A stretch of DNA of 64,000 bases from Lentisphaerota bacterium. GTDB lineage: Bacteria; Verrucomicrobiota; Kiritimatiellia; CAIQIC01; JAGNIJ01. The position numbers were made by a program, and so were the translations under genes. Below are positions 1-64,000 of this stretch, piece after piece; the first letter of the stretch is position 1, and every line of letters starts with the position of its first letter. Location of the stretch: the NCBI GenBank assembly GCA_052033915.1, contig JBPOJF010000010.1, positions 69,566 through 133,565 on the forward strand. The letters run 5' to 3'. The notes beneath the pieces were generated by a model. The model was given only the letters and a program-made list of their open reading frames with translations. It did no database searches and had not been told where the DNA came from.

Positions 1-2
1 CG

Positions 3-398
3 CGGACCCGGGAGCGCGCCACACACGGAAAGTGGACGCTCAAGATCGAGGTGGAGAATCCGGACAACTATCCGGGGATCTTCCTGACCGACAGCGTGCT
101 CGACCTCTCGCGCATGAGACGGTTGTGTTTTGATGCGTATGTGCCCGGTCCGACCCCTCTCCAGATATGGCTTCGGATCGATGACCGGATGGACCCGGTT
201 TACACGGAACGTTTTCAGGACTTCAGGACGCTTTTCCCCGGCACGAACACCCTCTGTGTCGAACGGGCGATCGCCGCATCGACTCCTTCGGGGCGGTCCC
301 TCGACCTGGGCCGTATCCATTCGTGGGGTTTGTTCTTCGATCAGGCAAAACCCGGCGATATCCTCTATATCGATAACGTCCGCGTGTTGTCGAAATAG
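3..398 (+). CDS. 5'-truncated protein; C-terminal carbohydrate-binding-module-like (galactose-binding fold) domain
   Basis: Frame is open from the window edge (RTRERATHGKWTLKIEVENPDNYPGIFL) to the stop at 398; ends with IYIDNV-like ILYIDNVRV typical of CBM-like beta-sandwiches. Confidence 0.5.
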   Translation, partial: RTRERATHGKWTLKIEVENPDNYPGIFLTDSVLDLSRMRRLCFDAYVPGPTPLQIWLRIDDRMDPVYTERFQDFRTLFPGTNTLCVERAIAASTPSGRSLDLGRIHSWGLFFDQAKPGDILYIDNVRVLSK

Positions 399-470
399 CC
401 CGCCGCGTTTCCACGCTTCATTTCCGCCGCCCTGTGGGCTATGATCGCGACCGGGGAAGGAGAAGGTCTT

Positions 471-1166
471 GTGAAACTTTCAATTGTCATTCCCGTTTAT
501 AACGAGGTGCGGACGGTCGACCGGTTGCTCGACATGGTGGTTCGGGTCGATACCGGCCTGGCGACGGAATTGATCGTCGTGGACGACGGTTCAACCGACG
601 GGACGCAGGCGGTTCTCGAACAGGCCCGGAGCCAGTACCCGAACATGGTTCTTCTTCGTCACGAAAAGAATCAGGGCAAAGGCGCGGCCTTGCGGACCGG
701 CTTTTCGGCTGCGACGGGAGATATCATGTTGGTTCAAGATGCCGATCTCGAATATGACCCCAAGGAATATCCCCATCTCCTCCGCCCGATTCTCGACGGG
801 CATGCGGATGTCGTATTCGGCTCGCGATTTCTCGGCGGCGGCGCGCACCGCGTGGTCTTCTACTGGCATTACCTCGGCAACAGGCTGTTGACGATGCTTT
901 CCAATATGATGACCAATCTGAACCTCACCGACATGGAAGTCTGCTACAAGGTCTTCAGAAAAGAGGCGCTCCAGGACATTCGGATTTGCGAGAACCGGTT
1001 CGGCTTCGAGGTCGAAATCACCGCCAAGGTCGCCAGGAAGAAATGCCGCATCTACGAAGTGCCCATCGCGTACTACGGCCGGGAATACGCCGAGGGGAAG
1101 AAAGTCACCTGGAAGGACGGTTTTCGCGCTCTGTGGTGTATCCTGAAGTACCGTTTCGTGGACTGA
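471..1166 (+). CDS. Glycosyltransferase family 2 (DPM1/polyprenol-phosphate mannosyltransferase-like)
   Basis: LSIVIPVYNE, VDDGSTDGT, NQGKGAA and QDADLEYDP motifs; GTG at 471 preferred, ATG at 441 alternative. Confidence 0.9.
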   Translation: MKLSIVIPVYNEVRTVDRLLDMVVRVDTGLATELIVVDDGSTDGTQAVLEQARSQYPNMVLLRHEKNQGKGAALRTGFSAATGDIMLVQDADLEYDPKEYPHLLRPILDGHADVVFGSRFLGGGAHRVVFYWHYLGNRLLTMLSNMMTNLNLTDMEVCYKVFRKEALQDIRICENRFGFEVEITAKVARKKCRIYEVPIAYYGREYAEGKKVTWKDGFRALWCILKYRFVD

Positions 1167-1294
1167 CCGTCTTTGAAGTTGACCCGTTTCAAGCCTTTCT
1201 CTACGCTCTGCGCACGTTCAGGGGCCCTCCATCGAAAGGAAGAGGGCTATTATTTTGGCGAGAAACACCCCATGATTGAAAGCGAGGAATCCGG

Positions 1295-2587
1295 ATGCCC
1301 AACATGGTATTGATCGGCGCCCAGTGGGGCGATGAGGGCAAGGGAAAAATCATCGATGTGCTGACCCGGGAAGTGGACTGGGTGGTCCGCTACCAGGGCG
1401 GAAACAATGCGGGCCACACGGTTGAGATCGGCGATGCCCGCTACATCCTGCACTTGATCCCGTCCGGCATCCTCCATGCCGGCAAGAAATGCGTGATCGG
1501 AAACGGCGTGGTTGTGGATCCTCTTTCACTTCTCAAGGAGTTGGATGAACTCCAGCAGCGCGGTATCCAGCCCGATGGAAGGTTATTCGTCAGCGATCGC
1601 GCGCACATCGTGTTCCCGTTCCACCGCGTGAGCGATGAATACCGCGAACAGGCGCGTTCGCACGGCGAAAAGATCGGCACCACGAAACGCGGCATTGGCC
1701 CTTCGTATGCCGACAAGGCGACGCGCGTCGGCCTGCGCATGGGCGACATGCTGGACCCGGATTTCCCGTCGTTGCTTTCCGCCCACATCCAGGAGCAGAA
1801 CCGCATCCTGGCGGCTCTGGGCGCCCCGCCGATTGCGGAAAAGGATGTCCTAGCTGAATACACCGCCGCGGCAAAGCGGCTGGCCCCCTTCATCGCGGAC
1901 ACGATTTCCGTCCTCAACCGCGGGATCGCCGCCGGCGAATCCGTTCTCTTCGAGGGTGCGCAGGGCACCATGCTGGATATTGATTTCGGCACCTACCCGT
2001 TCGTGACATCGTCCAGCGCGACGGCCGGCGGCGCCTGCACCGGGAGCGGCGTTGCGCCGCACCGGATCGACCGGGTCATCGGCGTGCTCAAAGCCTACAC
2101 AACACGCGTGGGCGAGGGGCCCTTCCCGACGGAGCTGCTGGATGAGACCGGAAAAACGATCCGCGAGACGGGGCATGAGTTCGGAGCCACCACAGGCCGG
2201 CCGCGGCGTTGCGGCTGGTTCGATGCCGTTGTCGCGCGATACTCCGTGATGATCAACGGCATTGATTTCTGGGCAGTCACCAAGATGGATGTCCTGGACT
2301 CGCTGGAGACCATCCGGATCTGCGTTGCCTACGAATGCGGCGGCAAGCGGTACGAAACCGTGCCGGCGAACATCCGGGTTCTTGAAAAGTGCAAGCCCGT
2401 TTACGAGGACTTCAAGGGGTGGAGGGTTTCCACGAAGGATGTCAGCCGGTTCGAAGATCTTCCCGCGCAGGCCAAGGCGTATATCCGCCGGCTGGAGGAA
2501 CTGACGGGAGTCCCGGTCTGGATTCTTTCCGTCGGTCCCCGCCGCGACAGCACGATGAAACTGCCGCTCCGGCGCGAATCGGTGTGA
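1295..2587 (+). CDS. purA: Adenylosuccinate synthetase
   Basis: GAQWGDEGKGK, RYQGGNNAGHT, GTTKRGIGP, EGAQG, TTGRPRRCGW. Confidence 0.98.
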   Translation: MPNMVLIGAQWGDEGKGKIIDVLTREVDWVVRYQGGNNAGHTVEIGDARYILHLIPSGILHAGKKCVIGNGVVVDPLSLLKELDELQQRGIQPDGRLFVSDRAHIVFPFHRVSDEYREQARSHGEKIGTTKRGIGPSYADKATRVGLRMGDMLDPDFPSLLSAHIQEQNRILAALGAPPIAEKDVLAEYTAAAKRLAPFIADTISVLNRGIAAGESVLFEGAQGTMLDIDFGTYPFVTSSSATAGGACTGSGVAPHRIDRVIGVLKAYTTRVGEGPFPTELLDETGKTIRETGHEFGATTGRPRRCGWFDAVVARYSVMINGIDFWAVTKMDVLDSLETIRICVAYECGGKRYETVPANIRVLEKCKPVYEDFKGWRVSTKDVSRFEDLPAQAKAYIRRLEELTGVPVWILSVGPRRDSTMKLPLRRESV

Positions 2588-2594
2588 TGACGCC

Positions 2595-3311
2595 ATGAAG
2601 ACTGCGAATGCCAGAGTTCCCCGGCATGTGGCCATCATCATGGACGGCAACGGCCGCTGGGCCCAGCGCCGCGGGCTGCCGCGCATACGCGGGCACCAGA
2701 CGGGCACCGAGTCGGTGCGCGCGATTGTGCGTGCCTGCAAAAAAGCAGGGATCAAGTACCTCACGCTTTACGCGTTCAGCGTCGAAAACTGGGTGCGCCC
2801 GAAGACCGAGATCCGCGGCCTAATGCGGATCCTGAAGCATTTCCTGACGAAAGAGGAAAACGAACTCCATGAAAACCAGGTGCGGCTGCGCGTCATCGGC
2901 CGCCTTCACGATCTTCCCCCGGATATCCAGGTCGAACTGAAACGGGTGATGAAGGCGACGGAACACTATACGGGCGGCCAGTTGATCCTTGCCCTGAGCT
3001 ACGGCGGACGCGCGGAGATCGTGGACGCGGTCCGCTCGATTGCCCGGAAAGTAAAAAAAGGGGCTGTCTCGCCTGAAGCCATTGATGACCGGGTGATCGC
3101 GGAGCACCTCTACGCGCCGGATGTTCCGGATCCGGATCTGATGATTCGCACCAGCGGCGAGTTGAGGATCAGCAATTTCCTTTTGTGGCAGCTGTCGTAC
3201 AGCGAGTTCTACGTGACCGATGTTCTTTGGCCGGACTTCCGCGAGGCGGAGTTCGAGAAGGCCCTGGAAGCGTACAGCCGCCGTCACCGCCGTTTTGGAG
3301 ATATCAAGTAA
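2595..3311 (+). CDS. uppS: Isoprenyl transferase (undecaprenyl diphosphate synthase)
   Basis: HVAIIMDGNGRWA, YAFSVENW, RTSGELRISNFLLWQ. Confidence 0.97.
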   Translation: MKTANARVPRHVAIIMDGNGRWAQRRGLPRIRGHQTGTESVRAIVRACKKAGIKYLTLYAFSVENWVRPKTEIRGLMRILKHFLTKEENELHENQVRLRVIGRLHDLPPDIQVELKRVMKATEHYTGGQLILALSYGGRAEIVDAVRSIARKVKKGAVSPEAIDDRVIAEHLYAPDVPDPDLMIRTSGELRISNFLLWQLSYSEFYVTDVLWPDFREAEFEKALEAYSRRHRRFGDIK

Positions 3312-4157
3312 ATGCTTGCGATGCTGAAAGACAGGGTTTTGGGCGGGACGCTGGTCGGCGTTGCCTTCATCGCCGCCGCGCTGTGGGCCCCCTTGGGCGG
3401 TTTGCTGGCCATCCTCCTGGCCGTCTGTGCGCTGGCCATGATCGAATTCTACTCTCTGCTTGAGGCGGCGCGGATTCCCCACTTCAAGTACTTCGGCATC
3501 TCCAGCGGCCTTCTGCTCATTCTCTCCGCATGGGATCCCCTGTGGCGAACGGTTCACATTGAAGACCTTGAATGGATTATGATGTGCGGGATTACGATTG
3601 CCGTCTTTCTCCGGCAATTTCCTCAGAAGAACAACTCCCAGCCTTTGGAAACGATCGCGGGCACATTGATGGGGGTGATCTCCATCGCGTTTCTTCTCAG
3701 TTTCTTTGCAAAGCTTCTCCTCGTGTGGGGGGACAAAAGCGGGAGACTCCTGGTCCTGTACCTGGTTTGTGTGGTCAAATTCTCCGACATGGGCGCGTAT
3801 TTCATCGGCTGTTCGTTCGGCCGCCACAAGCTGATACCCCGGATCTCGCCGGCCAAGACATGGGAAGGCTTTTTCGGCGGCTTGCTCTCGTCGGTGGGGG
3901 TCAGCGTGCTGTTTCTCCTGCTGGCCCGCGACCGCATGCAGAATCTGGCCTTCCATCTCTCCGATGCGCTCATTCTCGGCGTGCTGTTGGGCGTCATCGG
4001 AACCGTCAGCGACCTGGCCGAGTCGCTGTTCAAACGCGGAGTCGGCGTGAAGGACTCCGGCCGGATGATCCTCGGAATGGGCGGCATTCTCGATGTCATT
4101 GATAGCTTGCTCTTCTCCGCCCCCGCGCTGTATGTCTATGCGCGTTTCTTCCTGTAA
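3312..4157 (+). CDS. cdsA: Phosphatidate cytidylyltransferase
   Basis: Multi-TM; SDMGAYFIG, ISPAKTWEG, DLAESLFKR..GVKDSG, GGILDVIDS. Confidence 0.95.
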   Translation: MLAMLKDRVLGGTLVGVAFIAAALWAPLGGLLAILLAVCALAMIEFYSLLEAARIPHFKYFGISSGLLLILSAWDPLWRTVHIEDLEWIMMCGITIAVFLRQFPQKNNSQPLETIAGTLMGVISIAFLLSFFAKLLLVWGDKSGRLLVLYLVCVVKFSDMGAYFIGCSFGRHKLIPRISPAKTWEGFFGGLLSSVGVSVLFLLLARDRMQNLAFHLSDALILGVLLGVIGTVSDLAESLFKRGVGVKDSGRMILGMGGILDVIDSLLFSAPALYVYARFFL

Positions 4158-4189
4158 CGGGGTTGCCCGGGTTCGTTGAGGTGCTCGAC

Positions 4190-5581
4190 ATGCTGACTCT
4201 ATACACGATGGTGGTCATTCTTCTGCTGTTCGGCGCGACGATTTTTGTGCACGAACTCGGCCATTTCCTCGTCGCGCGTTGGTGCGGCATGGTGGTGGAA
4301 GTCTTCTCGATCGGGTTCGGGCCGGCGATCTGGAAGACGAAGCGAAACGGGGTGATCTACAAGATCGGGATCATCCCGTTCGGCGGTTACGTGGCCCTGC
4401 CGCAGATGGATCCGTCAGGGCCGGGCGACAAGGCTGCTGAGGAAAAGAAAAAGGTTCTTCCCCGGATCCCCCCCTGGAAGAAGATCCTGGTCGCGTTGTC
4501 CGGCGTCACCGGCAACATGATCTTCGCTGTGCTGCTCGCGTACATCGTATTCTGGGTCGGCAAACCTTCCGCGCCCCACGAGAGGAACTGCATTGTCGGT
4601 TCCGTGAGCGCCCACAGCGCCGCCTATGCGCAGGGCTTGCGGGTTGGCGACGAGATCACGGCTGTCGACGCGGAGCCCGTCCGCAACTGGGATGATCTGG
4701 CTCTCGCGTGCGCGCTCCGTGAGTCTGTCAGGTTGACCGCCCGATTCGATGGCGGGTCGAAATCGATTGTGGTGCCCACCGAGAAGAACGTGATTGGCGT
4801 GCGCACGGTAGGCGGGATCGGCTGGATGAACTTCTGCTCCGTGGCGAGCGTTGTGGCGGGTTCGAGCGCGGAACGCGCCGGGATCAAGGCGGGCGATACG
4901 ATCTTGTCGCTCGACGGCATCAAGCTGTACAGCCGCGAACACATGATCCAACAGGTGAATGAAGCGGGGGAGCGCGAACTGCGAGCCGTGATCCGCCGCG
5001 GGGGCGAGGAAAAGGAAGTGATGGTGAAGCCTGTGTACGATGAGCAGGCCCGGCGCGCGCTGATCGGGGTGGTGTTCAACACAATGGATTTCGATTACGA
5101 CAGGGCCGTGCATCCCCGGCCCGGCGCGCAGATTCGGGACTCTGCCACGATGATTTTCCGCCTGTTGCGCGCGCTGGGCACGCCGCGCGAGGCCAAGGCC
5201 GCTTCCCAGGCCGTCGGAGGGCCGGTGGCCATTCTCGTGATGTACTGGTGGACCGTGCAAAGCAGCTTCATGCTGGCCCTGTGGTTTACCATGATGCTGA
5301 ACGTCAACCTGGCCATCATCAACCTGCTTCCCATCCCGGTCGTGGACGGCGGGCACATCCTCTTTTCCCTGTGGGAACTGATCACGCGCCGCCCGCTCAG
5401 CGCAAAGTTCGTCAATCTGGTCATGAATGCCTTTGCCGGCCTTCTCATTCTCGTTTTTCTGCTGCTGACCTACCGTGACTTCGCGCGGATGATTGTCCCC
5501 CTGTTCTTCCGGGGCCCCGCTCCGGCCGTTGAACAGGCCGCGACGAACGCGACCCCCGTCGAAGCGCAGCCGTTGAAGTAG
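4190..5581 (+). CDS. rseP: RIP metalloprotease RseP with two PDZ domains
   Basis: FVHELGH (HExxH), FSIGFG, GGYV, NLLPIPVVDGGH; ATG 4190 follows GAGGTG. Confidence 0.95.
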   Translation: MLTLYTMVVILLLFGATIFVHELGHFLVARWCGMVVEVFSIGFGPAIWKTKRNGVIYKIGIIPFGGYVALPQMDPSGPGDKAAEEKKKVLPRIPPWKKILVALSGVTGNMIFAVLLAYIVFWVGKPSAPHERNCIVGSVSAHSAAYAQGLRVGDEITAVDAEPVRNWDDLALACALRESVRLTARFDGGSKSIVVPTEKNVIGVRTVGGIGWMNFCSVASVVAGSSAERAGIKAGDTILSLDGIKLYSREHMIQQVNEAGERELRAVIRRGGEEKEVMVKPVYDEQARRALIGVVFNTMDFDYDRAVHPRPGAQIRDSATMIFRLLRALGTPREAKAASQAVGGPVAILVMYWWTVQSSFMLALWFTMMLNVNLAIINLLPIPVVDGGHILFSLWELITRRPLSAKFVNLVMNAFAGLLILVFLLLTYRDFARMIVPLFFRGPAPAVEQAATNATPVEAQPLK

Positions 5582-5591
5582 AGGAGGGCAT

Positions 5592-6011
5592 ATGCCGAGA
5601 GGCTATCCAAAGTTCCTGCGCGAGGATCGCGTGGCGGTTCCCCGATGGGTGGTTCTCCTTGTGGTCTGGGGCGGTGTCCTGTGGATCGGCCTGAAGATCC
5701 TGATTCCGCCCAGTTGGGTCGTTCAACAGCTTGATTCGCCGGACGGCAAACGATCCGCCCGCCTGTTGAGGGCGCGGCATGTTCGCGAGAATTTCGTCGT
5801 GCGCGTCCAGGACGGCGCGCTGTGGAAAACAGCCTACCTGTCCCCGACGATCACTAATGATCTGCGCGTGGATCTTGGCGAGCGGCTGTTCTGGAGCGCC
5901 GACTCGTCCCGCGTGCTCTTCCGTCTGAACGACAAAGCCGTGTGGGGCTACGATTTCACCCTCGGCCGCGACCTGCGCCGGGATGAACTGGCCGCCGCCT
6001 CTGACCGCTGA
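5592..6011 (+). CDS. Hypothetical membrane-anchored protein
   Basis: GAGG RBS right after rseP; one N-terminal hydrophobic segment; SPDG and WSADS turns. Confidence 0.6.
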   Translation: MPRGYPKFLREDRVAVPRWVVLLVVWGGVLWIGLKILIPPSWVVQQLDSPDGKRSARLLRARHVRENFVVRVQDGALWKTAYLSPTITNDLRVDLGERLFWSADSSRVLFRLNDKAVWGYDFTLGRDLRRDELAAASDR

Positions 6012-6034
6012 CCTCGGACTTCTGTCCTCTGCGC

Positions 6035-7732
6035 TTACGGAGCCTTCTGCAGAATCGCCGCGCCGCCCATCTCGCCCAGGTTCGCTTTTTCCAGGTCGGT
6101 CCACAGCGTGCCGGGCCCGGCGTGGAGGATGTTCACGTTCACGTCGGAGTTCAGGTTGGTCGCGAAGCTCCAGAGGTTGTAGGCAACCGGGTCGCCGAAA
6201 GCCTTGATGCGAAGCTGGTAGCCCCTCGATCGCTCGCCGTCGACGAGTTTCACCCTGTCCGCTTCGGCCTTGCCCAGCTTGGTGATTTTTTCCGCGTGGA
6301 CCTCGGCGGTTTGCCTGCCGATTTCCGAGACCTTCTTGAGCGCTTCCGCGCCGATCTCGGCGACTTGTTTTTGCTGGTCGGCCTTGATCTCGGCCTTGAT
6401 CTTCTCCGTCTCCTGGGCCACCTGCTCGCGCTTCTGGGCAATCAGGCTGATCTCGGTGTTCAGTTCCGCGAGCTTCTTCGCGGTGTTCTGCTTCTCCTTG
6501 TTCGTCAGGTCCTGTTCCTGGGCGATGCTGGCCTGCTGGATCGGATCGAGAATCTGCATCGGCACATTCACATGCCGGATGAGCGCGTTGTGAATGATAA
6601 TGTTTCGTTCCGCCAGCGTCTTGGCCAGCGCCTCCGTCAGGTCGTTCTGGAACTTCTCGCGGCCTTCGCCCACGATGAAATCGCGGGCGCCGTAGGCCGA
6701 GCCTTTGAGCCGGGAGATCGAGAGGATCTGGGGCATGATGATCTTGTCGACCGCCGCCGGCAGGTCGCCGTAGCTCCGGAAAATCCAGGCGATCTTCTCC
6801 GGCAGCAGTTCGAGTTCGACCGTCATGTCCAGGCTGATCTCAAAGCCGTCGCGGGACGGGAACTCCACGAACTGATTCAGCACGAATGTCGCTCCTTCCG
6901 GGGCCGCCTGAGGCGCCCGGACGGAAGACTCTTCCCTCGGGGCGTTTCGCATTCTGGAAAGTCCGATGGCCTGTTGCAGCATGGACCGGCTGTCCGACAG
7001 GTAGTCCGCGCGTTTCACCTTTTGCTCCATGAGGACTTTGCTCTGCAATTCGTCCATCGCGCGATTCTGGGTCACGATCTGGCCCTTCGTGATGACCGCC
7101 GCGCCGCCCTTCCCGAGCAGCGAGACCTGATTCACGCCGATTTCGAGCACATCCACCTTGAACTCGCGCGGGTTGACGTAATAAAGCCCAGGCTGGAGAA
7201 CGTCGGCCAGGATGCCCTTCTGCTTGGGCGTGGCGAACCGGCCTTCGGGCGCCTGATCGCCGGACAGGGAAGTGACCACCCCGATGTATCCGACCGGGAT
7301 GCTGATGGCGTCGAGAATGTCGATCGTGTAGCCGAACGGATTCAGGCGGTACTTGCCCGGCCCGAGCACGTTTCTCCAGATTCCCTTCTGACCGACTTCC
7401 GCGAGGAATTCCCCCTCCGGAAGCTCCTTTCCGACCTTGGACGTGATGACGCCGACTTTCCCCGGCGTGATGATCGTGACCGGCAGGATCGTGCGCTCAT
7501 ACATGATCGGGTTCAGGAAATGGCGCCCTTCGCCGAGGACTTCTTCCTGCACGCCTTTCTGCCCCTTCCGGGCGAGAATCTGGCCCGGCGGAAGCGGATC
7601 GCCGTCCTTGGCGGTGATTACAGCCATTTCGTTGGGATCGATGTAGAAGCGGCAGAACCCCCACTGCCACAGAAGCCAGATTCCGACGATGATCAGGACG
7701 AGGGTCGTGGTGAAACCGATGGCGCTTTTCAT
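6035..7732 (-). CDS. SPFH/Band-7 domain protein (paralog B) with three N-terminal repeats and C-terminal coiled coil
   Basis: True start is MKSAIGF at 7732, overlapping the paralog A stop by 4 nt; TM helix; FPSRDGFEISLDMTVE and LIRHVNVP SPFH motifs; charged helical tail. Confidence 0.85.
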   Translation of the reverse strand: MKSAIGFTTTLVLIIVGIWLLWQWGFCRFYIDPNEMAVITAKDGDPLPPGQILARKGQKGVQEEVLGEGRHFLNPIMYERTILPVTIITPGKVGVITSKVGKELPEGEFLAEVGQKGIWRNVLGPGKYRLNPFGYTIDILDAISIPVGYIGVVTSLSGDQAPEGRFATPKQKGILADVLQPGLYYVNPREFKVDVLEIGVNQVSLLGKGGAAVITKGQIVTQNRAMDELQSKVLMEQKVKRADYLSDSRSMLQQAIGLSRMRNAPREESSVRAPQAAPEGATFVLNQFVEFPSRDGFEISLDMTVELELLPEKIAWIFRSYGDLPAAVDKIIMPQILSISRLKGSAYGARDFIVGEGREKFQNDLTEALAKTLAERNIIIHNALIRHVNVPMQILDPIQQASIAQEQDLTNKEKQNTAKKLAELNTEISLIAQKREQVAQETEKIKAEIKADQQKQVAEIGAEALKKVSEIGRQTAEVHAEKITKLGKAEADRVKLVDGERSRGYQLRIKAFGDPVAYNLWSFATNLNSDVNVNILHAGPGTLWTDLEKANLGEMGGAAILQKAP

Positions 7733-9267
7733 TGGGCCACCCCCTTTCCGGACGGGAGATAGGGCAGGAAGATGCCGCCCAGTCCGTCCGCCTGATCGCT
7801 GGTCAGGATGCTTGAAATCCGAGGCCCCAGCTTCTGATAGAAGGTGTGCCTCGCCATATTCATGCCGGTGCCGAAGGCCTGCACGGCGCTGCCCAGGACC
7901 GCCGCATGAGCTTCGTTGTTCATCTGGATCACCGAGCGATCGGCGTTGGCCTTCAGGAGGATCGACTGCGCCTGGAAGTCCGCCGCCTCGTTCTCCAGCC
8001 GGGCGACTCCGAGTTCCTGGTTCGCCGCCGTGACGCGCACAGCCTGGCTCTGCCGGGCCGCGATGACGGCGCGGATACGCGCCGTATCCGCTTCCACTTT
8101 CTCCTTGTTCTGCTGCGCCAGCATTTCCTGCCTGGTCAGCTCGGCCATGGACTTGGCCTGTTCGATCTGCTGCCCGTACTTCTTCGCCGTCTGCACCGCC
8201 ACCTCGCGGTCGCGGATGATGCTGGCGATCTCGTCCGGCGGCGTGATATTCCGGATCAGCACGGATTTGATCGCCACCCCCCAACTGCCGCATTGATTCT
8301 TCAGGTGGCCCTGGAGGTTGTCCTGGAACTTCTGCCGTGTGTCGCCCATGATGTAATTCTTCGCCGGGTTCTTGCTTCCCTCGAGCCGGCTGAATCCGCG
8401 CGCCGCCGGCAGGATGATTTTCTTCAACACGTCGTCCATTTCGCCCACCTGGTGGGTGAGCAGGGCGGCCTTGTCTCTCATCAACGCGAACTCGATCGTG
8501 CCCTCGACGTGGACGGTGAAGCCGTCCAGCGTCAGAAAATTGATCGCGTCTTCCCCGCTCATCTCGAAGCGCTGGCTTTGCAGGTTCACCTCGGCCACGT
8601 TGACCATGTAGGGATTGAGATAGTAGGTGCCGGGATCGAGAACCTCGGGAAGGACGCCCTTCATGCCTTTCTGCACGAGGAACGTGTTGCGGGCATCCGC
8701 GGGAATGTCGTTGTTCAGGATGTCCATGCCGACCAGCGAAGTGACCACGCCGACGTAGCCGGGCCGGATGGTGATCGCGTCAAACACGTCGACGCGATAG
8801 GCGAAGGGATTGATGCGGTATTTGCCCGGCCGCAGGACCTCCGCGAGAATTCCCTTGGTGCCCTCGGAGGCGATGATTCCGCCCGGCGGGAGGTCCTTTC
8901 CGAAAAGCCGGGTTTGAACGCCGAGTTGGCCGGCGGGAATGTCCGTGATGTGCGCGTACAGCCAGCCCCAGGAGTAGGGATTCCGGAAGTAGCGGCCTTC
9001 CGGAAGGACATCGAGTTGAATTCCCTTCTGATCCGCCTCGGCCAGGATCTGTCCGGACGGCAGGTTCTTGCCGGTCTTGTGGATCAGGATGGCGATTTCG
9101 CCGGGACCCGGTTCAATCCGGCAGAAAAACCATATCCACATCGGCAGGATCAGGATCACGATGAATACGGCGATCAGGCCGTATGCGGAGCCTGGAATTC
9201 GCGGACCGGGGCGGGATGAGCGGGGTGGAACGGGCGGCGGCATTCCTGAAAGCGCGCTGTGGTTCAT
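7729..9267 (-). CDS. SPFH/Band-7 domain protein (paralog A) with three N-terminal repeats and C-terminal coiled coil
   Basis: ATG 9267 preceded by GGAGGTG; TM helix; FLTLDGFTVHVEGTIE and VLIRNITPP; coiled-coil tail. Confidence 0.85.
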   Translation of the reverse strand: MNHSALSGMPPPVPPRSSRPGPRIPGSAYGLIAVFIVILILPMWIWFFCRIEPGPGEIAILIHKTGKNLPSGQILAEADQKGIQLDVLPEGRYFRNPYSWGWLYAHITDIPAGQLGVQTRLFGKDLPPGGIIASEGTKGILAEVLRPGKYRINPFAYRVDVFDAITIRPGYVGVVTSLVGMDILNNDIPADARNTFLVQKGMKGVLPEVLDPGTYYLNPYMVNVAEVNLQSQRFEMSGEDAINFLTLDGFTVHVEGTIEFALMRDKAALLTHQVGEMDDVLKKIILPAARGFSRLEGSKNPAKNYIMGDTRQKFQDNLQGHLKNQCGSWGVAIKSVLIRNITPPDEIASIIRDREVAVQTAKKYGQQIEQAKSMAELTRQEMLAQQNKEKVEADTARIRAVIAARQSQAVRVTAANQELGVARLENEAADFQAQSILLKANADRSVIQMNNEAHAAVLGSAVQAFGTGMNMARHTFYQKLGPRISSILTSDQADGLGGIFLPYLPSGKGVAQ

Positions 9268-9427
9268 GTTCACCTCCAAGGTTGACTCCGGCATTCTAGC
9301 GGTTCCCCGCCGCGCTTCAAGCGGATAGGCGAGAGACGGAATCTTTTCCCGCGTCCCGTCTTGATCGGGATCTTTTGCGTCCCCGGCAGCGGCGGAATAT
9401 CCAAGCTTAAGAAAAAAGGCTTGCGAT

Positions 9428-9446
9428 TTTTCCAAGGTCTGGAAAA
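9428..9446. promoter_or_regulatory. Candidate operator TTTTCCA-N5-TGGAAAA upstream of the GH13 gene
   Basis: Perfect 7-bp inverted repeat ending 30 nt before ATG 9476, in a divergent intergenic region. Confidence 0.35.
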
Positions 9447-9475
9447 GTGGCGCCGTTTTTCCCAGGCTTCGGACA

Positions 9476-11233
9476 ATGGGCGCCAACACCAAAGCTGCGA
9501 ACGCGGGGGTTCCCGACTGGGCGAAGGACGCCGTCTGGTACCAGATTTTTCCCGAGCGCTTTCGCAACGGCTTGTCCGCCAACGATCCGACGCCGGAGAC
9601 CCTGGCGGAAGCCGGGGTTCATCTGCCGGCCGGCTGGTCGGTCTGTCCGTGGGATATGGATTGGTACGACCGCGCGCGCTGGGAATTGCCAGCCGCCGAT
9701 TTCTACCGGACGGTCTACATGCGCCGGTTCGGCGGCGACCTGATCGGGGTGAGGGAGAAGCTCGATTATCTCCAGGACCTCGGCGTCAACGCGATCTACT
9801 TGAACCCGGTGTTTGTCGCGCCGTCCCTGCACAAGTACGACGGCGCGTGTTACCACCACATCGACCCTACGTTCGGCCCCGACCGCGACGGCGACAGGGA
9901 CATGCCCGGCCGCGCCGGCGAGACGGAAAACCCGGCGACATGGGTGTGGACGGCCGCCGATCGCTATTTCCTCGACCTCGTCCGCGATATTCACCGGCGA
10001 GGGATGCGCGTCATCATCGACGGCGTGTTCAATCACACGGGCCGGAATTTCTTCGCGTTCCAGGACCTGCTGAAGAACGGGAGGAAATCCCGCTACTGCG
10101 ACTGGTACCGGATCACGAAGTGGAACCGGGACGGCTCGTTCGACTACAAGGGCTGGTTCAATCACAAGAGCCTGCCGGAACTGGGCCGGGGGAAGGACGA
10201 CCTGGCGGACCCGGTTCGCGAGTACATCTTCAACATCACCCGCCGCTGGATGGATCCGCACGGCAACGGGGATCGTTCGGCCGGAGTGGACGGCTGGCGG
10301 CTCGATGCGGCGTTCTGTGTGCCGCACGGTTTCTGGAAGAAGTGGCGCGCGCATGTGAAGAGCATCCATCCCGACGCGTTCCTGACGGCCGAGGTTGTGG
10401 ACACGGCGACGGACTACCTGCGCGGCGACGAGTTCGATTCGGTGATGAACTACATGTGGCTTTTTCCCACGGTCCGCTTTTTCTCCCCGTCGGCGAAGCC
10501 GTCGACGGCCGCGAGGTTGATCCGGGACCTCGATATGCTGGCGCGCAAATATCCGAAGGATGTCGCGCTGGTCCTGCAGAATCTCCTCGATTCGCACGAC
10601 GTGGGGAGAATCTCCACGATTCTTGAGAACCGGCTGGCCCCGGAGGTGAACTGGGACAGCTATTCTTCGCTCTCCCGCGCGCAGGGCAACCCGGACTTGA
10701 ATACGCGGCGGCCGTCGAAGAAGACGCTCGGCATCCTGCGGCAGATGGTGATTTTTCAGATGACGTACCCCGGCGCGCCGATGATCTATTACGGCACGGA
10801 GGCGGGGTTGTGGGGCGCCAACGATCCGGACAACCGGCAGCCGATGCTCTGGGGCGACATCAAGCGGCGGCCGGAGACGCACACGCCGCGCGGGCGTTGC
10901 GGACGCCTGCCGGCCGCACCCGACAAGCGCCTGTTCAAGTTCTACCAGCGCGCCATCGGCCTTCGGAAAGCCCACGCGGTGTTGCGGCGCGGCGCGATGC
11001 GCTGGATCGAGACTTCCGACGAGCGGCTTCTGGCTTTTGCGCGTTCCGATGCGCAGTCCGAAATCGTGATCCTGCTGAACGCGGGCGATGCGCCGCTCTC
11101 ATGGGCGCTGAAGTCGCCTGCGTTCGACCTCTGGAAGTCGAGGACAGTGAAAGCGGGCCGGGTGGAGGTCCTTCCGCGCGGTTGGCGAATCCTGTCCGTG
11201 CAAGCCGGTCCTACGGCGTTACGAGGTCGGTGA
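9476..11233 (+). CDS. GH13 alpha-amylase family (cyclomaltodextrinase/neopullulanase-like)
   Basis: WYQIFPERF, GVNAIYLNP, DGVFNH, DGWRLD (nucleophile), AE (acid/base), LDSHD. Confidence 0.92.
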   Translation: MGANTKAANAGVPDWAKDAVWYQIFPERFRNGLSANDPTPETLAEAGVHLPAGWSVCPWDMDWYDRARWELPAADFYRTVYMRRFGGDLIGVREKLDYLQDLGVNAIYLNPVFVAPSLHKYDGACYHHIDPTFGPDRDGDRDMPGRAGETENPATWVWTAADRYFLDLVRDIHRRGMRVIIDGVFNHTGRNFFAFQDLLKNGRKSRYCDWYRITKWNRDGSFDYKGWFNHKSLPELGRGKDDLADPVREYIFNITRRWMDPHGNGDRSAGVDGWRLDAAFCVPHGFWKKWRAHVKSIHPDAFLTAEVVDTATDYLRGDEFDSVMNYMWLFPTVRFFSPSAKPSTAARLIRDLDMLARKYPKDVALVLQNLLDSHDVGRISTILENRLAPEVNWDSYSSLSRAQGNPDLNTRRPSKKTLGILRQMVIFQMTYPGAPMIYYGTEAGLWGANDPDNRQPMLWGDIKRRPETHTPRGRCGRLPAAPDKRLFKFYQRAIGLRKAHAVLRRGAMRWIETSDERLLAFARSDAQSEIVILLNAGDAPLSWALKSPAFDLWKSRTVKAGRVEVLPRGWRILSVQAGPTALRGR

Positions 11234-11812
11234 GGTCGGGCGTGGAGCGATCCGGGTCAGCGAACCGGTTGAATCCGGGCCGACCTTTTTTTTTGGACTG
11301 AACTTCACCCCGTAGGAATTGGAGGCCAACTCGCCATTCCAGAACGGCACGAGATCCGGGTTCGTGTTCCGCGCCGTTCGGAGATACGCGCGGAACTCCG
11401 TGATGCCCTTGCGCTCGAAGTAGTAGGTTCGGATCGAGACCGATTTCGTCAACTTCTGCCCGGGGCGCAGACGGACCGAATCGGTCCGCGTGAAGAACTG
11501 GTCCCGCCGGGGTTCGTAGACGAAGCTGTCGTGGCGTCCGTCCGGGTAAATCCATGTGAAAAAGAAATCGGGGTTGCGCGGAATCCACAACGGCCTTGCG
11601 CTGATGTTCTTGATGCTGACCAGGAAGACGATCGGTTCCCCGATGGGCCACTCCGGGTGCTTGCAGGAAATGGAGACCTTCAGGATGTTCGAGTCGTCCG
11701 CGTCGTTCAAGGAGCCCACTTCTTTCGGGATGTAGCGGGAGGGGACGGTCGCGCAACCCGCCAGGAACAGGGCGGTGACGAGAAGCAGGCTGATCTGCAT
11801 GTAGGCGCGCAC
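11219..11812 (-). CDS. Hypothetical lipoprotein
   Basis: Lipobox LAGC after a hydrophobic stretch; beta-rich Ig-like body; start may be ATG 11800. Confidence 0.7.
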   Translation of the reverse strand: MRAYMQISLLLVTALFLAGCATVPSRYIPKEVGSLNDADDSNILKVSISCKHPEWPIGEPIVFLVSIKNISARPLWIPRNPDFFFTWIYPDGRHDSFVYEPRRDQFFTRTDSVRLRPGQKLTKSVSIRTYYFERKGITEFRAYLRTARNTNPDLVPFWNGELASNSYGVKFSPKKKVGPDSTGSLTRIAPRPTSPTS

Positions 11813-11976
11813 GGTTTTTCCCTCTCGTTAACTACTCAAGCAGCATAATCCGTACCACGGAGCCTGATTCCGTTTCCCAATCGATAAAGTACCGAAAAAC
11901 GAGGTTTGGGTTCAGGCCGGCAGGGCCAATTCCCGGCTTTTTCTCGAAATCGATAAAGGTTAGTCTTCACACCGCT

Positions 11977-12327
11977 ATGAAAAAGTATCTCGTTTACATA
12001 ACCGCCGGGAGCGTTCCGGAAGCGCGGCGCCTGGCGCGCGCGCTTCTGGAGAACCGCTTGGCCGCCTGCGTCAACCTCCTGGGCTCGATACAGTCTTTGT
12101 ACTGGTGGAAGGGCGCGATCTGTTCAGGCCGGGAAACGGCTCTGCTGGCCAAAACAACCGCGGGCAAATTGGATGCGCTGATACGGAAGGTTCGCGCGGT
12201 CCATTCCTACGACGTTCCATGTGTCGTGGCGATGCCGATCACGAAGGGCAATCCGGAGTTCCTTGCGTGGATCGAAAAAGAAACTCAGTCGCTCCGCCGT
12301 CCGAGGAGGCCCGCCCGCATCAGGTAG
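11977..12327 (+). CDS. cutA: Divalent-cation tolerance protein CutA
   Basis: LAACVN, SLYWWKG, HSYDVPC. Confidence 0.93.
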   Translation: MKKYLVYITAGSVPEARRLARALLENRLAACVNLLGSIQSLYWWKGAICSGRETALLAKTTAGKLDALIRKVRAVHSYDVPCVVAMPITKGNPEFLAWIEKETQSLRRPRRPARIR

Positions 12328-12977
12328 TAGAGGAAGGTCAGGATCGCCGTCACGGCGGAAGCGATGTAGGTCAGAAACGCCGCGTTCAGCACGGCGGCAG
12401 CTGCGGGTTGCTCCGCGGGCGTGACAATTCCGGCCTGCACCATCAGGCGTTTGGCCCGGGAGCTTGCGTTCCATTCGACGGGCAGCGTGATCAGCGCGAA
12501 CAGAACCGTGAGCCCGAAAACCAGGAGCCCCGCCTTGACCAGGAAGGGCAGGCCGAAGAGAAGGCCGACGAAGAAAATGGGAAGGGCGAGATTGCTCCCG
12601 ATCTGCGCCGCGGGCACGAGGCTCGAGCGGAGGGTCAGAGGCGCGTAGTTCCTTGCATGCTGAAGGGCGTGACCCGCCTCGTGACAGGCTACCCCGATGG
12701 CCGAGAGGGACTGGGATTGATACACCTGCGGGGAGAGACGCAGGGTTCGCGACCGGGGATCGTAATGATCGCTCAGAAATCCCTGTGTGATCTCGACCGG
12801 CACGTCGGCCAGGCCCTGGGAATCCAGCAAATGGCGGGCCGCCTGCGCGCCCGATACGCCCGAAGACGCCGCCACCTGCGAGTACTTGGCGAAGGTTGAC
12901 TTAGTCAGGAATGTCGCCAGCAAGGCCAGCGCCACGCCCGGCAGAATCATCATCATGTAAAGAGGATCAATAATCAT
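12285..12977 (-). CDS. Putative neutral zinc metallopeptidase (YugP-like)
   Basis: LSDHYDP, VACHEAGHALQH, TLPVEWNAS, AAFLTY. Confidence 0.92.
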   Translation of the reverse strand: MIIDPLYMMMILPGVALALLATFLTKSTFAKYSQVAASSGVSGAQAARHLLDSQGLADVPVEITQGFLSDHYDPRSRTLRLSPQVYQSQSLSAIGVACHEAGHALQHARNYAPLTLRSSLVPAAQIGSNLALPIFFVGLLFGLPFLVKAGLLVFGLTVLFALITLPVEWNASSRAKRLMVQAGIVTPAEQPAAAAVLNAAFLTYIASAVTAILTFLYYLMRAGLLGRRSD

Positions 12978-13031
12978 AACGGTTCTTTCATTCTATGGTT
13001 CAATAGATAGACATTCAAGGGACCGAGTTGT

Positions 13032-15140
13032 TCATCGCCCGAATCGCCGCAAGGGCGATGAGGCCAGAACGGTGGTTGAGCGGCCGTCGAGGGTGATGAC
13101 GCCCCTTCTCCGGGGCCGCGCGGGCGGTTCCTCTTCGGTGGTCAACGCGAGCACCCACGGCTTGTTCGGGGCGGGGGGGATTCTGAAGTTCACGGGTTCT
13201 TCGCCGGGGTTGAAAAGGAGCAGCAGGCTGTCGTCATCGTCGTCATCGCCCGTGAATTCACGATGGCCGTTGATTAGGCAGGCCAGGGCCGTGTCATTTT
13301 CCCAATCGGGTTCCGCGCCGTCCGGCCCGAACCACAGGACGTCCGCGGTTGTCTCGTCGGGCGTTTTGCCCGTGAAGAAACGGGTGCGCCGCAGGCAGGC
13401 ATGGGCCTTGCGGAACGCGATGAGCTTCTTGACGAAGGAGTGGAGATCGGCGTGCTCGTCGAGGAGGCTCCAGTCAATCCAACTGATCTCGTTGTCCTGG
13501 CAGTAGGCATTGTTATTGCCCTGCTGGGTCCGCGAAAACTCGTCGCCCGCGACGATCATCGGCACCCCCTGCGACAGGAAAACCGCGGCCAGCAGGTTCT
13601 TTTGCTGGCGCTTGCGGACGGCGAGGATGGAGGGGTCGTCCGAAGGACCTTCCTCTCCGTAGTTCGCGCTGAAATTGCGGTTCTCGCCGTCCCGGTTGTC
13701 CTCGCCATTTTCCTCGTTTCGTTTCTGCTCGTAGGAAACCAGATCGCATAGCGTGAATCCGTCGTGGCTGGTGATGAAGTTGATGCTCTTCAGCGGGGTC
13801 TGATTGAGCTTGTCATACAGATCGGAGCTGCCCGCGATTCTCGTGGCGAATTTGCCCAGCATTTCTTTTTCGCCCTTCCAGAATCGCCGGACCTCGTCGC
13901 GGAACATGCCGTTCCACTCCGACCAGCGCTCGTTCGGGAACTTGCCGACCTGGTAGGTTCCTGCCGCGTCCCACGCCTCGGCGATGATCTTGGTGTCGCG
14001 CAGCGCCGGGTCCTCGGCAATGTCCTCGACGATCGGCGGATTCGGCAGGATCTCGCCGTCCGGTCCGCGGGTGAGCACGGAGGCGAGGTCGAAGCGGAAC
14101 CCGTCCACGTGCATGTGCAGAACCCAGTAGCGCAGGCAGTCCATGATGAACTTGCGGACCACGGGGTGGTTGCTGTTGACGGTGTTGCCGCAGCCGGAGA
14201 AGTTTTTGTAGTGCGGCCGGGTCGGCTCCATCATGTAGAAGATGGAGTTGTCGATGCCGCGGAACGAGTACGTCGGTCCGCCGTCGCCGCCCTCGGCGGT
14301 GTGGTTGAACACCACGTCGAGAATCACTTCGATCCCCGCCTTGTGAAACGCAACGACCATCTCCTGGAACTCGCGCACCTGCCGACCGTGGGCGCCGGCG
14401 TGCGCGTACCGCCGGTTCGGCGCGAAGAACGCAAGGGTGCTGTAGCCCCAGAAATTGCGCAAGCCGCGGCGGGGCCCGTTTTCGAGATAATACTCCATCT
14501 CGTTGAATTCCTGGGTGGGTAGAAGCTCGATGGCGGTGATGCCCAGATCCTGGAGATACGGGATCTTTTCGATCAGGCCGCGGTATGTGCCCGGATGATT
14601 TACGCCCGAACTGGAATGCGCGGTGAATCCCCGCACGTGCGCTTCGTAGATGACGGTCTTGGAGAGGGGGGTGCGGAGCGTGTGATCCTCGGACCAGTCG
14701 AACGCGTTCCGGACAATGACGGCCTTGGGGAAAAGCGGCCCGTTCTTCGGCGGTTTGCCGGGCGTGAGCCCCCGCGCATCGCCCCAGCGGGGAGCGCCCG
14801 AAACCGCCAGCGCGTACGGATCGAGCAGCCACTGGTCGGGATCGAAGAAATTCGCCGTGTCGCGCGGCGTTTCGCCTTCCATGCGGTACAGGTAGTACTG
14901 GCCTTCCCGCGCGTCCTCGACGTGCAGGTGCCAGATATCGCCGATCCGGTTTTTCTCCGGGGTCAGTTCGTACTCGGCTGCCGGCTTCGCGTCATCCGGC
15001 GCGTTGAACAGCATCAGGTATACACGCGTGGCATTGCGGCTGAAGATCGTGAACTGCACCCCTTTCTCCACGATGTGCGCGCCGTAGGGGACGGGGATCG
15101 GATTGCTGGGTAGAAGGTGTTTGTATGTTTTGGATTTCAT
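13032..15140 (-). CDS. glgX: Glycogen debranching enzyme / isoamylase (GH13_11)
   Basis: NFWGYST, DVVFNHTAEG, DGFRFDLAS, IAEAWD, TSHDGFTL, QQGNNNAYCQDNEISW. Confidence 0.96.
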   Translation of the reverse strand: MKSKTYKHLLPSNPIPVPYGAHIVEKGVQFTIFSRNATRVYLMLFNAPDDAKPAAEYELTPEKNRIGDIWHLHVEDAREGQYYLYRMEGETPRDTANFFDPDQWLLDPYALAVSGAPRWGDARGLTPGKPPKNGPLFPKAVIVRNAFDWSEDHTLRTPLSKTVIYEAHVRGFTAHSSSGVNHPGTYRGLIEKIPYLQDLGITAIELLPTQEFNEMEYYLENGPRRGLRNFWGYSTLAFFAPNRRYAHAGAHGRQVREFQEMVVAFHKAGIEVILDVVFNHTAEGGDGGPTYSFRGIDNSIFYMMEPTRPHYKNFSGCGNTVNSNHPVVRKFIMDCLRYWVLHMHVDGFRFDLASVLTRGPDGEILPNPPIVEDIAEDPALRDTKIIAEAWDAAGTYQVGKFPNERWSEWNGMFRDEVRRFWKGEKEMLGKFATRIAGSSDLYDKLNQTPLKSINFITSHDGFTLCDLVSYEQKRNEENGEDNRDGENRNFSANYGEEGPSDDPSILAVRKRQQKNLLAAVFLSQGVPMIVAGDEFSRTQQGNNNAYCQDNEISWIDWSLLDEHADLHSFVKKLIAFRKAHACLRRTRFFTGKTPDETTADVLWFGPDGAEPDWENDTALACLINGHREFTGDDDDDDSLLLLFNPGEEPVNFRIPPAPNKPWVLALTTEEEPPARPRRRGVITLDGRSTTVLASSPLRRFGR

Positions 15141-15158
15141 GGATTGTGAAGGACGTCC

Positions 15159-16439
15159 TTACGTGTCAAAACGGTTGCCCCAAAGAATGGTTTTCAGGAG
15201 CCGGCCGGTTTGGTTGAGCATCGGGACGAGCCCCCGGCCGGACCGGTGACGCCGCGAATGATGATGTTTTCGGGTTCTGTTGGAAGGCGTGCCGGTCAGG
15301 GTCCGGCCGATTCGGACGCTTGCCCCGGCGACGCTTTGAACTCCCGCCGCCACGGTATGGACGCCGGCGGTCGCCGGCTTGACGACAAGAAAGTCCAAGG
15401 TCCGGGCGGTCATGTCCACCGCCGATGCCACTCCGCGGGTGATCGTGTCCCAGAATCCGGGTTGGTTCGCCTCGTCCGGAGAAACGGCCGAACGGATGGG
15501 GCCCTTGAGCTCCGGCATCAGGTCCTTGGTAAAGAGGTCCTTCACATCGATCAGGAAATCCGACATCCGCGTCCTGAGAGAACGGACCTCCTCCTCGCGG
15601 CTCCATCCGCGGAACGCGGCGCAGCGGTCCATCGCCGTGTGCCCCGCGACGGAGGTAAGCAGTCCCGCGCCCAGGCCCTGGCCGATGTCGTCGATCACCC
15701 GCCCGATGAACGGCACCTGCGAGAAAAGGCTTTCGATCAGCCTGCGGCTGATGTTGAGAAAGTTGACCGTGGCGACAACGGCCAGGATGTCGCGGAGAAT
15801 GGTCCATTCCTCCCGGGGCGTGGGGCGGCTCCGGTAGATACGCATGATGCGAAGAACCATGGTGAAGTTCCGGTACAGGACGATGAACACATCCGCGCTC
15901 GGATACGGGCTCAGCGTGACCGCGAGCATGACGTCGCGGACCGATCGCCGCACTTCGTGCGACGCCTTCTCGTTCAGTTGCGCGAGCAGGGGGTGGACGA
16001 CTTCCTGTTCGATCTTCACGATCGTGCGCGCGAGATCGTCGTTCAGCGGATGCGCGCCGAGCGCGTCCTGGATGTAAGCGATGCCGTCGCCGGCGGCCGC
16101 CGCCGGCGCGCCTTCGAGGTTCGGGTTCTCCGCCAGCCGGCCGAGATACTCGGCCAGGTATTTGCAGTACCGGCGCATCTCCATGTGGCTCGCGGCGGAC
16201 AGTTCCGGCATGGGCGGCGGAGTCAGGGCGCGCGGATAGGCGCGCAGACCGCGCCAGCCATAGATCAACAAGCCGAGAATTCCGGCAAGAAGAATTCCGG
16301 CGAAGGTGAAGCCGGCTGCCGGGTGAATGCGGTAGAAAAGGACGAACAGTCGGAAACATTCGGCGAGAAAGACAAACCCGAGCAGAACGCCCGCGATGAG
16401 GGTCACCCGAACCAGCAGATTCCAGAGTTGCTTCAACAT
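15159..16439 (-). CDS. YcjF/DUF697-like membrane protein
   Basis: Two N-terminal TM helices; SPYPSADVFIVLYRNFTMVLRIMRIY and GQGLGAGLLT resemble YcjF. Confidence 0.65.
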   Translation of the reverse strand: MLKQLWNLLVRVTLIAGVLLGFVFLAECFRLFVLFYRIHPAAGFTFAGILLAGILGLLIYGWRGLRAYPRALTPPPMPELSAASHMEMRRYCKYLAEYLGRLAENPNLEGAPAAAAGDGIAYIQDALGAHPLNDDLARTIVKIEQEVVHPLLAQLNEKASHEVRRSVRDVMLAVTLSPYPSADVFIVLYRNFTMVLRIMRIYRSRPTPREEWTILRDILAVVATVNFLNISRRLIESLFSQVPFIGRVIDDIGQGLGAGLLTSVAGHTAMDRCAAFRGWSREEEVRSLRTRMSDFLIDVKDLFTKDLMPELKGPIRSAVSPDEANQPGFWDTITRGVASAVDMTARTLDFLVVKPATAGVHTVAAGVQSVAGASVRIGRTLTGTPSNRTRKHHHSRRHRSGRGLVPMLNQTGRLLKTILWGNRFDT

Positions 16440-16508
16440 GTTGAGGGCAGACTAGGGCGTTGAGGATGCGGTCTCAAGCGTTTTCTGAAAGGCCGGAAAG
16501 GTCTGCCG

Positions 16509-17282
16509 TTACGCGATTTTTCGCTTCAGCGCATCCAGCGCGATGCCCCGGCTCGGCAGGGCCATGTCCAGGTGGTAGGAGAGGAACAGCCCCAACAGTT
16601 TCTCGATTTCCCCGATCTGCCGGCTCGTGCATTGCGTGCTCAGCGCCGCCTGCGACGATCGGGCTCTCTGCCAGCCGGTCAATATGGCCAGGATGTCGGG
16701 CGCGATGGGCAACGATCCGGCCGGATTCGCCTCGACGCACGCCGGACAGAGGATCCCTCCGCGCGCGTAGGAAAAGACGGCCTTCCGCACGCCGGGGCGG
16801 AGTTCGCGCTCGCAGTTCAGGCACTGTTTGAGCCTGGGCGCAAGGCCGAGCGTCTCCAGCAGTTTCAGTTCGAACCAGAAAACAAACGGAACGGACGTGC
16901 CGAAGGACGCCAGTTGATCCAGCCCCGAATCCAGCAGGTCGAACAGGTCGCGGTGCGGCGCGTCCGGCGGGCTGACGCGAAACAGGAGGTCGGACAGGTA
17001 CGAGGCCGCCGCCGCGGCTTTCCAATCGAACCGGAACCGGTCGCGCGTTTTCAGCGGCGCGCATTCGCGGGCGATGTGGATGCCCGCCCGCTCGCGGGCG
17101 TAGTAGATCAGTTCGCACGTGTAGAACAAATCGTACTGGCCCAGGAACAGGCTTTTCGGACGCTGGGAGCCCTTGACCAGCGTTGCGATCCGGCCGTCTT
17201 CCGGCGTGAGCCAGGAGACGATTCGGGACGTGTTCGAATAGGGATAGTAGCGGAGAACGATCGCCTGGGTCTTGCGGATCAC
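16509..17282 (-). CDS. recO: DNA repair protein RecO
   Basis: GTG 17282 overlaps the upstream stop; AIVLR..YSNTSRIVSWLT..G; CxxC...CxxC zinc finger (CLNC, CPAC). Confidence 0.93.
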   Translation of the reverse strand: MIRKTQAIVLRYYPYSNTSRIVSWLTPEDGRIATLVKGSQRPKSLFLGQYDLFYTCELIYYARERAGIHIARECAPLKTRDRFRFDWKAAAAASYLSDLLFRVSPPDAPHRDLFDLLDSGLDQLASFGTSVPFVFWFELKLLETLGLAPRLKQCLNCERELRPGVRKAVFSYARGGILCPACVEANPAGSLPIAPDILAILTGWQRARSSQAALSTQCTSRQIGEIEKLLGLFLSYHLDMALPSRGIALDALKRKIA

Positions 17283-18019
17283 GATGACGGTTTCTGTTCG
17301 GCGTGCGGCAGGGCTTGCACCGACGATTTCCCGTCGCGCGTCACCCATGCCTCCAGTTTGTCGAGCAGGGTGGGCCGGTTGTCGAGATCCTGGCCGCCGG
17401 GATACACCGCCCCGGCCGAAATGACCATCTTCATGCCGTCGGCAACGGAGATCGGCAGAACCTGGATCTGCGAACGCGGGACAATGACGAAAAAGCCGGA
17501 GGTCGGGTTCGGCACGGTGGCTACGAACACGGACACATAGTCTCCGCTCGCGCGCTCCGGAAGGAGCGAGACCACCTCGTTGGGAACCGATGCCGTGATG
17601 AATCCCACGGAGTGCAACCCCTTCCGGGGATACTCGATCAGTACCACCTCTTTGAACATCGTCTGGCTCTGGTCCACCAGCGCCTCGCTGATCTGCCGGA
17701 CCGTCACGTAAATCTTGTTGATGAAGGGGATTCGCGCCAGCAGCATGTCGCCCAGCCGGTACAGCTTCTGGCCGATGATGTTGCGCGTCAGCAGGCCGAT
17801 CAGGAAAACCGCCACCAGAACAAGGATCAGGGCGGACGCCTGGAAGAGCAGGGCCGAGTATTCCTTGACCACGTGAGGCGGCACGTATTTCAGAACCCAC
17901 TCCGTGGTCAGGCGGAACAGGAAATCCACGACGAACACCGTAATGACGATCGGCGTCACGAGGATCAGCCCGACAATCATGTTGTTGCGGATGGAACGGC
18001 CTATGCCTTTTTTTGCCAT
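17279..18019 (-). CDS. DUF502 domain membrane protein
   Basis: GLILVTPIVIT, VVLIEYPRKG, VFVATVPNPTSGF. Confidence 0.9.
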   Translation of the reverse strand: MAKKGIGRSIRNNMIVGLILVTPIVITVFVVDFLFRLTTEWVLKYVPPHVVKEYSALLFQASALILVLVAVFLIGLLTRNIIGQKLYRLGDMLLARIPFINKIYVTVRQISEALVDQSQTMFKEVVLIEYPRKGLHSVGFITASVPNEVVSLLPERASGDYVSVFVATVPNPTSGFFVIVPRSQIQVLPISVADGMKMVISAGAVYPGGQDLDNRPTLLDKLEAWVTRDGKSSVQALPHAEQKPSS

Positions 18020-18061
18020 GGCATGATGATATGTTGCGGTGAACCGCCCGCCAAGACGGAA

Positions 18062-18532
18062 TCAGGATTTTGCGAGTTCCTTGAGCAGTCCGGCCTTTTC
18101 CGCTTTGGACAGCCACGCGTTCTCTTCGTTCAACATCGCTTTGCGAAGCGCCGGGGTGCGGTCGGATGCGCCGGCCAGGTGGTGGAGGCCGTGCGCGATG
18201 TACAGGGCCAGCTCACGGCCGGTCCCTCTTTCCGTTCGGCCGACGGCTTGAGCGCGTTCGGCGTTAACAAACACCTCGCCCGTCGAGCGCGGTTTCTCGC
18301 CGGGCACGCTGTCGTACGTCAGGCTGATCACGTCCGTAGGCCCGTCTTTCGAGAAGACGGCTCGGTTCACGGGCGTGATGCCGTCGTCGTCCGTCAAGAT
18401 CAGCGCGATTTCGGTCCAGGCCGCCAGCGGTTTGAGTTCGGGGCGGGAGGCGATCAGCCACGCCGCCAGCTTTTGAACCGCCGCGGTTCGAATCCGGGCT
18501 TTTTCCTGGCGGTTCTGCAGGACGAGTTTCAT
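18062..18532 (-). CDS. ybeY: rRNA maturation RNase YbeY
   Basis: GPTDVISL, GEVFVN, HGLHHLAG; ATG 18532 overlaps the phoH stop. Confidence 0.88.
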   Translation of the reverse strand: MKLVLQNRQEKARIRTAAVQKLAAWLIASRPELKPLAAWTEIALILTDDDGITPVNRAVFSKDGPTDVISLTYDSVPGEKPRSTGEVFVNAERAQAVGRTERGTGRELALYIAHGLHHLAGASDRTPALRKAMLNEENAWLSKAEKAGLLKELAKS

Positions 18533-19491
18533 CCGCGTGTTTCGCCGCGTTCCTCGCGGTAGGCCTGGATGATCTTCTGGACCAGTTCGTGCCGGACGAC
18601 ATCGGAATCGGTCAATTCGGTGAAGGAAATACCTTCGACCTTTGCCAGGGTGCGTTTGGCCTCGCCGAGGCCGGATTTCTTGTTCGGAGGAAGATCGATC
18701 TGCGTCAGGTCGCCGGTGATTACGCACTTCGAATCGAAGCCCAGGCGCGTGAGAAACATCAGCATCTGCTCCGGCGTCGTGTTTTGCGCCTCGTCGAGAA
18801 TGACGAACGCGTGGTTCAGCGTGCGGCCGCGCATGTACGCGAGGGGGGCGACTTCGAGGATGCCGCGCTCCATATTCCGTTGAATCTCGTCGGGGGACAT
18901 CATGTCGTAGAGCGCGTCGTACAGCGGCCGCAGGTACGGCGAGACCTTCTCGTGCATGTCGCCGGGCAGGAACCCGAGCGCCTCGCCCGCCTCGACCGCG
19001 GGCCGCGTGAGGATGAGCCGGCTGACCTCGTTGCGGAGAAGGGTGTTCACGGCCATCGCCATGGCGAGGTATGTCTTGCCGGTTCCGGCCGGGCCGATGC
19101 CGAACGAGATGTCCGTGCTGTGGATGTTTTCGACATACCGCTGTTGGCCGAACGTGCGGGGGAAAATGGCGGACTTGCCGGGGCCGACGTCGATCCGGCA
19201 GTCGTACAGCCGGTTCAGGTCCTCTTCGCGGCCTTCATGGAACGCGCGGAGGGCGAATTGAATCCCGTGTTCGCGCAGGATTGCCCCGGACCCGCGCGCC
19301 CGGCGCAATCCCTCGAAGAAACGTTCCGCGGCCGCCGCATTTTCCTCGGCGCCTTCGATGCGGAGCCATGTGTCGCGCGCCGTGAGGCGGACGCCCATGG
19401 ATTGCTCGACCCGCGGCAGGTATTCGCCGCGTCGGCCGATGATGTCCTGCGCCTCGCGCGCGTTATCGAAATGGACGGTTTTTTCAGCCAT
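18529..19491 (-). CDS. phoH: PhoH-family ATPase (YbeZ-like)
   Basis: GPAGTGKT, LTRPAVEAGE, APLAYMRGRT, ILDEAQN, VVRHELV. Confidence 0.95.
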   Translation of the reverse strand: MAEKTVHFDNAREAQDIIGRRGEYLPRVEQSMGVRLTARDTWLRIEGAEENAAAAERFFEGLRRARGSGAILREHGIQFALRAFHEGREEDLNRLYDCRIDVGPGKSAIFPRTFGQQRYVENIHSTDISFGIGPAGTGKTYLAMAMAVNTLLRNEVSRLILTRPAVEAGEALGFLPGDMHEKVSPYLRPLYDALYDMMSPDEIQRNMERGILEVAPLAYMRGRTLNHAFVILDEAQNTTPEQMLMFLTRLGFDSKCVITGDLTQIDLPPNKKSGLGEAKRTLAKVEGISFTELTDSDVVRHELVQKIIQAYREERGETRG

Positions 19492-19610
19492 GCGGGCTCC
19501 AGTAAATCCAAAGGGGGTGGGGGCGTCAATGGCAATTGGATTGCGTGTCGGGATGCATTGGACCGACGAAAGGCCGTTGTACGATACGGTAGGGAAGAGA
19601 TTCTACCTGT

Positions 19611-19655
19611 TCGGCGGCTGTAGCAGGCTGTGCGGCCACAGGCCCAGTTGGGTCA
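19611..19655. repeat. 45-bp direct repeat, copy 1 (displaced 3' end of gene 20614-21426)
   Basis: tcggcggctgtagcaggctgtgcggccacaggcccagttgggtca; 44/45 identical to 20625-20669. Confidence 0.95.
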
Positions 19656-20624
19656 AAACGGTGCGAAAAGGCGATAGGGGTTGATTTCTTACTGTGTAAA
19701 TCAGAAAGCGAAACCGAAGGCCGCAGACACACTACTCTCGCCGACAATACGTCCTTCAATCCGGAGCGAGAGATTCTCGTGGAAAAGAAGAGACGCGCCA
19801 GCAACTAGAACGACCGGACTATCCTCTTCAGGATCCGCGCTTCCTTTGGCAGTAACTGCGGTATCCGGATAATCATACTTGTAGTCTACCGTTCCGCGAA
19901 GCAAGGAGAACAGGATGCCACCGTATGGAATAATTTTCCTGTTGGCACCCAACGCCAGATTTGCAGATAGGATCATACCCGCTCCGATTTCGTAGTAGTC
20001 AGCTTCGCCGGTTATCTTCCCTGGGCCCAAGTCAGGATCTGAAGCGTCTATGTCCTTGATATCAAATGAAGGAACATAGTGTACCGTCGCTAACGCGTTC
20101 AGTCTCATCTTGGCCTGTTCATAGACGAGCGTGCGCGCTCCTCCGCCAACGATAGTCACGGTGGATTCTTGATCTTTCTCATCAACCACGCCAGCGTCCA
20201 AGTAGAACGTGACCCTCTCAGTTGGAAGAAGGTTAAGCCGAAGTACAAAAAGGTTCTGGTCTAGGGTATTCGATTGATCCTCGCCGCCAGGGCCAGAAAC
20301 TTGACCCCCTGGACCCGAAGCGGTGATTTCGCCAAACTTAATGTTTATATCGCGTTCATATTTTTCATAAAGAACCTCAACGCGGTTGTTATCCCACGAA
20401 TCGACGTCTTTTTTGTAAACTGGATCGCCAACATCGATTGCCAATGTAATTCCCGTCGTTAGTACCCCCGTTGCCAAGAAAGCAGTTATCAGTTTCTGTA
20501 TTCGGCTCGTTTTCAATAGCGTCTTCCTCCTTGGTTCTGATTCGATCCCGCCATCAAGATGATTCTTTGCTAGCCACATATCAATGAGTTTCGCATTTCT
20601 GATCCTCTTCGCCTCAATTCTGTT
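19656..20624. mobile_element. Low-GC genomic islet of ~1 kb between att-like direct repeats, no integrase
   Basis: GC 29/60 in the line at 19861 and 22/60 at 20341 versus 35/60 at 20701; bounded by the 45-bp repeats. Confidence 0.65.
19701..20516 (-). CDS. Putative outer-membrane beta-barrel protein
   Basis: AAGGAGG RBS then TTG at 20516; signal peptide; alternating amphipathic strands; C-terminal ...AAFGFAF (terminal Phe, BAM-type signal). Confidence 0.7.
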   Translation of the reverse strand: MKTSRIQKLITAFLATGVLTTGITLAIDVGDPVYKKDVDSWDNNRVEVLYEKYERDINIKFGEITASGPGGQVSGPGGEDQSNTLDQNLFVLRLNLLPTERVTFYLDAGVVDEKDQESTVTIVGGGARTLVYEQAKMRLNALATVHYVPSFDIKDIDASDPDLGPGKITGEADYYEIGAGMILSANLALGANRKIIPYGGILFSLLRGTVDYKYDYPDTAVTAKGSADPEEDSPVVLVAGASLLFHENLSLRIEGRIVGESSVSAAFGFAF

Positions 20625-21426
20625 TCGGCGGCTGAAGCAGGCTGTGCGGCCACAGGCCCAGTTGGGTCAGCACGTTGAGGCGCGCTTCGTTCTGGCGCGC
20701 GATGGCGACGACGGTGGGGGTGAAATCCATCTCGATTTTCCCGAGGTCCACCCGGAATTCGGGCTTCGCCCCGTACTTGCCCTCGAACATGCGTCCGACG
20801 GAATGCATGACAAACCAGATCAGGTGCAGGAACGCGTACAGGTGCGCGCGATGGTCGCCGGCATCGTCCATGGCGTTCGTCCGCAGCGCCGCCTGCCGCG
20901 CGTTGTTTCCCGTGAAGGTGATCGCGTGCGTGTAGTAGCGAAGGTCCGTTTGCAGAAACTCGTCTCCAAGCCGGCTGAGCACCTGGCGGATCGTGTCTGA
21001 CGCTGGAAGGTGCTGGGAGCGCAGGCTGTCGCCGGTGTACGTGTCCTGGTGCTGCTTGCGCGCGTTCTTACCGGTGTTGCGGTTGATCCAGATGGTCGCG
21101 TTTTGCGGGTCGTCGATCCACTTGCCCATGATCAGGGAAGACTCGACGAACGGGCGAAGCGCGATCCATGCCTGGCACGACTGGTACGCGGCAAGGTGGT
21201 CGAACGCGCTCCGGGCGGACCGCTGCATGATCGACAGAAACGGCCCGAGCTGGAATTCGCTGTTCGGGTGCGGTGCGCCGCCGGAACCCAGACCCGCGGC
21301 GAAGCGCCCGAAGATCTTGTCGAACTGGTCGAATGCCGCGAATTCCGTCTGGTAATTCAGAAGAAACATCTCGCGGTTCTGGCTGATCGCGGCGCGATGG
21401 CGGAGGATGTCGTCGGGTGGGCTCAT
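20614..21426 (-). CDS. Hypothetical protein
   Basis: 270-aa ORF with host-like GC, 7 nt after the HIT gene; no motif recognised. Confidence 0.7.
   Translation of the reverse strand: MSPPDDILRHRAAISQNREMFLLNYQTEFAAFDQFDKIFGRFAAGLGSGGAPHPNSEFQLGPFLSIMQRSARSAFDHLAAYQSCQAWIALRPFVESSLIMGKWIDDPQNATIWINRNTGKNARKQHQDTYTGDSLRSQHLPASDTIRQVLSRLGDEFLQTDLRYYTHAITFTGNNARQAALRTNAMDDAGDHRAHLYAFLHLIWFVMHSVGRMFEGKYGAKPEFRVDLGKIEMDFTPTVVAIARQNEARLNVLTQLGLWPHSLLQPPKQN
20625..20669. repeat. 45-bp direct repeat, copy 2 (current 3' end of gene 20614-21426)
   Basis: tcggcggctgaagcaggctgtgcggccacaggcccagttgggtca. Confidence 0.95.
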
Positions 21427-21433
21427 TCGGAAA

Positions 21434-21913
21434 TCAATCCTTCATCGCTTTCCGGAGTTCTTTCCACAATTCCTGGAGGGCCTGGGGGATCACACGGATA
21501 TCGGCCATGACGGTGACGTAGTTCGTGTCGCCCGTCCATCTCGGCACAATGTGCAGATGGATGTGGTCCTTGAGCCCGGCGCCGGCGGCCTCGCCGATGT
21601 TGATGCCGACATTGAATCCGTGCGGCCGCGACACCTTCTTCAACGCGCGGATGGCCTGCTGCGTCAGCTCCATCATCTCGGCCAGTTCCGCGGGGTTCAT
21701 GTCCTCCAGCGTGGCTGCGTGGCGAAGCGGAGCGACCATCAGGTGGCCGCCGGTGTATGGATAGCGATTCATCAGGACGATGCAGGTTGTGCCGCGCTTG
21801 AGCAACAGATTGTCGCGGTCTCGGGATGATTTGAAGCTCTTGCAGAGAAAACAGCCTTTGTCTTTGGCCTTCTTGAAGTACTCGATTCGCCAGGGGGCCC
21901 AAAGTTCTTTCAT
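21434..21913 (-). CDS. HIT-family nucleotide hydrolase (Ap4A phosphorylase/FHIT-like)
   Basis: LWAPWR, CFLC, NRYPYTGGHLM, GEAAGAG, HIHLHIVPR. Confidence 0.93.
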   Translation of the reverse strand: MKELWAPWRIEYFKKAKDKGCFLCKSFKSSRDRDNLLLKRGTTCIVLMNRYPYTGGHLMVAPLRHAATLEDMNPAELAEMMELTQQAIRALKKVSRPHGFNVGINIGEAAGAGLKDHIHLHIVPRWTGDTNYVTVMADIRVIPQALQELWKELRKAMKD

Positions 21914-21992
21914 ATCATCATGCCGTCCAGTAGGATACAGGCAAGCTATCAACGCGGGCCGGAGTGGTCAAGGCGGCGTTCGTGCGGACCGG

Positions 21993-22859
21993 ATGAATTC
22001 AAAGCGCAACATCTTGTTTCCCGCCTTGTTCGCGGCGGGCGCCTTGGCGGTCGCCGCGACGTCGCTGTTCACGTTGGTGTCGTGGAAGGATCTGTCGGAC
22101 CGCGATCTGACACCCTTGGGCCGCGCGATGTTGAATGTCGGCGGCTCGGACTGGGTTCACGCCGAAACCAGGCATTTTATTTTCCACGCATCGACCCCCG
22201 ATGCGATCGAGGAAGTGGCCGCGGAGGCGGAATTCGCGTTCAGCAGGATCGGCGATATTCTCGGGACGAACAGCGTCCGGCGCAAGGGGCACGTGTTTGT
22301 CGTTGGCCGGAGGCATAGCTGGGAGAAGGTTCTTCAGGGTATGAGCCGGAAGGACGATAGTCTCGCGATGCAGATGCAGAACGACCTGTTTATCCTGAAG
22401 GAGAGCAACAGTGTCGTCCATGTCTTGCGTGTGCCGCACGAGCTTGTGCATTTCAGGCTGTGGCAGATGTATGGACCCCATGTTCCGATCTGGCTGGACG
22501 AAGGCATGGCCGGTTATGTCGGGTGGAAAGCGGCCGTGGCGGGACACGCGCAGAAGGGAAAGCAACTGGTCCGTGCGCCGCCGCGCGTTTCGCGCAAGCA
22601 TCTCCTGGACCTGGCGCAACTGACGGGCATGACGGCGTATCCCCCGGACAGCGCGGCGAGCGCCGCGTTTTACGTCGAGGCGGAACTGCTGGTTTCCGCC
22701 ATCGCGCGGAAAATTGGAGATGACAAACTGGGGGAGTTCGTGAAGGCTGTGGCGGGTGATCGAATCCCGTGGGACGATTTTCTGCGGGAGCGGTTCAGCT
22801 TCGCGGACGGCGATTTCGCCTGGCTGCAGAAGCAGATCGAGAAGTGCGCAACAGAATGA
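21993..22859 (+). CDS. Gluzincin / peptidase MA-like exported protein
   Basis: N-terminal signal/TM; PHELVH (HExxH) followed by PIWLDEGMA. Confidence 0.7.
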   Translation: MNSKRNILFPALFAAGALAVAATSLFTLVSWKDLSDRDLTPLGRAMLNVGGSDWVHAETRHFIFHASTPDAIEEVAAEAEFAFSRIGDILGTNSVRRKGHVFVVGRRHSWEKVLQGMSRKDDSLAMQMQNDLFILKESNSVVHVLRVPHELVHFRLWQMYGPHVPIWLDEGMAGYVGWKAAVAGHAQKGKQLVRAPPRVSRKHLLDLAQLTGMTAYPPDSAASAAFYVEAELLVSAIARKIGDDKLGEFVKAVAGDRIPWDDFLRERFSFADGDFAWLQKQIEKCATE

Positions 22860-24007
22860 CGGCAAAACCAAAGAACAAACCCGGCGGCGCGGACAAGGCT
22901 GTCCATCTCGTTTACGGCGAGGACGAGTATCTCGTCAAAACGAACGCGAAAGAACTCGTGGATCGCCTGTGTCCGAAGGCGGACCAGGCGTTTGGACTGG
23001 AGATCGTCGATGCGCAGGTCGGCCTCGTGGATGAAGCGATCGCCGCCGTCGGGCGCTGCGTGGACGGTTTGCGTACGGTGGGGTTCCTGGGCGGGCGCAA
23101 GGTGGTCTGGCTTCGTGATGCGACGTTCCTCGGATCGGGCGTCCTCGGCGAGTCGGCGGACGTCAAGGGCCGGCTGGACGAACTGGTCAAGCTGATCAAG
23201 GCCGGGTTGCCGCCGGGGCAGATCCTGGTTGTCAGCGCGTCGAAGGTCGACGGCCGGTCGGCCTTTTTCAAGGCGTGCCAGTCCGCCGGGAGCGTGACGA
23301 AGTTCGAACTGCCCGACAAATCCTATCAGATGGAACAGCAGGCGCGCGGGCTGGCGTCGGATGTATTTCGAAAGGCGGGGTTGAACATCGGTCCCGACGC
23401 GCTGGGCGAGTTCCTGGAGAAGACGGGGACCGATACGCGGCAGATCGTGCAGGAAGTGGAGAAGCTGTCCGTCTATCTCGGCGACCGGAAGAACGTACAG
23501 GCGGCCGATGTCCACGCCATCGTCTCGCCGTCGCGCGAGGCGATTTCATGGGATTTCGCCGATGCCGTCGGAAGCCGGGATCTGGCCCGCGCGCTGACGA
23601 TCCTGCGCCGGTTGTTGTTCCAGGGCGAGAACGAGGTCGGCTTGATCATCGGGCTGGAGAGTCGATTTCGGGATCTGCTCCTGTATCGCGAAGCGCTGGA
23701 CCGGAGATGGCTGAGCGTCGGCGGCGAGGAGCCGTGGCTCAAGGTGGAATGGCGACAGACGCCGGAGGTGGATGAATTTGCCTCGTCGCTCGCCAAGGAT
23801 CCGCGCGCGGTCAACATCTATCGTGCCGGGAAACTGGTCGCGCAGGCCAAACGGTTTTCGCGGCAGGAACTCGTCCGCTGCCAGGCGCTGACGCTTGCCG
23901 CCCACGAGTCGATCCTTTCCTCGTCCTCTGCCAAGGAATTGAACCTCGAATTTCTCCTCATGAAACTGCTGGGGGCGCCCCGGCAGGCAAACGCGAAGTC
24001 CGCATAG
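22856..24007 (+). CDS. holA: DNA polymerase III subunit delta
   Basis: VHLVYGEDEYLV, EVEKLSVY, WDFADAVG..D...AL; ATGA overlap with the upstream gene. Confidence 0.9.
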   Translation: MTAKPKNKPGGADKAVHLVYGEDEYLVKTNAKELVDRLCPKADQAFGLEIVDAQVGLVDEAIAAVGRCVDGLRTVGFLGGRKVVWLRDATFLGSGVLGESADVKGRLDELVKLIKAGLPPGQILVVSASKVDGRSAFFKACQSAGSVTKFELPDKSYQMEQQARGLASDVFRKAGLNIGPDALGEFLEKTGTDTRQIVQEVEKLSVYLGDRKNVQAADVHAIVSPSREAISWDFADAVGSRDLARALTILRRLLFQGENEVGLIIGLESRFRDLLLYREALDRRWLSVGGEEPWLKVEWRQTPEVDEFASSLAKDPRAVNIYRAGKLVAQAKRFSRQELVRCQALTLAAHESILSSSSAKELNLEFLLMKLLGAPRQANAKSA

Positions 24008-25349
24008 CGGTTCTGACGGCGAGTCCGCAGAGCGCGCAGCCGAAGAACACGAACGGCATTTGCCAGGCGATGAAGTTCATGTGCGTGTGCACGGCCGAGT
24101 GCGCCTTGAAGAGGACGAACCACGACAGCGGGGCCAGCATGGAGAACCAGGTCGCCGCGATCAGGGCCGTGTGTTTTCTCCGCTCGTCGCCGTCGTCGTT
24201 CCGGCGCGAGTAGAGAAAGACCGACGCCGGCAGGAACAGGGCGATCAGGTGCAGATACCGGACTTTCAGCACGACGTCTGAAAGGAACGCGCTGTCCGTG
24301 GACACGTAGTGGTTGAGGTCGAGGAAGACGCCTGTCACGTAGCGCGAAACCACCTCGAAGGTCCCGGCCTTCAAACTGTCCGCGTATTCCGCGGCGTATT
24401 GGCCGCCGGCGCCGTGGGTTCTTTTCCCCAGGGACCACGCGATGTGTTGTATGCCGTTCAACAGGCTTCCCTTGACCGCGGCTATCTGGAAGAGCAGGAG
24501 AACCAGGCTCGAGGCGACCGCGAGGCCGGCGCTGCAGGCGACGACGAGAGCGCCCTTGATGAATCGGCGCGCCGGCAGTCCGTCCCGGACGCTGTAGTAC
24601 ACGAACGGCGTGGCCATCATGACCAGCGCCGTGGTGATGTACTCGAATCCGTTGGCGAAACATTTCGCAAAGACCAGCGCGAACACGAGGACGGCCGGCG
24701 CGGCCGACGCGTGGTGGTCGTGTATTGGCCGGCGGCGGAAGTACTCCATGAGCGCGATCATGGGCAGGTAGAACATGTACAGGCTCCACCAGAGATTCCG
24801 CCCGAAAAGTGTCAGCCATTGGGAGAGGATCATGGAAGACGCGGTGAAGACGGCCGTCCACAGGCCGAATTCGCGGGCGAACCACAGGACGATCGCGGTC
24901 AGCGCCGCCGCGGTCAGCAGGGATGTGAGCGCGTAGAACAGATTGAGCTTCGCGTGGGGCGGGAGGGGGATCAGTCTGTCGAGCACGCTGAAGAACATGC
25001 CCTGGCCGCCGTTCTGCGACATGTAGGGCCGGTATTCGGGAAACGTGAGCCCGTTGAAATACGCTTCGTACTGATGGCGGACCTGCCGCCACGAAATCCA
25101 TTTCTCGTGCAGGTCGTTCTCGATGCCTGCGCCGTTCAGCGCGCCGGCCGACAGGATGCCGTCCTGCCGCGACTTGACCATTCGGCCGACGACCAGCCCT
25201 TCGGTATCGTGCTGGTGCCATGCGAACCAACCCGGCTCCGCCACGCGCCAGCCGTCCGCAAAAAACCCCCAGAACAGCGCTGCGAGGGTGACGGCGCAGA
25301 GGGCTGATCTCGTTGCGGGCGCCGATGAAAGAAAGCGGTGGATGTGCAT
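23958..25349 (-). CDS. Polytopic membrane protein, possibly GT-C-fold glycosyltransferase-like
   Basis: About 10 hydrophobic segments with an N-terminal extracytoplasmic loop; GFEYIT motif. Confidence 0.55.
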   Translation of the reverse strand: MHIHRFLSSAPATRSALCAVTLAALFWGFFADGWRVAEPGWFAWHQHDTEGLVVGRMVKSRQDGILSAGALNGAGIENDLHEKWISWRQVRHQYEAYFNGLTFPEYRPYMSQNGGQGMFFSVLDRLIPLPPHAKLNLFYALTSLLTAAALTAIVLWFAREFGLWTAVFTASSMILSQWLTLFGRNLWWSLYMFYLPMIALMEYFRRRPIHDHHASAAPAVLVFALVFAKCFANGFEYITTALVMMATPFVYYSVRDGLPARRFIKGALVVACSAGLAVASSLVLLLFQIAAVKGSLLNGIQHIAWSLGKRTHGAGGQYAAEYADSLKAGTFEVVSRYVTGVFLDLNHYVSTDSAFLSDVVLKVRYLHLIALFLPASVFLYSRRNDDGDERRKHTALIAATWFSMLAPLSWFVLFKAHSAVHTHMNFIAWQMPFVFFGCALCGLAVRTAMRTSRLPAGAPPAVS

Positions 25350-25671
25350 GTCACCGTCGCCTTTTCATCTGGGCCGCCGCGCTCTTCATCGGGCGTCGTT
25401 CTTATCACAATATGGGGGAAAACAGAAGAGCGCTTCCGCGCGGGCGGTTCTTCCAATCCTTGAAAGAACGGAGATCGTTGTTTTCAAGGACACGAATTCA
25501 AGTTCCAAGCGCAACACTTCCGGCCTTCAGAACTTCAGCCGGGGTGCGGCAAAAGACGTTGCCGGGCAAAGTCTTATAAACGGACTGGCGCAAGGAGATG
25601 AGGTGTCGTACACTGTCGCGCCTTTGAATCCGCGGGGAATGGTTTAGGATGACGAAAAGGAATGGACGGCA

Positions 25672-26781
25672 ATGATTCTGATACTGACGCCGAATGTTGA
25701 TGCCCAAGGGGCCGAGTACAAGCATTTGATGGGCGTGTTGAGCGCCTTGCCGAATGTGCACAGCCGCGTTCACCATGTCCATGGCGCCCAGCAGACGCTG
25801 ACGGAGGTTTACCTTATCGGCGACACGTCGAGCCTTTCCCTGGACGACATGAGGGCGTTGCCGTGCGTGGAGCGCGTGGTCCGGGTGTCGCAAAGCTATC
25901 GGGTTCTCGGCCGGCACAAGGACGACCGGCGGACGACGGGATTCGAGTACAACGGCGTGTATTTCGGGCAGGATAATCTGAATGTCTTTGCCGGCCTGTG
26001 CGCGGTGGACACGCCGGAACACGTTGAGCAGATGATGCGCGCGCTTCGCGAGAACGGGCAGGTTTGCACGCGGATGGGCGCCTACAAACCGCGGACCAAT
26101 CCGTACTCGTTTCAGGGCTACGGCAAGGAATGCCTGCCGTACGTTTTCACCCTGGCGGGGAAATACGGCATCCAGGTGATCGCGATGGAGATCACGCACG
26201 AGGACCACGTGGATGAGATCCGCAAGGCCCTGCAAGAGGCGGGCAACAAGACGGGCGTCATGCTCCAGATCGGCACTCGCAATAGCCAGAATTTCGAATT
26301 GCTCAAGAGCATCGGCCGGCAGGACGAGTTTCCGGTCCTGCTCAAGCGCGGTTTCGGCATCACGCTGGAGGAATCGCTCAACGCGGCGGAGTATCTGGCC
26401 AGCGAGGGGAATCCTAGAATCGTCTTTTGTCTGCGCGGCATGAAGAGCAATATGGGCGACCCGCACAGAAACTTTGTCGATTTTTCGCATGTGCCTGTGG
26501 TGAAGAGGCTTACGCGTATGCCTGTTTGCGTGGACCCCTCGCATTCTGTCGGTACGCGGGAAAGCGCTCCGGACGGATTGCTGGACGTGATGCACGTGAC
26601 GGCGCAGGGCGTGATTGCGGGGGCGAACATGGTCCTGGTGGATTTCCATCCCGCGCCGGCGACGGCGCTTGTGGATGGGCCGCAGGCGTTGCTGCTCAAG
26701 GAGCTGCCGAAGTTCCTCGAGGATATCCGGATTGTCCGGGAAGCGTACGAAAAACGCGTCGCGCTGGCCCGGCAGGAATAG
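25672..26781 (+). CDS. aroF: DAHP synthase class I-beta with N-terminal regulatory domain
   Basis: GAYKPRTNPYSFQG, QIGTRNSQNF, LLKRG, VDPSH. Confidence 0.9.
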   Translation: MILILTPNVDAQGAEYKHLMGVLSALPNVHSRVHHVHGAQQTLTEVYLIGDTSSLSLDDMRALPCVERVVRVSQSYRVLGRHKDDRRTTGFEYNGVYFGQDNLNVFAGLCAVDTPEHVEQMMRALRENGQVCTRMGAYKPRTNPYSFQGYGKECLPYVFTLAGKYGIQVIAMEITHEDHVDEIRKALQEAGNKTGVMLQIGTRNSQNFELLKSIGRQDEFPVLLKRGFGITLEESLNAAEYLASEGNPRIVFCLRGMKSNMGDPHRNFVDFSHVPVVKRLTRMPVCVDPSHSVGTRESAPDGLLDVMHVTAQGVIAGANMVLVDFHPAPATALVDGPQALLLKELPKFLEDIRIVREAYEKRVALARQE

Positions 26782-26790
26782 GATTGGTTT

Positions 26791-27615
26791 ATGTTGCGAT
26801 CAAGCATCCTTTGCATTCTGGCGGGTTTCCTGGTTTGTACGCTCACGGCATCCGCGGGCCTGGAGGACGGCGGTCCCGGCGTGGGCTTCCCGGTCGGCGA
26901 GACGCTGGATTACAGGATCTATTGGGGCGTCATCCCGGTGGGCTATTCGCGCGTGACGAGCGAATGGATTTCGGAGGACGGCCGCGCGCTCATCGCCATC
27001 CGCCTGCGTACGCAGAGCAACAACTTCCTTTCGTCGTTGTATCCGGTGGACGATTTTTTGGAAGCGATCATCGATCCGGAGACGTTCCTGCCGGTCCGCT
27101 TCACGAAGAAGTTGAGCGAGGGCCGCTACCGGGCGGACGAGACCACCACCTTCGATCACAAGAACCTGAATGCCGTGTGGAAATCGAACCGCAATGGGAA
27201 GGTGAAGGAGATGGCGATCGATCCGGACACGCGCGACGTGGTGACCTTCATGTATTACATGCGTCGGAATCAGTTTGAGCCGGATACGGTTAATCGGTAT
27301 AGAGTGATGGCCGACGAGAAGGTGTACGATCTGGTCGTCAACGCGCAGAAGATGGAAACCGTCAAACTGGATCGTTTCGGGAAACTGCCGTGCCTTCGCT
27401 TCGAGCCCGAGGCGCAGTTCGGGGGGCTGTTTGTCCGCAAGGGGCGGATGTGGATGTGGGTTTCGCAGGACAAGCGCCGCATTGCCACGAAGATCGCGGC
27501 GCAGGTTCCCGTGGCCAGCATCTCGTTGTGGCTGGACCAGGTCGGTGGGCCGGGGGATGATTTCTGGGTATCGAAAGGGGCGAGTGGAAGCGTGACCAAC
27601 AAGGTGAAAAAATGA
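26791..27615 (+). CDS. DUF3108 domain exported protein
   Basis: Signal peptide; GETLDYRIYWG..VG; MWVSQD.RRI pattern. Confidence 0.8.
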   Translation: MLRSSILCILAGFLVCTLTASAGLEDGGPGVGFPVGETLDYRIYWGVIPVGYSRVTSEWISEDGRALIAIRLRTQSNNFLSSLYPVDDFLEAIIDPETFLPVRFTKKLSEGRYRADETTTFDHKNLNAVWKSNRNGKVKEMAIDPDTRDVVTFMYYMRRNQFEPDTVNRYRVMADEKVYDLVVNAQKMETVKLDRFGKLPCLRFEPEAQFGGLFVRKGRMWMWVSQDKRRIATKIAAQVPVASISLWLDQVGGPGDDFWVSKGASGSVTNKVKK

Positions 27616-28610
27616 GTTTGAGCGCCGTTCATGCGAAGAAAATCCTGGCGAGATTCTCCCGTCAGCGGATTCTCGTCGTGGGAGACCTCATGCTGGACCG
27701 CTACGTGTACGGCGGCGTCAGCCGGATTTCTCCCGAAGCGCCGGTGCCGGTGGTGCACGTGACGCAGGAGAAGAGCATGCCGGGTGGCGCCAGCAATGTG
27801 GCGTGGAACGTCCGGTCGCTGGGCGGTCGCGCGGCGGTGTCCGGCATCTTGGGTCGTGACGCGACCGGCCGGGAACTGAAGAGATTGTTGACGCGCGGCG
27901 GTGTCCTGGTCGGCGGCGCCCTGGAGGTCGGCAATTTTCGGACGACGGTCAAGGAACGGGTGATTGCGGAGCGCCAGCAGGTGGTGCGCGTGGACCGCGA
28001 GAGCCGCTTCCATCTGACCGGAAAAACGGAAGAGGCTTTCTGCCGGCGGCTGGCCGCCGAGGTGGGAAAGGCCACCGGTGTCATCATCGAGGATTACGGC
28101 AAGGGAGTCATCCGGCAGCGCGTCGTGGATACCGTTCTGGCGTCGGCGAAGGCGCGCGGTCTGCCCATCGGCCTGGATCCCAAGGAGAACCAGGAACTGG
28201 ACCTTGGCGGCGTCACGGTGGTCACACCGAACCGAAAAGAGGCTTTTGCCATCGCGGACGTGAAGGAAACGGCGGCGCATTCCAACCCGTTGAACGACAA
28301 GGCGTTGTTGAAGGTGGCCGGGATCCTGATGAAAAAGTGGGCGCCGGCGATGCTGCTCATCACGCTGGGGCCCTTGGGAATTCTGCTCGTCACGAAAAAC
28401 TCGCCGCCGAAGCATGTGCCGACGTGTGCGCGGGAGGTGTTCGACGTGAGCGGCGCAGGCGATACGGTGATTGCAACATGCGTCCTCGCGCTGACGGCGG
28501 GCGCAAGTCCGTTCGAAGCTGCCGAACTGGCGAACTATGCCGCGGGCGTTGTGGTTGGGAAGCTGGGGACGGCCACATGCACCCGGCAGGAGATTCTGAG
28601 TTACTTGTAG
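27612..28610 (+). CDS. rfaE1: D-glycero-beta-D-manno-heptose-7-phosphate kinase (HldE kinase domain)
   Basis: GDLMLDRY, RISPEAPVPV, GGASNVA, DYGKG, TPNRKEA, DVSGAGDT. Confidence 0.95.
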   Translation: MSLSAVHAKKILARFSRQRILVVGDLMLDRYVYGGVSRISPEAPVPVVHVTQEKSMPGGASNVAWNVRSLGGRAAVSGILGRDATGRELKRLLTRGGVLVGGALEVGNFRTTVKERVIAERQQVVRVDRESRFHLTGKTEEAFCRRLAAEVGKATGVIIEDYGKGVIRQRVVDTVLASAKARGLPIGLDPKENQELDLGGVTVVTPNRKEAFAIADVKETAAHSNPLNDKALLKVAGILMKKWAPAMLLITLGPLGILLVTKNSPPKHVPTCAREVFDVSGAGDTVIATCVLALTAGASPFEAAELANYAAGVVVGKLGTATCTRQEILSYL

Positions 28611-28623
28611 GAAGCTGACGATC

Positions 28624-29454
28624 ATGGCGTTGCCGAAACGGAAAACGGTCCGAATTCAACTGCCGGCGCCGAAGGACCATTCCAAGGAACCGGTCAAGAC
28701 GGTCGGCGTGATTCCCGCGCGATGGGGGTCCACGCGGTTCCCCGGAAAAAGCCTGGCGCCCCTCTGCGGAAAGCCGCTGATCCAGTGGGTCATCGAGCGG
28801 GCGCGGCAGGCGAAGAAGCTGGACCGGCTGATCGTGGCCACCGATGACGGGCGCATCCGTAACGTCGTGGCCGGGTTGGGTGTCGAGGTGGTCATGACCC
28901 GGTCGGACCATCCGTCGGGGACGGACCGCATAGCCGAGGCGCTGCGCGATATCGAGGCCGACGTGGCGGTGAACATCCAGGGCGACGAGCCGATGATCGA
29001 TCCGAAGCTGATCGACGAGATGGCTCATTTCCTGGCGGTGAATCACGATTGGGACATGGTCACCGCCGCGACGGCGATCCGGGATGCTTCGGAGGTCCAC
29101 AAGGCGTCGGTGGTGAAGGTGGTCTGGGATTACGACGGCCGCGCGCTTTATTTCTCGCGGTCCGTCATTCCGCATCTGCGGGAAAAGGACTCTGGCGTCG
29201 CGTCGCGCGACCCCTTATACTGGCGGCACATAGGGATTTACGCCTATCGGCGCGTGTTCCTGCAGAAGCTGGTCGCCACGCCGCCGTGTCTTTTGGAGAG
29301 GGTCGAGAAACTGGAGCAGCTCCGGGCCCTGTACATCGGTTGTCGAATGAAGCTTCTGAGGGTGAAAGACGTCGGTGTGGGAGTCGACACGCCTGAAGAC
29401 ATCCGGACGGCGGAGTCGGCATTGAGGAAAGCCGGCCTGGTTCAGCAAGGCTGA
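28624..29454 (+). CDS. kdsB: CMP-KDO synthetase
   Basis: IPARWGSTRFPGK, SGTDRI, NIQGDEP, YFSR, HIGIYAY, LEQLRAL. Confidence 0.96.
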   Translation: MALPKRKTVRIQLPAPKDHSKEPVKTVGVIPARWGSTRFPGKSLAPLCGKPLIQWVIERARQAKKLDRLIVATDDGRIRNVVAGLGVEVVMTRSDHPSGTDRIAEALRDIEADVAVNIQGDEPMIDPKLIDEMAHFLAVNHDWDMVTAATAIRDASEVHKASVVKVVWDYDGRALYFSRSVIPHLREKDSGVASRDPLYWRHIGIYAYRRVFLQKLVATPPCLLERVEKLEQLRALYIGCRMKLLRVKDVGVGVDTPEDIRTAESALRKAGLVQQG

Positions 29455-29462
29455 AATCCGAA

Positions 29463-30284
29463 ATGGCAACGCGATCGATAAAAATCGGCAAACTGAAAAT
29501 CGGCGGGAACGCCCCGCTCGTTCTGATGGCCGGCCCCTGCGTCATCGAGAGCCCGAAGGCGTGTCTGGACCTTGCGGGCCGGCTGGTCCGGCTTGCCCGT
29601 AGCGAGAAGATCCCCTTCATTTTCAAGGCCTCCTATGACAAGGCCAACCGCACCTCGCATCACTCGTTTCGCGGCCCGGGCCTGTCGAGAGGGCTCGATA
29701 TCCTCGCGGAAGTGAAGGCGCGTTTCGGCGTGCCGATCCTGGTGGATGTCCATCACGAGACCGAGGTTCCATTGGCCGCGAAGGTGGCGGATATCCTGCA
29801 ACTGCCCGCGTTCCTGTGCCGTCAGACAGACCTCGTGCTGGCGCTGGGGGAGAGCGGAAAGGTCGTGAACATCAAGAAGGGCCAGTTTCTCGCGCCGTGG
29901 GATGTCCGGCACATCATCGGAAAGATCGAAAGCACCGGGAACCGGAATATCATCGTCACGGAACGCGGCGCGTCGTTCGGGTATAACAACCTCGTCGCCG
30001 ACATGCGCAGCCTGCTGGTTCTCCGCGAATTCGGGTACCCGGTGGTGTTCGATGCGACGCACAGCGTGCAATCGCCCGGCGGCGCGGGGGATCACACCGG
30101 CGGAGACGGGCGCTGGGCGCCGAACCTGGCGAGGGCCGCGGTGGCGACCGGCTGCGACGGCGTGTTCATCGAGACGCATGTCAATCCGGCCAAGGCCCTT
30201 TCGGACCGGGAGAACGCCATCCCGTTTTCCGCGTTGAAGCCGCTTTGGCGTCAATTGAGGAGCATCCATGAGCTTGTCCGCTGA
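29463..30284 (+). CDS. kdsA: KDO-8-phosphate synthase
   Basis: AGPCVIES, KASYDKANRTS, PAFLCRQTDL, KKGQF, FDATHSVQ. Confidence 0.97.
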   Translation: MATRSIKIGKLKIGGNAPLVLMAGPCVIESPKACLDLAGRLVRLARSEKIPFIFKASYDKANRTSHHSFRGPGLSRGLDILAEVKARFGVPILVDVHHETEVPLAAKVADILQLPAFLCRQTDLVLALGESGKVVNIKKGQFLAPWDVRHIIGKIESTGNRNIIVTERGASFGYNNLVADMRSLLVLREFGYPVVFDATHSVQSPGGAGDHTGGDGRWAPNLARAAVATGCDGVFIETHVNPAKALSDRENAIPFSALKPLWRQLRSIHELVR

Positions 30285-30804
30285 ACAGCGCGCCGCCGTT
30301 GTGGAGGCGATCATTTTTGATGTGGACGGCGTGCTGACGCGCGGCGATATCATTTACGCGTCCGAAGGCGAATGGAAGACCTTCAACGCGCAGGATGGGA
30401 TGGGATTCGATCTTGCCCGGCAGGCCGGGGTGAAGGTGGGCCTTTTTTCCGGCCGCGCTTCCGCGGCCGTGAGGCGGCGCGCGAAGGAACTGCACGTGAA
30501 CGCGCTGGCGGAGGGCGTGAAGGACAAGGGCGCCGCGATCGGCGAACTGATGGAAAAGTTGAAGGTCAAGCCCGAGCAGGTGTGTTATGTCGGCGACGAC
30601 CTGGTCGATCTGCCCGCAATGTCCGCGGCCGGCTTCCCGGTGGCGGTCGCCAACGCGGTGGAGGAGGTCAAGAAGGCTTCCGCGTGGGTGACGACCCGGC
30701 GGGGCGGCGACGGCGCCGCGCGCGAGGTGATCGAGTTTGTGTTGAAGGCGAGGGGTCTTTGGCCGAAAGTGATTCAACGTTACATGAGGAAGTCCGATGA
30801 ATAA
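30268..30804 (+). CDS. kdsC: KDO-8-phosphate phosphatase
   Basis: FDVDGVLT, GDDLVD, GGDGAAREV. Confidence 0.94.
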   Translation: MSLSAEQRAAVVEAIIFDVDGVLTRGDIIYASEGEWKTFNAQDGMGFDLARQAGVKVGLFSGRASAAVRRRAKELHVNALAEGVKDKGAAIGELMEKLKVKPEQVCYVGDDLVDLPAMSAAGFPVAVANAVEEVKKASAWVTTRRGGDGAAREVIEFVLKARGLWPKVIQRYMRKSDE

Positions 30805-31231
30805 ACCAGGGTTGGCGCTGGCGCTGTGGATGGCTCTCGCCGCCGGGAGTTGGGCCGCGGAAGACGAGGCCCAGACCGTGGCGGGCTTCCGGGTGCCGGA
30901 GTACGACGAAAACAACCAGTTGAAATCGCAGTTGTTCGGCGATTTCGCCAAGGTGTTGCCGGATGGCGTCATCGAGATCACGCAGTTGAAGATCGACTTT
31001 TATTCCGGCGGAGAAGTCGAGATGACGGTGACGGCTCCCCGGTGTACATATAGGCAGAAGGAATCCCGGGCCGAGTCCGACGCCGACGTCCGCATCACCC
31101 GGGAGGATATGGTGGTGACGGGCCGGGGGTTTGCGTGGAACGGGCGCAACGAGACGTTCGAGATCTTCAAGGAGGCCAAGGTGGTCTTGAAGGGCGGCCG
31201 CAAACAAATGGCCGCAGGAGCAATAGAATGA
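30797..31231 (+). CDS. lptC: LPS export protein LptC-like
   Basis: Signal peptide, beta-jellyroll pattern, position between kdsC and lptA. Confidence 0.75.
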   Translation: MNKPGLALALWMALAAGSWAAEDEAQTVAGFRVPEYDENNQLKSQLFGDFAKVLPDGVIEITQLKIDFYSGGEVEMTVTAPRCTYRQKESRAESDADVRITREDMVVTGRGFAWNGRNETFEIFKEAKVVLKGGRKQMAAGAIE

Positions 31232-31737
31232 ACCGTTTTCAGAAACAGTTGATGATCGCAGGCATAGTCGTCGCGGGCGCGGCGCTGCCGGTCCTGGCCG
31301 CCGGGGAGGCGGCCGGCGGATCGTCCGTGGAGCCCGTGACCGTGGTCACGTCCGAGAAGCTGACGTTCGATTACAAGAAGCAGTACGCTCTCTTCGAGAA
31401 GAACGTGGTGGTCACGGACCCGGAGATGCAGTTGGCCGCGGACCGCCTCACGGTGTTTTTCGACCGCAAGGGCAAGGCCAAATCCGTCAAGGCCGAAGGG
31501 CGCGTCACGATTCAGCAGGCCGATAAGACCGCGCAGTCCGGCCTGGCGACCTACGATTTCGAAACGGGCAAGATCGTGCTCGCGGTGAAGCCCCGCGTCA
31601 CGCGCGGCCGGGATACGCTCGAAGGGGAGCTCATCACGTTCTGGCGCGACCAGAACCGCATGATCTGCCAGCCGCAGGCCCGGCTGGTGATTTACCCGGA
31701 AAAAGGCGGCGTCAAGGATCAGTTCTTTGGAGATTAG
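31228..31737 (+). CDS. lptA: LPS export protein LptA/OstA-like
   Basis: ATG 31228; signal peptide; NVVVTD..LAAD.L, AEGRVTI, A.YD...IVL...PRV. Confidence 0.8.
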   Translation: MNRFQKQLMIAGIVVAGAALPVLAAGEAAGGSSVEPVTVVTSEKLTFDYKKQYALFEKNVVVTDPEMQLAADRLTVFFDRKGKAKSVKAEGRVTIQQADKTAQSGLATYDFETGKIVLAVKPRVTRGRDTLEGELITFWRDQNRMICQPQARLVIYPEKGGVKDQFFGD

Positions 31738-31741
31738 CCGA

Positions 31742-32476
31742 GTGGAAAACTCATCCTCTCTTGTTGAAACCCGCGAGCTCGTCAAGGCGTACAGGCGCCG
31801 CAACGTCGTCAACGGCGTCAACCTTACGGTGAACCGCGGCGAGATCGTCGGCCTGCTGGGTCCGAACGGCGCGGGGAAAACCACCAGCTTCTACATGATC
31901 GTGGGGCTCATCAAGCCCACGGCGGGCCAGGTCTTTTTCAAGGGGCAGGACGTGACGCAGAAGCCGATGTACTACCGCTCGCGCATGGGGATGGGGTATC
32001 TTTCCCAGGAGCCGTCCATCTTCCGGCGGCTGACGGTCGAGGAGAACGTTATGGCGATCCTGGAGACGCTGCCGATCTCGGCGCGCGAGCGGCGCCAGAG
32101 GCTGGAGTTCCTGCTGGAGGAACTGAAGATCGGCTACCTCGCCAAGCAGAAGGCGTACACGCTCAGCGGCGGCGAGCGGCGCCGCCTCGAAATCACGCGC
32201 GCCCTCGTGACGAGCCCGTCGCTGATCCTGCTGGACGAGCCGTTCAGCGGCGTCGATCCGCTCGCGGTCTATGATGTTCAGCAGATCGTGATGGATCTCA
32301 AGCAGCGGGGCCTGGGCGTTCTGATCACCGACCACAACGTCCGGGAGACGCTCGCGGTGGTGGATCGCGCGTACCTGATCTGCGAGGGAAAGGTCCTGCG
32401 CGAGGGAACCAGTTCGTTTCTGATCAACGACGAGGTAAGCCGCGAACTCTACCTGGGTCCGCGGTTCAGCATGTAG
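31742..32476 (+). CDS. lptB: LPS export ABC transporter ATPase
   Basis: GPNGAGKTT, GYLSQEPSIFRRLTV, LSGGERRR, LDEPFSGVDP, ITDHNVRETL. Confidence 0.97.
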   Translation: MENSSSLVETRELVKAYRRRNVVNGVNLTVNRGEIVGLLGPNGAGKTTSFYMIVGLIKPTAGQVFFKGQDVTQKPMYYRSRMGMGYLSQEPSIFRRLTVEENVMAILETLPISARERRQRLEFLLEELKIGYLAKQKAYTLSGGERRRLEITRALVTSPSLILLDEPFSGVDPLAVYDVQQIVMDLKQRGLGVLITDHNVRETLAVVDRAYLICEGKVLREGTSSFLINDEVSRELYLGPRFSM

Positions 32477-32507
32477 CAAAACGACACGAGAAAGAAGGAG
32501 GCCCATA

Positions 32508-32861
32508 GTGCAAATTACTGTCACCGGCCGTCGCATGGAGATCACCGATGCGATTCGCGGGCACGTCGAAAAAAAGATCACCCGCGAACTGTCCGTTTTT
32601 TCCCGTCTGCAGAGTGTCCAGGTTGTCCTGGACATCGAGAAGTACCGCCACATTGCCGAGGTCGTTGCCCAGGCTCCGCATCACATCCGGGTCGAGGCGA
32701 GGGAAGAGTCGAACGACATGTACGCCTCGATCGACCGCGCGGTCGAAAGGGTCGAGAAGCAGCTTCACAAGGTCTGGGGCAAACTCCAGACCATCAAGTC
32801 CCGCGAGCGCCTGGTGGATGTCGAGCCGAACGTCCAGGAGCCGGAAGAACAGGCGCCCTGA
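32508..32861 (+). CDS. hpf: Ribosome hibernation factor (HPF/RaiA)
   Basis: ITVTGRRMEITDAIR, DMYASIDRAVERVEKQL. Confidence 0.92.
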   Translation: MQITVTGRRMEITDAIRGHVEKKITRELSVFSRLQSVQVVLDIEKYRHIAEVVAQAPHHIRVEAREESNDMYASIDRAVERVEKQLHKVWGKLQTIKSRERLVDVEPNVQEPEEQAP

Positions 32862-32916
32862 GCGGGGCGGGCGGTTTCGCGGCGCGGCGTCGGGATTCAT
32901 CGGGAGGGGCATCATC

Positions 32917-33855
32917 GTGGGAGTCACAGTACGGGATTTTCTGGAGGCAGGCCGCAAGAGCCTTTCGCTGAAGGTCGTGGCGGGAGAGAAATACCTCGAC
33001 CGTCCGATCCCGGAACGGGCGTTGAACCGGCCGGGTCTGGCGTTGGCGGGTTTCTTTCAGTATTTCGCGCACCGGCGCATTCAGGTTCTGGGCCTTGCGG
33101 AAAGCGCCTACCTGAAGAGCCTGCCGGCCGAGGAACGCGCCGCGCGCGTCCGGCAGTTCCTCAAAAAGAAGATTCCGTGCGTGGCCATTACCCGGGGCCG
33201 CCGCACCTTCAGCGAAATCGAGAAGATGGCCGACCGCTTCCATGTGCCGGTGCTCCGAAGCTCGATGATCACCAGCCGTTTTGTCAACGCGGCGACGATC
33301 ATCATGGAGAACCTGATGAGCCCGCGCATGCGGGTCCAAGGCACCATGGTCGATATCATGGGCATCGGCGTGCTCCTGGAGGGCGAGTCCGGCGTCGGCA
33401 AGAGCGAAACCGCCCTCGCCCTGATCAAGGCGGGGTACAGTCTCGTGGCCGATGATTCCACCGCCCTGCGCCGCGACAGCACCGGCGCGGTCTTGGGTTC
33501 GGCGGTCGAGATTACTCGCTACCACATGGAAATCCGCGGGCCGGGCATCATCCATGTTCCGAGCCTTTTTGGTGTGGCGTCGGTCCGCAGCGAGATGCGG
33601 CTGGACTTGATCGTCCACCTGCACCGCCCGGTTCCCTGGATCGAGGACGACCGTACGGGCCTGGCCAATCAGTCCCGCGATGTTCTGGGTGTCCGGATCC
33701 CCGTGATCACGATTCCGGTGGCCGCCGGCCGCGATCTGGCGCACGTGGTTGAGGTAGCCGCGCTCAACCAACGGTTGAAACAGCTCGGCCATGACGCGGC
33801 CAAGGAACTTGACGACAGGATAGTCCTGGCCCTGACGCGGAAGAAAACCCTGTGA
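32917..33855 (+). CDS. hprK: HPr kinase/phosphorylase
   Basis: NRPGLALAGF, GESGVGKSE (Walker A), LVADD, EIRGxGII. Confidence 0.95.
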   Translation: MGVTVRDFLEAGRKSLSLKVVAGEKYLDRPIPERALNRPGLALAGFFQYFAHRRIQVLGLAESAYLKSLPAEERAARVRQFLKKKIPCVAITRGRRTFSEIEKMADRFHVPVLRSSMITSRFVNAATIIMENLMSPRMRVQGTMVDIMGIGVLLEGESGVGKSETALALIKAGYSLVADDSTALRRDSTGAVLGSAVEITRYHMEIRGPGIIHVPSLFGVASVRSEMRLDLIVHLHRPVPWIEDDRTGLANQSRDVLGVRIPVITIPVAAGRDLAHVVEVAALNQRLKQLGHDAAKELDDRIVLALTRKKTL

Positions 33856-34157
33856 CGAAGAAGCCCCAGACAGACCGACAGCCGGCGAACGTGCTTGTCC
33901 GGAATTTGACCATTCTCAACCGATTTGGTATTCACGCAAGGCCTGCCGCCCTGTTTGTGAAGACGGCCAGCCGGTTTACGTCCGACATCACGGTCGAGAA
34001 AGATGGGGCCGTCGTCTCGGCCAAAAGCATCATGGGCCTGCTGACGCTGGAGGGGAGCCAGGGCACGGTGCTCAAGGTGACGGCGATGGGCGCGGATGCG
34101 GAAGCGGCCCTGAATGCGCTGGAAGATTTGATGAAGCAGAAGTTTTTCGAGGATTAG
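33852..34157 (+). CDS. ptsH: Phosphocarrier protein HPr
   Basis: GIHARPAA (His15) and SAKSIMGLL (Ser46). Confidence 0.95.
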   Translation: MTKKPQTDRQPANVLVRNLTILNRFGIHARPAALFVKTASRFTSDITVEKDGAVVSAKSIMGLLTLEGSQGTVLKVTAMGADAEAALNALEDLMKQKFFED

Positions 34158-34162
34158 CAGGG

Positions 34163-35947
34163 ATGACGGACCCATCACATGAGGGCCTGAAGGAGATTGA
34201 GATCAAGGGTATTCCCGGTTCGCCGGGCGTCGCCGTCGGTCCCGTTCTCCTGGTGAAGACGGAGGATGAACGCCTCGTCGAACGCACGATCAGCGAGGAG
34301 GAGATTCCGCGCGAAATCGCCCGCTTCGAAGAAGCCCTGATCAATACCCGCCGCCAGGTCCACGAGATTCAGCAGAAGGTCAGCAACGCCATCGGGCAGG
34401 AAAGCGCGAGCATCTTCGATGCCCACCTGCTGGTGGTGGACGACCGGTCGTTTGTCGAGGAGGTTATTCGCGGGCTCGGAACCCAGCGCCGGAATATCGA
34501 GGCCGTTCTGACTGCCGTGGCGGATCGGTACGCCGACGCGCTTTTGGCGATCGAGGATGATTACCTCCGCGAGCGCGCTGCGGATGTCCGCGACGTGACC
34601 CGGCGCATTCTCCGCAACCTGTCCGGCCGCAGCAGTACGCTCCTGACCCGGCTGGACAAGCCTTACATCGTGGTGTCGAACGACCTGGCGCCCTCTGATA
34701 CGGCGACGTTGAACAAGGAAATGGTCATGGGCCTCGGCACCGACCTGGGAAGCCCGACGTCCCACACGGCGATCATGGCCCGGGCCATGGCGATTCCCGC
34801 GGTGGTCGGCCTGCACGACGTCAGCGTGCGCGTCTCCACCGGCGACATGGTGCTGATCGACGGCAACAAGGGCCTGTTCATCATTCATCCCACGCACGAG
34901 CGGCTCGCTTACTACGGCAAGGTGCAGGAGATCCGCCAGAGCGTGGAAGCCCGGCTCAAGGAGCTCAAGGACCAGCCGGCCATTACGAAGGACGGCTACC
35001 AGGTCACGCTCTCCGCGAACATTGAACTGCCCGGCGATGTGGACGCCGTGCTCCAGAACGGCGCCGTGGGCGTCGGCCTGTTCCGCACCGAGTATCTTTA
35101 CCTGTCCTCCAAGCAGCAGCTGCCGACCGAGGACGATCAGTACAACGCCTACACCGAGGTCGCCCGCCAACTGGGGGATGCGCCCGCCATTATTCGCACG
35201 CTCGATCTCGGCGGCGACAAGTTTCTCTCCCATCTCAAGACGCCGGCAGAACTGAACCCGTTCATGGGCTGGCGGGCGATCCGTTTCTGCCTGGCCCAGC
35301 CGGATATTTTCAAGACCCAGCTTCGGGCGGTTCTGCGCGCCAGCACCCACGAGAACATCAAGCTCATGTACCCGATGGTGAGCAACGTGGGCGAGGTTGT
35401 CCGCGCCAACGAATTTCTCGAGGAGGCCAAGAACGAGCTTCGCCAGCGCGGCCAGCCGTTCAACGACGACATAGAAGTCGGCGCGATGATCGAGGTTCCG
35501 TCCGCGGCGATCACGGCCAACCTGATCGCGCCGCACGTGGATTTCTTCAGCCTGGGCACGAACGATCTCGTCCAGTATACGATGGCGGTCGACCGCGTGA
35601 ACGAACGCGTGGCGTATCTCTACGAGCCCACGCACCCCGCGATTATCCGGCTGATCAAAAACACGATCGACGTCGGTCACGAGCATGGGATCTGGGTGGG
35701 CATCTGCGGAGAGATGGCCGCCAACCCCCTGATGGCCCCCCTCCTGATGGGGCTCGGTCTTGACGAGTTCAGCATGAGCCCGTCGTCCATTCCCCTGGTC
35801 AAGGAAGCCGTCCGCAGCGTCATGTTCCACGAGGCGGAGGAACTCGCGAGGCACGTGCTGGTGTCCGAGTCCGCCCCGAAGGTTCTGGATCTCTGCCTCA
35901 AACTGCTGGAACGAGTGGCTCCGGAAATACTTGAATTAGTCAGCTGA
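34163..35947 (+). CDS. ptsI: PTS enzyme I
   Basis: TSHTAIMAR (phospho-His), GLFRTE, RTLDLGGDK, NPFMGWRAIR, GTNDLVQY, CGEMA. Confidence 0.96.
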   Translation: MTDPSHEGLKEIEIKGIPGSPGVAVGPVLLVKTEDERLVERTISEEEIPREIARFEEALINTRRQVHEIQQKVSNAIGQESASIFDAHLLVVDDRSFVEEVIRGLGTQRRNIEAVLTAVADRYADALLAIEDDYLRERAADVRDVTRRILRNLSGRSSTLLTRLDKPYIVVSNDLAPSDTATLNKEMVMGLGTDLGSPTSHTAIMARAMAIPAVVGLHDVSVRVSTGDMVLIDGNKGLFIIHPTHERLAYYGKVQEIRQSVEARLKELKDQPAITKDGYQVTLSANIELPGDVDAVLQNGAVGVGLFRTEYLYLSSKQQLPTEDDQYNAYTEVARQLGDAPAIIRTLDLGGDKFLSHLKTPAELNPFMGWRAIRFCLAQPDIFKTQLRAVLRASTHENIKLMYPMVSNVGEVVRANEFLEEAKNELRQRGQPFNDDIEVGAMIEVPSAAITANLIAPHVDFFSLGTNDLVQYTMAVDRVNERVAYLYEPTHPAIIRLIKNTIDVGHEHGIWVGICGEMAANPLMAPLLMGLGLDEFSMSPSSIPLVKEAVRSVMFHEAEELARHVLVSESAPKVLDLCLKLLERVAPEILELVS

Positions 35948-35992
35948 AATCGGCATCTTGACCGCTTGTCGAAAAACAGTAAGGAGCATCCC

Positions 35993-37165
35993 ATGTCATT
36001 ACAGCGTTCGTTTCTCTTCACGTCGGAATCGGTGACCGAAGGTCATCCGGACAAGCTCTGCGACGGCGTTTCGGACTGCATTCTCGACGCCTGCCTTGCG
36101 CAGGACAAGCGCAGCCGCGTGGCCTGTGAAACGCTCGCCAAGACGGGCATGGTCGTCGTCGCCGGCGAGATCACCACCCACGCCGCGCTCAACTACGCCG
36201 ATATCGTCCGCGAAAAGGTGAAGAAGATCGGCTACGACAGCTCGGAACTTGGATTCGACGGCAATGCCTGTGCGGTGCTCGTGGCCCTCGACAAGCAGTC
36301 GCCGGATATCTCCCAGGGCGTCACCGTCGGGAAAGGCCTGTTCAAGGAGCAGGGCGCTGGCGACCAGGGCATGATGTTCGGCTACGCGTGCGATGAAACG
36401 CGCGAGCTGATGCCGCTTCCGATCATGCTGGCCCACCGCCTGACCCGCGGCCTCGCGAAGGTTCGCCGTTCTGGCAAGCTTCCGTTCGTCCGTCCCGACG
36501 GCAAGTCCCAGGTCACCGTCCTCTACGAGAACAACCGCCCTGTCCGCGTGGACACCGTGGTCATCTCGACCCAGCACTCGCCGGACGTCTCCTACAACAA
36601 GCTGAAAGAAGGAATCATCGAGGAACTGATCAAGAAGGAAGTTCCCGCGAAGATGATGGACAAGAAGACGCGGTTTCTGGTGAACCCGACCGGCCGTTTC
36701 GTGGTCGGCGGCCCGCAGGGCGACTGCGGCGTGACCGGCCGGAAGATCATCGTGGACACCTACGGCGGCATGGGTCGGCACGGCGGCGGCGCGTTCTCCG
36801 GCAAGGACCCGTCCAAGGTGGACCGCAGCGCGGCCTACATGGCCCGCTACGTGGCCAAGAACATCGTCGCCGCGAAGCTCGCGCGCCGGTGCGAGGTCCA
36901 GTTGGCGTATGCGATCGGATATCCCGAGCCCGTCTCTGTCCTTGTCCAGACCTTCGGAACCGGCATCGCCCCCGAGGAGAAGATTGAGCGCGCCGTCCGC
37001 AAGGTGTTCGGCCTGAAGCCGGCCGAGATCATCCGGCAGCTCGACCTGCTCCGTCCGATCTACGAGGAGACCTCCTCATACGGTCATTTCGGACGCACGG
37101 ACCAGTTGGATATCTTCACCTGGGAACGCACGAACAAGGTGGATGCCCTCCTGCGGGCGATCTAA
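35993..37165 (+). CDS. metK: S-adenosylmethionine synthetase
   Basis: [28 protein letters not shown]; AAGGAG RBS. Confidence 0.98.
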
Positions 37166-37179
37166 AGACTGTGGCGAAT

Positions 37180-37232
37180 GGGCAGGGGCGAGGCGGGGTG
37201 TCCGCCGTCCCGGCGGAGGCTTTTCCCTGCCC
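37180..37232. terminator. Nested stem-loop between convergent metK and UGPase, probable terminator
   Basis: gggcaggg (37180-87) pairs with ccctgccc (37225-32); inner tccgccg-tcc-cggcgga followed by ggctttt. Confidence 0.45.
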
Positions 37233-37257
37233 GGGGACGGGCGACCCTGCTTGCTGT

Positions 37258-38625
37258 TCACGACAGGACGGTGTTATCGGGAATCCGCTTGGGCTGTGCG
37301 CCGTCGGTCTTCAGCGTGACATGGCCGGTGACGGTCACATTCTTGCCGAACCGGAAATCGCCCTTCACCGTCAGGCCGTCGCAATTCAGCAGCGACGGCG
37401 CGCCCTCCGGCACGCGCGCGCGCAGGTTCTCGTAGGCGCCGAAGAACGCGGGGTCCAAGTGAACGACAACCGGCCTTCCCTTTCTCGCCGGGTGCAGGTT
37501 CACGTGCATGTCGTCGCCGAGCGTGTACGCGTCCGACCACAGCGCGAGCAGGTCGTTCGTCGTTTTGACCGGAGCGAACCGGGTCCGCGGAACGCACACG
37601 GCGCGCGCGTTCTTGAAGATGGAAATGGCCGCGCCCATGGCCGTCTCGAGCTGGAAGACCGGCGTGGATTCCGGATCGGCCGGGTCCACCGACTTGCGGT
37701 TGATGATCAGCGGCAGTTCCATGAAATGGCCGTGCCGGTCGAGCCGGCCTTTGAGCGCCTTCAGGTTGATCCAAAGGTTGTTTGTATTGAAATACGTATA
37801 CTTTCGGATGTCCTGAAACTCGTCCTTCTCGGTGTCCGGACACTGCGCGCTCTCGCGGAGAATCAGGCCGCCGCCTTTCAAGCGGGCGAGGTGTCCGCCC
37901 TTCCGGTCCGCCTCCGTGCGCGGTGTCACTTCCATCAGGAACGGGATGTTCTCCGCGGCGAAATATCCAAGGATTGGGAGGCTGACCGTCGCGCCGAGGT
38001 TGTCGATGTTGGACACGAAGGCATACTCGTAGCCGTCCGTCAGCAGGCGGGCCAGCAGGCCCGACGTGACCAGGGCGGGGTAGATATCGCCGTGCCCCGG
38101 CGGGCACCACTCGCGGGCGCGATCGGCCGGCCAATCCACGGGTTGAAGATTGTCCTGCCGGATCTTCGGCGTCTGGTGTTGGACGAAGGTCAGGGGCTCC
38201 TCCTCGTGCGAATTCAGGGCGGCCCGTGTTTCCGCGTCCGTGTTGAAGCTGTTCATCAGGATCAGAGGAATCCGCGAGCCGGCGCTTCGTCGAAGATGCT
38301 GGACCTGGCCGATGACGACATCCAGAAAGGTGAGCCCGTTCTTCACCACGAGGAGAGATTTGGTTCGATCCAGCCCCATGCTCGTGCCGAGGCCGCCGTT
38401 CAGTTTGATGATCAGCGTCTTGCGTAGCGCCGCCTGCCCGGCGTCGGTGTGCGGCTCCAGCGACTCGGTCCCCGGCAATGACTCCACCGGCTCGATCATC
38501 GTGCGGTCCAGAAACCCGGTGAACCCCTTCGCGAGCTTGTTGTACTGGGTAAGAAAGGAATCGATCGCCAGCGGCGGCATGCCGATCCTTCGCATGCGCT
38601 CGGTAATGGCTTGAATAGCGGTCAT
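37258..38625 (-). CDS. UTP--glucose-1-phosphate uridylyltransferase, eukaryote-type UDPGP family (not GalU)
   Basis: KLNGGLGTSMG, LMNSFNT, WCPPGHGD, SNIDNLGA, DRKGGHL, FNTNNLW, QLETAMG, RFAPVKTTNDL. Confidence 0.92.
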   Translation of the reverse strand: MTAIQAITERMRRIGMPPLAIDSFLTQYNKLAKGFTGFLDRTMIEPVESLPGTESLEPHTDAGQAALRKTLIIKLNGGLGTSMGLDRTKSLLVVKNGLTFLDVVIGQVQHLRRSAGSRIPLILMNSFNTDAETRAALNSHEEEPLTFVQHQTPKIRQDNLQPVDWPADRAREWCPPGHGDIYPALVTSGLLARLLTDGYEYAFVSNIDNLGATVSLPILGYFAAENIPFLMEVTPRTEADRKGGHLARLKGGGLILRESAQCPDTEKDEFQDIRKYTYFNTNNLWINLKALKGRLDRHGHFMELPLIINRKSVDPADPESTPVFQLETAMGAAISIFKNARAVCVPRTRFAPVKTTNDLLALWSDAYTLGDDMHVNLHPARKGRPVVVHLDPAFFGAYENLRARVPEGAPSLLNCDGLTVKGDFRFGKNVTVTGHVTLKTDGAQPKRIPDNTVLS

Positions 38626-38746
38626 GGCGCGCAGTGTACGCAAGCCGCGCGGGTCAATCAAGCCGCTCTCATCTTGAACAGGAATGCCGCCAAGACCTCG
38701 AAGGCCGGACGAATCTCAACCCTCCGTGGTCTTCCTGTTGGGCCGG

Positions 38747-41209
38747 CTACGCCGCTTCGATGATTTGCTTCTGACCGTTCTGTCGGTACTCCGCGCGCGT
38801 CAGGCCGCCTGCGGTTGTGAAGGCGACCGGTTGTCCGTCCACCGTGATCCGGCGGATCGGCTTCCGGCTGCGCAGGGCGAAGACGCCCGGCGAGTTCTCG
38901 ATCCCGCGCAGGGCGAAGGTCGCGCCGCGCTGTGCCGCCTTGCGGTCCAGCAGTTCCCCATGCGCGAACACGAGCGCAAGCCCGGGCGCCACGTCCGCCT
39001 GCAGGGGCAGAAACAAGCCGTGCAGGCTCTCGACGCGCACGGTCCCGAGGTCGATGGCGCCTGTGCCTCTCGGATTCCGCGCCTGGATGTGCGCGCTCAT
39101 CGGCATGCGGTGGAAGTTGCCGACGAACAGCAGTCCTTCGCCTTTCTGGAAGCGGGCTTCGACGTGCAGACTGTCGTTGTCCGCCCACGCGTTGCGCTCG
39201 ATCTGCGGTAGTTCCATCATCGCGCTCCACAGGTCCGGGTGTTCCTCGATCGTGTAGTTCAGGGAGAAGCCGAAGAAGCGGACAGCGCCTTTGCCCACCT
39301 TCTTCTCCACGCCAATGACGTCGCCGTTCACGTCGCGCGCGAGGACGCGGCCGCCGTGCTCCACGATCTTCCACGGGTTCGACGGGGTGGGGATGTCCTT
39401 GAGTTCGTTCATGTAGACGCGGTTCGAGGCCACGCGGCCCTGGGTCTTGCAGCCGAACGCCTTTTCCATGATGCGGCACGGCTCGAAGTCGCGATCGTAA
39501 ATCGGCAGCATGGGGTAGATCACCAGCCGGCCGCCCTTGCGGACGAAGTCGACCAGCTTGGTCTGAGTCGCCGCGTCCATGATCTCGTTCGAGAGGACGA
39601 CGAGTTCCTTGTAGGCCAGGAGCTGTTCCACGGGGCGCAGGGTCAGGTCGGCCAGGTCGAACGGAACGCTCTTCTGCGTCAGGATTCGCAGGACGCCGTC
39701 GAAATACGCGCGGTTGCGGAAATCCACCGGGTCCATGCTCAGGCCGAGCTTGCCGGGGTTCATCTTCGTGCCCTTGCCGAGAATCGGCACGAGGAACTCG
39801 GTCTCGTAAAGATGGGGATAGAACCCGACCGCGAGGGAGGCCGGCCGCTTGGCGTTGACCACGAAGCCGCCGTTCCATTTCAGCCATTCGCCGAGGTCGC
39901 GAACCATCGGGTAGGACGGCAGGCGCACGCCCTTGTAATCGACCGCGTTGTACCAGTAGAACATCGGGCCATCCGAGCCGCGCCCTTTCGGGTTCCGGCC
40001 TTGGGCGAACATGTAGAAGTTCATCGCCGTGAGCCCGTGAATGATGCAATGGCGATAGAACAGGCCCAACTCGTTCGGGTAGGTTTGAACGCCGTGTTCG
40101 CGGCTGCCGAGCTGGAGTTCCGCGGAGTAGAGCGGCCCGCGCCGCCGCTGGAGTTCGGCCGCGGTCTGGTTGGCCACGATGCCGTCGTGCGCGTTCAGCG
40201 CCGAGACGCACTCCGGAATGTGATCCAGGCCGTACAGGACATCCGGCTCAACCTTTGCCGACTCGCGGTGGAATGTGCCGTTGAGGGAGAACTCGTGCGC
40301 GCGGCCGAACACCCAGCCGCCGATATTCGTGAAGAGGGGAACCGACACGCCCGCCGCGCGCAGGGCGGCGGTATTCCACTTCACGTAGTCCGCGTACAAC
40401 CAGCGGTGGAAGTCGTGCCAGAGCCGGTACAGAACGAACTCGCGCCGCGTCTCGCACACGTCGTGCGGCGGCACGACGTCGGCATAGCGGTTCAGTTCGC
40501 GGTCGAGCAGGCGCGCGAGCGCGCGGAGGTCGGGATAGTGTTTCTTCAGATACGTTTGCCACGCGGCTAGGTTGGAAGGGGAGTAGTCGCCTTTTGCGCC
40601 GAGCCACTGGAACATGCCGATCTCGTTGCACAACTGCATCATGATCACCGCGCCGCGCTGAAGCGTTTGGCGCGGGACCACGACCTTCTCGGCGAAAACC
40701 CGGAGCCATTTCGCGGCCTTGCGCCGGAATGTCTCGCTCGCAAACGCGATGTACGCGGAGCCCCACGGGCGGCCGTTCTCGTCGAGCGCGAGCGTGTCCG
40801 GGTATTTCTCCGTCAGCCACACCGGAATGCCTTGGTCGGTGGTTTCCGCCATGACGTACGGGCCCGGCTTCACGGTGACGAACAGGTTGTGCTTCCGGGC
40901 GAGTTCGACAAACCCGATGATGTCGCGTTCCGGGTGGGTTCGGCCCGTCAGGTCGAACCGGCCTTCCTCGAATTCGTGCCATGACCACGGGACATAGGTG
41001 GAGACCGCATTACAGCTGGCGTCCGCGAGCGCCTGCAGGTGCTTGGTCCAGTAGCGCTTCGGAATCCGGAAGTAATGAACCTCCCCGGAGTAAAGAAAGG
41101 TGTCCTTCCCGTTCAGGGAGAGTGAGTGAGCGCTGATCCGACAGGTTGCGTTTGCAGGTTTGCGATACTTCACGATCGTGTTCCTTTGTTGGGGGGTCAG
41201 AGTGAACAT
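38747..41209 (-). CDS. GH35 beta-galactosidase-like glycosidase
   Basis: SGEVHYFR, TYVPWSWHE..G.FD, KPGPYVMAE, QLCNE (acid/base), SAELQ (nucleophile). Confidence 0.85.
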   Translation of the reverse strand: MFTLTPQQRNTIVKYRKPANATCRISAHSLSLNGKDTFLYSGEVHYFRIPKRYWTKHLQALADASCNAVSTYVPWSWHEFEEGRFDLTGRTHPERDIIGFVELARKHNLFVTVKPGPYVMAETTDQGIPVWLTEKYPDTLALDENGRPWGSAYIAFASETFRRKAAKWLRVFAEKVVVPRQTLQRGAVIMMQLCNEIGMFQWLGAKGDYSPSNLAAWQTYLKKHYPDLRALARLLDRELNRYADVVPPHDVCETRREFVLYRLWHDFHRWLYADYVKWNTAALRAAGVSVPLFTNIGGWVFGRAHEFSLNGTFHRESAKVEPDVLYGLDHIPECVSALNAHDGIVANQTAAELQRRRGPLYSAELQLGSREHGVQTYPNELGLFYRHCIIHGLTAMNFYMFAQGRNPKGRGSDGPMFYWYNAVDYKGVRLPSYPMVRDLGEWLKWNGGFVVNAKRPASLAVGFYPHLYETEFLVPILGKGTKMNPGKLGLSMDPVDFRNRAYFDGVLRILTQKSVPFDLADLTLRPVEQLLAYKELVVLSNEIMDAATQTKLVDFVRKGGRLVIYPMLPIYDRDFEPCRIMEKAFGCKTQGRVASNRVYMNELKDIPTPSNPWKIVEHGGRVLARDVNGDVIGVEKKVGKGAVRFFGFSLNYTIEEHPDLWSAMMELPQIERNAWADNDSLHVEARFQKGEGLLFVGNFHRMPMSAHIQARNPRGTGAIDLGTVRVESLHGLFLPLQADVAPGLALVFAHGELLDRKAAQRGATFALRGIENSPGVFALRSRKPIRRITVDGQPVAFTTAGGLTRAEYRQNGQKQIIEAA

Positions 41210-41235
41210 GTGTGTACGACCTTGCATCCCATCTC

Positions 41236-41265
41236 TTGACACAAAGCGGCACAATTTCATATATT
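41236..41265 (+). promoter_or_regulatory. Sigma70 promoter for the lacI-family gene
   Basis: TTGACA (41236-41) N18 TATATT (41260-65). Confidence 0.6.
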
Positions 41266-41279
41266 GTGAGCGGTTTCAA
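41264..41279. promoter_or_regulatory. LacI-family operator TTGTGAGCGGTTTCAA
   Basis: CG-centred imperfect palindrome overlapping the -10/TSS region; ATTGTGAGCGG equals the left half of E. coli lacO1. Confidence 0.55.
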
Positions 41280-41304
41280 GAGAAAAACGCAGAAGGCGGT
41301 AACC

Positions 41305-42330
41305 ATGGCTTTAACCCTTGAAGATGTCGGCCGGCAGTGCGGCGTATCCCGCAGCACCGTATCCAGAGTTATTAACGACAGCCCCCTGGTGAATGAGGCG
41401 ACCAAAGAGCGGGTGCTCAAGGCTATCAAGGAGCTGAAATACGCTCCGAACTTCATTGCCCGCTCGCTGACGAAGAACTGCACGGAAACGCTGGCGGTGA
41501 CGCTCCCGGACATCACGGGCGGGGTGTTCCCTGAAATCCTGGCCGGAATGGACGAGATAGCCTGTCAGCGCGGGTATCACCTGCTCGTCGTCTTTCTCGG
41601 CGGCGCGCGTCCGAAGTCGGACACGGTCGAGCAATTGATCACGCATCGCCGTGTGGATGCGATTGTGACCATCGCTTCGACGGTGGACGATTCGCAGTTG
41701 GTCCGGATGGTCGAATGGAACGTCCCCATCATCTGCGTGGCGCACAAGTCGCCGTCCAGGAAAATCCCGAGCCTTCTTTTCGATGATGCCGGTGGAGCCG
41801 CCGAGGCCACCCGGCTGCTCCTCTCCCACGATTGCCGTCGGATTGCCCACATCCGCGGGCCCAGGGACAACTTCGACGCCGAAGAGCGGGCGCGCGGTTT
41901 CAGGGCCGCGCTGAAGACGGCGGGTATTCCGTTTGAGGCCAAGCGCGAGGTGGAAGGCGATTTCAAGAGGGAAGGCGGCATCCGCGCCATCCGGGAACTT
42001 CTGGAACACGGCGTTTCGTTCGACGCAGTCTTCGCGGGCAACGACGAGATGGCCATCGGCGCGATCGAGGAACTCCATCGCCGGGGCCGGAACGTCCCGC
42101 GCGAAATTCCGGTTATCGGTTTTGATGACATCGAGTCGGCTCGATTCGTCGGTCTGAGCACGGTGCGCGTGCCTATCCGGGAGATCGGGCGACGGGCCGT
42201 CCGGCTTGCCTTTGAAATGATCGACGGCAAACAGCCGATGGGTTACCAGGTTCTTCCGACGGAGATTGTCGAGCGGGCCAGTACGGCGACGGGCGGTGAC
42301 GCAAAGACTCTCCGGCTGGACGGAGTGTAG
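41305..42330 (+). CDS. LacI-family transcriptional regulator
   Basis: TLEDVGRQCGVSRSTVSRVIN HTH, YAPNFIARSL hinge, VIGFDD. Confidence 0.95.
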   Translation: MALTLEDVGRQCGVSRSTVSRVINDSPLVNEATKERVLKAIKELKYAPNFIARSLTKNCTETLAVTLPDITGGVFPEILAGMDEIACQRGYHLLVVFLGGARPKSDTVEQLITHRRVDAIVTIASTVDDSQLVRMVEWNVPIICVAHKSPSRKIPSLLFDDAGGAAEATRLLLSHDCRRIAHIRGPRDNFDAEERARGFRAALKTAGIPFEAKREVEGDFKREGGIRAIRELLEHGVSFDAVFAGNDEMAIGAIEELHRRGRNVPREIPVIGFDDIESARFVGLSTVRVPIREIGRRAVRLAFEMIDGKQPMGYQVLPTEIVERASTATGGDAKTLRLDGV

Positions 42331-42543
42331 ATGTTCCTTTCGAGGCCGGTTCATCCGCAACCGGCGGATCTGCGGGCCGTTTCCGGCCGCGCGTCTTCCG
42401 GACCCGGCGGTCGAAAACGAGGAATCCCTTGTGTTCGGACGGCTCGCCCGGGTGCGCAGGGCAAATTCCTTCTTTTTTGGCCGGGGATCCGGCGCTACAA
42501 TACAATGCCGTGGGGGTCGCGTTTCATCCGGAGGGTGCAGGCC

Positions 42544-42966
42544 ATGATCGAGAAGCGATGGGAACACTATCCGCACCCGGCCGACGTCGGTGTGCGGGGG
42601 ATCGGCGCCACGAAGTCCGACGCCTTCGAGCAGGTGTCGCTCGCGCTGACGGCGGTCGCGGTGAACCCCGAGACCGTCGAGGCCCTGGAGCCCATCGAAA
42701 TCACCTGCGAGGCGGAAGACGACGAGATGCTCCTTGTCGAATGGCTCAACCGGTTGGTGTACGAAATGTCGACCCGCCGGATGCAGTTCAGCCGCTTCGA
42801 CATTCATGTTGGCGACAACATCTTGAAGGCCCGCATCTGGGGCGAGGCGATCGATCCCGAAAAGCACCAGCCCGCGGTCGAAGTCAAGGCGGTCACGTAC
42901 CACGACCTCGCCGTGAAGCAATTGCCCAGCGGCGAATGGCTCGCGCAGTGCGTGGTGGATGTGTAG
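42544..42966 (+). CDS. Archease
   Basis: HPADVG, EWLNRL, EVKAVTYH, VVDV C-terminus. Confidence 0.93.
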   Translation: MIEKRWEHYPHPADVGVRGIGATKSDAFEQVSLALTAVAVNPETVEALEPIEITCEAEDDEMLLVEWLNRLVYEMSTRRMQFSRFDIHVGDNILKARIWGEAIDPEKHQPAVEVKAVTYHDLAVKQLPSGEWLAQCVVDV

Positions 42967-42969
42967 GAG

Positions 42970-44421
42970 ATGATTCATGGGAGATGGTTGATGGACCTCT
43001 CGCGATTACGCCGTATCTCTGAGTATGAGTGGCAGATCGAGCCTTGCGGCTCGATGCGCGTGCCGGGCGTGCTGTTTGCCGACGAGCCATTGCTTCGCGA
43101 GATGGATGAAAAAGTCCTCGATCAGATCGCGAACGTCGCGACGCTGCCCGGTATTGTGAAAGCGTCGTTCGCCATGCCCGATGCGCACTGGGGGTACGGC
43201 TTTCCGATCGGCGGCGTCGGCGCGTTCGATGCGGAACAGGGCGGTGTGGTCTCCGCGGGCGGTGTCGGGTTCGATATTTCCTGCGGCGTGCGGACGATGC
43301 TGACCGGGCTGACGCGCGAAGAGCTGGACCCGATCAAGCCGAAGCTCGCCGATGCGCTTTTTCACAAGGTGCCCGCGGGGGTCGGCAGCACCGGTCGCAT
43401 CCGGCTGAATCCTGCCCAGATCGACGAGATGCTGGCGGGCGGCGCGCGGTGGGCGGTTCAGCAGGGCTATGGCGTTCCGGACGATCTCGACCGGATCGAG
43501 AACCGCGGCTGCATGACCGGCGCCGATCCGGCGCTGGTGTCCGGGCGCGCGAAGCGGCGGCAGGAAGAGGAAATGGGCACGCTCGGCTCCGGCAATCACT
43601 ATCTCGAGGTCCAGGAGGTGCGCGAGATCTTCGACTCGAAGACCGCCGCCGCGTACGGCCTTCGCAAGGGCGGCATCGTGATCAGTATCCACTGCGGCTC
43701 GCGCGGTCTCGGCCATCAGGTCGCAACGGATTACTCAAAGAAGATGGTTTCCGCCGCCGCGAGTCACGGCATCCCGCTGCCGGACCGCGAACTCGCGTGC
43801 GCGCCGATCCATTCTCCGGTGGGCGAGGCGTACCTCGGCGCGATGCGAGCGGCCATCAACTGCGCGCTGGCGAACCGGCAAATCCTGACGCATCTCGTCC
43901 GGCAGGCGCTGAACACGGTGCGCAAAGGCCTGGACGCTCCGCTGTTGTACGACGTCTCGCACAACACGTGCCGGATCGAGGAGCATGTTGTGGACGGGCA
44001 GAAGCGCAAGTTGTTCGTTCACCGCAAGGGCGCAACGTGCGCGCTCGGTCCCGGCCACCCGGATGTCGCGCCCGCGTTGCGCGAGTTCGGCCAGCCGGTG
44101 TTGATCGGCGGGACGATGGGGACGGCGTCGTACATACTCGCCGGGACGCCCGAGAGTGCCGGGCTCGCGTTTGCGTCGGCCTGCCACGGCGCGGGTCGGC
44201 AGATGAGCCGCACGCAGGCGGCGAAGCAGTGGCAGGGCCGGGAGGTGATTGACAAGTTGGCCGGTCGCGGAATACTGATCCGAACGCGTTCGTACCGGGG
44301 TGTCGCCGAGGAAGCGCCGGGCGCGTACAAGGATGTGAGCGCCGTAGTCGAAGCCACGCACGCGGCCGGGCTTGCGCGGAAGGTGGCCAAACTGGCGCCG
44401 TTGGTCTGCGTCAAGGGATAG
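42970..44421 (+). CDS. rtcB: RNA ligase RtcB
   Basis: MPDAHWGYGFPIGG, GFDISCG, GSGNHYLE, HCGSRG, YDVSHN, HRKGAT, HGAGR, EEAPGAYKD. Confidence 0.97.
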   Translation: MIHGRWLMDLSRLRRISEYEWQIEPCGSMRVPGVLFADEPLLREMDEKVLDQIANVATLPGIVKASFAMPDAHWGYGFPIGGVGAFDAEQGGVVSAGGVGFDISCGVRTMLTGLTREELDPIKPKLADALFHKVPAGVGSTGRIRLNPAQIDEMLAGGARWAVQQGYGVPDDLDRIENRGCMTGADPALVSGRAKRRQEEEMGTLGSGNHYLEVQEVREIFDSKTAAAYGLRKGGIVISIHCGSRGLGHQVATDYSKKMVSAAASHGIPLPDRELACAPIHSPVGEAYLGAMRAAINCALANRQILTHLVRQALNTVRKGLDAPLLYDVSHNTCRIEEHVVDGQKRKLFVHRKGATCALGPGHPDVAPALREFGQPVLIGGTMGTASYILAGTPESAGLAFASACHGAGRQMSRTQAAKQWQGREVIDKLAGRGILIRTRSYRGVAEEAPGAYKDVSAVVEATHAAGLARKVAKLAPLVCVKG

Positions 44422-44585
44422 ATTTCCGCTCGGGCGCGCAAATCTTCCAAGGTTGGATCATCATCCCTGTTTTCTTCCCGGCCCTGTGACGGGCGCTTAC
44501 GGATTTTCGGATTCACGGCGACTGGTTTTCCTGTAATTTCAGAGCCGTTAACGTATACTATATTCCGTTCAGGAGACGGTGAATC

Positions 44586-46331
44586 ATGCCGGTTCACAAC
44601 GCGGACATCGCGGCGATGTTCGATGAAATCGCCGATCTGCTCGACATTCAGGGCGAGAACCCTTTTCGTATCCGCGCCTATCGAAACGCGACGCGGACGG
44701 TGCAGGGCCTCGGTCGCGAACTCCGGGACATGGTGTCCGCCGAAGAGGATCTGACGAAGATCCCGGGCATTGGCGCGGACCTCGCTGCGAAGATCGTGGA
44801 GGCGGTGGCGACCGGCGCGATGCAGGCGCTGGACAAGCTCCGGAAGCAGTTTCCTCCAGGCATCACCGATCTCCTGCGCATCCCCAATCTCGGGCCGAAG
44901 AGGGTGAAGACCCTTTTCCACGAACTGAAGATCGAATCTCTCCGGCAATTGGAGACCGCGGCGCGCGCGGGGCAGGTGCGCAACCTGGCGGGCTTCGGCG
45001 AAAAGCTCGAACGACAGATTCTCGAATCGATCAAATCGAAGGCCGACATGGGCCGGCGGTTCCTGCGGGCGGCTGTCGAGCCGTACGCTCACGCGCTGGC
45101 GCAGTATCTCGAGACCGTGCCGGGCGTGGAGATCGTGGCGATCGCGGGGAGCTGCCGCCGGGCCCGGGAGACAGTGGGGGACATCGATCTCCTCGCCGTG
45201 GCGGACGGGGAAAGCCGGATCATGGACCGCTTTGTCCACTACGACGAAGCGGCGGAGGTGCCGGCGCACGGCAAAACGAAATCCAGCATCGTTCTGCGAA
45301 CGGGCGTGCAGGTGGACCTGCGGCTGGTCGAAGAGAAAAGCCTGGGCGCGGCGCTGGTGTATTTCACGGGCAGCAAGGCGCACAATATCGCGATCCGCAA
45401 GCGCGCCCAGGAACGCGGACTCAAGATCAACGAATACGGCGTGTTCTCCGCGGGGGAGGGAAAGGACGGGTCGTACGTGGCCGGGAGGACGGAGAAAGAC
45501 GTGTATGCGACGATCGATCTTCCCTTCATTTCGCCGGAGCTTCGCGAGAACGCGGGCGAAATCGAGGCGGCGGAGCAGGGGAAACTTCCGAAGCTGGTTG
45601 AGTTCGACGACATCCGCGGCGACCTTCACATGCATACCGCGGAGTCCGACGGCAGGAACTCGATTCGCGAGATGGCCGAGGCGGCCCGCGCGCGCGGCTA
45701 CGAGTACATCGCGGTGACGGAACACTCGCGGCGGCTCGCGATGGTCGGCGGGTTGGACGAGAAGCGGCTGAGAAAGCAAGGCGAGGCGATCGATCGGCTG
45801 AACGCGACGCTCAAGGGGATCACCGTGCTGAAGGGCATTGAGGTGGATATCCTCGATGACGGCGGTCTCGATCTGCCCGACTCCGTTCTCGGCGAGTTGG
45901 ATCTGGTTATCGGCTCGATTCACAGCCAGTTCAAGTTCCCGTCCGAGCGCCAGACGGAGCGCGTTCTGCGGGCGATGGACCATCCGTATTTCAGCATCTT
46001 CGCTCACCCGACCGGGCGGCTTCTTCTGGAACGCGAACCGTACGAGATCGACCTGGCCCGCGTGATCCGGCACGCCGCGCAGCGTGGGTGTTTCATGGAG
46101 CTGAACTCGCACCCCTTGCGGCTGGATCTTACGGATACGTTCTGCCGCATGGCGAAGGCGGAGGGCGTGCGGGTGTGCATCAACACGGACGCGCACGGCA
46201 CGACGGACCTCGGCCACATGGTTTACGGCATTGGTCAGGCGCGCCGCGGGTGGCTGGAAAAGAGGGATGTCCTCAACACGCTCCCGCTGAAATCCCTGCG
46301 CGCGGCGCTGGCAAAAACCATGGGCAAATGA
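44586..46331 (+). CDS. polX: DNA polymerase X with PHP domain
   Basis: NPFRIRAY, GSCRR..ETVGDID, VDLR, YFTGSKAHN; PHP motifs HMHT, HPTGR, NTDAH. Confidence 0.96.
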   Translation: MPVHNADIAAMFDEIADLLDIQGENPFRIRAYRNATRTVQGLGRELRDMVSAEEDLTKIPGIGADLAAKIVEAVATGAMQALDKLRKQFPPGITDLLRIPNLGPKRVKTLFHELKIESLRQLETAARAGQVRNLAGFGEKLERQILESIKSKADMGRRFLRAAVEPYAHALAQYLETVPGVEIVAIAGSCRRARETVGDIDLLAVADGESRIMDRFVHYDEAAEVPAHGKTKSSIVLRTGVQVDLRLVEEKSLGAALVYFTGSKAHNIAIRKRAQERGLKINEYGVFSAGEGKDGSYVAGRTEKDVYATIDLPFISPELRENAGEIEAAEQGKLPKLVEFDDIRGDLHMHTAESDGRNSIREMAEAARARGYEYIAVTEHSRRLAMVGGLDEKRLRKQGEAIDRLNATLKGITVLKGIEVDILDDGGLDLPDSVLGELDLVIGSIHSQFKFPSERQTERVLRAMDHPYFSIFAHPTGRLLLEREPYEIDLARVIRHAAQRGCFMELNSHPLRLDLTDTFCRMAKAEGVRVCINTDAHGTTDLGHMVYGIGQARRGWLEKRDVLNTLPLKSLRAALAKTMGK

Positions 46332-47071
46332 TAGCCATAGAACGAAACATGAAACGCGAACGCAAACTGGCGGCGGTGATTTTCGATTTTGACGGCGTGA
46401 TTGTGGACACGGAGCCGCTGCACTTCGCCGCATTCCGCGACATCCTGCAGGCGAAGGCTCTTGCGTTCACCTGGGAGGAATACGTCTCCGTCTATCTCGG
46501 ATTCGACGACCGCGATGTGTTCCGCGAGGCCTTCAAGCGGAGCGGCCGGGTTTTAAGCCGATCGGAACTCTCGGAGCTGATGCAGGTCAAGGCGCGGTTG
46601 TTTCAGGAGTTGGCAGAGAAGAAGGGCCCCGAGCCGTTCCCGGGCGTCCTGCCGCTGATCAAGTCGCTGGCCGGAAACATTCCCCTGGCCCTGTGCAGCG
46701 GCGCCGTGAAAAGCGACATCCAGCCGATCCTGCGAAGGCTCAAGCTGGATCGCGCGTTTGATGCGGTCGTGACGGCGGAAGATGTGTCGGCGAGCAAGCC
46801 CGACCCCGCGTCGTACGTGCTGGCCCTGAAACGCCTGGCCCGGGTGTTCCCGTCCGGAGACGTGGTTGCGGAGCGCGGCGTGGCCATTGAGGATACCCCC
46901 GCGGGGATCGCGGCGGCGAAGGGCGCGGGGCTCCGGGTCCTCGCGCTTCCCAATAGTTACGCGCCCGCGGAACTGAACGAAGCCGACAGGGTCGTTCCGT
47001 CCCTGAAGGAAATCATGACGTGCGATTTGGAGCGGTTGGTGGAGTGTGCGGATGTTGATTCCAATCCGTGA
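46328..47071 (+). CDS. HAD-superfamily phosphatase (beta-PGM/CbbY-like)
   Basis: DFDGVIVDTE, SKPDP, AIEDTPAGIAAA; ATGA overlap with the polX stop. Confidence 0.9.
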   Translation: MIAIERNMKRERKLAAVIFDFDGVIVDTEPLHFAAFRDILQAKALAFTWEEYVSVYLGFDDRDVFREAFKRSGRVLSRSELSELMQVKARLFQELAEKKGPEPFPGVLPLIKSLAGNIPLALCSGAVKSDIQPILRRLKLDRAFDAVVTAEDVSASKPDPASYVLALKRLARVFPSGDVVAERGVAIEDTPAGIAAAKGAGLRVLALPNSYAPAELNEADRVVPSLKEIMTCDLERLVECADVDSNP

Positions 47072-47087
47072 ACGACAGGGAAACAGT

Positions 47088-48416
47088 GTGAAGTCGAGGC
47101 GATGGGTCCGGGGCCTTGCAGCCGGGCTTCTCGCCGTGTCCGGCGCGCTCGCGTCCGCGCGCGCCGAGTTCATCCCGCACCACCCGGATTCCGTTTTCGA
47201 TGCCGACGGGCTGAAGGCCGACTTGTCGGATCCTTCGGAGAAGATCACCCGCGAGGTGTTCCAGGCCGGAATCAGGAAGTATCCGCTGGTGGACGTCAGC
47301 AAACCCATCTTTCCGCCGCCTTCCTCCGGGAGAATGTCCTCCTTTCAAGCGGGCGGTCCGTCGCCCGACGTGGCTCGAGCCGGTTTCCAGTCGGCGAGCG
47401 TCTATGCCCGCCAGCGCGATTGGTCCAGGGCGCTCTCGGAGATCGAGCGGGCGCTGGAACACGACCCTGATAATCCGTTCCTCATCCAGAGGGCGGCCGC
47501 CTTTGCCGCGCTGGCCAGGAATTTCGGCCTGGCGGATATGTATTTCGAGAAGGCGCTGCGCGCCGATCCGGACAACGTGGATTTCCTGGCCGGCCGCGCC
47601 GGCGTTCTGGTCCGCCTGCTCCGCTTGAAGGAGGCCGGCGAGTTGGCGAAAAAGGCGCTCCAGGTGAACCCCGCGCATCTCTCATCCCGGTTTCAAGAAC
47701 TTTGCGTGAGCGTGGCCCTCGGCGATACGAACGTCGCTTGGGCGGGATGGGACACGCTCGATACGGATCAGGTTCTTGAGGCAGCCAACTGGCTGGACGC
47801 GGACAGGGAGGATTACATCAAGGTGCTGAAGCCGAAGGGCTATTCGAATTTCTGCGGGATCGCGCTGGGGCCGAACACGGCCGCGCATGCGGCGGAGATC
47901 GCCGCCTCTTTGAGAAAAGCGAGTCTGGCTTTACGCGCGGGGCAGTTCGGCGAGGCTTGCGGCGCGCTGGCCTCGGCCACGAATGCGGGTGTGCGCGCTG
48001 CGGGCGTCAGCATGGACATTGGAAAGTGCCTGTTTCAGATGGGGGACAGGAGAGCCGCGGTGCTGCATTTCCACGCTTTGGCGGCGCGCTATCCGGAGAA
48101 CGCCATGGTGTTGTACAACTACGCGTACGTGCTCATCAATATGGAGATGTATAACCAGGCCGGCGCGGTTCTCGAGAGAGTCTGCAAGCTGATTCCGCAG
48201 GAGGGTCAAGCCGCGTTTGCCCTGGCCTGTACCTACGCAGCGCGTGAACAAATGAACAAGGCGTGGCCGATTCTCGCCCGGCTTGCTGCCTCGCATCCCG
48301 CGGAGATGCCGGAGTGGATGGAGGGCGACAAACTCTACCAGAAGGCGATCCGCAAAGACCTCCGGTATCCCCAGTTGAAGAAGACTTGGGAAGCGGCCCG
48401 GGCTGCTGCGCCGTGA
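47088..48416 (+). CDS. Exported tetratricopeptide-repeat protein
   Basis: Signal-like N-terminus; repeated A..ALE.DPDN / YNYAYVL TPR patterns. Confidence 0.75.
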   Translation: MKSRRWVRGLAAGLLAVSGALASARAEFIPHHPDSVFDADGLKADLSDPSEKITREVFQAGIRKYPLVDVSKPIFPPPSSGRMSSFQAGGPSPDVARAGFQSASVYARQRDWSRALSEIERALEHDPDNPFLIQRAAAFAALARNFGLADMYFEKALRADPDNVDFLAGRAGVLVRLLRLKEAGELAKKALQVNPAHLSSRFQELCVSVALGDTNVAWAGWDTLDTDQVLEAANWLDADREDYIKVLKPKGYSNFCGIALGPNTAAHAAEIAASLRKASLALRAGQFGEACGALASATNAGVRAAGVSMDIGKCLFQMGDRRAAVLHFHALAARYPENAMVLYNYAYVLINMEMYNQAGAVLERVCKLIPQEGQAAFALACTYAAREQMNKAWPILARLAASHPAEMPEWMEGDKLYQKAIRKDLRYPQLKKTWEAARAAAP

Positions 48417-48445
48417 TGGAGCTTTATCCGAGCGCGTGCGCGGTG

Positions 48446-48475
48446 TTGCTTTCCGGGTCGCAATCTACTTATAAT
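48446..48475 (+). promoter_or_regulatory. Sigma70 promoter
   Basis: TTGCTT (48446-51) N18 TATAAT (48470-75). Confidence 0.55.
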
Positions 48476-48540
48476 CTTCAGATATCGCGAAACGAACGGC
48501 ACGGTTGTCTCACGGTGTTTATCAATATGGAGGAAGAACA

Positions 48541-49161
48541 TTGAAACGGATCCTGGCGGGTTTTCTAAGTATGATTCTGATGGCGGTGTCCGGCGTTTTT
48601 GCCGAGGAAGCTGCGGCGCCGGCCCAGCCGGGAGCCGGCAAGTCGATAGCCTTTGTCGCCGTCGGTCCCGTGGATTCGGCTCTGATGGATCGCGTGCTGG
48701 CGTTTGCCAAGGAAAACACGGGCTTTAAATTCCGCGTGGTCCCGGCGCTCGAGTCGTCCGGCGAAACGCTGGACGCGATCGCGGCGGAGGCTGGAAAGGT
48801 CCTGACGGCCGACGACGCGGTGCTGATCGTGCTCGCGAATCCCGCGGCCGATATCAAGCCGCACGGCGCTTTCTTCCCGGAACAGCGTGTCGCGGTGGTC
48901 AATCTCAAGTCGCTGAAGCCGGCCGTGGATGACGCCGAGGTGTACGGCCGCCGGGCGGATCGGGGAGTGATGCAGAGCATCGGCATGCTCCTGGGCGTGC
49001 CGTCGTGCCCGAATCCGCAGTGCGCCATGTGGCAGTACACGACAGACGAGGAACTGGACAGCAAGGGTCGAAACTACTGTCCTCCCTGCATGGGCGTGAT
49101 CCAGAAGGCCGCCGAGGATAAAGGCGTGGGCATGGAGCCCATCCCAGTGGCCCCGCTCTAA
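48541..49161 (+). CDS. Exported archaemetzincin-like (M54) protein lacking catalytic Zn ligands
   Basis: GGAGG RBS then TTG 48541; signal peptide; VMQSIGMLLGVPSCPNPQCAM...DSKGRNYCPPC aligns by eye to HExxHxxGxxHCxxxxCxM...DxK...CxxC. Confidence 0.7.
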   Translation: MKRILAGFLSMILMAVSGVFAEEAAAPAQPGAGKSIAFVAVGPVDSALMDRVLAFAKENTGFKFRVVPALESSGETLDAIAAEAGKVLTADDAVLIVLANPAADIKPHGAFFPEQRVAVVNLKSLKPAVDDAEVYGRRADRGVMQSIGMLLGVPSCPNPQCAMWQYTTDEELDSKGRNYCPPCMGVIQKAAEDKGVGMEPIPVAPL

Positions 49162-49182
49162 TGCGTTTCCCGAAAGAATCCC

Positions 49183-50448
49183 ATGCTCGACATCAAGTTC
49201 ATCCGCGACCATGAAGCCGATGTGCGTCGCGCCCTCCAGGCGCGCGGCGCAACGGCCGATCTCGATGCGGTGATTGCGCTCGACAAGGAGCGCCGCGCGC
49301 TGGTCTCGCAGGTCGAAGTTCTGAAGAACCGCCGGAACGTGGTTTCGAAGGAGATCGGCGCGCTGAAAAAGGCGGGCCGGGACGCCGCCGACATGCAGAA
49401 GGCCATGCGCGAGGTCGGCGAAGAGATCGCAGCCACGGATCAGCGGATTCGCGAGGTCGAGGAAAAGCTGGGCGGTGCGCTTCTGTACTTTCCGAACCTG
49501 CCCCACACGAGCGTTCCCGTGGGCGCGGACGCGTCGGGCAACCAGGTCGTGCGGCAGCATGGCGAGCCGCGCCATTTTGACTACCCGGCGAAACCGCATT
49601 GGGAAATCGGCGCGAAACTGGGAATCCTGGACATGGAGCGGGCGGCCCGCATGTCCGGTTCAGGGTTCATTCTCATGGCGGGCCTGGGGTCGCGCCTCCA
49701 GCGCGCACTCATCCAGTTCATGCTCGACCTGCATGTCAACGAGCACGGCTACAAGGAAGTGTGGCCGCCGTTCGTCGTCAATGCCTCGTCCATGCGGGGG
49801 ACGGGGCAGCTTCCGAAATTTGCCGAGGAGCTTTACCATGTTCCCTCGGACGACCTGTACCTTATCCCGACCGCCGAAGTGCCGGTAACCAATATGTATC
49901 GCGACGAGATGATCAAGGATCCTCTGCCCATTTATCTGACGGCCTATACGCCATGCTTCCGACGCGAAGCGGGCGCGGCCGGCAAGGAAACTCGCGGCAT
50001 GATTCGCGTCCACCAGTTCGACAAGGTCGAGATGGTCAAGTTCGTCGAGCCCGAGAACTCGTACGACGAACTGGAGAAGCTTGTGCAGAACGCTGAGGAT
50101 GTGCTCCAGCGGCTCGGTCTGACCTACCGCGTGGTTCTTCTCTGCACCGGAGACATGGGGTTCGGCGCGGCGAAGTGTTACGATATCGAGATCTGGGCGC
50201 CCGGCCAGAACGCGTGGCTGGAGGTCTCCTCGTGCAGCAACTTCGAGGACTTCCAGGCCCGCCGCGCGCAGATTCGCTATCGCAACAAGGACGGCAAAGT
50301 CGCGCTCGTTCACACGTTGAACGGCTCCGGCGTCGCCTTGCCCCGTCTCATCGTTGCGTTGCTGGAGAACTACCAGCAGGCCGACGGCACCGTGCGGCTG
50401 CCCGAGGCGCTCTGGCCGTACATGGGCGGAGTCCAGCGGCTGGAATAA
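49183..50448 (+). CDS. serS: Seryl-tRNA synthetase
   Basis: MLDIKFIR, LIPTAEVP, FRREAG, RVHQFDKVE, EVSSCSN, TLNGSG. Confidence 0.98.
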   Translation: MLDIKFIRDHEADVRRALQARGATADLDAVIALDKERRALVSQVEVLKNRRNVVSKEIGALKKAGRDAADMQKAMREVGEEIAATDQRIREVEEKLGGALLYFPNLPHTSVPVGADASGNQVVRQHGEPRHFDYPAKPHWEIGAKLGILDMERAARMSGSGFILMAGLGSRLQRALIQFMLDLHVNEHGYKEVWPPFVVNASSMRGTGQLPKFAEELYHVPSDDLYLIPTAEVPVTNMYRDEMIKDPLPIYLTAYTPCFRREAGAAGKETRGMIRVHQFDKVEMVKFVEPENSYDELEKLVQNAEDVLQRLGLTYRVVLLCTGDMGFGAAKCYDIEIWAPGQNAWLEVSSCSNFEDFQARRAQIRYRNKDGKVALVHTLNGSGVALPRLIVALLENYQQADGTVRLPEALWPYMGGVQRLE

Positions 50449-50510
50449 ACGGTCGTCGTCCTCGCTCTCAAAGTCGCGGCTCACAATCAACTCCTCTTCG
50501 CACCCTCGAT

Positions 50511-50542
50511 CCCATCCCACACTTTATAAAGTGTGGGATGGG
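50511..50542. repeat. Perfect 32-bp palindrome with no spacer
   Basis: cccatcccacactttataaagtgtgggatggg is its own reverse complement. Confidence 0.95.
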
Positions 50543-50580
50543 GTGGGGTCGCTTTCTTCATTGACCCCTCTCCGTGAAGC

Positions 50581-51990
50581 ATGAACCATGGTTCGATGCT
50601 TCGCACGGTCCAGCACACGATTCGAAAGCATGCTCTTCTTCGGGAGGGCGATCACGTGCTGATCGCCGTATCCGGCGGGGCCGATTCCGTGGCTCTTGTC
50701 TACGCGCTTCACTTCCTGAAAAAGCGGTACGGCATTTCGATCACGCTGGCGCACCTGAACCACGGGATTCGGGGCCGCGCGGCGGACCAGGACGCCGTCT
50801 TTGTCCGGGAACTGGCGTGGCGGCTGAACCTGCGGTGCGAGCAGGGACGGGCGGATATCCCGCGCATGGCGAAGGAGCGGGGCGTTTCGCTGGAGATGGC
50901 GGCCCGGCAATCGCGGTACGAGTTCCTGACCCGAACCGCGCGGGCGGTGGGGGCGAACTGCGTCGCAACGGCGCACACGGCGGACGACCAGGTGGAGACG
51001 GTCCTGCTCAAGCTGACGCGCGGCGCCGGCCCGCAGGGCGTCACCGGAATTCCCTACTGCGCTGAAAGGCACGGCGTTCGCGTCGTTCGGCCATGCCGCG
51101 ATGTCACGCATACGGAGGCGGTTCGCTTCCTGCGCCGCCACGGCCTAGCCTGGCGCGAGGACAAGAGCAACCTGGATATGACGTTCCTGAGGAACCGGGT
51201 CCGGCGCCAGGTTCTGCCTCTGCTGGAATCCAAGCTGAACCCTCAGGTGCGCCGGGCGATCCTGCGAACGGCGGAACTGTTGCGAGAGGAGAACGAGTGG
51301 CTGGACTCGATCGCCCGCGGACTGTGGAGCGAATGTGCAGGGGGGGCGAAAAGGAACGAGTTGAACGTCGAGAAGCTGAACGGCTTGCCGCTGGCGGCGC
51401 GCAGGCGGATTCTCCGGCTATGGCTGGTGGCCGGCGGCGTGGATGCCGACCCGCTTGGGTTCGAGGCGATTGAGAACATCGAGAGACTCCTTGCCGCGCC
51501 GCGCGGCACGCGGGCCGTGCCCGTCTCCGGTGGGGTGCGCGTTGTGTGTCGATACGGGAAACTTGTTCTTGAAAAGGGCCCGGTTGTCGCGGGCGGGGCA
51601 TTCCGTGAACGGGTGGCCGTGCCGGGCGAGACCGTCCTTCCGGATCACGGCCTGCGGATCGTCACGAAGCGGGCGACCGGCATTATCCGCAAGAGAGGCG
51701 TTCGGACGGGGCATCTGCCCGCTGCGGCTTCGATCGGCGGGAAGGTGTCAGCCCTTTATGTGCGCTCCTGGAAACCCGGCGACAGGATAAAGCCCTTCGG
51801 CATGAAAGGCACGCGCAAGCTGCAGGACCTTTTCGTGGATCAGAAGGTTCCGCGCGACCGCAGGGATCGCATTCCGGTCTTCGAATGCCGGGGTGAAATC
51901 GTCTGGATTCCCGGCTACCGCATCGCCCGCGGTTGGGAGGTCCGAAATCCGCGCTCTCCGTCTCTTCACATCTACGTCCGACAGGTTTAA
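50581..51990 (+). CDS. tilS: tRNA(Ile)-lysidine synthetase
   Basis: SGGADS, HLNHGIR, AHTADDQVET, RNRVR, C-terminal GD.IKPFGM domain. Confidence 0.96.
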   Translation: MNHGSMLRTVQHTIRKHALLREGDHVLIAVSGGADSVALVYALHFLKKRYGISITLAHLNHGIRGRAADQDAVFVRELAWRLNLRCEQGRADIPRMAKERGVSLEMAARQSRYEFLTRTARAVGANCVATAHTADDQVETVLLKLTRGAGPQGVTGIPYCAERHGVRVVRPCRDVTHTEAVRFLRRHGLAWREDKSNLDMTFLRNRVRRQVLPLLESKLNPQVRRAILRTAELLREENEWLDSIARGLWSECAGGAKRNELNVEKLNGLPLAARRRILRLWLVAGGVDADPLGFEAIENIERLLAAPRGTRAVPVSGGVRVVCRYGKLVLEKGPVVAGGAFRERVAVPGETVLPDHGLRIVTKRATGIIRKRGVRTGHLPAAASIGGKVSALYVRSWKPGDRIKPFGMKGTRKLQDLFVDQKVPRDRRDRIPVFECRGEIVWIPGYRIARGWEVRNPRSPSLHIYVRQV

Positions 51991-52006
51991 TCCGGCCATT
52001 CCCCCG

Positions 52007-52035
52007 TTGCAATGTTCTCGGCAGGGTGTTAGTTT
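52007..52035 (+). promoter_or_regulatory. Sigma70 promoter for ftsH
   Basis: TTGCAA (52007-12) N17 TAGTTT (52030-35). Confidence 0.5.
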
Positions 52036-52078
52036 ATCCCATTCCGGTGATTCACGCGCAGGTGTTATCAGAGGTGTT

Positions 52079-54046
52079 ATGGAAATCAACCGCAAAGATC
52101 CAAGCCTGAACAAGATGGGCGTGCCGATGCGCGGCATGGCGCTCTGGTTCCTTTTACTCGCGCTTTTTTTGATGATTTTCCAGATGTTCTCCCAGCAGCA
52201 GGAGCGGTATCAGAAGGTTGCGTACAGCGACTTCAGCCAACTGATTCGCGAGGGCAAGGTTCGCAAATGCGAAATCGTGAACGAGGCGTCGGGGCTTCAG
52301 TACTACGTGCGCGGGGAACTGGTGGACCTGGACTCCAAGACGGGGCGTCCGAAGAAGTTCAAGGTGGATGTCCTGAGCCTGGAGAATCTGCAGAACATGC
52401 TGGACGAGCACAAGGTATTCTACTCGATCAAGTCCCAGAATCCGATTCTCTGGCAGGTAATTTCGAGCGCGGTCCCGTTTATCCTGGTGCTGGGCCTGCT
52501 CTACTTCCTGTTCATCCGTCAGATGCGTTCGGCGGGCCGCGGGGCGATGAGTTTCGGCAAGAGCCGTGCCCGATTGATGACCCGCGACAAGAACAAGATC
52601 ACGTTCGATGATGTCGCCGGCGTGGACGAGGCGAAGGAGGAAGTGCAGGAGATCGTCGAGTTCCTGAAGGATCCCAAGCGCTTCCAGCGGCTGGGCGGGC
52701 GGATCCCGAAAGGCGTCCTGCTGGTAGGGCCTCCAGGCACGGGAAAGACCCTGCTCGCGAAGGCGATCGCCGGGGAGGCGCAGGTGCCGTTCTTCAGCAT
52801 CAGCGGCTCGGACTTCGTGGAGATGTTTGTTGGCGTCGGGGCGTCCCGCGTGCGGGATATGTTCGAGCAGGGGAAGAAGAGCGCGCCCTGCATCATTTTC
52901 ATCGATGAAATCGACGCCGTGGGCCGGAGCCGGTTCAGCGGCATCGGCGGAGGGCACGACGAGCGGGAGCAGACCCTCAATGCGCTGCTGGTGGAAATGG
53001 ACGGGTTCGACACGCAGGAAGGCGTGATCATCATCGCCGCCACGAACCGGCCGGATGTCCTCGATCCGGCGCTCCTGCGGCCGGGCCGGTTCGACCGGCA
53101 GATTGTGATCGATCTGCCGTCGCTCGACGGGCGCGAGGCAATTCTGAAGATTCATTCGCGGCGCGTGAAGCTTGCATCGGGCGCGGATCTGCGGCGGATC
53201 GCGCGCGGTACGCCGGGTTTCTCGGGCGCGGATCTCTCCAACCTGATTAATGAGGCGGCGCTCCTGGCCGCGCGGCGGAATGCCGAGGCTGTTGAGATCC
53301 AGGACATGGAGGAGGCCCGGGACAAGGTGCGCTGGGGACGCGAGCGCAGGAGCCGCGTGATGGACGACAAGGAGAAACGTCTCACGGCGTACCATGAAGC
53401 CGGACACGCCATCGTGCTTCAGCTTGTGGAGGAGAGCGAGCCCCTGCACAAGGTGACGATCATTCCTCGCGGCGCGTCCCTGGGTGCGACCATGCAATTG
53501 CCCGAGAAGGACCGGTACACGGAAAGCCGCAGGAAACTGTTAAGCATGTTGACCGGGCTCATGGGCGGGCGCACGGCGGAGGAATTGGTTTTCGGCGATA
53601 TCACGACCGGCGCGCACAGCGATATCCGGCAGGCGTCGAATATCGCGCGCATGATGGTGTGCGAATGGGGCATGAGCCAGACGCTCGGCCCGCAGAGCTT
53701 CGGCGAGCGGGAAGAACTGCTGTTCCTCGGACGCGAGGTGTCGCGCAGCCAGTCGTTCAGCGAGGAGACGGCGCGGCGGATCGACGAGGAAGTCAGCCGC
53801 ATCATCCGCGAGTGCCACGACAAGGCGCTCGATATTCTCCGGCAGAATCGCGAGAAGCTGGACACCCTGGCCCATCTTCTTCTGGAGCGCGAAACGCTGG
53901 ATGGCCGGGATGTCGAGGAAATCGTGGAGCACGGGAGAATTCTCTCGGAGGTTGAACGTGCGGAAGCGGATGCCCGGGAGGCTGAAGGAAAGCCGGAGGC
54001 GGGCGACCCGCCGGTTTCCGAGTCGTCCGGCCCGTTGCCGGCGTAG
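52079..54046 (+). CDS. ftsH: ATP-dependent zinc metalloprotease FtsH
   Basis: Two TMs; [39 protein letters not shown]. Confidence 0.98.
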
Positions 54047-54079
54047 TCCTTCAAGGTTCCGCGTCACAGGACACTTTCG

Positions 54080-54958
54080 ATGAGCATGAATCAGACAACC
54101 CCTTTGTTCTGGCAGTGCCGTGATCGGCGTATCGAGTTTGGAGAGCGGGCACGGATCATGGGGATCCTCAATGTGACGCCGGATTCGTTCTCCGATGGCG
54201 GCCGTTTTTTCGACGCCCGACTGGCCGTCGAGCACGGCCTGCAGATGGCGCGCGACGGCGCGGACATGATCGACATCGGGGGGGAATCGACCCGGCCGGG
54301 GTCTGACCCGGTTCCGGTCGAGGAGGAGTTGAAGCGGGTCGTTCCCGTGATCAGGGCCTTGAGCGGGGAGACGGACTGCCTGTTGTCGGTGGATACGCGG
54401 AAGGCCCGCGTGGCCGAGGCCTCTCTTGCCGCCGGGGCGCACGTTATCAACGATATCACCGCGCTGACCCATGATCCGGCCATGCCGTCCGTGGTGCGGG
54501 ACCAGGGCGCGGGCGTGATTCTGATGCACATGCGCGGCGACCCGAAGACCATGCAACTGGCTCCGGAGTACGGGAATGTGGTCAAAGAGGTGGCGGACTA
54601 TCTCGAACAGCGGATCCGGGATTTGGAAGGGGTGGGGCTGTCGAGATACAGCCTTGCCGTGGACCCGGGGCTCGGGTTCGGAAAGACGGTGGAGCATAAT
54701 GTCAGCCTGATTGCGCGCACGGATTATCTTTCCCGTTTTGGCCGGCCGGTGGTCATTGGCCTTTCCCGCAAGAGCTTCATCGGGAAGATCACGGGCCGGG
54801 AGGTGCACGACCGTCTGCCGGGCTGTCTGGCGGCGACGGCGTACGTCATTCAGCGGGGCGCGCACGTGATTCGCGTGCACGATGTAAAGGAGTCTTGCGA
54901 TGTGGCTCGTCTCATGGATATCTTGAGACGAGAGGAAGCGCGTGACGTCGATGTTTAG
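54080..54958 (+). CDS. folP: Dihydropteroate synthase
   Basis: MGILNVTPDSFSDGG, GGESTRPG, DPGLGFGK, SRKSF, RVHDV. Confidence 0.97.
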   Translation: MSMNQTTPLFWQCRDRRIEFGERARIMGILNVTPDSFSDGGRFFDARLAVEHGLQMARDGADMIDIGGESTRPGSDPVPVEEELKRVVPVIRALSGETDCLLSVDTRKARVAEASLAAGAHVINDITALTHDPAMPSVVRDQGAGVILMHMRGDPKTMQLAPEYGNVVKEVADYLEQRIRDLEGVGLSRYSLAVDPGLGFGKTVEHNVSLIARTDYLSRFGRPVVIGLSRKSFIGKITGREVHDRLPGCLAATAYVIQRGAHVIRVHDVKESCDVARLMDILRREEARDVDV

Positions 54959-55811
54959 CCAAATCCATGTTCCGAGCCTGTCCGGCTTGATCGAGATCCT
55001 CGTCCTGGCGGTTTTTTTCTACTACATCATCCTCTTCTTTCGCGGCACCCGAAGCGCGCAGGTCATGCTGGGACTTACCTTCGTCCTGGTCACGCTCATG
55101 GTTCTCACCCAGTTGTTCCATCTCGACGCCGTGAACTGGCTTCTCAAGCGCTTCTCGGTTTACCTGGCGATTGCGTTCGTGATCATCTTCCAGCCGGAAA
55201 TCCGGCGGGCGCTGGCCGAACTCGGCAAACAACACGTCTTCACCACAGCCCGCGAGCGCACGCTCGTGGACCAGATTGTGCAGGCGGTCAACCTGCTGGC
55301 TGAGCGAAAGATCGGGGCACTGATTGCCGTGGAGCGTGAAATCGGCACGCGAACCACGCAGGAGACGGGCACGAAGATCGACAGCCTGGTCACGCCCGAA
55401 CTGCTGGCGAGTATCTTCTATCCCCATACGCCTCTGCACGACGGCGGTTTGATCATCAAGGAAGACCGGATCGTCGCGGCGGGCTGCCTGTTTCCCTTGT
55501 CCCAGCGACAGGAGTTGAGCAAAGCACTGGGGACGCGGCATCGGGCGGCGATCGGCCTGACGGAGGAAACGGACGCGATCGTGGTCGTGGTTTCCGAGGA
55601 GACAGGGACGATTTCCGTGGCCTACAAGGGCCGGTTGAGCCAGGGGCTGGATGAAGACCGCCTGCGGCGCGTTTTGTCGGCCGTTCTGCTGAAAAGCCAG
55701 AAGGCCAGAAACCGCTGGACGCGGGCCCGGGAGCAGATGGACTTGACGCCCGAGGGCGTCGCGAAGACGGACTCGATCATGGCGGAGGAGTTCGAGAACA
55801 ATGGCAAGTAA
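54942..55811 (+). CDS. cdaA: Diadenylate cyclase CdaA
   Basis: Three TMs, IIFQPEIRRAL, PLHDG, GTRHRAAIG, VSEETG. Confidence 0.95.
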   Translation: MTSMFSQIHVPSLSGLIEILVLAVFFYYIILFFRGTRSAQVMLGLTFVLVTLMVLTQLFHLDAVNWLLKRFSVYLAIAFVIIFQPEIRRALAELGKQHVFTTARERTLVDQIVQAVNLLAERKIGALIAVEREIGTRTTQETGTKIDSLVTPELLASIFYPHTPLHDGGLIIKEDRIVAAGCLFPLSQRQELSKALGTRHRAAIGLTEETDAIVVVVSEETGTISVAYKGRLSQGLDEDRLRRVLSAVLLKSQKARNRWTRAREQMDLTPEGVAKTDSIMAEEFENNGK

Positions 55812-56757
55812 GTTTGAAGGCCTGTCGCAGTTTGTGCTGCACAACAAGGGGCTGAAACTTGCGGCCCTGGTCATCGCGTTTGTGACCTGGTACGCGATCC
55901 GGTCGATCATCAATTTTGAAACGGTGATTCCGGACGTTCCGATTACCATCCAGATGAATCCCGGGTGGGCGATCCTGGACCGGTCCGTCCAGACCGTGGA
56001 CGTACTGTTCCGCGGCTCGCAGGAGGACATCCGGTACCTGAACAGGGATCAGATCACCGTGGAAGCGGATATTCGCGGGAAGCCTTTTGCGGGCGCCCTG
56101 AACGTGAAACTTCAGCCGAAGAACGTGCAGGCTCCGGGCGCCGTGCGCGCGATCATGATCTGGCCGGACGAGGTCACGCTGAAACTGGATCAGGAGAGTG
56201 AGAAGCTGGTGCCGGTCAAAGCGAACCTGCAGGGCGCCGTCCTGGAGGGCTATGAAGTGGACAAGGTCGAATGCACGCCGGCGTCCGTCCTCCTGCAGGG
56301 AGCGCGCCAGCGATTGGATGAGGTCTCCGCGGTTCGCACCGAGCCGATCGATCTCGAGGACCGGGTTCGTTCGTTCCAGAAACTCAAAATGCCGATTGTA
56401 TTGCCGGGCGAGAACTGGGTCGGACGCGTCAGTCCGGGCCATGTGGCGGTCGAAGTCACGATCGTGGAGCGTTCGGCCACGCGGGAGTTCCGGGATGTGC
56501 CGGTTCGCGTGCTGGTTTCGCCGGGGCTGGGCGGGCCGAAACTGGAGATATGGCCTGTGACGGTGAACGTCGTGCTGAAGGGGGTGGCGAAATCCCTTGA
56601 AGACATGTCGCCCAGGGATGTCGAGGCGTCCGTCGACTGTTCCGAGTTGCAGGCGGGGGCTTCGTACGATTTGCCTGTGAGAGTCCACGCCTTGCCCGGC
56701 GTTTCCGCCATCAGCGTGGAGCCGCCGACTGTAAAAATCACTGCGGGAGATTTGTAG
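55801..56757 (+). CDS. cdaR: CdaR/YbbR-domain protein
   Basis: HNKGLKLAAL..A..W TM motif, repeated YbbR-like beta domains, directly after cdaA. Confidence 0.85.
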   Translation: MASKFEGLSQFVLHNKGLKLAALVIAFVTWYAIRSIINFETVIPDVPITIQMNPGWAILDRSVQTVDVLFRGSQEDIRYLNRDQITVEADIRGKPFAGALNVKLQPKNVQAPGAVRAIMIWPDEVTLKLDQESEKLVPVKANLQGAVLEGYEVDKVECTPASVLLQGARQRLDEVSAVRTEPIDLEDRVRSFQKLKMPIVLPGENWVGRVSPGHVAVEVTIVERSATREFRDVPVRVLVSPGLGGPKLEIWPVTVNVVLKGVAKSLEDMSPRDVEASVDCSELQAGASYDLPVRVHALPGVSAISVEPPTVKITAGDL

Positions 56758-56758
56758 G

Positions 56759-57487
56759 ATGAGATGGTTGCTCCTCGCCTTGTTGGCCGCTTGGGGCGCA
56801 TCGGCGGCGGTCGCCGCGCAGCCGGCCTCGGCGCCGAAACAGAATCTGCCGTTGAATCCGAACTCTGTCGTTGCCGCGAAGACCAATGCGGCGCATGTTG
56901 CTGTTCGTCCGGCCACTCCGGCGGTCACGAACGCAGCGGCCGGCGCCGGTGCGGTGAAGACGACGGGGGAGGACGAGATCAACAAGCAAATCGACAAGGC
57001 ATACTTCCGGGTCCAAAGCGGCGGTGTCCAGGATGCCGTGAGCTTGTTCCATGCCGTTCTCAAGAAGGACCCCGACAACAAGCGGGCGCGTTTTGGTCTC
57101 GGCACGGCGTACATCCAGCTTCAGAACTACAAGAAAGCCCTTGCCATGCTGGAGCCGATGGCCGACGAATTCCCTGAGGACTACTTCCTCAAGAATAACA
57201 TTGCCTGGCTTTACGCCACGGCCAAGGACGTCTCGATCCGGAACGGGGCCAAGGCGGTCCGGTACGCGCAGGAAGCTCTCTTGATGGCGCCCAGGGATCC
57301 GCATGTGTGGAGCACGTTGTCCGAGGGCTATTACATTTCGGGCCAATACGACAAGGCCCTGCGAGCCGCCGAGGAAGCCTTGAAGCTGGGCATGGAGTCG
57401 GCCGCCGGCGCCGAGGGCGTCGAGGAATACAGGCGGCAGGTTGAAAAAAACAGAAGGGCGTCCCACGTCATGTCCGTCCTGGAGTAA
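56759..57487 (+). CDS. Exported TPR protein
   Basis: Signal peptide; NNIAWLYAT and AVRYAQEA TPR motifs. Confidence 0.8.
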   Translation: MRWLLLALLAAWGASAAVAAQPASAPKQNLPLNPNSVVAAKTNAAHVAVRPATPAVTNAAAGAGAVKTTGEDEINKQIDKAYFRVQSGGVQDAVSLFHAVLKKDPDNKRARFGLGTAYIQLQNYKKALAMLEPMADEFPEDYFLKNNIAWLYATAKDVSIRNGAKAVRYAQEALLMAPRDPHVWSTLSEGYYISGQYDKALRAAEEALKLGMESAAGAEGVEEYRRQVEKNRRASHVMSVLE

Positions 57488-57495
57488 ATTACTTT

Positions 57496-58128
57496 ATGAA
57501 AAGCGCATCTATCGGTGTTCTGCTCCTGCTGGCCCTGTGTCTTTCTTCCGTCGCACAAACCCCGGCGACCGGCGCCGTCGTGAACCTGGGCGCGGTACAG
57601 GTGGATGCTCAAACGAAGACAATGACGGTCTCGGGCTGGGTCAACCAGGTTTGGGGCGCGATCGAGTTGCTGGCCTGCGGGCCCGGCGGGAAAACGCACG
57701 AGAGCGCGTTTGTCCTGCAATGCAACCCGGCGGACATGCAGGCGGGACTGCTCCTTATGGGACTCAAGCCGGGGACCCCGCCGACGGGGCTCGGGCAGGG
57801 CCAGCCGAAAGGAACGGAACTGGATATCTGGGTGGACTGGCTGGAGGGCTCAACAGCAAGGAGCCTTCGGGCGGAGAGCTTCGTGGTCAACGTGGAGAAC
57901 GACCGCCAACCGTTGCCCGAGACGCCGTGGATTTTCACCGGCTCCGTGTTCGAAGAAGGCGAGTTCAAAGCCCTGGCCGAGGAAAGCCTGATTGTCACGT
58001 ATTGGGATCCGTGGGCGATCATCAACCTGCCGTTGCCCTGCGGCTCGAACGACGAGATTCTGAGCGTCAACACCAACTGCATTCCGCCGCTGAAGACGCC
58101 GGTGACTTTTCGGATCCGGGCCCGATGA
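57496..58128 (+). CDS. YdjY-domain exported protein
   Basis: Signal peptide; ELLAC...GKTHES, AGLLLMGLKPG, WIFTGS. Confidence 0.7.
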   Translation: MKSASIGVLLLLALCLSSVAQTPATGAVVNLGAVQVDAQTKTMTVSGWVNQVWGAIELLACGPGGKTHESAFVLQCNPADMQAGLLLMGLKPGTPPTGLGQGQPKGTELDIWVDWLEGSTARSLRAESFVVNVENDRQPLPETPWIFTGSVFEEGEFKALAEESLIVTYWDPWAIINLPLPCGSNDEILSVNTNCIPPLKTPVTFRIRAR

Positions 58129-58194
58129 GGCCGCCGCAGCTTGAATGTTGACCCTCCATGAGGGAGGATAAGACACCATCGCAAGGGGAATCAT

Positions 58195-58416
58195 ATGAAA
58201 GAAAAAGTAAAAGCCTTTATTGAAGAAGTCCGGCCGTACATTCAGTCGCATGGCGGCGACGTGGAATTCGTGAGCCTGGAGGGGAATACCGTCCGGCTCA
58301 AGCTGTTGGGCGCCTGCCGGTCGTGTCCGGGCGCCGTCATGACCCTTCATCACGGCATCGAAGCACAGCTCCGGGAAACCGTCAGTCCGGATCTGGTGGT
58401 GGAACGGGTTCCGTAG
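58195..58416 (+). CDS. NifU C-terminal-like Fe-S carrier
   Basis: VRPYIQSHGGDVE, GACRSC, TLHHGIE. Confidence 0.92.
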   Translation: MKEKVKAFIEEVRPYIQSHGGDVEFVSLEGNTVRLKLLGACRSCPGAVMTLHHGIEAQLRETVSPDLVVERVP

Positions 58417-59194
58417 CGGGCGCCGTGGGGAATTTCCCGCGGAGCGCGTCTTGCACGATGTTCAAGGTGTCTCTCGGGAAGTCGTTTTTGGCTATCCACT
58501 GCAGGAAGCTGGGTTCGAGCCTGGCGATGTCGCGCAGCTTCTGTCCCTGCTTTTTCCCGAAGTTGATGACGACTTCGCCGCCGACCCATTTGAACTTGCC
58601 CGTCTTGTCCACCCAGGAGGGATCCCTCGGATTGCAGAACGAGTCCAACTGGTCCATGTCCCGCGGCAGATCGGGATACTTGCTGAGCTGGCCCTCGATC
58701 ACCTTGAGCGTGGCCTGAACGTCCCCCATGGCGTCGTGGGAGTTCAGATGCATTTCGCCGCAGTAGTACGCCAGCGCGGCTGTGAGGTCCCGGGGCACCT
58801 TCCTGTGGAAGATCCGTTGGGCGTCCAGAACCCGCCGGCTCTCGGTCTCGAAGGGAACGCCGGCTCGGACGAATTCCTCGCAGAGCAGGGGGATGTCGAA
58901 GTGGCTGATGTTGTATCCCGCCAGATCGCAGTGGTTCAGCACGTCGGCCACCTTGGAGGCAATCTGCTTGAAGGTCGGGGCGTCCTTCACGTCCGCGTCC
59001 GTGATTCCATGGACCGCCGTGGAGTCCGCCGGAATCGGCATCTCGGGATTCACACGGAATACATGTTGTTCCTTTTTTCCGTTCGGCAGGAGCTTGAGAA
59101 TCGCCAGGTCGATGATGCGGTCGAACTTCCGGTTCGTGCCGGTGGATTCGATGTCGAACACAGCGAGCGGTCGGTCGAGTTTCAGATCAATCAT
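58382..59194 (-). CDS. DEDDh 3'-5' exonuclease (DnaQ-like)
   Basis: FDIESTG, GYNISHFD, HDAMGDV; C-terminal NFGK..G motif. Confidence 0.92.
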   Translation of the reverse strand: MIDLKLDRPLAVFDIESTGTNRKFDRIIDLAILKLLPNGKKEQHVFRVNPEMPIPADSTAVHGITDADVKDAPTFKQIASKVADVLNHCDLAGYNISHFDIPLLCEEFVRAGVPFETESRRVLDAQRIFHRKVPRDLTAALAYYCGEMHLNSHDAMGDVQATLKVIEGQLSKYPDLPRDMDQLDSFCNPRDPSWVDKTGKFKWVGGEVVINFGKKQGQKLRDIARLEPSFLQWIAKNDFPRDTLNIVQDALRGKFPTAPATEPVPPPDPD

Positions 59195-59338
59195 AGTAAT
59201 TGTTACCTCAGCGCAGTATCCTCGGAACAGAGGTCGCATGGCAAGTCTGCGGCGCAACGAGCTTGGATCGCGCGGAGCAAGGGGGGTTGCATGCGGTTCT
59301 TTCCGCGTTATCATGATCGCTCTGTCCGTGTGTTGCGG

Positions 59339-59620
59339 ATGAAGAAATCGTTACATGCCGGAGTGGCTTTTGGAGTGCCGTGCGTCGTCCTGCTCGGCGC
59401 CTGCCGCGGTATGGCGGATGGCGACGCGCAGGCGGTCGTTGTGGTCGCCAATCGGAATGTTCCCGAGGCGGCGGAGACCGCGATCCGGGTTGGCGCGCGC
59501 CGGATACGGATTCTCCGGCGGACGGGGGAGAAGGAGAAGGCCGATCGCGTGGAAGCCGGGCTGCGCGACCGATGGGAAGGCCGCGTGGTCCTGTCCTGGC
59601 TCGATACGGCCAAGCCCTGA
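59339..59620 (+). pseudogene. Short ORF, possible internally deleted relic of a TIGR03790-like exported protein
   Basis: Signal peptide then AVVVVANRNVPE; stop overlaps the tatD ATG. Confidence 0.35.
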
Positions 59621-60423
59621 TGTTTATCGACACACATGTTCATTTCGATTCGTTCCGGGATCGCGCGGGAATCTCCGGGGTTGTGTCGCGCGCCGAGGCG
59701 GCGGGTGTTAAGAAAATGATTGCCGTGGGCGGGACCCCGGAAGCGAATGCCTTTGCCGTCTCCGCCGCGGCCGATTTCCCCGGTCGCATTTATGCCGCGG
59801 TGGGCCTGGACCGGGATCAGGCCTCAACGGACTGGAGCCTGGAGCCGTGCCTTCGGGAGATGGGGCGGACTGGCGTGGCGGCGGTTGGCGAAATCGGGCT
59901 CGATTACCATTACCAGCCCGATACGGCGGACAGGCAGAAACGGTTGTTCGGCGCGATGCTCGAACTGGCTTCTCGGCGCGAGCTGCCGGTGATTGTTCAC
60001 AGCCGCGAGGCCGACGAGGACACCGAAGGACGGCTTCGGGAACATGTCCGGACGTGGCGCGGGGACCCCGGGCGGGTGGGCGTATTGCACTGCTTTACAG
60101 GCACGAGTGGATTCGCGAAACGGATGCTGGACCTGGGGTTCATGATCAGTTTCAGCGGAATTGTTACATTCAGAAACGCCGACCGCCTGCGGGATGTCGC
60201 GCGCGAAGTGCCGGCCGACAGGCTTCTGATCGAGACGGACACGCCCTTCCTGACGCCGGTCCCGCATCGCGGGAAGCCCAATGAACCCGCCTTCGTTGTC
60301 CACGTGGCGGAAGTCCTGGCGAAGATTCGAAATGACACCGTGGAGCATATTGCGCATAGTACGGCGCGTAACGCGGAAGCGCTTTTCTTTCCCAACAGGA
60401 AGCAGGACCATGAAAGAAGGTAA
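59620..60423 (+). CDS. tatD: TatD-family nuclease
   Basis: IDTHVH, VGEIGLDY, HSRE, LHCF, IETDTPFL. Confidence 0.95.
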   Translation: MFIDTHVHFDSFRDRAGISGVVSRAEAAGVKKMIAVGGTPEANAFAVSAAADFPGRIYAAVGLDRDQASTDWSLEPCLREMGRTGVAAVGEIGLDYHYQPDTADRQKRLFGAMLELASRRELPVIVHSREADEDTEGRLREHVRTWRGDPGRVGVLHCFTGTSGFAKRMLDLGFMISFSGIVTFRNADRLRDVAREVPADRLLIETDTPFLTPVPHRGKPNEPAFVVHVAEVLAKIRNDTVEHIAHSTARNAEALFFPNRKQDHERR

Positions 60424-61378
60424 GACTCGTTACGCAGTCGGCATCGATTTCGGCGGAACGTTCATCAAAATGGCCCTCGTCAACGAAAAGGGCGAGGTGA
60501 AGTCGCGCGCGAAAATCCCCACAAAGGACGCGGCCGGAGTGGAAGAATGGATGGACGCGGTGGCGCAGGGCATGGCCCGGTTGAAGGGAAAAAAGTCCGG
60601 CGATGCGGGCGAGTTGGCGGGCATCGGGGTGGGGGTTCCGGGGTTTGTGGATTACGAGCGCGGGTTCATCCATGACTTGACCAATGTGCCGGGATGGACA
60701 GGCGTTCACCTGGCCGCCGAGATTGAGAAACGCTTCAACACTCATGCGCGGATCGACAACGATGTGAACGCCATGGCCCTCGGCGAGTGCACCTTCGGCG
60801 CCGGGCGCGCGTATCAGCATGCGGTGTTCGTGACGCTGGGGACGGGGGTGGGCGGCGGACTGTTGATCAACAACGTGCTGTATCGAGGCGCGTATTCCAT
60901 GGCGGGGGAAATCGGGCATCTGTCGATTGACATGAATGGCGTGAAGTCGCCCCAAGGTCGCGGCGGGCTCGAGCAGTATGTCGGAAATCGCCGGATCGCG
61001 GAGCGGGCCGTGAAACATCTGGAGCAGGGGAGGCCGTCCCTCCTTCGGGACATGGTCAAAGGCGACTGGTCCGCGATCACGCCGGAAGTGATCGGCCGGG
61101 CCGCCCACAAGGGGGACCAACTGGCCCTGGAAGTGTATGACTTCGTCGCGGATTGTCTCGCCGCGGCATTTGCCTCCGTGACCTACCTGATTCAGCCGCA
61201 GGCGTTCATCGTGGGCGGCGGCGTGGCGCAGAGCGGAGATATTCTTTTTGATCCGTTGAGGAAACATCTTGGCGAACGCTTGAGCCCGTTCCTCGCGGAG
61301 CGGATCGAGGTGAAGACGGCGGAGTTGGGGAATGACGCCGGGGTGATTGGGGCGGCCACGCTGGTGATGCTGGAATAG
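60410..61378 (+). CDS. ROK-family sugar kinase (glucokinase-like)
   Basis: GIDFGGT, GVGVPG, DNDVN, TLGTGVGGG, GEIGH, GNDAGVIGAA. Confidence 0.92.
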   Translation: MKEGKTRYAVGIDFGGTFIKMALVNEKGEVKSRAKIPTKDAAGVEEWMDAVAQGMARLKGKKSGDAGELAGIGVGVPGFVDYERGFIHDLTNVPGWTGVHLAAEIEKRFNTHARIDNDVNAMALGECTFGAGRAYQHAVFVTLGTGVGGGLLINNVLYRGAYSMAGEIGHLSIDMNGVKSPQGRGGLEQYVGNRRIAERAVKHLEQGRPSLLRDMVKGDWSAITPEVIGRAAHKGDQLALEVYDFVADCLAAAFASVTYLIQPQAFIVGGGVAQSGDILFDPLRKHLGERLSPFLAERIEVKTAELGNDAGVIGAATLVMLE

Positions 61379-61392
61379 TCCGGGGGGCTCGG

Positions 61393-62343
61393 GTGAAAAA
61401 GATCGGGTTAGCGCTGGGCAGCGGAGGTGCGCGCGGGTGGGCGCACATCGGCGTTCTGGACGCGCTGGAGGAAGCCGGCATCCCTGTTCACGCGGTTGCG
61501 GGCACGAGCATGGGCGCCCTCGTGGGCGGCGCCTTTGCCTCCGGCTACATCCGGCCGCTGAAAGAGGCGGCTCTGGGCCTCGACTGGAAGCAGGCTCTTT
61601 ACTACTTCCTTGAAGTCACCTTTCCCCGTTCAGGTCTCATCGACGGCACAAAAATCGCGGGGTTCGTCCGCCGGCATGTGCGCAAGACGGACGTTGAATC
61701 CCTTCCCATTCCGTTCGCCACGGTGGCGACGGATGTCCTGACCGGGCGGAAGGTCGTGATCGACCAAGGGGACCTGATCGATGCGATTCGCGCGAGCATT
61801 TCCATTCCCGGCATCTTCACGCCCGTGCTCCGCGACGGCGTGACCCTTGTGGATGGAGGCCTGGTGGATCCCGTGCCCGTCGATGTGGCCCGTCGGCTGG
61901 GCGCGCAAGCCGTGATCGCCGTGGACCTGAATTGCGGCGCGGTGGGAGGCGCAGTGCGTCCTCGCGCGCGCCGCCCGGCGCGGGCGATGCCTCGAAGAAA
62001 GAAGGCCGTCCGGATGCCCCTGAACAAGTGGCAGGGCCTGATGCAGAACCTCGGCGAGCGGCTGGAGCAATTCGATGTTTCCGTGCTGACGTCGGCCCGC
62101 CGCTGGATGACCCGCGACGAGCGGCCGACCGTATTCGACGTGCTGGGGAATTCCATTCGGATCATGGAGACGCAGATCACGGAAGTGCGGCTCAAACTGG
62201 AGCCGCCGGATGTCTTGATTCGTCCCGAGGTGGGCCGTCTGGGGTTCATGGAATTTCATCGCGCGGAGGAGATCATCCGCGCGGGTTACGAGGCGACGCG
62301 GGCGAAGATCGACGAGATATGCGCCCTCACGCGCGCGCGCTGA
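61393..62343 (+). CDS. Patatin-like phospholipase (RssA-like)
   Basis: GSGGARG, GTSMG (GxSxG), DGG. Confidence 0.93.
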   Translation: MKKIGLALGSGGARGWAHIGVLDALEEAGIPVHAVAGTSMGALVGGAFASGYIRPLKEAALGLDWKQALYYFLEVTFPRSGLIDGTKIAGFVRRHVRKTDVESLPIPFATVATDVLTGRKVVIDQGDLIDAIRASISIPGIFTPVLRDGVTLVDGGLVDPVPVDVARRLGAQAVIAVDLNCGAVGGAVRPRARRPARAMPRRKKAVRMPLNKWQGLMQNLGERLEQFDVSVLTSARRWMTRDERPTVFDVLGNSIRIMETQITEVRLKLEPPDVLIRPEVGRLGFMEFHRAEEIIRAGYEATRAKIDEICALTRAR

Positions 62344-62626
62344 TGCCGAGACGGGCACCGACCTGCCCGGCATCCATGCCCGCAAGCAGGATTCTCTTGT
62401 TCCGGCCGGTTTCCCCCGAGAGAAGGCGTATGCCGCGGGGCGGAATATCCAGCGATTCGGCGAGAAAACGGACGAGCGCTTCATTGGCCTTGCCTTCCAC
62501 GGGCGGAGCCTGAAGCCGGATTTTCAACGCGCCGCCCAGAACTCCCTGAACCTGGTTTCTCGACGCGCGCGGGACGACCCGCACGCTGATCACGCATCCG
62601 TCGGCTGTCTGCTGGATCCAGGACAT
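62327..62626 (-). CDS. yggU: DUF167 / YggU-family protein
   Basis: VRVVPRASR, APPVEGKAN, SGETGRNK. Confidence 0.9.
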   Translation of the reverse strand: MSWIQQTADGCVISVRVVPRASRNQVQGVLGGALKIRLQAPPVEGKANEALVRFLAESLDIPPRGIRLLSGETGRNKRILLAGMDAGQVGARLGISARA

Positions 62627-62718
62627 GGGAAACATCCTCGGCGCGTGCGCGGACCGGGTCAAGAGAGAACTCCCGGCGGGCTTGCCGCGGCGCGAAAATG
62701 CGGGCATAGTCGGCGGAC

Positions 62719-63366
62719 ATGAATTTCTTCGTCTCCAGCCTGGCCCGGGATCCGTTCTACTTTCTTTCCTGGGTCGGTATTGTCATGTTCTCGGTCTGTT
62801 TTCATGAGTTCTCGCACGCCCGCATGGCGCTCAAGCTGGGGGACGACACGGCGGCCCGGCGGGGACACTTGTCGCTCAATCCCCTGGTACAGATGGGGCC
62901 GATGTCGATTGTGATGCTCCTGTTGATCGGTATTGCGTGGGGGGCGGTTCCCGTCAACCCCGGCCGCCTTCGGACGCGGGCGGACGCCGCCATGGTTTCC
63001 TTCGCGGGGCCGGCGGCGAATCTCCTGCTCAGCCTTCTGTTCGGAGCTATGGTCGGGGCGTTGTCGCTGGTGAGCGATCCCTCGGTCAGTCTCGTCATCC
63101 GTTTCTTTGTCTATGGATGTATCGCGAACGCGGTGCTCTTCGTGTTCAACATGCTGCCGGTGCCGATGTTCGACGGCTGGACCATCTTTTCCCTGTTCAT
63201 CCCGGCCATGCGCGATGTGGAGCCTCAAAAGGCGCAGAACATCTCCCTGTTCGTGTTGGTGATCGTGTTCATCACGCCATTGGGTAGCCTGATCTGGGGC
63301 TTTGGAACGGCTCTCGCGGGCGCGGTGCTGTCGTCCTGGGCGCGCTTCTTCGGTTTGTTCTTCTAG
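62719..63366 (+). CDS. Site-2 protease (M50)
   Basis: FHEFSHA, LGDDTA, AGPAAN, FNMLPVPMFDG. Confidence 0.93.
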   Translation: MNFFVSSLARDPFYFLSWVGIVMFSVCFHEFSHARMALKLGDDTAARRGHLSLNPLVQMGPMSIVMLLLIGIAWGAVPVNPGRLRTRADAAMVSFAGPAANLLLSLLFGAMVGALSLVSDPSVSLVIRFFVYGCIANAVLFVFNMLPVPMFDGWTIFSLFIPAMRDVEPQKAQNISLFVLVIVFITPLGSLIWGFGTALAGAVLSSWARFFGLFF

Positions 63367-63998
63367 AATCCGTCGGGGGGGTACTCCGCGGATTTCAACG
63401 CGTCGATCCTGGCGCGGAGCGTGCGGCCGGAGCCCGCCGAGAAACCGACGAACATCAGGCCGCCGAACAAACTCCAGATTACGCTGCCGAGGTAGACCAT
63501 CAAGGACATGGAAATCGAGTAGTGGGGGTCCACATCGATGGCCTGGTACAGGGTGATGAAAAGGCCTTCGCGGACCCCGAGGCTGCCGGGGGTGATGGGA
63601 ACCGCCGCGATCACGCTGATGATGGGGAAGAGCGTGAAGCAATCCAGCAGGGACTGTTCGACCTGCAGGCTCTTTCCAAAGCTGTAACACGCGAGCGTCA
63701 GGAAGGCCAGGTTCAGCATGGAAAGCGCGAGCGAGACCAGCACCACGCGCGTATGGCTGCGGTACAGGTACACGGCGTCGTACGCGCGGCGGATGAGCGA
63801 GCCGAGGCGCGTATCCGTCGCGAGCCGTTGGAAGAAGGGCCAGTGTTCGAACAGGTTTCTCCGGAACAGCGCGAACAGGGCGACCACGGAACCGAGGAGG
63901 AACGCGAGCATCAGGAAGCCGGGCGCGCGGGTTCCCTGGTGATCGAGAAACAACGGGATGCGCAGCGCGATCATTACGCAGCAGAAGGCGATGGTCGC
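63363..63998 (-). CDS. Lysylphosphatidylglycerol-synthase TM / flippase-like protein (5' end beyond window)
   Basis: AVPITPGSLGVREG motif, multi-TM; frame stays open to the window edge. Confidence 0.8.
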   Translation of the reverse strand, partial: ATIAFCCVMIALRIPLFLDHQGTRAPGFLMLAFLLGSVVALFALFRRNLFEHWPFFQRLATDTRLGSLIRRAYDAVYLYRSHTRVVLVSLALSMLNLAFLTLACYSFGKSLQVEQSLLDCFTLFPIISVIAAVPITPGSLGVREGLFITLYQAIDVDPHYSISMSLMVYLGSVIWSLFGGLMFVGFSAGSGRTLRARIDALKSAEYPPDGF

Positions 63999-64000
63999 GA

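Follow-up and report, generated by a model that had tools for sequence, protein, structure and literature searches.

A single-gene islet bordered by att-like repeats at the 3′ end of a conserved protein-coding gene in an uncultured PVC-group bacterium

Gene order and the gene-end repeat

In the 64-kb stretch of DNA that was analysed (the window), a same-strand string of genes reads HIT, host gene, cargo gene, phoH and ybeY. The host gene (20614..21426, minus strand) encodes a conserved all-alpha protein of 270 aa whose function is unknown. Its 34 homologues come mostly from Kiritimatiellae, Verrucomicrobiota and Lentisphaerae MAGs. No Pfam or NCBIfam family was assigned to the protein, its AlphaFold model is all-helical (pLDDT 84), and the PDB contained no match either by sequence or by fold. 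The downstream neighbour on the same strand is phoH (18529..19491, minus strand; Pfam PF02562, E = 4e-94). The source is an uncultured, poorly studied lineage of wastewater and digesters, represented here by a Kiritimatiellae/Lentisphaerae-like MAG of the PVC group.

The last codons of the host gene lie inside one copy of a direct repeat. Positions 19610..19663 (copy 1) and 20624..20677 (copy 2), both read on the minus strand, form a 54-nt direct repeat of 93% identity with a spacing of 1014 bp. Within it, 19611-19655 and 20625-20669 agree at 44 of 45 positions. The sole mismatch (T at 19621, A at 20635) yields CTA and CTT on the minus strand, both Leu, and an exact core of 34 nt is shared (19622-19655 in copy 1, 20636-20669 in copy 2). 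Sequence comparison thus reproduced the repeat, spacing and synonymous Leu mismatch that an earlier reading of this DNA, made from the sequence only, had described. Reading of the minus strand likewise agreed with its account of the two copies: copy 2 ends the host gene (..TQLGLWPHSLLQPPKQN), and copy 1 reads ..RTVLTQLGLWPHSLLQPPNR in a frame that belongs to no gene. The repeat consists of gene-end coding sequence. A 43-mer taken from it was counted twice in the window, whereas 100 shuffles gave an expectation of 0, and the pair is the only direct repeat of at least 28 nt in the full 64 kb; chance is excluded as its origin.

Coding similarity between the copies extends over 66 nt around the core. 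Identity drops sharply at both core edges, while coding similarity carries on beyond them. The only dyad in the core is a 5+5-nt inverted repeat (CTGTG GCCG CACAG) that is not above chance, and single-strand folding of the repeat regions is no better than that of shuffles (z-scores 0.87 and -1.41). No terminal inverted repeats were found at the islet ends, and inspection by eye revealed no likeness of the repeat to the E. coli dif consensus, which may not be that of the host; XerCD-dependent integrative elements (IMEX) enter the chromosome at dif and have dif-like sites of 28 bp on either side.

The islet and its cargo

The islet-specific DNA between the copies (19656..20623, minus strand) measures 968 nt, and the inserted unit with one core copy measures 1014 nt. 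Its GC content is 0.49, compared with 0.62 for the window. As proposed from the letters, the copies enclose DNA of lower GC with one gene: GC drops between them from about 0.63 to 0.44-0.53, and nowhere else in the window does it fall below 0.53 (400-nt windows). The one gene present, the cargo gene (19701..20516, minus strand), encodes 271 aa with a signal peptide, an outer-membrane beta-barrel of ~12 strands and the C-terminus ..FGFAF. A TTG start at 20516, preceded by AAGGAGG, is likelier than the ATG at 20579. Its GC3 is 0.49, against 0.62-0.88 in the window's other 54 predicted genes, some of which are probably spurious ORFs. The low GC3 and the position in the sole low-GC stretch of the window show the islet DNA to be, by its composition, of foreign origin and horizontally acquired.

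The AlphaFold model of the cargo protein has a pLDDT of 92.3, and a fold comparison with the PDB ranked OpcA, OmpT/Pla, FapF and autotransporter barrels highest. Model and matches uphold the earlier beta-barrel label, and we confidently predict that the cargo is an outer-membrane beta-barrel. The family comprises 97 representatives. Homologues of the barrel gene elsewhere occupy ordinary chromosomal contexts in which the gene-end mimic is absent, so the cargo family is not generally cassette-borne. For four homologues (L004, L066, L067 and L074), similarity is confined to the coding region, contexts differ and no gene-end motif is present; cassette boundaries drawn from these four were rejected, since only the coding region is similar.

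The islet is compact, with 97 nt before the cargo gene and 37 nt after it, and it contains no pseudogene debris or residual ICE/IME backbone. No promoter-like or terminator-like site was found on the minus strand within the islet. Since the cargo gene stands in a same-strand string without such a site of its own, it is probably transcribed by read-through from upstream.

The islet had been described as integrase-less, and the searches agree. No integrase, excisionase, relaxase, transfer gene or transposase is present inside it, the barrel gene being its sole gene. A Pfam scan of 27 window ORFs, islet included, returned no recombinase domain, and the remaining window ORFs, outside that scan, appear by eye to be housekeeping genes. 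The core and a degenerate gene-end pattern each gave 0 matches in viral contigs, the islet had no match in phage or plasmid collections, and no second copy of islet or core was found in any collection searched. Within a limited search space, no helper element targeting the host-gene end was found.

The locus in related genomes

The barrel gene and the repeat are missing from five related sequences (L005, L001, L006, L071 and L072); the sequence-only reading had raised the doubt that relatives might all carry the barrel gene in place. Over both flanks, L005 is 94% identical in nucleotide sequence to the window (96% for phoH), and it has neither barrel gene nor repeat. The host genes of L005, L001 and L006 finish with ..PPNR*, the same as displaced copy 1. 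The displaced native end in the window (AAC AGG TAG, NR*; 19603..19611, minus strand) is identical to the L005 gene end, and the bases that follow it (..TCTTCCCTACCG) align with L005 directly past its stop codon. The codons that now finish the host gene (AAA CAG AAT TGA, KQN*; 20614..20625, minus strand) are islet-derived. L003 and L023, which are more distantly related, also end in KQN*, whereas the closest relatives L005, L001 and L006 end in NR*. Given that barrel gene and repeat are missing in relatives, comparison shows the segment to be, at the level of sequence, an insertion into the 3′ end of a protein-coding gene. The earlier proposal that the element regenerated this end and displaced the native ..PPNR* matches the closest relative, which ends exactly PPNR*. 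No second gene-end copy was found in L003/L073, L005, L006, L068, L071 or L072, and in the relative that ends KQN* the downstream region is occupied by another island, with no further copy of the gene end over 10 kb.

An empty site, with PPNR* directly upstream of phoH, had also been predicted, and it occurs in no relative. Four relatives have a convergent gene between host gene and phoH, encoding a 747-aa protein without a Pfam or NCBIfam family, and this gene has been lost from the window. Where these four have about 2.4 kb and the 747-aa gene, the window retains a deletion scar of 57 nt (19546..19602), including a vestige of the lost gene's stop codon (TAG, 19590-19592, plus strand). Since the gene of four relatives is lost in the window, the locus has undergone at least two events. 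The 3′ flank of the host gene varies across relatives, being occupied by the 747-aa gene, a defence island, an ABC-transporter cluster or, in the window, the barrel gene. Thus, of the earlier interpretation, the insertion, the regenerated end and the lack of a recombinase stand, but the clean empty site in relatives does not.

The neighbouring deletion is relevant to the possibility that the islet is the remnant of a larger ICE, IME or prophage that lost its integrase, internal deletions having spared one useful cargo gene and two att sites; it would then be a classical cis-mobilizable element (CIME) formed in place. That origin is documented for CIMEs (PMC5704250, PMC7563491), and a deletion clearly occurred next door, where the 747-aa gene was lost. 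However, the islet is extremely compact and free of pseudogene debris, and a related larger element was absent from relatives and from the viral, phage and plasmid collections searched, which in so limited a search space amounts to absence of evidence. Furthermore, the repeats still agree at 44/45 while the backbone differs by 6% from L005; this suggests that the event was recent and left little time for decay in steps. We therefore regard stepwise decay of a larger element as unlikely.

Hybrid junctions and the proposed crossover

The two copies differ in which flank resembles the closest relative. The gene-proximal flank of copy 2 (..AAC GTG CTG) matches L005 at 11/12 positions, whereas the upstream flank of copy 1 (CGC ACC GTT TTG, RTVL) matches at only 9/12. 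The islet-derived codons of copy 1 (CGC ACC GTT T..; 19656..19665, minus strand), which encode RTVL upstream of the core, differ from the host RNVL/LNVL and match the RTVL of L003, L068, L071 and L072 with synonymous changes only. When the host-side halves are combined, they rebuild an L005-like end (flank 11/12, identical tail AACAGGTAG). The islet-side halves rebuild RTVLTQLGLWPHSLLQPPKQN*, an end seen in another clade of the host gene, and 20 of its 21 residues match the L003 peptide. The islet resembles a gene end precisely up to the stop codon and no further. The flank comparison shows the repeats to be reciprocal hybrids, in the attL/attR pattern that a single crossover between chromosome and incoming DNA would leave, with copy 2 as the attL-like host gene/islet junction and copy 1 as the attR-like islet/chromosome junction. 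Both copies read CAA CTG, in contrast to CAG CTC in L005 and L006. For a single crossover to account for this, either host and islet must have agreed at these codons beforehand, or the copies must have been homogenised later. A target-site duplication was rejected on the same comparison, the inner flanks being a diverged orthologous gene end and not a copy of the target.

Hybrid flanks also bear on a one-sided event, in which linear DNA from a relative would have entered through homology at one end and illegitimate joining at the other, or through break repair, with no circle and with the gene-end duplication as a by-product. Natural transformation can produce events of this kind, and the locus does show other rearrangement. 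A wholly native copy 1 would be predicted, yet its flank is the one with only 9/12 matches to L005 and has Thr and codons typical of other clades, and the L005-like flank (11/12) belongs to copy 2. In addition, the last ~200 nt of the host gene are 87-100% identical to L005 (60-nt windows), so there is no donor tract upstream of the core. One-sided illegitimate joining was rejected on these grounds, and we consider it very improbable.

Taken as a whole, the locus is probably explained by a horizontally acquired single-gene islet that entered through one Campbell-type crossover at the gene end. In such a reciprocal exchange, the last ~45 nt of the host gene would have recombined with a 66-nt gene-end copy on the incoming DNA, itself derived from another lineage of the host gene. 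The crossover would have fallen within the identical core of 34-45 nt, leaving two hybrid sites. Copy 2 would combine the left half of the host with the right half of the islet, such that the gene now ends KQN*, and copy 1 would combine the left half of the islet (RTVL..) with the right half of the host (..NR*). The incoming DNA would thereby have regenerated the host-gene end and pushed the native ..PPNR* downstream. A helper element targeting the gene end may have brought the islet in or left it there, or the islet may have been inserted by homologous recombination of the cell. A circular intermediate, the enzyme and any present-day mobility are inferred.

RecA-type homologous recombination fits this anatomy as well as a site-specific recombinase does. 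As an explanation in its own right, it would have a small circle or tandem DNA from a relative recombine across 34-45 nt, with the repeats being plain homology and not att sites. The long identical tract (34 nt exact, 44/45), embedded in similarity over 66 nt, is like homology between orthologues, and the gene end on the islet is clearly derived from a related genome's copy of the host gene. The absence of a recombinase among the scanned window ORFs and of a significant dyad or hairpin in the core point the same way. However, the donor would need the barrel gene plus a second gene-end fragment, or a circularised form, which pushes the origin back one step, and the sharp loss of identity at the core edges despite ongoing coding similarity has the look of an attP/attB pair. 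A tract of 34 nt is also close to the lower limit for efficient RecA recombination. Plain homology is thus a possible but less probable account than the crossover at a gene-end copy described above; if it is true, the islet would be lost at the low rate of repeat-mediated deletion.

Public assemblies and read depth

Public runs were examined as Logan k=31 contigs, in which the 34-nt core hides attB and attP junctions; a search for Nanopore runs turned up none. Neither an attB (empty) nor an attP (circle) junction was seen, and the mobilisation in trans and the excised 1014-bp circle that the first reading proposed are putative. Since the core is longer than k, these contigs cannot strictly link its two sides, and the exact core was indeed recovered from public k=31 assemblies as a separate 34-nt unitig. 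This raises the possibility that two strains, or a strain and another molecule, were stitched together at the shared 34-mer, as short-k graphs cannot phase such a tract. Consistent with stitching, the islet unitig had the lowest depth of its neighbourhood in three runs (X1, 6.6 vs 8.4-9.8; X2, 10.2 vs 11.3-17.5; X3, 5.0 vs 5.8-8.7).

Contigs from other studies nevertheless span the junctions (X3, 19430-20577; X5, 20462-20690; X4, 20553-20758). In runs from three further studies, contigs read through copy 1 or copy 2 without a single difference, the other junction being missing in each through a single coverage gap. At least five studies supplied runs in which islet and flanks are found together at similar word shares, and stitching would not make the islet-side RTVL fragment. 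Because contigs from other studies cross each junction, the repeat is no assembly artefact, a concern that the first reading had itself raised, and we consider stitching extremely improbable. Depth of the core unitig was 13 and 21.1, ~2x that of the islet, which fits zero empty alleles, although noise allows about 25%. In run X10 the flanks were present and no islet pieces were seen, at a depth of only 2-5x.

Comparison with known systems

The islet is a small, recombinase-less case of a known kind of integrated island and involves no new mechanism. Integrase-less, att-flanked islets at protein-coding 3′ ends are documented (PMC5704250, PMC7563491, PMC3191183), and the closest known kinds are CIMEs, as defined in PMC5704250, and the E. 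coli microcin H47 island. Streptococcal CIMEs sit at the 3′ ends of fda, rpsI, rpmG and tRNA-Lys genes and range from 1.2 to 13 kb, with "microCIMEs" of 130-220 bp (PMC7563491). Like the islet, CIMEs have attL/attR direct repeats of which the target gene's 3′ end forms a part, carry cargo only, without integrase or transfer genes, and target protein-coding 3′ ends. The islet shares the defining features of a 44/45 repeat with reciprocal hybrid flanks, the native NR* in the distal copy (attR), and a lack of integrase, excisionase, relaxase and transfer genes. It departs from CIMEs in showing no trace of the ICE/IME backbone from which they decay and, within the limited collections searched, no related intact element and no tandem helper. 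CIMEs excise and transfer once a helper has integrated in tandem (accretion-mobilisation), a process that would be hypothetical for the islet. Its target gene has unknown function, unlike those of streptococcal CIMEs, its host is a PVC-group bacterium and not a Firmicute, and with one gene in about 1.0 kb it is larger than microCIMEs but smaller than classical CIMEs. We conclude that the islet is best described as solitary, CIME-like and att-flanked.

The H47 island has extended imperfect direct repeats, encodes no recombinase and recombines in identity segments within the repeats, and its mobility relies on host-supplied functions (PMC3191183). Both it and the islet are small and repeat-flanked, and neither encodes a recombinase. 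However, the H47 island spans 13 kb with many genes, compared with one gene in the islet, and its RecA-independent excision and integration were demonstrated experimentally, whereas the islet is known from sequence alone. The islet repeats, unlike those of H47, are the last codons of a gene.

In islands that target tRNA or tmRNA genes, and in SGI1 at trmE, the element brings the target 3′ end and the native end is displaced into attR, as for the islet; since the incoming element carries a copy of this end, the target gene stays intact. These islands encode their own tyrosine integrase beside attP, whereas the islet has no recombinase gene between its repeats. Transposons and insertion sequences are a poor fit, as the islet has no terminal inverted repeats, no transposase and no true target-site duplication.

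Integron cassettes resemble the islet in being about 1 kb in size, with a single gene and no recognisable promoter or terminator of their own, and in a presumed circular intermediate with the recombinase encoded elsewhere. Unlike them, the islet has no attC-like folded site and no inverted repeat at its ends, its repeats are 45-54 nt of coding sequence, and it is solitary, with HIT, host gene, phoH and ybeY as neighbours and no intI or attI. It is conceivable, though doubtful in our view, that the islet is no leftover but a free-standing mobile cassette of 1014 nt, made up of one gene and a 66-nt host-gene-end mimic, that would move as a small circle between related PVC-group bacteria, by means of a recombinase encoded elsewhere or the cell's own recombination. 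If so, the 3′ flank of the host gene would be a hotspot for cassettes and islands, an integron-like system without an integron, and if the unit is mobile alone, cassettes could spread on just a short gene-end mimic.

On the present evidence the islet is an unremarkable case, though a well-resolved one. Islets of this sort, solitary and att-flanked but devoid of an integrase, are thought to be common; detection methods that depend on signature genes overlook them systematically (PMC7563491). A search rule that pairs a displaced gene end with a low-GC3 gene would find them. The islet provides a natural example of a single gene slotted into a conserved operon with its target gene undamaged, and its cargo may be viewed as an adaptive, surface-exposed outer-membrane barrel in a poorly studied uncultured lineage.

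Repeat structure and gene layout

Integrative islands generally regenerate the 3' end of their target, including at protein-coding genes such as trmE (PMC8409611). The low-GC, ~1-kb islet likewise regenerates the 3' end of its target gene, here called the host gene (20614-21426, minus strand, 270 aa). A repeat finder identified a 54-nt direct repeat at 19610-19663 and 20624-20677 (93% identity, spacing 1014 bp), inside which 19611-19655 (copy 1) and 20625-20669 (copy 2) are identical at 44 of 45 positions. The sole mismatch in these 45 nt (19621 T versus 20635 A) is a synonymous CTA/CTT leucine difference on the minus strand, and the exact core spans 34 nt (19622-19655 and 20636-20669). A 43-mer occurs twice in the window versus not at all in 100 shuffles, and no other direct repeat of at least 28 nt is found in the whole 64 kb. 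The host gene terminates through copy 2, as ..QPPKQN*, and the ..QPPNR* encoded by copy 1 belongs to no gene. The gene order, all on the minus strand, is HIT hydrolase (21434-21952), host gene, islet gene, phoH (18529-19491) and ybeY. GC content falls from ~0.63 outside to 0.44-0.53 between the repeat copies, the sole part of the window with GC below 0.53 in 400-nt windows. A sequence-only reading had described this repeat with its synonymous mismatch, the two alternative gene ends and the low GC between them, and all are present in the sequence.

Comparison with related loci

The closest related locus, L005, comes from a wastewater-type MAG labelled 'uncultured Lentisphaerae' and shares 94% nucleotide identity with the window over the stretches 24764-20624 and 19545-16064. 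Its host gene ends as ..QPPNR* with the bases AACAGGTAG, an exact match to copy 1, and the bases after the copy 1 stop codon, TCTTCCCTACCG, align with L005 just past its stop. Neither the barrel gene of the islet nor a second copy of the gene end is found in L005, L006, L071 or L072 (the latter three about 79-82% identical to the window), which indicates an insertion in the window's lineage. The empty site that had been predicted, a host gene ending PPNR* with phoH immediately after it, does not occur in these four relatives; there, a convergent 747-aa gene separates the host gene from phoH (L005 4169-6412; L006 6831-9026; L071 869-2932; L072 1855-2054). The 747-aa protein has no Pfam or NCBIfam family. 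In L001 this gene also lies downstream of the host gene, and the contig stops before any phoH. In the window, 57 nt (19546-19602) replace the roughly 2.4-kb segment with the 747-aa gene, leaving a vestige of its stop codon. The scar and the islet together indicate at least two events at this locus, a deletion and an insertion. The core of the sequence-only reading, a real and well-delimited insertion, is borne out, but the history of the locus is more complex than that reading proposed.

Among relatives, the 3' side of the host gene is variable and the 5' side (holA, a peptidase-like gene and HIT) is conserved. L073, which is on the same contig as L003 and has the KQN* end, carries a different island downstream (11020-20790) with transposase-like genes (DUF4277, DUF6788), an SNF2 helicase with a NOV_C protein, DUF4325 and a ThsB-type TIR protein. 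This flank looks like a defence island, and no second copy of the gene end was found within 10 kb. The 3' flank of L068 differs again, with a Wzt-type ABC transporter. The HIT gene of L003/L073 (L003 5473-5987, L073 9473-9987) is split into two 80-aa calls that match as three frame-shifted pieces, probably owing to indel errors of long-read assembly rather than to a real pseudogene.

The host protein has 34 homologues, mostly in Kiritimatiellae, Verrucomicrobiota and Lentisphaerae MAGs. Members are about 260-270 aa and all-alpha, with invariant motifs GKW..DDP and (D)HRAH.YA.LH, and occur at 30-40% identity in Acidobacteria, Gammaproteobacteria, Chloroflexi, Methylomirabilales and Desulfosarcina (L010-L017, L024-L065). 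Spread over many phyla and without a family in Pfam or NCBIfam or a relative in the PDB, the host protein represents an uncharacterised conserved family. Just upstream of copy 2 (20681-20689, minus strand), the host gene encodes E-A-R-L-N versus E-V-H-R-N/T in L005 and all other close relatives, three nonsynonymous differences in 9 nt lying 3 nt upstream of the 54-nt repeat. In the homologous protein P0032 (933-bp ENA contig), about 150 N-terminal residues fit the family and the remainder diverges (alignment A1). Its precomputed Pfam record is PF04986, an IS91-type Y2 transposase, and the divergence may stem from an IS91-like element that inserted within this gene in another organism.

Junctions and proposed mechanism of insertion

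In gene orientation, copy 2 reads CTC AAC GTG CTG, core, AAA CAG AAT TGA, and copy 1 reads CGC ACC GTT TTG, core, AAC AGG TAG. The outer halves, put together, give ..NVLTQLGLWPHSLLQPPNR*, which agrees with L005 at 11 of 12 flank positions and throughout the tail, and the inner halves, on the islet side, give RTVLTQLGLWPHSLLQPPKQN*. The two copies are thus hybrids of host and islet sequence in reciprocal arrangement. On the islet side, the Thr together with the Val and Leu codons agrees with relatives without the NR* end (L003, L068, L071 and L072), with synonymous changes only; KQN* is the ending seen in L003 and L023 (protein identity 71-72%), and similarity of the islet to the gene ends exactly at the stop codon. 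This orthologue match ending at the stop indicates that the incoming DNA carried a genuine 66-nt 3'-terminal orthologue fragment from another lineage. Judged by sequence, the repeat structure is the product expected if a putative attP x attB recombination took place inside the core common to both. Target-site duplication was ruled out, as it would leave inner flanks unrelated to the gene. One-sided illegitimate joining predicts a wholly native copy 1, but the copy 1 flank is the non-native one; this, together with the 87-100% identity per 60-nt window between the host gene and L005 over the last ~200 nt, disfavours it. Both copies share CAA CTG versus CAG CTC in L005 and L006, reflecting either prior agreement of host and islet at those sites or later homogenisation of the copies.

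The best-supported origin of the islet is incoming DNA with a gene-end mimic that underwent one reciprocal crossover with the chromosome, which would leave an integrase-less, att-flanked, single-gene islet. A candidate agent is a site-specific recombinase acting in trans, for example from a helper element integrated in tandem that later departed, as in accretion-mobilisation of cis-mobilizable elements (CIMEs; PMC5704250, PMC7563491); the sharp edges of identity, with coding similarity extending past them, point in this direction. RecA-type recombination across the 34-45 nt of identity is another candidate, favoured by the long homology, a core free of any significant dyad or hairpin, and the fact that no helper was found. 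No recombinase was detected in the islet or among 27 window ORFs scanned with Pfam, the window covering only a third of the 181.5-kb contig. The remaining window ORFs look like housekeeping genes, and neither the core nor the islet was matched in collections of viral contigs, phages or plasmids. The islet could instead be what is left, in place, of a larger element, although its compactness and near-identical repeats make this less likely.

Occurrence in metagenomes

The strain is present in wastewater, activated-sludge and digester metagenomes of several independent studies, with islet and flanks in similar proportions. In high-coverage runs, Logan k=31 contigs break at the core, which forms a separate 34-nt unitig, as expected because the repeat is 34 nt. 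In lower-coverage public runs from other studies, single contigs without differences cross copy 1 (X3, 19430-20577) or copy 2 (X5, 20462-20690; X4, 20553-20758), the 34-nt core being not strictly phased in contigs from a 31-mer graph. One junction is retained and the other falls into a single gap in coverage, a pattern more in keeping with the assembled structure than with two separate molecules. Given these crossing contigs and the similar proportions of islet and flanks, an assembly artefact was rejected.

Unitig depth of the islet is the lowest locally in three runs (6.6 versus 8.4-9.8, 10.2 versus 11.3-17.5, and 5.0 versus 5.8-8.7), and core depths of 13 and 21.1 are about twice that of the islet. 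These values fit the absence of an empty allele and, within noise, also a minority of about 25%, at which they only weakly hint. Run X10 has flanks without islet pieces, at 2-5x depth, which is not significant. No joints, loose ends or alternative junctions were found in the Logan k=31 contigs, where empty and circular forms are invisible.

The cargo gene

The most likely start of the islet gene is TTG 20516, 7-8 nt 3' of AAGGAGG; the 271-aa product then begins with a typical signal peptide and ends in ..FGFAF. Its GC3 of 0.49, versus 0.62-0.88 in the other 54 predicted window ORFs, indicates that the cargo is compositionally foreign. Searches of Pfam and NCBIfam returned no family for the protein, which belongs to a small group of ~260-aa proteins (97 representatives at 50% clustering). 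With 46 family members as input, AlphaFold gave a confident model (pLDDT 92.3), in which about 12 long antiparallel strands come after an N-terminal helix. Every one of the model's top PDB fold matches is an outer-membrane barrel (OpcA, OmpT/Pla, FapF and autotransporter barrels; TM-scores 0.35-0.47). Model and fold matches uphold the earlier label of 'beta-barrel'. The minus strand of the islet shows nothing resembling a promoter or terminator, and the gene is likely expressed by read-through from upstream genes. Homologues in other genomes lie in ordinary contexts with no gene-end motif. In a distant genome (L074 2521-4795), homologue P0039 apparently shares an operon with two genes for polytopic membrane proteins (261 and 221 aa) that precede it. 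This may be the native context of the barrel family, whereas the window's barrel gene is solitary.

Relation to known elements

CIMEs are reported to sit at the 3' ends of protein-coding genes (fda, rpsI and rpmG) and to measure 1.2-13 kb, with microCIMEs of 130-220 bp (PMC7563491). The islet too is att-flanked and holds cargo only, without recombination or transfer genes. It matches CIME anatomy and is a candidate member of the family, which is also marked by descent from an ICE or IME, of which no sign was found here, and by cis-mobilisation, which is putative for the islet. The E. coli H47 island has imperfect direct repeats and no recombinase of its own, and recombines within segments of identity (PMC3191183); the islet shares the imperfect direct repeats and the missing recombinase. 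An integron cassette was rejected (no attC, intI or array), as were a transposon, on its defining tests, and a self-encoded integrative island, there being no recombinase gene in the islet. The islet is an insertion of a known kind; its host is unusual, its target gene is new, and its present mobility is putative.
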